Positions 1 to 17,016 of a DNA stretch of 17,016 nucleotides are shown here, piece after piece (within the stretch, counting starts at the first letter, position 1; each line of letters opens with the position of its first letter). A model generated the notes under the pieces. It ran no database searches. It was given only the letters and a program-made list of their open reading frames with translations, and had not been told where the DNA came from. The position numbers were made by a program, and so were the translations under genes. The DNA comes from Candidatus Vampirococcus lugosii (GTDB lineage Bacteria > Patescibacteriota > Gracilibacteria > Absconditabacterales > Absconditicoccaceae). The stretch covers positions 1 through 17,016 of the forward strand of contig NZ_JAEDAM010000018.1 in assembly GCF_018420025.1 (NCBI RefSeq). The letters run 5' to 3'.

Positions 1-19
1 TATATTTTAAAAAATTTGT

Positions 20-874
20 ATGAGAAAATTGTTGTTATTACTAGTACTTTGACTTATTCCGGTTTTTTCAGGTTGTGTAGAAGATATTCAAGATAATGAG
101 AATGATGAGAGTATTGAAGATATTATGGATGCTTATGAAGAATGACAAGATGAAGTAAGTACTGAAGAAGAATGACAAGATGAAGTAAGTACTGAAGAAG
201 AATGACAAGATGAAGTAAGTACTGAAGAAGAATGACAAGATGAAGTAAGTACTGAAGAAGAATGACAAGATGAAGTAAGTACTGAAGAAGAATGACAAAA
301 TGAAGTAAGTACTGAAGAAGAATGACAAGATGAAGTAAGTACTGAAGAGGAAAGACAAGATGAAGTAAGTACTGAAGAGGAATGACAGAATAATGATAAT
401 TCTGTTGTTAAAGAATGAAATACAGTAAGAGTAAATTATATTTGATCTTATACTGATACTGGAGAAGTTTTTGATACTAGTTTTGAAGATATTGCTAAAG
501 AAAATGATATGTATAATGAAGCTAGAACATATGGACCAATGGAATTTAAAGTATGAGCTGGTCAGATGATACCTTGATTTGATAGTGCAGTGGTTGGTAT
601 GGAATTAAATGAAACAAAAGAAATATCATTAACTCCAGATCAAGCTTATGGTGAATATGATGAATCTTTGATTGACAGTATTCCTAAAGCAGAATTTGAA
701 AATGCTGGTATAGAACCTGTAGAAGGTGAGACATTAAATTTTTGACCTAATATGCCACCATGATTAATAGTAGAAGTTAAGGATGAAGAAGAAATGGTAG
801 TTGTTGATTTTAATCATTTTCTTGCAGGTAAAAATTTAGATTTTGAAATAACTGTTGAAGGAATAGCTAATTAA
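20..874 (+). CDS. Exported lipoprotein FKBP-type peptidyl-prolyl cis-trans isomerase (SlyD-like, with IF insert), carrying an N-terminal acidic tandem-repeat linker (284 aa, code 25)
   Basis: The ORF is open from ATG 20 to TAA 872-874 when TGA=Gly, and an in-frame TAA at 8-10 lies upstream. The N-terminus MRKLLLLLVLGLIPVFSGC is a signal peptide plus lipobox. The C-terminal half reads VRVNYIGSYTDTGEVFDTS...GPMEFKVGAGQMIPGFDSAVVGM...VVVDFNHFLAGKNLDFEITVEGI. This matches the SlyD/FKBP signature (E. coli SlyD VVVDGNHMLAGQNLKFNVEVVAI). Confidence 0.85.
137..387 (+). repeat. 30-bp tandem repeat, about 8.4 copies (unit GAAGAATGACAAGATGAAGTAAGTACTGAA), coding for EEGQDEVSTE repeats inside the FKBP lipoprotein
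   Basis: Units run 137-166, 167-196 and so on at a period of 30. Units 1-5 and 7 are identical. Unit 6 has A at 299 (D to N). Unit 8 has GAGGAAAGA (G to R), and unit 9 is partial. Each intact unit contains one in-frame TGA. Confidence 0.95.
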
Positions 875-895
875 TTGTGCTATAAATACAAAAAT

Positions 896-925
896 GATTC
901 CTATATTTTATTAGGAATCTTTTTT
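896..925 (+). terminator. Rho-independent terminator candidate downstream of the FKBP gene
   Basis: An 8-bp stem GATTCCTA (896-903) pairs with TAGGAATC (912-919) around an 8-nt loop. A T6 run follows at 920-925, 22 nt after the stop codon. Confidence 0.6.
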
Positions 926-1090
926 ATTATTTAAATTAAAACAAAATATTTATAGTTTCTTATTTGTAGAAATTTATTTTGTTATAAATATTTTAATATT
1001 GTTGGCACAAAATAAACAACATTGTATTGAAAAAAGAAATATTATTAATATAATGATATTAATTATTTTATTTTTAATACATAAAATATT

Positions 1091-1663
1091 ATGATACTCT
1101 CGGATTTTGATATAAAAAAATTATTGGAAAAATGAGATTTAATAATAGAAAGTGATTATAATGTTGAAGAACAAATATGACCTGCAAGTATAGATTTTAG
1201 ATTGTGAAATACTATTAAATATTATGATAGAACTCAATTATCTATAGTTGATCTTAAAAAAAATATACCAGTTGAAGCTATAAGAACTTTTTTTGTTCAA
1301 GATTGAGAATCTTTTATAATACATCCATGACAATTTATTTTATGAGTTACTAAAGAAAAAATATCAATTCCTGATTATTTAGTTGCAAGATGTGAATGAA
1401 GAAGTTCTTTATGAAGATTAGGTTTAATGATTCATAGCACTGCTTGATTTATTGATCCTTGATTTCAATGAACTATTACTTTGGAAATTAAAAATATAAG
1501 TGAAATACCTATCAAACTTTATCCTTGAATGAAAGTTGGTCAATTTGCTTTTGAAGTTCTAAAAACTAAAGCAGAAATTCCTTATTGACAAAGAAAATCT
1601 AGTAAATATATGAATCAAGATCAAGTACAAACAAGTATTTTTTCTATTGAAACTGATTTTTAA
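1091..1663 (+). CDS. dcd: dCTP deaminase (190 aa)
   Basis: The translation MILSDFDIKKLLEKGDLII...QIGPASIDFRLGN...HPGQFILGVT...[32 protein letters not shown] aligns along its length with E. coli Dcd (VDVRLGN, HPGE, DGRSSLARLGLMVH, IDPGW). About 13 in-frame TGA codons are present, several at invariant Gly positions. Confidence 0.93.
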
Positions 1664-1679
1664 TCAATTAAATAAATTT

Positions 1680-2102
1680 ATGAAAGTAAATATTAAAACA
1701 GTAAATTCCCAAGTTTTGGAATATAAAACTAAATGAGCAGTTTGATTTGATTTTTATTCTAGTGAAGATATTTCTTTTGAAGCTAAAGAATTTAAATTAA
1801 TAGAAACTTGAACAGTTATTCAAACTCCAAAATGATATATGTTGCAATTACAACCTAGAAGTTCTACTTTTAAAAAATTTGGTCTTATGCAAGTAAATTC
1901 TGTGTGAATTATAGATCAAGATTATTGTTGAGATGAGGATACTATTAAATTTCCATATATAAATATTACAGAAAAAAAACAATTTGTTCCAAAATGAACT
2001 AGAATATGACAGTGAGTATTTGTAAAAATAGAAAAGGCAGAATTTGTAATTGTAGATAAAATGAATTGAGAAAATAGAGGTTGATTTGGTAGTACAGGGT
2101 AA
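1680..2102 (+). CDS. dut: dUTP diphosphatase (trimeric dUTPase, 140 aa)
   Basis: All five dUTPase motifs are present: GAVGFDF, PRSS, GIIDQDYCGD, RIGQ, and the C-terminal RGGFGSTG followed by stop. The gene starts 17 nt after the dcd stop. Confidence 0.92.
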
Positions 2103-2127
2103 AATTTATTATTAATTTTTTTTGTAA

Positions 2128-2685
2128 ATGTTGCATTATATTATATGAAAAGTTTTTTCTATTGGTAATAAACAAATTATTTATAATGATTTTTTTTGAA
2201 TACAAGCAAATTATCATTGAGATAAAACTGAATGAAATTTTTTTGTAAATCCTATAATAGATTCAAATACTGGTAATATTACATATTTTGCTTTTGATGA
2301 AATAGAGCAAAAAGATTTTTTTGAAACTGTTATTAAAATTTCTTGAATATGAGCAAAAACTGCTTATTTTTTGTCTATGCTTGACAAAAAAGATGTAAAT
2401 AAAGCTATACAAGATTTTGACATAAAATATTTTCAAAAATTGCCTTGAATTGGTCCAAAAACAGCAAAAAGATTAGTTTTGGAATTAAAAAATAAAATCA
2501 AAAAATCTGATATAGCAAAACTTAATATTGATAATGATTTTTTGAATGATATAATAAAGACATTAAAACCTTATTGATTTGATTCAAATAATATAAAAAA
2601 ATTATTGGAAAAATGTGATATTGTTTTGGAAAAACAAAATATGGAAAAAATAATAAAATGGATATTTGAAAATTACAATAATTAG
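2128..2685 (+). CDS. ruvA: Holliday junction DNA helicase subunit RuvA (185 aa, compact)
   Basis: The N-terminus is MLHYIIGKV. It is followed by ISGIGAKTAYFLSML and KLPGIGPKTAKRLVLELKNK, the two helix-hairpin-helix motifs characteristic of RuvA domain II. The ATG at 2128 directly follows an in-frame TAA. The gene also contains a TGG Trp codon. Confidence 0.85.
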
Positions 2686-2713
2686 TTATAATTTATAATT
2701 TACAAACAAATTT

Positions 2714-5164
2714 ATGTTTAATTCTTGAATTTTATGAATCAATTCTAGAAATTTACAATATATTAAAAAATTTAATCCAAAAAAAGTAACTCGTTTAGCA
2801 GATAATAAACAAAAAACGAAAAATTTTTTGAAGGAAAGATGAATACCAGTTCCTCAAACTTATTGAATAATTTCTAATCGTAGTCAGTTATATGATTTTG
2901 ATTTTGCTAAAATGCCTTCCAAAAATTTTGTTGTAAAACCTAATAAATGAAGTAAATGAAAATGAATTTATATTGTGAAATATATAGATGAATTAAAAAA
3001 TCAACTAAAAAATTCTTGAGAAAATATAGTAAGTAAAAAAAATAATTTTTTAAAATCATTTTTGTGATTTGATTTAAAAAGTAAATTTGATTATCATTAT
3101 AAAACATGATGAGAAATAATTAGTGATGATGTTTTAAGAAGATATTTAGTAGATATTTTGGATGGTAGATATTCTATAACTTTTGGACAAGATAAAATTT
3201 TGGTTGAAGAAAAATTAAATCCTTGAATAAATTTTAGAAAATATTGTAGACATTGATTGGCAGATATTAGAGTGATAGTTTTTAATCTAATTCCAGTTGC
3301 AGCAATGATTAGAGTTCCTACAGCAGAATCAGGTGGTAAAGCAAATATTGCTCAATGATGAGTAGGTTTGTGAGTAGAAGTTTGATCTTGAAAAGTTAAA
3401 TCAATGTATTTCAAAAAAGAAATTTTTACTAAATCTTTTCCATGAGAATATGCAGATATATATAATAAAAAAGTTCCTTTTTGGAATGATATACTTATGT
3501 ATAGTTCAGAAATTCAGTATTTTGTAAATCTTTGATATCTTGCTTTGGATTGGGTAGTTACTGATGATGGTCCTAAATTGTTGGAAATAAATGCAAGAGC
3601 ATGACTTGAAGTACAGAGTGCAAGTGTTTTAAAACTTAGAAATAGGTTGGAAAAAATTTCTGATATACATGTAAATGATCCTCAAAAATGAGTAGAAATT
3701 TCCAAAAGTATTTTTAATTCTTCCAAAAATAACTTGATTAATATGTCCAAAATATTATATCTTTCTCAAAAATGAAATTTAATTTTTGAATGAATACAAG
3801 ATAATTTTGTTAAAATTACTATTATGGTTGATATTAAAAAAGAAAAAAATTATATTTCAAAAAAGCTTTATAATAAAATTGATTCTTATAAATCATGAGA
3901 TGTAATTTTGGATATACCTGAAAATGAAATTAGATTAAAAAATTTGATATTTGAAGTAAATGATAAAATGGAAGAAAATGAAATTATTCTATGACAAGGT
4001 TCTATAAGTGAATTCTATATTAAACCTATACACAAAATAGAAACTGATATAAATATTGTAAGTTCTAGTAATATTGATGATGAAGAAATAGAAACTTTGC
4101 ACATTATAGATCAAAATATAGCAAAAATTTCAAGAAAATTAAATTTTACTAAAATATTAACTCCTACAAATTATTTAGATGAATTAGATAATTTTGTTAC
4201 TTGGAATTGAAATTATAACCCTAAATTTTCTTATAATTTTTTGGATGAAAATACTATTAATTCTTTGGAAACTGAATTATTATGAATGAAAGATAAGTAT
4301 TTTTCTAATAATTTCGGTCTCAAAAGTAATTTTTCTGAATTATTTAATGAAAAAATAGATGAATTACTTGATAGATTATATTTAATAAAAGCATATAAAT
4401 TACAGAAATATTGATATATTTTGGAATATAATGAAAAATTATTTGGTAATTTTGATAAAAAATTAGTTGAACAATCAAAAGAAAAAATATTTATGGAACC
4501 TGTACAAGATATGAATCTTTTATGAGAAAAATTAACTTTTTCTCAAGTTAAAAAAATTATTAAAAAATATCTTTATGATAAAGGTATTTCTTGAGTAAAA
4601 ATAAATACAAGTATGTGACTTAGTAGAATGGCAGTTATTAAATGAAAATATCCAGAAATAAGAATATCTTCTTATTCTTCTTTTAGAGAAAAAGAATTAT
4701 TGGCTACTTTGGCTCATGAAATTGATGTTCATTTAATTAGATTTTTAAATTGAAAAAAAACAGGTTGGGAAATATTAAAATCTTGAACATGATATTATAT
4801 AAAAGATGAAGAATGATTTGCAGTATATAATAGTTTTAATTATTTGCCAGAATGATATGAAAAAAAAGCTATATATCAAAAATATTATTTATCTTTTATA
4901 TCTTGATATTATTGATTTTCTAGATTAGTTGATATTATAAGATGAATTCAGTATAGAAGTTTGGAATGAGCTTTCAAAACTGCTTTAAGGTTAAAAAAAT
5001 GAATTCAAAATACTTGATTTGTTGATAGATGAGCTGTATATACAAAAGATAAAATATATTTAGATTGATATATGAAAGTGGATGAGCGAATAAAAAATTG
5101 ATGAAATTTTGATGAATTTAAATTTTGAAAAATTAAAATTGAAGATATTGATAAAGTTTTGTAA
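2714..5164 (+). CDS. Fusion protein (816 aa): N-terminal RimK-related ATP-grasp alpha-L-glutamate-ligase-like domain, unassigned middle region, C-terminal DUF1704 / MATCAP-like (tyrosine/phenylalanine carboxypeptidase, QEGLA family) metallopeptidase domain
   Basis: The ORF was verified open codon by codon. The N-terminus GILGINSRNLQYIKKFNPKKVTRLADNKQKTKNFLKERGIPVPQTY...FVVKPNKGSKGKGI...LADIRVIVFN...SGGKANIAQGGVGLGV...LALDWVVTDDGPKLLEINARAGLEVQ matches the TIGR02291-type ATP-grasp family (LGMNxRN start, KPxxGSxGxGI, ExN). The C-terminus ILTPTNYLDELDNF...LAHEIDVHLIRFLNG...KDEEGFAVYN...YTKDKIYLDGY carries an HExxxH motif plus the EG(L/F)A glutamate typical of DUF1704. Confidence 0.8.
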
Positions 5165-5237
5165 AATATAATTCTTTTTAATCTTTTATGTTGTATTTGT
5201 GTATAGAAATTAAATTTAAATTAATAATTAAATTATT

Positions 5238-6089
5238 ATGAATTTGTGATTAAAATATATTTTTTATTTAGTGATTTTTATGTTTTTAACATATAATTTT
5301 TGATATACTTATCAACCAGATTTGGAACGGGAATTGAAAGTAAGAAATAGTGTTGATATTATCAAAAATAATATAATAAATAAAGATTTATCAAAATTAA
5401 ATGAAATAAGAGAAAAAATTGATATAATTTCTGAAAAATTTAGTGATAATAATAAAATTACTTATTTAATAATGACACGAATACAAGTTATACAAAGTGA
5501 AATAGAAAATAGAGAATATAATAATAAATTTTTATGATATGAATTTAAAAAATCATTTATTGAAACACATGGACAAGAAATATTAACTGCCTGATATATA
5601 CCACAATTATGTTTGGAAAATTATGATATAGTAGATAAAGTTGCTAAAGAAAGAGATTTTCCTACCGCTTTAATTATTTCTATTTGGTATAGAGAAAGCT
5701 CATGTCGTAAAGCTAATCCAGCAAATTGATTTTGACCTTTTCAAATAACATCTCATTATCATAAACCTTGAGAGATAAGTTCTGATGAATTTATAACAAA
5801 AATTCATGAATTTATAGATTTTGCTGAACATAAAATGAATCATTTTTCAAATAATCCTAAATTAAAAGATATATATTGACATGAAGTATTACAAGTTAAT
5901 TATAATAATTTTGATATGAGAAGTATTAAATTATTGTCAGTATTATATAGTGGGCTTGTAACTTGAAATAGTCCTACTACATCTTATTATGCAAATGCAA
6001 ATTTAAATTCTAATTTTGAATCTACTAGAGATTGAGTTATTACATTGTTTATAAAAATATTGGAATGGGAATTACAAAATAAAATTTAA
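5238..6089 (+). CDS. Membrane-anchored lytic-transglycosylase-like (lysozyme-superfamily) protein (283 aa)
   Basis: The N-terminal hydrophobic anchor is LKYIFYLVIFMFLTY. The core ALIISIWYRESSCRKANPANGFGPFQITSHY resembles the SLT signature (catalytic E-S followed by G-x-x-Q-I). ORF-track entry 5322..5537 is an internal fragment of this gene. Confidence 0.5.
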
Positions 6090-6177
6090 TTTTTTGTAAA
6101 AATATTATTGTATTTTTTGTATAATTAAATATACTATATGATATATTGAGTTTGTATTTAAAAAATAATGAAATTAA

Positions 6178-6996
6178 ATGAGTATAGAAAATATATGATG
6201 AAATAAAAAAATAGAAAGTAATTTGTTATATAATAATATGTATGTATGAATGTTAAGAAATTTGTTGGAGGAAATATTTGAAAATAATAAAATAAATAAA
6301 AACGAATGAATAAAAGATTTTCAGCAGAAGTTAAATAATAAATTAAGTTTAAAATGATATAAAAATATATCAGTAGATTGAAAATTTTGATGACAAAGTT
6401 TGGAAGCTGTAAGAATTTATCATAATAAATATATGTGATGAGAAAAATTAATTGATGAAAGACAAGTAAGTATTAGTATAATAAGACAAGTTTTTTATGA
6501 TTTAATTAATATTTCAAATGATGATGAAGAAATAACGGAAATATCAAGTAAAAAATTAAATAAAAAAATAGAAACTAATTTATGATATAATAGTGAAACT
6601 GTAAGAATAAATAGAGATAGAATAGAATCTTATATAGATAAATATATACCAAATAAATGAATAAAAGAATGAGTAAAATATTTTCAATCTAAAATGAACG
6701 AATATTTATGACAGATGGGGTATATAAAAATACTAGAAGATTGAAAATTTTGATGACAAAGTTTGGAAGCTATGAAAATATATTATAATAAATATATATG
6801 AGAAAATGATATAAGTATAAAAAACATAAATAATAATACTTTTTATAGAGTATTTGAAAGCTTGGAAGATAGTTTAGTTTTGGAGAGACAAAGAATTAAA
6901 GAAAAACAAGAATTAGTAATAAAAACTAAAGAAAAAAAAACGGGAAATTTGGGAAGAGATGTATGAGATGATTTTATTTCATCAAGAGATAATTAA
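6178..6996 (+). CDS. Protein with two peptidoglycan-binding (PG_binding_1-like) domains (272 aa)
   Basis: Two copies of the motif D-G-K-F-G-G-Q-S-L-E-A-(V/M)-(R/K)-I-Y are present (VDGKFGGQSLEAVRIYHNKY and EDGKFGGQSLEAMKIYYNKY). This corresponds to the DGxFGxxTxxAVxxFQ consensus of PG-binding domain 1. An in-frame TAA lies immediately upstream of the ATG. No obvious signal peptide is present. Confidence 0.6.
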
Positions 6997-7030
6997 GTAT
7001 TTATTAATTTAATTCTAATTTAATATACAA

Positions 7031-7222
7031 ATGTATAAATATATTTTAATTATTCTATTTATTATAATATTTAGTATTACAGTTTTGTATTTAATTTTTA
7101 GTTTTCAAAATAATTCTTGAAATAATTGAAAATTAGATTCTCAAGAATGATGAACATCATCACATAATATTGAACAAAATATTCCAGATAATATAACTTG
7201 ATCTAGAAAAGTTTCATGGTAA
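7031..7222 (+). CDS. Small single-pass membrane protein (63 aa), hypothetical
   Basis: The product is MYKYILIILFIIIFSITVLYLIFSF followed by a polar tail. It is co-directional with the preceding genes and is the last gene before a clear terminator. The short length limits confidence. Confidence 0.4.
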
Positions 7223-7284
7223 TTTTTAATTTAATATATTATTATATCTTTTTTAAAATTATTATTTTTTTGTTAGAATTATAA

Positions 7285-7311
7285 ATTCGTGTATTACACG
7301 AATATTTTTTT
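7285..7311 (+). terminator. Rho-independent terminator ending the dcd-to-small-membrane-protein gene string
   Basis: ATTCGTG (7285-7291) pairs with CACGAAT (7297-7303) around the loop TATTA. A T7 run follows at 7305-7311. This is one of the few GC-containing hairpins in the window. Confidence 0.7.
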
Positions 7312-7414
7312 GTTTTCTCATAAGTTTATAAAAATGAGATTATAAATAATATTATCAGTTTTAATTAGTAATAAATCTAATTAAAATATTATATCATTTT
7401 TTTATTAAATTGTA

Positions 7415-7453
7415 ATATACTAATTTGATTTTAAATCAAAAATATACTAATTT
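7415..7453. promoter_or_regulatory. Candidate operator: 12-bp direct repeat ATATACTAATTT x2 flanking the palindrome GATTT-T-AAATC
   Basis: The direct repeats lie at 7415-7426 and 7442-7453, and the palindrome at 7427-7437. The element sits in the roughly 300-bp intergenic region about 70 bp upstream of the TPR/ftsX start. The AT-rich background makes chance occurrence possible. Confidence 0.25.
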
Positions 7454-7519
7454 ATTTGCAAAAAATAATTTTATATTTATTATTATATTAACTTAATTTA
7501 AATAATAATTATTAAAAAA

Positions 7520-8122
7520 ATGTCTTATATAGAGTCTTCTTTTTTTGATGAGATACAGGATTTAAAAGCAAATTGAGAATATAATTTAGCACTAAAAAAA
7601 GTAAATTGAATTTTATGTGTTGATCCAGACAATAAAGATGCATTACTTGAAGTTGCTGATATTTTATATCTAAAATGAGATATTGAATCTGCATCCAAAC
7701 CAATTGATTATATACTTGTGAAAAAAAATACTGATCCTATGTGATTATATGTAAAATGAGTATTTGAAATGGAAAAAACAAATTGGTCTGTTGCAAAAAA
7801 ATATTTACAAGAAGCATTAATAAATTCGGAAGATGAAAATCCTGAAATTTTAAGATGTTATGGTTTATGTGAATATTGGAGATGAAATAAACAAAAATGA
7901 ATAGATTTTTTGGAATCTTCATTTAAATCATCAAGTTGACTTGATGCAGAAGTGATTTATAATTTAGTAGAAATATATTTATTGGAACATGAATATAATA
8001 ATGTAAATTATTATATACAATATTATAAAAATTATCGTAATAATTTGAATTCTTTTGAAAAAGATCTTAGTTTTTATGACGAAAAAATTGATTTATTTTT
8101 TGAATATTTAAGTGTAATTTAA
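7520..8122 (+). CDS. TPR-repeat protein (200 aa)
   Basis: The sequence is helical-repeat in character with TPR-like periodicity (GEYNLALKKVNGILCVDPDNKDALLEVADILYLKGDIESA; NWSVAKKYLQEALINSEDENPEILRCYGLCEYWRGNKQKG). The first ATG follows an in-frame TAA at 7499-7501. Confidence 0.6.
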
Positions 8123-8147
8123 ATATATAATAATAAAAATTTAAAAA

Positions 8148-9065
8148 ATGATAACTAAAAATTTCCTTTATTTAATTAAGGCATCTTTTTTTCAATTTAT
8201 ATGAATAGCTATTCTTATTAGTTTTTTACTGTTTTTCTTAAATACACTTTTTGCAACATCTTTTGGAATTGAAAATTTTGGTTCTGATGTGAAAAATAAA
8301 TTATGAGTTTATTTTTATATTCAAGATATTGATGAAAATAGTGATTATATTTCCTCAAAAATAGTTAATTTAAGTTCAGAACTTGAATCTGGTTGACTTA
8401 ATGTTGAATATTATTCAAAATCTGATGCATTAGGTTTAATTGAAAATAAAATACCAGAAATAATAGCTACTTTTGAAACTTATTGAATAGAGAATCCATT
8501 ACCTCCTACATTGTATGTACTTTTTGAAAATAATGAAGAATATGAATTTATGAAAAATACGGTTGCATCTTATGAAGAAATAATAATAAATATAGAAGAT
8601 GTTATTCAATGACAAAGTTTTGATGATCAAAAAGAAAGAATAGCAAATATTATTAATCTTACCAATTTCATTGTGATTTTTTCATATTTTTTAATATCAG
8701 TGCTTTTGATAATTATTATTACTTTTTTAATGTATGTTATTAAATCAAGTTTTTATACATTTTATAATCAAATTGAAGTAGCCAAACTTCTATGAGCCCA
8801 ATATTTTCAAATAAAATTTCCTTTTTTTATTAAAATGTTTTTTATTTTATTGTTTTGAAAAGTATTTATGATGTGATATATGTATTTTTTGGCAAATTAT
8901 TTGGATACATATTTGTATAATTTATTTACATTTTCTTTTATTGAATATATAAGTGCATATTATGAAGACATTATATATATAATATCTATACAATTTGTTA
9001 TAGTTTTGTTCTTTAGTATTTTGATTTCCAATTTTTTCTTAAATAGATTGATAAAGAAAATTTAA
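8148..9065 (+). CDS. ftsX: Cell-division permease-like protein FtsX (305 aa)
   Basis: The protein has an N-terminal TM segment (FIGIAILISFLLFFLNTLF). Its extracytoplasmic domain contains LGVYFYIQD...VEYYSKSDALGLIENK...ENPLPPTLYV, the FtsX NPLP motif. Three C-terminal TM segments follow. ORF-track entry 8880..9065 is its C-terminal fragment. Confidence 0.8.
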
Positions 9066-9616
9066 TTTGTATTCGCTTTTATCATATAATTTGCTTTAAT
9101 AATTTTTTCTTTTGAAAAGTTATTAATTTCTATTTTTGTACCAATATTATTTAATATAAAATTTATTGAATAATTTTTAATATCAATATCCATAGTAAAA
9201 TTTTCATCATAATTCATTTTTTCTTTTTCTCAAATATCTTCTATAAAAAAATATTCATATTTATCATTTTCCAAATTGTATTTCCAACATTTTTTTCTTT
9301 GTCATATAAAAATAAATATTTCTTTTGGTAATAATCATTTATTAAAAAATATTTTATATAAATCTATTTTGGAGATAGTAAAAAAATCTATTTCATAATT
9401 TTGCAATAAATTAATTGTATTTAATGATAATGAACAAGTTCTTAATCCGGTAAAAGATCAAGGTCAATTTATGATAAAACATTTTTTTATTTTTTTCTCT
9501 TTAAATACTTTTACAATTTCTTTTGTGAAAGTTCTTTCAATATCTTTATTTTCCAAATATATTTTTTTTTCTTCATTTTTGATATATATTTTACTATTTG
9601 ATATATTTATTAACAT
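9062..9616 (-). CDS. tsaB: tRNA N6-threonylcarbamoyladenosine (t6A) biosynthesis protein TsaB (YeaZ-like, short form, 184 aa)
   Basis: The minus-strand translation contains CFIINGPGSFTGLRTCSLSLNTINLL, the GPGSFTGLR signature of TsaB/YeaZ. Both glycines of GPG are TGA codons. Its stop codon overlaps the ftsX stop in a convergent 4-nt overlap. Confidence 0.75.
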
Positions 9617-9638
9617 ACTTATATTTTATTATGATAAA

Positions 9639-9983
9639 TTATCATGCAGAAATTGTTTGTACTATTCTTACAATACTATAACTAAATACTACTAACAAAA
9701 GTCATATAATTGAATATTTAAGTCAACTTTTACCTTTTTCAGCCAAACTTTCATTACCTGCTGAACTTACTAACATAAATCCAGAAATTACAAATGAAAT
9801 AGTAACTACTACTCATACAAACATAGTTGCTCACAAAAATATATCTTGCACAAAATTCGATACATTAGCATTCTCTGAATTTCTTATTCACAATACACCA
9901 TAAGTTTGCATTCAACATTGTCAATTTGTCAAACAATCAGCATCCGCTTCTATTCAACTAGTTAATAATATTTTATCTTCCAT
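9639..9983 (-). CDS. Small two-TM membrane protein resembling CPR 'type IV secretion system pilin' (TrbC/VirB2-like) family (114 aa)
   Basis: The C-terminal 70 aa read VQDIFLGATMFVGVVVTISFVISGFMLVSSAGNESLAEKGKSGLKYSIIGLLLVVFSYSIVRIVQTISAG. This follows the TM1 - G(F/I)xxxxSxG(D/N) - K-rich loop - IIGLxxVxxxYxIV pattern of PF18895-type pilins. No N-terminal signal peptide is seen. Confidence 0.45.
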
Positions 9984-10072
9984 TAATATTAATTTTTAAT
10001 TTTATTAAAAATAATTATTTATATAATAATAATTTATTTAAATTTTTCAAGACTGTATTATTAATTTTTATA

Positions 10073-12934
10073 TTATTTACTAGTATGTTTCCAAACTCAA
10101 TTCCAATTATCTGGAGTATTTTTTAATAAAATTTCACATCTTTCAATAAATATTTCGCAAGATTTATCATTTTTAATTTGTTTAGCATTTTTAAAATTTG
10201 ATAAAGCATTATCAAAATCTCATTTGATATATAATTCTAATCAAGTTTCAAAATAAAATATAAAATTATTTAATTCTTCTTTTTCTGTACTTGAAATAAG
10301 AGAATTAAATTTAGGAAATATTTCATATAATATTACAGATTTTTCTTTTCACTTAACTTGTATAATATCCAATTTTCTATAAATAAAATCAGATTTATTT
10401 TTTATATTATCAATTAATTCTCATGAAGCACAAATATTTGTTCCATAAAATTTATTTATTGATTCTAATCTAGCAGCAAGATTTACATTATCTCATATAA
10501 TAGTATAATTAAGTTTATATTTATCAGATCATAAATCTCAAATTACTGCTTCTCCATAATGCAATCATATTCTAGTATTAAGATTAATATCTACATTAAT
10601 TTGTTCTTTTACTAAAGCATTTATTTCTTTGATACTAATTATATTTAAAACAGCAGATTTAACTGCTAAATATGATTTATCATCATTTTCCCAAAAAGCC
10701 ATTACTGCATCTCATATATATTTATCTATAAATCATTTATTTATAGAAATATTCTCACTCATTTTTTCCAAATATATATTCAAAAAAGCCATATTTTGCT
10801 CTGGATTAAGTTTTTCTGAAATATTAGTAAATCATTCTATATCCGAAAAATACATAGAAATTTTACTTTTTTTTACTTTTTTTTCTCAAACTTTACTATA
10901 TCAATCACCAGATTCAGAAACATTTTTTCAAACATATAATCAAAATAATTTTTTGAAATTATTTTTGATAAAATTAATTTCTGTAATATAATACATAGAA
11001 GTGAAAGATAATTGAATAAATATTACAGATTTTTCTTTTCACTTAACTTGTATAATATCCAATTTTCTATAAATAAAATCAGATTTATTTTTTATATTAT
11101 CAATTAATTCTCATGAAGCACAAATATTTGTTCCATAAAATTTATTTATTGATTCTAATCTAGCAGCAAGATTTACATTATCTCATATAATAGTATAATT
11201 AAGTTTATATTTATCAGATCATAAATCTCAAATTACTGCTTCTCCATAATGCAATCATATTCTAGTATTAAGATTAATATCTACATTAATTTGTTCTTTT
11301 ACTAAAGCATTTATTTCTTTGATACTAATTATATTTAAAACAGCAGATTTAACTGCTAAATATGATTTATCATCATTTTCCCAAAAAGCCATTACTGCAT
11401 CTCATATATATTTATCTATAAATCATTTATTTATAGAAATATTCTCACTCATTTTTTCCAAATATATATTCAAAAAAGCCATATTTTGCTCTGGATTAAG
11501 TTTTTCTGAAATATTAGTAAATCATTCTATATCCGAAAAATACATAGAAATTTTACTTTTTTTTACTTTTTTTTCTCAAACTTTACTATATCAATCACCA
11601 GATTCAGAAACATTTTTTCAAACATATAATCAAAATAATTTTTTGAAATTATTTTTGATAAAATTAATTTCTGTAATATAATACATAGAAGTGAAAGATA
11701 ATTGAATAAATATTACAAAATATATAGATCATAAAGGTAAAAATATAGAAAATCAATTATTATAAAATCATAATATAGAAAAAATAATTGTTAAAATAAA
11801 AAAAAGTATTATTTCAGATATCATTAAGAAAAATATAAATTTTTGAGATCAATTAAATTTAAATACAAAAAATATTAAAGTATTAATAAGTAATATAAAA
11901 AACACAATTATTTGTATTTCTTTTGAATTAAATATATAGATAAAATCTTTATTTAAAAATGATAAAATTTGATTTGAGTGAAACACAACTCCTGCTATTT
12001 GTCATATTATACTAGGTTTTATATCTTGCAAAGCTGGATCAACTGCTCATATAATAACTATTTTATCTTTAAAATATTCTGATAAATTTTCTTTATTATG
12101 ATACACATCATACAACGATAAATAATTAAAATTATTATGATTAAGTTCATAAATTGGAGTAAACAGAAAATCTTCTCATTTCATATTCACTTTTGGAATA
12201 TTAATATTTCATATAGAATAAAAATCATTTGTAGATTTTATTTCATTTTTTACAGCTTCTCATTGAGATAAAATAGAATTTAATTTATTATATTCATAAT
12301 TTTGATAAATTTTTGCAGGAAATGAATCCAGATAAGAATCATTATTCTTTTCAAATTTCCTTGAATAAATTCATAAATCATAACTTTTAAATATTTTACT
12401 ATGAACATGTCATATATCGGCTCAATTTGATAATAAAGAATCATCAGGTTTTACAAATTCTCATGAAGAATCATTATATGTAGCACCCAAAATAATTTTA
12501 TCAGATAAATTTTCTATTAATTCTTCATCATATGAACTATAAATTTCAGTAAGCATTTTAGATCTTTCATCTTCTCCAGAAAATTTATATTTTTTTTCAA
12601 ATAAAACATCTACTCATAATACATATGGTTCATAATAAAGAATATTTTCAATAGCTTTGGCATAATATCATCTATGCAATCATTGAAATGAAATATTTTC
12701 TTTATTGAAAAATTCTTGATCTATTCAAACAATAGTTATTTTATTTTTATTTTCAAAAAAAGAATTATTTATATCAGATATAACAGTATTTCTAATTGAA
12801 ATCAATCAAGAATATATGTTAATATTTATAGTATCCAAAAAAGCTCTTCAGATAAAAAATATAGAAAATATAAATATAAAAATCTGTGATATATAAAATC
12901 AATATTTTCTATTAATTTTTTTTAAATTAAACAT
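10073..12934 (-). CDS. CHASE2 sensor-domain class III adenylate cyclase with a duplicated catalytic domain and TPR-like C-terminal tail (953 aa as assembled)
   Basis: The ORF was verified open codon by codon. It begins with an N-terminal TM segment. CHASE2 motifs follow (KITIVGIDQEFF...RGYYAKAIENI...VLGVDVLFEKK; KIVIIGAVDPALQDIKPSIIGQIAGVVFHSNQI), then three TM segments. The cyclase homology domain occurs twice: ISMYFSDIEGFTNISEKL, DKYIGDAVMAFW, RIGLHYGEAVIGDLGS, YTIIGDNVNLAARLES, VKGKEKSV. The tail reads LYEIF...GDFDNALSNFKNA...ERCEILLKNTPDNWNGVWKHTSK. Both metal-binding Asp residues, the Lys, and the Asn/Arg are present. Confidence 0.88.
10329..11717. repeat. Perfect tandem duplication, unit 690 bp (2 copies plus a 9-bp third-boundary microhomology AATATTACA)
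   Basis: By line-by-line comparison, 10329-11027 is identical to 11019-11717 at an offset of 690 (230 codons). AATATTACA occurs at 10329, 11019 and 11709. The flanks diverge immediately outside (10328 T vs 11018 A; 11028 G vs 11718 A). The identical ORF-track entries 10629..10991 and 11319..11681 are antisense by-products of this duplication. Confidence 0.95.
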
Positions 12935-12968
12935 TTTAATTTTTTATTTTAAATTTAAATTAAATAAT

Positions 12969-14309
12969 TTAATAATCATTATATTTGATAATATCAAATA
13001 TTTTATTAAGATCTATATTTCATTTTATAAAATCTTCTATATCAGAAATATTAATATTTTCCCCTAGATCTAATGCTTTATTATATTTATTTATTACATA
13101 ACTTTTTGCAATTTCCATATTATCTTGAGAAAGTAAATCTAATAAATTTAATTTAATTTTATTAAAATTTTCATTAACAGGAACTATTATCGCATCATCC
13201 AAATATTTCATATATCATTCAATTTCAGAATTTCATACTATTGCATTATATTTTTGTAAATTTTTATAATTATTTTCATATTCTTCATCAAAATATTTCA
13301 TTAAAAATAATTTAGTAGATGAAATTGAAGCAAGAATTCATTTCATTTCCAAAGTTCATGAATAATTATTTTTCACATAATTTATTATTTTATTTTTATA
13401 ATTATTTATTATATCAGAATCTTTTTGAAAAAATCTATTTATTTTTTTATAAGTTTCTTGTCATTTAATTTCTATAAACTTATTTATATCTATATTTTCA
13501 ATAGAATTCTTAATAATTTGTAATCATTCTTTTTTATTAATCAAAAATTTTTCTCATTCATTATTTACAAATTCTATCAAATGATTAAAACTAAAAACAG
13601 TGCTAGTTCAAGATTGCAAATCGTGTTCTACATATCAAGATGTTCATCTTATTACCAAAGTTCAATTTGAAGTATTAATATTAAATCAATCATCAGATAA
13701 AATAGTTCTAACTAAACTAAACCATATTTTTCAATTTTCTATATTTATACTTGTTTTTGAATTTAATAAATTTTTATTTTCTTTTATTAAATCTTGAAAT
13801 TTAATAGTAGTTTGAGGAAATATTCTTATGATAGTACCATCTCGGAGATTTATAACTACATCAGATTCTATATCTTTTGTAAGACTTGCAAATGTTATTA
13901 TATAATCTTCTTTTATATCTATATTTCAAATATTTTCATCAAATAAATTATATGTTTTTATTCTTTCTCAAGAACTTTTTATTATAATTCTAGCATTATT
14001 TTTTTCCAAAATTGATAAATCATCATTAATATTAAAATTAATATAATTTGATTGATTTGCATAAAAACTACTAACATCAACCTCTTCATCGTATACAGGA
14101 ATTATTGCAAATGTCAAAGCTACAAAATTAATTATTACTATAAATACAGACATAATAAATGCATATGTTGCTTTTATATGAGACAAAAGATATACAATAA
14201 TTCAAGATATTCATAAAAATCATAAGAATATATTTCATATTCATAAAAAAAATTTCAAAAACAACAAAAAAAATATAAAAGTTCAAAACATATATAAATA
14301 CTTATTCAT
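12969..14309 (-). CDS. Membrane-anchored FecR-domain protein (446 aa), likely partner of the downstream CHASE2 cyclase
   Basis: The ORF was verified open. The N-terminal hydrophobic region contains two TM-like segments. The central region GKIWFSLVRTILSDDGFNINTSNGTLVIRGTSGYVEHD matches the FecR-domain core (f.V.Tp.a.lgVRGT.f.v). The gene ends 35 nt upstream of the cyclase start. An alternative start is the Met at 14291. Confidence 0.6.
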
Positions 14310-14319
14310 TATAATTTAA

Positions 14320-14571
14320 TTATTTTAATAAATAAACTCATTCTCAAATTATTCATTTTGAAATATTGACAACTTTTTCTATATCATCACATCAATTTAT
14401 TATTAATATTTTTTCTTCATCTTTTTGTATTTCTCATTTACTGTTTTTAGTAAAAGATTTAACATAGTTTATTCTTTTTATGTTTTTTACTATATTTTGT
14501 TTCAATAACAAATTTATAAATCTTTTTATTTCTCTTGGTTTATTTGGACAATAAATAATATAATCTCACAT
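14320..14571 (-). CDS. Hypothetical small protein (83 aa), first gene of the minus-strand FecR/cyclase string
   Basis: The ORF is open under code 25: MGDYIIYCPNKPREIKRFINLLLKQNIV...ILIINGCDDIEKVVNISKGIIGEGVYLLK. Its stop lies 10 nt before the FecR-like start. I recognise no family. Confidence 0.4.
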
Positions 14572-14753
14572 TACAAAATAATAATATATAAAAAAATTAT
14601 TAATACAATAATATATTTTTAATTTATTTTTGCAAGAAAATAAATATATTATGTATGATAAATTTTTTTTAAGAAAATTTTAATTCTTCTATAATATATA
14701 AATAAATTTAGCTCATTTTTTGATTAATATTACAGAAAAAAATCAATTTTTAC

Positions 14754-14783
14754 TTGAATTTTATTTTTATTTTCTTATATATA
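14754..14783 (+). promoter_or_regulatory. Candidate sigma70-type promoter for tRNA-Cys
   Basis: TTGAAT (14754-14759) is followed by a 16-18 nt spacer and TATATA (14776-14781 or 14778-14783). This is 7-9 nt upstream of the mature tRNA 5' end. Such hexamers are frequent by chance in DNA this AT-rich. Confidence 0.3.
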
Positions 14784-14790
14784 GTAAAGT

Positions 14791-14864
14791 GGCACTGTGG
14801 CAGAGTGGTCTATTGCACGGGCCTGCAAAGCCTTGGCTCACCGGTTCGAATCCGGTCGGTGCCT
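14791..14864 (+). tRNA. tRNA-Cys (anticodon GCA), 74 nt including discriminator U73, no encoded CCA
   Basis: A manual cloverleaf fits. The acceptor GGCACTG pairs with CGGTGCC (one G-U pair). The D arm is GCAG-AGTGGTCTA-TTGC. The anticodon arm is CGGGC-CTGCAAA-GCCTT. The variable loop is GGCTC and the T arm is ACCGG-TTCGAAT-CCGGT. Discriminator U fits Cys identity, and a T-run follows. This is the only GC-rich island in the window. Confidence 0.88.
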
Positions 14865-14896
14865 TTTTTTTAAATTTGAAATCAAAAAATTTTAAA

Positions 14897-14927
14897 AAAT
14901 AGTCTTAATTTGACTATTTATTTTTTT
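14897..14927. terminator. Hairpin terminator candidate, possibly bidirectional
   Basis: AAATAGTC (14897-14904) pairs with GACTATTT (14912-14919) around a 7-nt loop. It is flanked by an upstream A-run and a downstream T7 run (14921-14927). It lies between tRNA-Cys (+) and the 3' end of dus (-). Confidence 0.4.
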
Positions 14928-15030
14928 ATTACAATAATTTAATATTCATTTTTTATGTTTTTTTCTTTCATAAATTCTATCTAATATTTCTAATACTAAT
15001 TTTACATTTTATATACTAGTTTCTTTTAAA

Positions 15031-16062
15031 TTATAATATATTATTGAAATAATTATTTATTTCATTTTTTACACTGATAAAATCATTATATTTTATAATA
15101 TTAATTTTTAAATCTTTTGATTTATTTAATCATTTGATATAAGAAAATAGATGTTTTCTAAATTCTACAGGACTTCTGTATTTATCTTTTGTATTTAATC
15201 AAATATTTATATATTTTTCTTTATCATTTATATTAAATTCTTGACAAATATTATTTTTTTCATCCCAAGTATATTTATTAAAAACTTCAATAGCAAAAGA
15301 TAATTCTAAATGTTCAATTATAGTCTCTTTTAATTCATTTAAATCAGGTTTTGATAGGGGAGTCAATATCCAAGGATTTCAAATACTAGCTTGTCATATC
15401 ATTGCTCAATCTAGATTTTTGCATTTTGTAATTCAATCTTCATAAGAAATTATTCATCAATTTCAAATAATTTTGCAATTTTTATTTACAATTTTTTTTG
15501 CTTGATTTATAAAGTCTCGATCAACATTTCATGAATGTCATTGTTTAAATGTTCTTCAATGAATTCATATTAAATGACAATATTTTGATGCTTCTTTTAT
15601 AAACTCTAATTGTTCTTGTATATCTTCTTTTTTTATTCATAATCTAGTTTTGATACTAAAAGGAGTAGAAATAGATTCAGATATTTCTTTTATTGTTTGT
15701 AAAGTTTCTTTTTTATTTTTTAACATTTCAACTCATCATCAACAAGCCATAATTTTGGGTGAAGGACAACCAATATTTAACTCAATTGCATTAAAATTAT
15801 ATTTATCATTTAATTCTTTTGCTGTAAAAATTAAATTTTTTTTGTTTCATCCAAAAATTTGTACAGTTATATTTTTTTCTAAATTGCTTTTTATTATATG
15901 ATGAAAAACTCATTTTGGATTATGAAAATATCAATCTGCACTCATAAATTCTGTACATAATAATAATTCATCTTTTGTATTGTGTTTATTAAAAATTTTT
16001 TGACTGATAGTTCTATATGCACAGTCTGTTATTCAATCCATAGGAGCAAGAGCTATATACAT
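15031..16062 (-). CDS. dus: tRNA-dihydrouridine synthase (343 aa)
   Basis: The ORF was verified open. MYIALAPMDGITDCAYR..., ELNIGCPSPKIMACGGG, PFSIKTRLG, IHGRT and IIGNGGI...DGAMIGQASIGNPW are the canonical Dus family motifs (LAPMxxxTD, NxGCPxxK, KxR, HGRT, GNGDI-like). Confidence 0.88.
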
Positions 16063-16249
16063 TTTTATATATTAATTATGATAAATTTATTTATAAGCAA
16101 ATATAATAAAAATATTTTATAAATCAACTTTTTAAATTCAAAAAATATAAATAAAAATTATTTTTTTAAACTTTCATCTTGATTTTTTTGTATACATTAA
16201 TTTAAGTTCAAATTTGTTAATCATATAATTAATAATATTGTTTTTTTTA

Positions 16250-16966
16250 TTAAATTTCATTTTTCCAATAATCAACCCATAACAAAGAATCTATATGCAA
16301 TGGAGCTATTTTAATTTTTTTTGATATATCATCAAAATATTTTATTATTTCGCTTTCTTTATAATTTTTATTTCAAGTATTTATTTCATATATTTTTTTA
16401 ATTCTACTATCTAGAGGTATACAAATATCAAAAGGAAATCTTTCTATTTTGTCAAAAACTATTCTACATGAATAAGCAAACATTTTAATACTAAAAACTA
16501 TTGTTTTTGCAGTCTTTTTTTGTTTCATACAATAAGCAAGTTTTGTATTTAAACTAGTCATATTTTGATAATAATTTATTAAGGAATTTAAATTATCAAC
16601 TTCTTCAAAAAATTTATCTATTTTTTTTAATCTTTTTATTTTCATATTTATCAATCTACGGTTATTTTTACTGTTTATCAAAAAAGTTTTGTACAATTCT
16701 ATATTTTTCAAAAGTTTATCAAAATTTTGGTAAAGAAATTCAGCAAACTCTTGCCATCGTTTTTCTCAAGTTCAACTCAATTGATAAGAGATCAAAGAAT
16801 TATAAATAATTATTTTTATGAAAAAAAATTTATCATTATCAGAAACATTTTTGTATTCATTTATTTTTATCCAAGATTTTTTTATATTAATATATTGTAA
16901 ATCCTTTTTCTCTTCCAAATCAAGTATATAATTTATATTATAATTTTCCAAATATTTTTGCAACAT
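16250..16966 (-). CDS. Archaeal-type 8-oxoguanine DNA glycosylase / N-glycosylase-DNA lyase (AGOG family, 238 aa)
   Basis: Reading through two TGA codons joins ORF-track entries 16772..16966 and 16373..16711 into one frame. YNSLISYQLSGTGEKRWQEF, KKTAKTIVFSIKMFAYSCR...RFPFDICIPLDSRI and IAPLHIDSLLW match my recollection of Pyrobaculum AGOG (NALISYRLTGKGEEHWEYF; QKTLVFTIKILNYAY...LPFDIPIPVDYRV; IPPLHLDTLLW). Confidence 0.8.
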
Positions 16967-17016
16967 AATTAAAAATATGTAATTTATAAAAAATATTCTT
17001 ATGTACTCACAATAAT

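What the first reader, a model, noticed from the sequence alone, without database searches (positions are those of the whole stretch)
2714..5164. Single polypeptide fusing an ATP-grasp amino-acid ligase to a MATCAP/DUF1704-type carboxypeptidase
The N-terminal ~310 aa belong to the RimK-related alpha-L-glutamate-ligase-like ATP-grasp family, which adds amino acids to C-termini or carboxylates. The C-terminal ~330 aa form a DUF1704 domain with an intact HEIDVH (HExxxH) motif plus a downstream EEGFA glutamate. This is the family that includes the eukaryotic tubulin detyrosinase MATCAP. Ligase and peptidase of these families are known as neighbouring genes. Here they are one 816-aa protein, so opposing add and remove activities are physically coupled, formally analogous to the TTL/MATCAP tyrosination cycle. 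About 150 aa between the domains (roughly nt 3670-4130) match nothing I recognise. The substrate is unknown. In a reduced episymbiont genome, retention of such a large enzyme suggests an important function.
Basis: partly seen in the sequence, partly recalled or inferred. Interest (0 to 1): 0.75.

Follow-up and report, generated by a model that had tools for sequence, protein, structure and literature searches.

The report
Three-domain glutamate-ligase/carboxypeptidase enzyme in a predatory bacterium
This gene really does fuse an amino-acid-adding enzyme to an amino-acid-removing one, with a dead protease domain between them, and a conserved membrane protein whose tail ends in two glutamates is its most likely target.

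Summary
Nt 2714-5164 (+) is one 816-aa ORF when UGA is read as Gly (Ca. Vampirococcus lugosii). The N-terminus is a RimK/RloC-type ATP-grasp ligase. The C-terminus is a MATCAP/DUF1704 zinc carboxypeptidase with HEIDVH and EEG intact. Both active sites are invariant in 88/88 homologous fusions. The fusion is found in at least 160 species genomes of Peregrinibacteria, Peribacteria, Gracilibacteria and Absconditabacteria, so it is not an artefact.

New here:
- The "unknown" middle (aa 346-441) is a RimB/RloA-like retropepsin domain (HHalign 99.3%) that has lost its catalytic DTG (DIKK).
- The gene belongs to an Rlo-like system. A 7TM_transglut membrane protein lies immediately upstream in 75/88 loci. 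V. lugosii keeps it on another contig.
- That membrane protein's predicted cytoplasmic C-terminus ends in -EE in 116/116 close homologues and 67/77 loci (background 1%). This resembles RpsF, the RimK substrate.

Best reading (inferred, untested): the ligase extends, and the MATCAP domain trims, a glutamate tail, most likely on the 7TM partner. This is a new variant of the known RimK/RimB and RloABC systems. The protein carries only automatic names in databases, and I found no paper describing it.

The parts
2714..5164 (+). Whole gene, 816 codons plus TAA, read with UGA = Gly (code 25). Identical to the NCBI protein 'tyrosine/phenylalanine carboxypeptidase domain-containing protein [Ca. Vampirococcus lugosii]'.
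2714..3718 (+). Module 1 (aa 1-335): RimK/RloC-type ATP-grasp amino-acid ligase. No signal peptide is evident, so it is taken to be cytoplasmic.
   Evidence: PF14397 E = 6e-46. TIGR02291 2e-57. Foldseek matches RimK, ArgX/LysX and CphA1. 29-30% identity to an annotated 'alpha-L-glutamate ligase-like protein' in a Legionella rloABC-type operon.
2936..2938 (+). K75, the conserved Lys of the VVKPN strand; its role in ATP binding is assigned from general ATP-grasp knowledge.
   Evidence: K in 87/88 fusions, with one gap
3548..3592 (+). D279...E291-x-N293, the conserved acidic/Asn triad; its role in Mg-ATP binding is assigned from general ATP-grasp knowledge. R295 and G297 follow.
   Evidence: invariant in 88/88 fusions
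3719..3748 (+). Flexible linker (aa 336-345)
   Evidence: pLDDT below 50 for residues 339-344
3749..4036 (+). Module 2 (aa 346-441): RimB/RloA-like (PF05618) retropepsin-fold domain. It is catalytically degenerate and lacks the roughly 50-aa insertion of canonical members.
   Evidence: HHalign 99.3%, E = 1e-20, 94 columns. Iterated HMM link. AF2 domain model pLDDT 89. Foldseek top hits are retropepsin-like proteases.
3830..3841 (+). D373-I-K-K, the position of the retropepsin catalytic D-T/S-G-A motif. The motif Gly is lost.
   Evidence: DTGA/DTGE survive only in loci L003 and L009-L013. Elsewhere the first position is D, N, E, A, S, T or R.
3983..4036 (+). IILGQGSISEFYIKPIHK, the counterpart of the conserved RimB-like C-terminal motif IIGrrDLkxFLIDPxK.
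   Evidence: alignment
4079..5161 (+). Module 3 (aa 456-816): MATCAP/DUF1704-type zinc metallocarboxypeptidase, including its N-terminal helical part.
   Evidence: PF08014. phmmer to human MATCAP 7Z5G E = 2e-10. Foldseek top hit 7Z5G, E = 8e-11, TM 0.63 on the target.
4715..4732 (+). H668-E-I-D-V-H673, the HExxxH zinc-binding and catalytic motif.
   Evidence: H668, E669 and H673 invariant in 88/88. Aligns to HEIGTH of human MATCAP.
4808..4816 (+). E699-E700-G701 (the 'QEGLA' motif). E700 is the presumed third zinc ligand, and G701 is encoded by TGA.
   Evidence: E700 and G701 invariant in 88/88. Aligns to EEG of human MATCAP.

Best explanation
The gene encodes a three-module enzyme with no signal peptide, so presumably cytoplasmic. 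It is a condensed version of the RimK/RimB and RloABC type of system.

Module 1 is an RloC/RimK-type ATP-grasp ligase. It adds amino acids, most probably L-glutamate in alpha linkage, to a C-terminal carboxylate. Module 3 is a MATCAP-type zinc carboxypeptidase that removes C-terminal residues from the same kind of acidic tail. One polypeptide would therefore set the tail's length, acting as writer and eraser. Module 2 is a RimB/RloA-like retropepsin domain that has lost its catalytic Asp-Thr-Gly. It probably survives as a module that binds the acidic tail, mediates dimerisation or activates the ligase, by analogy with RimB, which binds and stimulates RimK.

The most likely acceptor is the C-terminal tail of the system's conserved 7TM_transglut membrane protein. 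That tail is predicted to be cytoplasmic and ends in -EE(E). V. lugosii encodes this protein on another contig (tail ...LLKNKGEEE).

Shown: domain identities, conserved active sites, the decayed middle site, gene linkage and the -EE tail. Inferred: glutamate specificity, the tail as substrate, and the role of module 2.
For: Domains and active sites:
- Pfam, NCBIfam and fold matches.
- Ligase residues K75, E165, D184, R186, R200, N211, D279, E291, N293, R295 and peptidase residues H668, E669, H673, E700, K761 are invariant in 88/88 fusions, except K75 with 87/88 and one gap. Both activities are therefore under selection, while the retropepsin motif drifts freely.

Middle domain:
- It is homologous to RimB-like domains: HHalign 99.3%; retropepsin fold.

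System context:
- The 7TM_transglut gene is immediately upstream on the same strand in 75/88 loci and nearby in 3 more.
- The same linkage holds for the evolutionary intermediates P0226 and P0239.
- A Legionella plasmid has the unfused operon: a DTGA protease, an inactive-transglutaminase/7TM protein and the ligase.
- V. lugosii encodes the 7TM partner P0373.

The -EE tail:
- The 7TM C-terminus ends in -EE in 116/116 SR1-type homologues and 67/77 loci, with 2-5 encoded Glu. Other ORFs end in -EE 1.0% of the time.
- A signal peptide, an ectodomain and seven TM segments place the tail in the cytoplasm.
- E. coli RpsF, the RimK acceptor, ends ...GDSEE (PMC11957791).

Published enzymology:
- RimK adds Glu to the RpsF C-terminus. 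RimB trims it and stimulates RimK. A natural RimB-RimK hybrid exists.
- RloA cleaves polyglutamate, and loss of rloB or rloC rescues the triple rloA protease mutant (PMC11957051).
- MATCAP/TMCP enzymes shorten polyglutamate chains (PMC10499314).
Against: - No biochemistry exists for this protein, for RloC or for any bacterial MATCAP homologue. The amino-acid specificity of the TIGR02291-type ligases is unknown.
- The protein scores below the NCBIfam equivalog cut-offs for TIGR02291 and TIGR02421.
- In the Vampirococcus subclade the 7TM gene is not adjacent, so the coupling there rests on co-occurrence in the genome only.
- The -EE tail could be a docking motif rather than the acceptor.
- The anti-correlation between intact DTG and the -EE tail rests on one clade, so on few independent events.
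- An unregulated writer-eraser on one chain would burn ATP in a futile cycle.
- Some orthologous loci carry extra RimK-like and cyanophycin-synthetase-like ligases, which points to free polymer synthesis.
- The characterised RimBK hybrid did not glutamylate RpsF in vitro.
Confidence: 0.5

Rival explanations
1. Free-polymer machine. The ligase polymerises amino acids into a free acidic polymer, either poly-alpha-glutamate or a cyanophycin-like product. The MATCAP domain controls chain length or generates primers. The 7TM protein exports or anchors the product at the envelope. The -EE tail would then be at most a primer or a docking site.
For: - RimK makes free poly-alpha-Glu, and RimB stimulates this.
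- Loss of rloB or rloC rescues the rloA protease mutants, which suggests a product that must be degraded.
- Some orthologous loci carry accessory ligases: RimK-family, cyanophycin-synthetase M-domain-like (E = 3e-44) and G-domain-like (E = 7e-38).
- CphA1 structures are among the Foldseek hits.
- Cyanophycin synthetase carries a hydrolytic site that makes primers (title and abstract of PMC9262961).
Against: - The accessory ligases are sporadic: RimK-like in about 11 of 88 loci, CphA-G-like in 4 and M-like in 2. None is in the window.
- This reading does not by itself explain the near-universal -EE terminus of the 7TM protein.
- The fusion protein has no signal peptide, and no export function is known for PF14402.
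Confidence: 0.25
2. Classical RimK-like ribosome modification. The enzyme glutamylates and deglutamylates ribosomal protein S6 (RpsF), or another soluble protein with an acidic C-terminus. The link to the 7TM gene would be regulatory.
For: RimK structures are the best solved-structure match for module 1. The RimK/RimB precedent supports this logic.
Against: - The ligase is RloC-type (PF14397/TIGR02291), not RimK proper: TIGR00768 gives 46.6 bits against a cut-off of 143.
- The conserved neighbour is a membrane protein, not a ribosomal gene.
- Separate RimK-family genes exist in some of the same loci.
- I could not examine the RpsF C-terminus of V. lugosii.
Confidence: 0.08
3. Peptidoglycan stem-peptide editing. 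The carboxypeptidase removes a terminal residue of a cytoplasmic murein precursor, and the ligase adds another.
For: - A PG-binding-domain protein lies downstream in the window.
- PBP1A, YkuD and M23 peptidase genes occur near some orthologues.
- The rlo mutants have envelope and cell-shape phenotypes.
Against: - Those neighbours are not conserved across loci.
- The ligase is of the RimK/RloC clade, not Ddl or Mur type. Ddl matches are weak.
- MATCAP-family enzymes act on alpha-linked protein C-termini.
- This reading does not explain the 7TM partner or its -EE tail.
Confidence: 0.05
4. Artefact or decaying gene. The two halves would be separate genes joined by an assembly or frameshift error, or one active site would be dead.
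For: Under the standard code the ORF is broken by 49 stops.
Against: - All 49 stops are TGA, and these columns align to Gly in standard-code homologues.
- The same continuous architecture occurs in at least 160 species genomes, 82 of the 88 examined being standard-code.
- Both catalytic centres are invariant.
Confidence: 0.01

Closest known systems
RloABC operon of Pseudomonas aeruginosa (PMC11957051): RloC cytoplasmic ATP-grasp, RloB inactive transglutaminase + 7TM, RloA secreted retropepsin-like protease
   Same: The same three component families occur. They are a PF14397/TIGR02291-type ATP-grasp, a PF14402 7TM membrane protein next to it, and a PF05618 RimB-like domain. An unfused operon of this kind was seen in Legionella. 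RloA cleaves polyglutamate.
   Different: - Here the protease domain is fused behind the ligase, has no signal peptide and has lost DTG.
- A MATCAP-type metallocarboxypeptidase is added.
- The 7TM protein's ectodomain is not detected as a transglutaminase; PKD or Y_Y_Y hits appear instead.
- The 7TM protein ends in -EE, whereas the Legionella and Aeromonas RloB-like tails do not.
- The lineage is CPR. The Rlo paper reports RloB as 96% proteobacterial.
RimK / RimB and the natural RimBK hybrid (PMC11957791)
   Same: An ATP-grasp Glu ligase is paired with, or fused to, a retropepsin-like protease that acts on the same poly-Glu C-terminal tail. The acceptor ends in Glu-Glu. The protease domain also regulates the ligase.
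   Different: - The ligase is not RimK proper (TIGR00768 is below its cut-off).
- The domain order is reversed: ligase first, then the RimB-like domain.
- The RimB-like domain is predicted to be inactive.
- The hydrolytic role is presumably taken by a zinc exopeptidase rather than an aspartic endopeptidase.
- The proposed acceptor is a membrane protein, not RpsF.
Eukaryotic MATCAP/TMCP1-2 (KIAA0895L/KIAA0895) with TTL/TTLL ligases: the tubulin tail tyrosination and glutamylation cycle
   Same: The peptidase fold and the HExxxH...E site are shared. The family trims acidic C-terminal tails and shortens poly-Glu chains. The opposing enzymes TTL and TTLL are also ATP-grasp ligases (my own knowledge; the Pfam TTL match here is only E = 0.002, below its cut-off).
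   Different: - There is no tubulin or microtubule-binding context.
- Ligase and peptidase are on one chain.
- The ligase belongs to the RimK/RloC clade, not the TTL family.
- Sequence identity to human MATCAP is about 20%.
Proteobacterial QEGLA-motif proteins (TIGR02421, 'flavohemoglobin expression-modulating QEGLA motif protein')
   Same: They belong to the same PF08014 family. They align at 24-26% identity over 97% of module 3. In the one locus inspected the gene is next to an ATP-grasp ligase.
   Different: - They are stand-alone proteins; the one inspected is encoded by an 1869-nt gene (about 622 aa).
- The neighbouring ligase is GshB-like, and an N-formylglutamate amidohydrolase is also present.
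- The window protein scores 77 bits against the 339-bit equivalog cut-off.
Cyanophycin synthetase CphA1 (ATP-grasp G domain + Mur-ligase-like M domain + primer-generating hydrolytic site; PMC9262961)
   Same: It is a precedent for a peptide-polymer ligase carrying a hydrolytic site on the same chain. CphA-like G and M domain genes accompany the fusion in some loci.
   Different: The hydrolytic domain is unrelated. The window protein has no M domain. Similarity is only at ATP-grasp fold level.

Membership tests
ATP-grasp superfamily / Pfam PF14397 ATPgrasp_ST | Score above the Pfam gathering threshold over the full domain | tested here: met
   157.3 bits against a cut-off of 31.4; aa 12-315 cover profile positions 2-276 of 278
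ATP-grasp superfamily | Conserved Lys and the D...E-x-N triad (ATP/Mg roles assigned from general knowledge of the superfamily) | tested here: met
   K75, D279, E291 and N293 are present; D279, E291 and N293 are invariant in 88/88 fusions and K75 in 87/88 with one gap
NCBIfam TIGR02291 rimK_rel_E_lig (the model behind the NCBI name 'alpha-L-glutamate ligase-like protein', which the ligase of the Legionella rlo-type operon carries) | Score above the curated equivalog cut-off | tested here: not met
   194.7 bits against a cut-off of 314.2, although E = 1.9e-57. It is a homologue, not an equivalog. It shows 29-30% identity over 97-99% of the domain to proteins annotated with that name.
RimK family (TIGR00768) / S6-glutamate ligase | Score above the subfamily cut-off | tested here: not met
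   46.6 bits against 143.4, and only the N-terminal part matches. RimK is nevertheless the best solved-structure neighbour.
RimK-type ligases | ATP-dependent addition of L-Glu to a C-terminal Glu | not testable with these tools
   This needs enzymology. It is inferred here only from family and context.
Pfam PF08014 MATCAP (DUF1704) | Score above the gathering threshold | tested here: met
   61.3 bits against 27. Only profile positions 3-216 of 365 match in one stretch for this AT-rich sequence. Distant fusions match the full profile.
MATCAP-type metallopeptidase | HExxxH plus a downstream Glu as third zinc ligand (the E-E-G / QEGLA motif) | tested here: met
   H668, E669, H673 and E700 align to the human MATCAP motifs and are invariant in 88/88
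MATCAP-type metallopeptidase | Fold match to solved MATCAP | tested here: met
   Foldseek top hit 7Z5G, E = 8e-11, TM 0.63 normalised to the target
MATCAP (eukaryotic tubulin detyrosinase) | Acts on tubulin C-terminal tails and binds microtubules | not testable with these tools
   No tubulin context was seen in the window or in the orthologous loci. The protein works like the family but is not the tubulin enzyme.
NCBIfam TIGR02421 QEGLA | Score above the equivalog cut-off | tested here: not met
   77.4 bits against 338.65
Pfam PF05618 RimB-like (formerly 'Zn_protease'), retropepsin clan | Direct Pfam match | tested here: not met
   No PF05618 hit at E <= 10 for 28 middle domains of the close clade
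Pfam PF05618 RimB-like | Homology by profile-profile comparison and through intermediates | tested here: met
   HHalign 99.3%, E = 1.1e-20, 94 columns against RimB-like domains of proteins without MATCAP. Iterated HMM link. P0239 has ATP-grasp, a Pfam-detected PF05618 domain and MATCAP in the same order.
Retropepsin-like aspartic proteases | Catalytic D-T/S-G motif | tested here: not met
   DIKK in the window. The motif is degenerate in all but six of the 85 aligned fusions.
Retropepsin-like aspartic proteases | Retropepsin fold | tested here: inconclusive
RloABC-type system | 7TM_transglut (RloB-like) partner encoded next to the ligase | tested here: not met
   Absent from the 17-kb window and from three close relatives within 8-10 kb upstream (downstream flanks 1.4-12 kb). 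It is present elsewhere in the V. lugosii genome (P0373) and adjacent in 75/88 homologous loci.
RloABC-type system | Secreted, catalytically active RloA protease | tested here: not met
   The RimB-like domain is internal to a protein without a signal peptide and lacks DTG.

The most novel reading that the evidence does not exclude
Bacteria of the Gracilibacteria/Absconditabacteria/Peregrinibacteria branch may run a 'tubulin-code-like' cycle on a membrane protein. The cytoplasmic -EE tail of a 7TM envelope protein would be reversibly polyglutamylated by a single enzyme, with an ATP-grasp writer and a MATCAP-type eraser on one chain. Tail length would tune an envelope or cell-contact function. 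Pairing of an ATP-grasp ligase with a MATCAP-type peptidase on acidic tails would then predate, and may have seeded, the eukaryotic TTL/TTLL and MATCAP system.
Probability: 0.3. Interest if true: 0.85.

Novelty: new variant of a known kind. Interest (0 to 1): 0.62.

Why it matters
If the reading is right:
- It gives a first concrete, testable substrate hypothesis for the poorly understood Rlo/TIGR02291 ATP-grasp systems, namely a defined C-terminal peptide. In Pseudomonas these systems affect antibiotic tolerance, biofilm formation and cell shape.
- It gives a first functional context for bacterial MATCAP/DUF1704 proteins.
- It shows that pairing an ATP-grasp tail ligase with a MATCAP-type tail peptidase, known from the eukaryotic tubulin code, also exists in bacteria, hard-wired into one polypeptide.
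- It documents stepwise domain replacement. An aspartic endopeptidase domain decayed after a zinc exopeptidase was added, and this correlates with the appearance of a -EE tail on the partner.
- The system is retained in the very small genome of an obligate epibiotic predator with an elaborate cell surface, which suggests it matters for envelope biology in CPR bacteria.

Tried and rejected
- Table-11 ORF listing and translation gave only fragments. Code 4 (UGA = Trp) was rejected because Trp never occurs at those columns in standard-code homologues.
- Direct Pfam scans of 28 middle domains gave no PF05618 hit and only scattered chance hits.
- A profile of the close clade's middle domain against PDB sequences gave only chance-level matches, such as dynein Tctex at E = 0.08.
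- HHalign with the close clade alone gave only 38% probability over 46 columns. The broader family profile was needed.
- The genome scan with the 22-sequence alignment A4 failed for lack of a conserved stretch. It worked with six sequences.
- The exact-sequence context look-up for the window protein itself found nothing on record.
- Literature: no paper holds DUF1704 together with ATP-grasp, and none listed holds MATCAP together with ATP-grasp. DUF1704 alone gave one irrelevant paper. The Iyer et al. 2009 amidoligase paper was not held. The V. lugosii genome paper does not mention the gene.
- The peptidoglycan-editing idea was considered and ranked low, because PG-related neighbours are not conserved across loci.
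Full report
**1.

Under the standard bacterial code the stretch 2714-5164 (+) is broken by stops. All 49 internal stops are TGA, and there is no TAA or TAG before the terminal TAA. Reading UGA as Gly gives one 816-aa protein. I aligned it with 82 standard-code homologues. At the 44 evaluable TGA columns they carry Gly 59% of the time (background 7.4%) and never Trp. Gly is the majority residue in 30 of the 44 columns. Several of these are invariant Gly positions (G215, G297, G701, G785). Three of them align to Gly in human MATCAP.

The protein is identical to an NCBI entry from Candidatus Vampirococcus lugosii. That organism's genome paper reports UGA = Gly and does not discuss this gene (PMC8080830).

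**2.

The N-terminal module:
- PF14397 ATPgrasp_ST covers aa 12-315 (E = 6e-46). TIGR02291 'alpha-L-glutamate ligase-like' gives 2e-57, which is below its equivalog cut-off.
- In the confident AF2 model (pLDDT 84.2) this half best matches RimK, then ArgX/LysX, Ddl, PsnB and CphA1.

The C-terminal module:
- PF08014 MATCAP matches at E = 1e-16.
- phmmer aligns it to human MATCAP (7Z5G, E = 2e-10). HEIDVH matches HEIGTH, DEEGFA matches TEEGLA, KKGIQNT matches KRGQTDT and KDKIYLDG matches KDQVYLDG.
- 7Z5G is the top structural hit (E = 8e-11, TM 0.63 on the target).

Across 88 fusion proteins from different genomes both centres are conserved. The ligase residues E165, D184, R186, R200, N211, D279, E291, N293 and R295 are invariant, and K75 is present in 87/88 (one gap). 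The peptidase residues H668, E669, H673, E700 and K761 are invariant.

**3. The 'unknown' middle is a decayed RimB/RloA-like retropepsin domain.**

- Residues 346-441 form a compact beta-rich domain.
- Some relatives carry a Pfam-detected PF05618 ('RimB-like', formerly 'Zn_protease') domain directly after the same ATP-grasp. One of them (P0239) has ATP-grasp, PF05618 and MATCAP in that order.
- Direct Pfam scans of the close clade fail, and a clade-only HHalign is weak (38%).
- An iterated HMM reaches the PF05618 segments.
- A family-wide profile of 77 middle domains, none with D-[TS]-G, aligns end to end with RimB-like domains from 12 proteins that lack MATCAP. HHalign gives 99.3%, E = 1e-20, over 94 columns.
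- The separate domain model (pLDDT 89) has retropepsin-like proteases as nearly all its top Foldseek hits: Rickettsia APRc, Ddl RVP domains of Ddi1, retroviral proteases and pepsin lobes. The scores are modest (E = 4e-3 to 0.1, TM about 0.45).
- The catalytic DTGA is DIKK in the window. It is intact only in six of the 85 aligned fusions, all from one clade; elsewhere the Asp position is D, N, E, A, S, T or R. The roughly 50-residue insertion of canonical members is absent.

I conclude that the fold is kept and the aspartic-protease chemistry is lost.

**4. The fusion is old and widespread in one branch of the CPR.**

- More than 120 clusters at 90% identity share the full-length architecture at 43-68% identity.
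- An exhaustive search of 1.84 billion cluster representatives finds fusion-length proteins down to 27-30% identity. Those tested have both Pfam domains.
- A scan of species-representative genomes finds at least 160 genomes. The best 80 are labelled mostly Peregrinibacteria/Peribacteria, then Gracilibacteria, 'Patescibacteria group' and some Saccharibacteria. There are also two Parcubacteria labels and one Kiritimatiellales MAG.
- Of the 88 loci examined, 82 use the standard code.

**5. It belongs to an Rlo-like system.**

- In 75 of 88 loci a PF14402 7TM_transglut gene lies immediately upstream on the same strand. In three more it is nearby.
- The two-domain (ATP-grasp + RimB-like) and three-domain intact-DTGA forms have the same neighbour.
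- The window's ligase domain is 29-30% identical over its whole length to annotated 'alpha-L-glutamate ligase-like' proteins. In a Legionella plasmid that gene follows an 'inactive transglutaminase family protein' and a small DTGA-bearing PF05618-type protein. This is the rloABC arrangement described in P. aeruginosa.
- In P. aeruginosa, RloA cleaves polyglutamate, and loss of rloB or rloC rescues the protease triple mutant (PMC11957051).
- In the related RimK/RimB pair, RimK adds Glu to the C-terminus of RpsF, while RimB trims the tail and stimulates RimK. A natural RimB-RimK hybrid exists (PMC11957791).
- Some orthologous loci add RimK-family genes, cyanophycin-synthetase G-domain-like genes and M-domain-like genes.

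The window, which is the whole 17-kb contig, has none of these partners. Its three closest relatives share the arrangement RuvA-like gene followed by the fusion, with no 7TM gene within 8-10 kb upstream. V. lugosii nevertheless encodes the partner on another contig: P0373, 524 aa, E = 4e-94.

**6. A candidate substrate.**

- The 7TM partner ends in -EE in 116 of 116 SR1-type homologues of at least 400 aa. This includes V. lugosii's own copy (...LLKNKGEEE).
- It ends in -EE in 67 of 77 partner genes in the examined loci, with two to five encoded terminal Glu.
- Other ORFs of at least 150 aa in the same loci end in -EE in 1.0% of cases (11 of 1071).
- P0373 has a signal peptide, an ectodomain of about 280 aa and a TM block at residues 305-499. 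With seven helices the tail is cytoplasmic, where the fusion enzyme should also be. This rests on a simple hydropathy scan plus the Pfam 7TM assignment.
- E. coli RpsF, the RimK acceptor, ends ...GDSEE.
- The exceptions are informative. All six loci with an intact DTG have basic, non-EE tails. No intact-DTG locus has an -EE tail. Three of the four other exceptions still end in Glu.
- The Legionella and Aeromonas RloB-like proteins, which go with a separate ligase gene (and, in Legionella, a separate intact DTGA protease gene), also lack -EE.
- The intact-DTG loci form one clade, so this correlation reflects few independent events.

**7. Most likely mechanism (inferred).**

The ligase module would extend a glutamate tail on a C-terminal carboxylate. 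The MATCAP module would trim it from the C-terminus. MATCAP-family enzymes in eukaryotes both detyrosinate tubulin and shorten polyglutamate chains (PMC10499314). The dead RimB-like module would bind the acidic tail, mediate dimerisation or activate the ligase, as RimB does for RimK. The best candidate acceptor is the -EE tail of the 7TM protein. I put this at about 0.5 overall. The domain-level part is much more secure than the substrate assignment.

**8. Rivals.**

- A free acidic-polymer machine, with the peptidase acting as primer-maker or length control and the 7TM protein acting in export (0.25). The accessory CphA-like and RimK-like ligases and the Rlo genetics support it. The universal -EE tail is left unexplained, and the accessory genes are sporadic.
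- Classical RpsF modification (0.08).
- Peptidoglycan stem-peptide editing (0.05). The PG-related neighbours are not conserved, and the enzyme families do not fit well.
- An artefact (0.01 or less). refute it.

**9. Comparison and novelty.**

The protein works like RimK/RimB and RloABC. It is a member of PF14397 and PF08014. It fails the equivalog cut-offs of TIGR02291, TIGR00768 and TIGR02421. It also lacks the defining catalytic motif of retropepsins.

It is already in databases under automatic names ('tyrosine/phenylalanine carboxypeptidase domain-containing protein', 'DUF1704 domain-containing protein'). I found no paper describing the architecture.

I rate it a new variant of a known kind. 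The new elements are a three-module ligase / dead-protease / metallocarboxypeptidase enzyme, in CPR lineages, with an -EE-tailed 7TM partner.

**10. Limits.**

- Everything functional is inferred from sequence, predicted structure, gene context and published work on relatives.
- The taxon labels are those of the MAG records.
- The loci include a few near-duplicates; L002 and L008 carry the same protein.
- The topology call rests on a simple hydropathy scan plus the Pfam 7TM assignment.

Noticed in passing
window 10073-12943 (-), repeats at 10318-10617 and 11008-11307: The 957-aa membrane cyclase-like ORF contains a near-perfect tandem duplication with a 690-nt period (a 300-nt core at 98-100% identity). 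It repeats about 230 aa that look like a TM segment plus a nucleotide-cyclase-like region (domain call by eye; no Pfam scan was run on this ORF). This could be a recent duplication or an assembly artefact.
   Followed up: partly
window 137-387 (+), within the ORF 11-874: A 30-nt tandem repeat of 8.4 copies (97% matches) encodes acidic 'EEEGQDEVST' units. It sits in the N-terminal part of a protein with a lipoprotein-like signal sequence and an FKBP-type prolyl isomerase domain.
   Followed up: partly
window about 8500-9100: GC skew changes sign (cumulative maximum near 8.5-9 kb) exactly where gene orientation switches from + to - (convergent genes ending at 9065 and 9062). This could be a terminus-like region or simply a coding-strand purine bias.
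   Followed up: no
window 1085-2685 with L004, L093, L094: The order dCTP deaminase, dUTPase, RuvA-like gene, then the fusion is conserved in the Vampirococcus subclade (L094 keeps only the RuvA-like gene). Distant standard-code relatives have YebC, RuvC, the 7TM gene, then the fusion. The link to Holliday-junction genes persists while the 7TM gene has moved away.
   Followed up: partly
window 5232-6089 and 6178-6996 (+): Two genes lie directly downstream of the fusion. One encodes a 283-aa protein with an N-terminal hydrophobic segment and no Pfam hit. The other encodes a 272-aa protein with two peptidoglycan-binding-type repeats (PG_binding_3/1). Neither is conserved next to orthologues of the fusion.
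   Followed up: partly
L005 9809-12208 (-): One orthologous locus carries a stand-alone MATCAP paralogue (482 aa, with HEIETH and EEGLA) and a RimK-family gene, both on the opposite strand right after the fusion. The system can therefore exist in fused and unfused copies side by side.
   Followed up: no
L001 11346-12596; L003 12278-13453: Stand-alone genes resembling single domains of cyanophycin synthetase (M domain, E = 3e-44; G domain, E = 7e-38) accompany the fusion in some CPR genomes. This hints at a split cyanophycin-like ligase set.
   Followed up: partly
window 9639-9995 (-) and 12969-14315 (-): A small protein with a T4SS-pilin-like domain (E = 7e-7) and a 446-aa membrane protein with a FecR-like domain flank the cyclase-like gene.
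   Followed up: no

What the first reader, a model, noticed from the sequence alone, without database searches (positions are those of the whole stretch)
10329..11717. Base-perfect 690-bp in-frame tandem duplication gives a CHASE2 adenylate cyclase two identical catalytic domains
Positions 10329-11027 and 11019-11717 are identical at every base I compared, with an offset of 690 bp (exactly 230 codons). The 9-mer AATATTACA marks all three boundaries, the footprint expected from slippage or unequal exchange between microhomologies. The event lies inside the minus-strand cyclase ORF and preserves frame. The predicted protein is therefore CHASE2 - TMs - [tail of last TM + linker + cyclase homology domain] x2 - TPR-like tail. 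At the junction, ...VKGKEKSVI is followed by FIQLSFTSMYY... instead of LYEIF. Class III cyclases are obligate dimers with active sites at the dimer interface, so a tandem pair could form an intramolecular dimer. This would be a snapshot of the step thought to have produced C1-C2 type cyclases, before any divergence. Zero mismatches imply a very recent event, a copy-number polymorphism in the population, or an assembly artefact.
Basis: seen in the sequence. Interest (0 to 1): 0.8.

Follow-up and report, generated by a model that had tools for sequence, protein, structure and literature searches.

The report
Perfect cyclase-domain duplication, probably amplification artefact
The deposited contig of the predatory bacterium Vampirococcus lugosii really does contain a perfect 690-bp in-frame repeat that gives a sensor cyclase two catalytic domains. 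However, a sister sequencing library carries the one-copy gene, and the DNA had been whole-genome amplified, so the repeat is more likely a laboratory artefact (or at best a rare variant) than a settled feature of the organism.

Summary
**Observation:** confirmed. Window 10329-11027 equals 11019-11717 (699 nt, 0 mismatches, offset 690). A 9-nt AATATTACA sits at all three boundaries.

**Gene:** with TGA read as Gly (code 25), the repeat lies in frame in a 953-aa CHASE2 class III cyclase. This is NCBI MBS8121834.1 of Candidatus Vampirococcus lugosii; the window is that whole 17,016-bp contig.

**Provenance:** the genome came from MDA/MALBAC-amplified DNA of about 10 cell consortia per library, sequenced as 2x125-nt reads.

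**Independent k=31 assemblies:**
- Run SRR13241708 crosses the locus with one copy, giving the predicted 723-aa protein.
- The SRR13241709 contig stops exactly 30 nt (k-1) into the repeat. I take this to mean that run holds junction reads.

**Relatives:** all 33 homologues have one catalytic domain.

**Perfect identity:** it says nothing about age, because a 690-nt repeat collapses to one graph edge with these reads.

**Verdict:**
- About 0.6: an in-vitro direct chimera from one amplification reaction.
- About 0.3: a real duplication in one strain or a few cells.
- Reads are needed to decide.

Interest is low.

The parts
10073..12934 (-). ORF of the CHASE2 class III nucleotide cyclase as deposited. 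It has 953 codons plus a stop, read with code 25 (TGA = Gly), and equals NCBI MBS8121834.1 / WP_213348749.1.
11888..12871 (-). CHASE2 sensor domain (residues 22-349). It is preceded by an N-terminal hydrophobic helix (about residues 11-36).
   Evidence: Pfam PF05226, E 1.2e-21; hydropathy
11690..11926 (-). Three hydrophobic helices after CHASE2 (residues about 337-415). The duplicated unit begins inside the last one, at residue 407.
   Evidence: hydropathy scan; AF2 helices 337-358, 364-391 and 401-435
11028..11717 (-). Repeat unit 1 (gene-proximal, residues 407-636). It holds the tail of the last TM helix, the linker, and catalytic domain 1 up to ...KEKS.
10338..11027 (-). Repeat unit 2 (residues 637-866), base-for-base identical to unit 1.
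11709..11717 (.). 9-nt microhomology AATATTACA (TGTAATATT on the gene strand) at the upstream boundary. Logan contig SRR13241709_54 ends at 11688, exactly 30 nt (k-1) from 11717.
11019..11027 (.). The same 9-mer at the internal copy1/copy2 junction. This is the only novel sequence the duplication creates.
10329..10337 (.). The same 9-mer at the downstream boundary.
11018..11563 (-). Cyclase homology domain 1 (residues 458-639). Catalytic set: D468, K508, D512, T581, N588, R623. Its last beta-strand reads SVIFIQL instead of SVILYEI.
   Evidence: Pfam PF00211; invariant columns in A1
10328..10873 (-). Cyclase homology domain 2 (residues 688-869) with the same catalytic residues at +230. It keeps the native last strand SVILYEI.
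10076..10327 (-). C-terminal TPR-like tail (residues 870-953), conserved across the subfamily (D923 nearly invariant).
   Evidence: alignment A1; TPR hits on the equivalent tail of L038
12969..14309 (-). FecR-domain membrane protein (446 aa) ending 34 nt upstream of the cyclase start (stop at 12969-12971, cyclase ATG at 12934). It is a conserved partner gene.
   Evidence: Pfam PF04773; the same order (85-aa ORF, FecR, cyclase) in relatives L005/L006
14320..14571 (-). Small 83-aa ORF upstream of the FecR gene. An 85-aa ORF holds the same position in the relatives' loci; similarity between them was not tested.
   Evidence: gene calls on L001 and on L005/L006

Best explanation
The two-copy structure is most likely not the organism's normal gene. 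In this reading the real gene is the 723-aa CHASE2 cyclase with one catalytic domain.

During multiple displacement amplification of one small pool of cells (the library behind run SRR13241709), a displaced 3' end re-annealed 690 nt upstream on the same strand, at the 9-nt sequence TGTAATATT, and was extended. That made molecules with a head-to-tail junction, a 'direct chimera'. The junction reads put a loop into the assembly graph. The assembler walked the loop once and wrote the 690-nt unit twice, necessarily without a single mismatch. The result was deposited and annotated as a 953-aa protein.

Shown: the repeat; the one-copy allele in a sister library; a graph branch exactly at the repeat boundary in the other library; the amplification history.

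Inferred: that the branch is the same junction; that the junction arose in vitro rather than in a cell.
For: 1. **Amplified template.** The source paper (PMC8080830) reports three pools of about 10 consortia, whole-genome amplified (V7 and V8 by MDA, V12 by MALBAC). They were sequenced as 2x125 nt and assembled with SPAdes 3.6.0 at default settings.
2. **One copy in a sister library.** Logan contig SRR13241708_19 (L001, 15,315 bp) is collinear with the window. It is 100% identical over 6742-11027 and has only 2 true mismatches (16414, 16440) over 11016-17016. It carries one unit and the 723-aa protein P0001.
3. **What that contig means.** Logan contigs are k=31 graphs in which every 31-mer is unique (PMC12424806). 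A straight-through contig therefore means junction k-mers were absent or minor in that run.
4. **A branch in the other run.** SRR13241709_54 (L002) ends at window 11688. Its last 30 nt start exactly with TGTAATATT, which is the signature of a graph branch at the repeat boundary.
5. **Control for that logic.** L001 ends at 6742, exactly 30 nt inside a genuine 34-nt exact repeat at 6738-6771.
6. **Junction anatomy fits MDA chimeras.** It is direct, 690 nt apart, with a 9-nt overlap. Published figures: more than 90% of proximal junctions have 2-21 nt of complementarity (PMC1855051). The distance peak is 250-300 nt and ranges to 5 kb; the overlap peak is 6 nt (PMC4595205). Direct chimeras are about 8.6% of single-end chimeras within 5 kb (PMC6515389).
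7. **The two libraries are otherwise nearly identical.** There are no differences over 7041-9756 or 11688-16065. Differences cluster only near 16066-17016 and beyond. There has been little divergence time in which a real duplication could become fixed.
8. **Relatives.** All 33 homologues, including four at 48-55% identity, have one catalytic domain.
9. **Run SRR13241709 is fragmented here.** It has further contig ends at 9756 and 7041, with no repeat in the window to explain them.
Against: - Direct, proximal chimeras are the minority class of MDA chimera: 11 of 475 in PMC1855051 and about 8.6% in PMC6515389. Only about half of those would look like a duplication.
- The junction survived graph cleaning in two different assemblers, so its depth was not trivial. 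That is harder to reach for a chimera when tens of template genomes are present.
- The event is in frame (1 in 3 by chance). It contains the whole catalytic domain (roughly 1 in 10 for a 690-nt segment of this gene).
- The two libraries do carry distinguishable haplotypes (2 SNPs, an 18-bp indel, a T-run, and a strongly divergent region just past the window end). A strain-specific real event is therefore possible.
- I could not see reads or depths.
Confidence: 0.6

Rival explanations
1. A real microhomology-mediated tandem duplication exists in some Vampirococcus cells, namely the strain or few founder cells that dominate library SRR13241709. Replication slippage or illegitimate exchange between the two TGTAATATT 9-mers duplicated residues 407-636. 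This gave a CHASE2 cyclase with two identical, catalytically complete domains. The other library carries the ancestral one-copy allele, so the locus is polymorphic.
For: - There is a branch exactly at the boundary in run SRR13241709, and the junction is kept in the deposited assembly.
- The two libraries carry different haplotypes. Each Logan contig crosses the divergent region unbroken, so each library is dominated by one haplotype.
- The event is in frame and spans the whole domain.
- The catalytic residues D, K, D, T, N and R are intact in both copies.
- AF2 folds both copies as cyclase domains.
- Nature does fix such events: a Thiomargarita protein has [CHD + TPR tail] x2 with halves 63% identical.
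- Duplication-like direct chimeras are a rare class of MDA artefact.
Against: - Support comes from only one amplified library; the sister library shows one copy.
- The libraries are otherwise identical over about 7 kb compared, so the time available for fixation is very short.
- No homologue has the tandem form.
- A perfect 690-nt tandem repeat would be unstable if homologous recombination is active.
- There is no read-level evidence.
Confidence: 0.3
2. The junction comes from a small 690-nt circle, or from an array with more than two copies, rather than from a simple two-copy chromosome. For example, a rare circle could be excised between the two 9-mers, or popped out of a duplication, and then hugely over-amplified by phi29 rolling-circle synthesis. 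Alternatively the chromosome could hold three or more units. In either case the assembler's '2 copies' is just the minimal walk through a loop.
For: - The graph-loop logic holds: copy number cannot be read from a collapsed repeat with 125-nt reads.
- It is established knowledge that phi29 preferentially amplifies small circles.
- The circle's junction sequence would be identical to the tandem junction.
Against: - There is no direct evidence for a circle.
- It requires a rare in-vivo excision at a 9-nt homology.
- It adds a step to either of the two simpler explanations.
Confidence: 0.05
3. A purely computational misassembly: SPAdes wrote the unit twice with no junction-spanning reads at all.
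For: The deposited contig appears to come from a graph holding two haplotypes. It is a mosaic of run-708 and run-709 alleles, and it ends exactly where the two haplotypes diverge.
Against: - The junction 31-mers are new sequence that a de Bruijn assembler cannot invent across a 9-nt overlap.
- An independent assembler (Logan, k=31) breaks its SRR13241709 contig exactly k-1 nt into the repeat. That requires a second incoming path in the reads.
Confidence: 0.03

Closest known systems
Single-domain CHASE2 class III cyclases of Absconditabacteria/Gracilibacteria (P0001-P0011; NCBI names them 'adenylate/guanylate cyclase domain-containing protein')
   Same: They share the domain order: N-terminal TM helix, CHASE2, three TM helices, short linker, one CHD, TPR-like tail. 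In the one close relative whose locus was examined (P0003; L005/L006) the neighbours are also the same: a small ORF, then a FecR-domain protein, then the cyclase. P0001 is the same gene from a sister library, 723 aa, identical to the window apart from TGA translated as Trp.
   Different: The deposited window protein carries a second, identical CHD with linker (residues 637-866). None of the 33 relatives does.
Tandem-CHD cyclases: mammalian membrane adenylyl cyclases (C1-C2) and soluble adenylyl cyclase ADCY10
   Same: They have two cyclase homology domains in one chain. Foldseek's best full-length matches to the AF2 model are AC9 soluble domains and human sAC, aligned over about 500 columns. 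The 48-residue inter-domain linker is in the range of sAC's (my recollection: about 68 residues).
   Different: In those enzymes C1 and C2 have diverged and are complementary, giving one active site and one degenerate site. Here the copies are identical and each holds a full catalytic set. The modelled domain arrangement does not superpose (rmsd about 20 A, pTM 0.43), so an intramolecular dimer is not shown.
Thiomargarita sp. MAG protein, REC-[CHD-TPR tail]x2 (L038 1535-3709)
   Same: It is a bacterial class III cyclase of the same CHD subfamily with an internal duplication of the catalytic domain plus tail.
   Different: Its copies have diverged to 63% identity. The duplicated unit includes the TPR tail. 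The sensor is a receiver domain, not CHASE2. It comes from an unamplified metagenome bin.
Pseudomonas aeruginosa CyaB catalytic domain (PDB 3R5G) and cyanobacterial CyaC/Cya2 (1WC0, 2W01), homodimeric class III cyclases
   Same: CyaB (3R5G) is the closest solved sequence (E 2.6e-22). The fold matches it and 1WC0/2W01 at TM 0.8-0.87 and rmsd 1.5-3 A. The metal Asp pair and the Lys/Thr, Asn and Arg residues are conserved.
   Different: Those are single domains that dimerise between chains.
Direct chimeras of multiple displacement amplification
   Same: Two segments of the same strand are joined at a short shared sequence. They lie within a few hundred to a few thousand nt of each other. The junction is specific to one amplification reaction.
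   Different: It is usually a low-depth, one-off junction. Here it was abundant enough to survive graph cleaning in two assemblers. It is also in frame and domain-sized, which a random chimera need not be.

Membership tests
Class III nucleotidyl cyclase (cyclase homology domain, Pfam PF00211) | Significant match to the CHD profile | tested here: met
   PF00211 E 6.8e-41, 140 bits against a cut-off of 21.9, two stretches. The closest PDB chain is 3R5G. Fold TM is 0.8-0.87 to 2W01, 3R5G and 1WC0.
Class III nucleotidyl cyclase (cyclase homology domain, Pfam PF00211) | Catalytic set: two metal-binding Asp, a substrate Lys plus Asp/Thr, and transition-state Asn and Arg | tested here: met
   D468, D512, K508, T581 and N588 are invariant, and R623 is at least 90% conserved, in a 23-sequence alignment. 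The same residues occur at +230 in copy 2. Assignment of roles follows established class III literature (my knowledge).
Class III nucleotidyl cyclase (cyclase homology domain, Pfam PF00211) | Activity as a dimer with active sites at the interface | not testable with these tools
   Only a monomer model was possible.
CHASE2 sensor proteins (Pfam PF05226) | CHASE2 profile match, flanked by one N-terminal and three C-terminal TM helices | tested here: met
   PF05226 E 1.2e-21, 77.9 bits against a cut-off of 26.3, residues 22-349. Hydrophobic segments lie at 11-36 and 337-415.
Tandem-CHD pseudo-heterodimeric cyclases (tmAC / sAC type) | Two CHDs in one polypeptide | tested here: inconclusive
   This is true of the deposited sequence. 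The sister library encodes only one CHD, and the second copy may be an amplification artefact.
Tandem-CHD pseudo-heterodimeric cyclases (tmAC / sAC type) | Diverged, complementary C1 and C2 with one catalytic and one degenerate site | tested here: not met
   The copies are identical at every base. Both carry the full catalytic set.
Tandem-CHD pseudo-heterodimeric cyclases (tmAC / sAC type) | Intramolecular head-to-tail CHD dimer | tested here: inconclusive
   AF2 gave pTM 0.43. sAC and AC9 align over about 500 columns but at rmsd 20-22 A. The alignment gave no depth for copy 2.
MDA direct chimera (in-vitro artefact) | Template DNA was amplified by phi29 MDA | tested here: met
   PMC8080830 methods: REPLI-g MDA for V7 and V8, MALBAC for V12. 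Which run corresponds to which library is not stated.
MDA direct chimera (in-vitro artefact) | Same-strand joining of nearby segments (under 5 kb) at a short shared sequence (2-21 nt) | tested here: met
   The segments are 690 nt apart, in direct orientation, with a 9-nt overlap.
MDA direct chimera (in-vitro artefact) | Junction confined to one amplification reaction | tested here: met
   There is a branch at the boundary in SRR13241709 and a straight-through one-copy contig in SRR13241708. This is inferred from contig structure, not from reads. No third run was found.
MDA direct chimera (in-vitro artefact) | Junction depth below flank depth, and junction absent from unamplified DNA | not testable with these tools
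   No reads, depths or unitig abundances are available here.
In-vivo microhomology-mediated tandem duplication | Head-to-tail direct repeat with the microhomology at both ends and at the junction | tested here: met
In-vivo microhomology-mediated tandem duplication | Junction present in independent DNA preparations or unamplified DNA | tested here: not met
   Only one of the two retrievable libraries shows it. Exact-match scans of GTDB genomes and JGI metagenomes found nothing.

The most novel reading that the evidence does not exclude
The duplication is real and segregating in the Vampirococcus lugosii bloom. Some cells carry a CHASE2 cyclase whose complete catalytic domain was duplicated in frame between two 9-nt microhomologies, while others keep the one-copy gene. 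This would be a natural, zero-divergence example of the first step towards C1-C2 type tandem cyclases. Both alleles would be available for direct comparison of activity and of intramolecular versus intermolecular dimerisation.
Probability: 0.3. Interest if true: 0.5.

Novelty: not a real feature. Interest (0 to 1): 0.22.

Why it matters
If the duplication is an artefact, a public RefSeq/UniProt protein (WP_213348749.1, 953 aa) misrepresents the gene. The true product would be the 723-aa form. The case is also a reminder that perfect tandem repeats in assemblies of amplified DNA should not be read as biology, and that 'zero mismatches' says nothing in a short-read graph assembly.

If it is real, it would be a rare observation of domain duplication before any divergence, in a class of enzymes whose eukaryotic members are thought to have arisen exactly that way. 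It would occur in a reduced-genome predatory CPR bacterium with very few signalling proteins. The question can be settled cheaply from public reads.

Tried and rejected
- **Table 11 gene calls** are useless here (5 ORFs). I re-translated with codes 4 and 25.
I got round this through homologue searches and cluster listings.
- **Retrieving the run-709 contigs** for the unit alone and for the right flank failed. I tried exact look-up of the predicted partial products. Partial proteins are not in the collection, and even the known 415-aa partial product of L002 is absent. The 953-aa Trp version is not in Logan either (explained).
- **The antisense 120-aa table-11 ORF** inside the unit gave nothing on look-up.
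- **Exact-match scans** of GTDB genomes with the boundary 30-mer and of JGI metagenomes with a 35-mer from the unit gave 0 hits. The source genome is evidently not among the held representatives.
- **The pattern-based scan of genomes** missed code-25 relatives, because Gly is often TGA there. It returned only distant CHASE2 and other cyclases. It was still useful for finding L038.
- **Long inverted repeats** in the window, the commonest MDA chimera signature, were not found.
- **The AF2 model** cannot say whether the two domains pair within one chain.
- **A pure assembler artefact** was considered and rejected (see rivals).
Full report
Window 10329-11027 and 11019-11717 are identical at all 699 positions, with an offset of 690. 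Identity ends abruptly on both sides. The 9-mer AATATTACA (TGTAATATT on the gene strand) sits at 10329-10337, 11019-11027 and 11709-11717. An exact 30-mer census finds nothing comparable elsewhere. Apart from a 30-bp tandem array at 137-387, the longest other exact repeat is 34 nt. This cannot be chance.

**2. Genetic code and identity of the window.** Under the standard bacterial code the 17-kb window has only five ORFs of at least 80 aa. With TGA as a sense codon it is densely coding. TGA falls on conserved glycines, for example GFGSTG of dUTPase and LPGIGPKTA of RuvA, which indicates code 25. G+C content is 20%. The cyclase ORF runs from 12934 to 10073 on the minus strand and encodes 953 aa. 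An exact look-up shows this is NCBI MBS8121834.1 / WP_213348749.1 of Candidatus Vampirococcus lugosii, on a contig of exactly 17,016 bp. The window is therefore that whole GenBank contig.

**3. Anatomy.**
- Pfam finds CHASE2 (residues 22-349) and two Guanylate_cyc stretches.
- Hydrophobic helices lie at about 11-36 and 337-415.
- The unit covers residues 407-636 and is repeated as 637-866. It starts inside the last TM helix and contains the linker and the catalytic domain up to ...KEKS.
- The microhomology encodes Val-Ile. As a result, copy 1 ends its last beta-strand as SVIFIQL instead of SVILYEI.
- In a 23-sequence alignment D468, K508, D512, T581 and N588 are invariant and R623 is nearly so. 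The same residues recur at +230.
- The closest solved relative is the homodimeric P. aeruginosa CyaB domain, 3R5G.
- An 85-residue TPR-like tail follows.
- Upstream lie a FecR-domain protein and a small ORF. In the locus of a 55%-identical relative (L005/L006) a FecR-domain gene and an 85-aa ORF occupy the same positions.

**4. Relatives.** All 33 homologues found have a single catalytic domain. The four closest outside this species (48-55% identity) are 718-742 aa. I scanned the longer ones (791-955 aa), and they have one CHD.

**5. Provenance.** The genome paper (PMC8080830) describes three pools of about 10 host-epibiont consortia.
- Each pool was whole-genome amplified: V7 and V8 by REPLI-g MDA, V12 by MALBAC.
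- They were sequenced as 2x125 nt and assembled separately with SPAdes 3.6.0 at default settings.
- The contigs were binned, and the bin was 'assembled independently'.
- The paper never mentions the cyclase.

**6. Independent assemblies of the raw runs.** It is identical to the window apart from TGA translated as Trp.
- **Run SRR13241708.** P0001 lies on Logan contig SRR13241708_19 (L001, 15,315 bp). This contig matches window 6742-11027 at 100%. It matches 11016-17016 with only two real mismatches. It carries one unit.
- **Run SRR13241709.** I found a second Logan contig, SRR13241709_54 (L002), through the FecR neighbour. It ends at window 11688. Its last 30 nt begin exactly with TGTAATATT.
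- **Why the end position matters.** Logan contigs come from a k=31 graph in which every 31-mer is unique and k-mers seen once are dropped (PMC12424806). Such a contig can never show two copies. It ends k-1 = 30 nt into a sequence that has two incoming paths.
- **Control.** L001 itself ends at 6742, exactly 30 nt inside the genuine 34-nt repeat at 6738-6771.
- **Inference.** Reads of run SRR13241709 contain a second path into the start of the unit. The simplest candidate is the copy1/copy2 junction seen in the deposit. In run SRR13241708 that path is absent or too rare to survive graph cleaning. I also infer that both runs belong to the Vampirococcus project, from the 99.6-100% identity and the adjacent accession numbers.

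**7. What the deposited contig is.** The window shares the two SNP alleles (16414, 16440) with run 709. It shares the state of a T-run (16066) and of an 18-bp indel (about 16256) with run 708. It ends at 17016, one base from where the two runs' contigs begin to diverge strongly. About 14% of positions differ (mismatches plus gap positions) over the next 500 nt. A contig that is an allele mosaic and stops at a haplotype fork most likely came from a graph holding both haplotypes.

In such a graph, with 125-nt reads, a 690-nt repeat is a single edge with a back-link. The assembler's minimal walk writes it twice. The copies are therefore identical by construction. The true copy number (1, 2, more, or a mixture) is not recorded, and 'zero mismatches' says nothing about age.

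**8. Real or made in the tube?** Both readings predict a junction confined to one library.

For an MDA chimera:
- The template was amplified.
- The junction is a same-strand join of points 690 nt apart at a 9-nt shared sequence. This falls within the published ranges: 2-21 nt of complementarity in more than 90% of proximal junctions; distances peaking at 250-300 nt and reaching 5 kb; overlap peak of 6 nt.
- Run 709 is fragmented at this locus.
- The two libraries are otherwise identical over about 7 kb. They differ only around a variable AGOG / restriction-type region, so there was little time for a real duplication to rise to dominance.

For a real event:
- Direct proximal chimeras are the minority class: 11 of 475, or about 8.6% of single-end chimeras within 5 kb.
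- The junction was abundant enough to survive cleaning in two assemblers.
- The event is in frame and takes in the whole domain.
- The libraries do carry distinguishable haplotypes.

I put these at about 0.6 (chimera) and 0.3 (real). Small weights go to an over-amplified circle or a higher copy number, and to a purely computational error. The branch in run 709 argues against the last.

**9. How it would work if real.** Each copy has the full catalytic set, and AF2 folds both as cyclase domains. pLDDT is about 85-90 for copy 1 and 70-85 for copy 2; mean pLDDT is 69 and pTM 0.43. Single-domain structures superpose at rmsd 1.5-3 A. The tandem enzymes sAC and AC9 align over about 500 columns but at rmsd about 20 A. 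The model therefore neither supports nor excludes an intramolecular head-to-tail pair joined by the 48-residue linker.

Unlike tmAC and sAC, both sites would be complete. A natural, diverged parallel exists in a Thiomargarita protein with REC-[CHD-TPR]x2, whose halves are 63% identical. Duplication of the catalytic domain is therefore a known route in bacteria.

**10. Verdict.** The evolutionary reading is not supported. The best-supported account is an amplification chimera carried into the deposit. A rare real variant is a live alternative that public reads could settle in minutes. Interest is low unless the reads show the junction at full depth or in independent libraries.

Noticed in passing
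window 137-387 (+ strand gene 20-874): A 30-bp unit is repeated 8.4 times (97% matches). It encodes an acidic EEEGQDEVST repeat between the lipoprotein signal peptide and the FKBP domain of a 284-aa protein. The 251-nt array is longer than the 125-nt reads and sits near the contig start, so its copy number is also uncertain.
   Followed up: partly
whole window: TGA is a sense codon (Gly, code 25) and G+C is 20%. Standard-code tools see almost no genes. Logan/Prodigal translated these contigs with TGA = Trp, so database copies of the proteins carry Trp at Gly positions.
   Followed up: yes
window 16066, about 16256, 16414, 16440; L001 1-5730 versus L002 1-4794: The two sequencing runs carry different haplotypes, so the bloom described as clonal is not strictly clonal.
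- There are 2 nonsynonymous SNPs in the AGOG gene, a T-run length difference, and an 18-bp imperfect tandem insertion with a 9-nt direct repeat.
- Just beyond the window end, about 14% of positions differ (mismatches plus gap positions) in the 3' part of a 1087-aa gene.
- A RhuM-family gene is present only in run 708.
   Followed up: partly
window 17016 (contig end): The GenBank contig ends one base from where the run-708 and run-709 contigs start to diverge. Its alleles are also a mosaic of the two runs. This suggests the deposit came from a graph holding both haplotypes.
   Followed up: partly
window 7041 and 9756 (ends of L004, run SRR13241709): Run 709's contig breaks at two further positions. 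Run 708 and the deposit are continuous there, and the window holds no exact repeat of 30 nt or more at either site. The cause is unknown: a coverage gap, another chimeric branch, or a repeat elsewhere.
   Followed up: no
window 6178-6996 (+): A 272-aa protein has an old internal duplication: units 363 nt apart, 86% identical over 81 nt, with a 34-nt exact core. Pfam reported a peptidoglycan-binding-type match only over the first unit (residues about 51-93). This repeat is diverged, unlike the perfect cyclase repeat. It explains where Logan contig L001 ends.
   Followed up: partly
window 2714-5164 (+): An 816-aa fusion of a 'sugar-transfer associated' ATP-grasp domain (PF14397) with a MATCAP-type (PF08014) carboxypeptidase-like domain.
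   Followed up: no
window 9639-9983 (-): A 114-aa membrane protein matches the type IV secretion system pilin family (PF18895). It lies directly downstream of the cyclase. UniProt calls it DUF4190.
   Followed up: no
L038 1535-3709 (Thiomargarita sp. MAG DYNN01000126.1): A natural bacterial protein with a receiver domain followed by two [cyclase domain + TPR tail] modules that are 63% identical. It is a diverged counterpart of the structure in the finding.
   Followed up: partly
L063 51-2063 and 2282-4510 (Planctomycetota MAG): Two adjacent paralogous sensor-cyclase genes sit in tandem. This is gene-level rather than domain-level duplication of the same CHD subfamily.
   Followed up: no
window 14791-14864 (+): tRNA-Cys (GCA). 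It is the only RNA gene found. It lies in the 0.7-kb gap between the Dus gene and the small ORF upstream of the FecR gene.
   Followed up: yes
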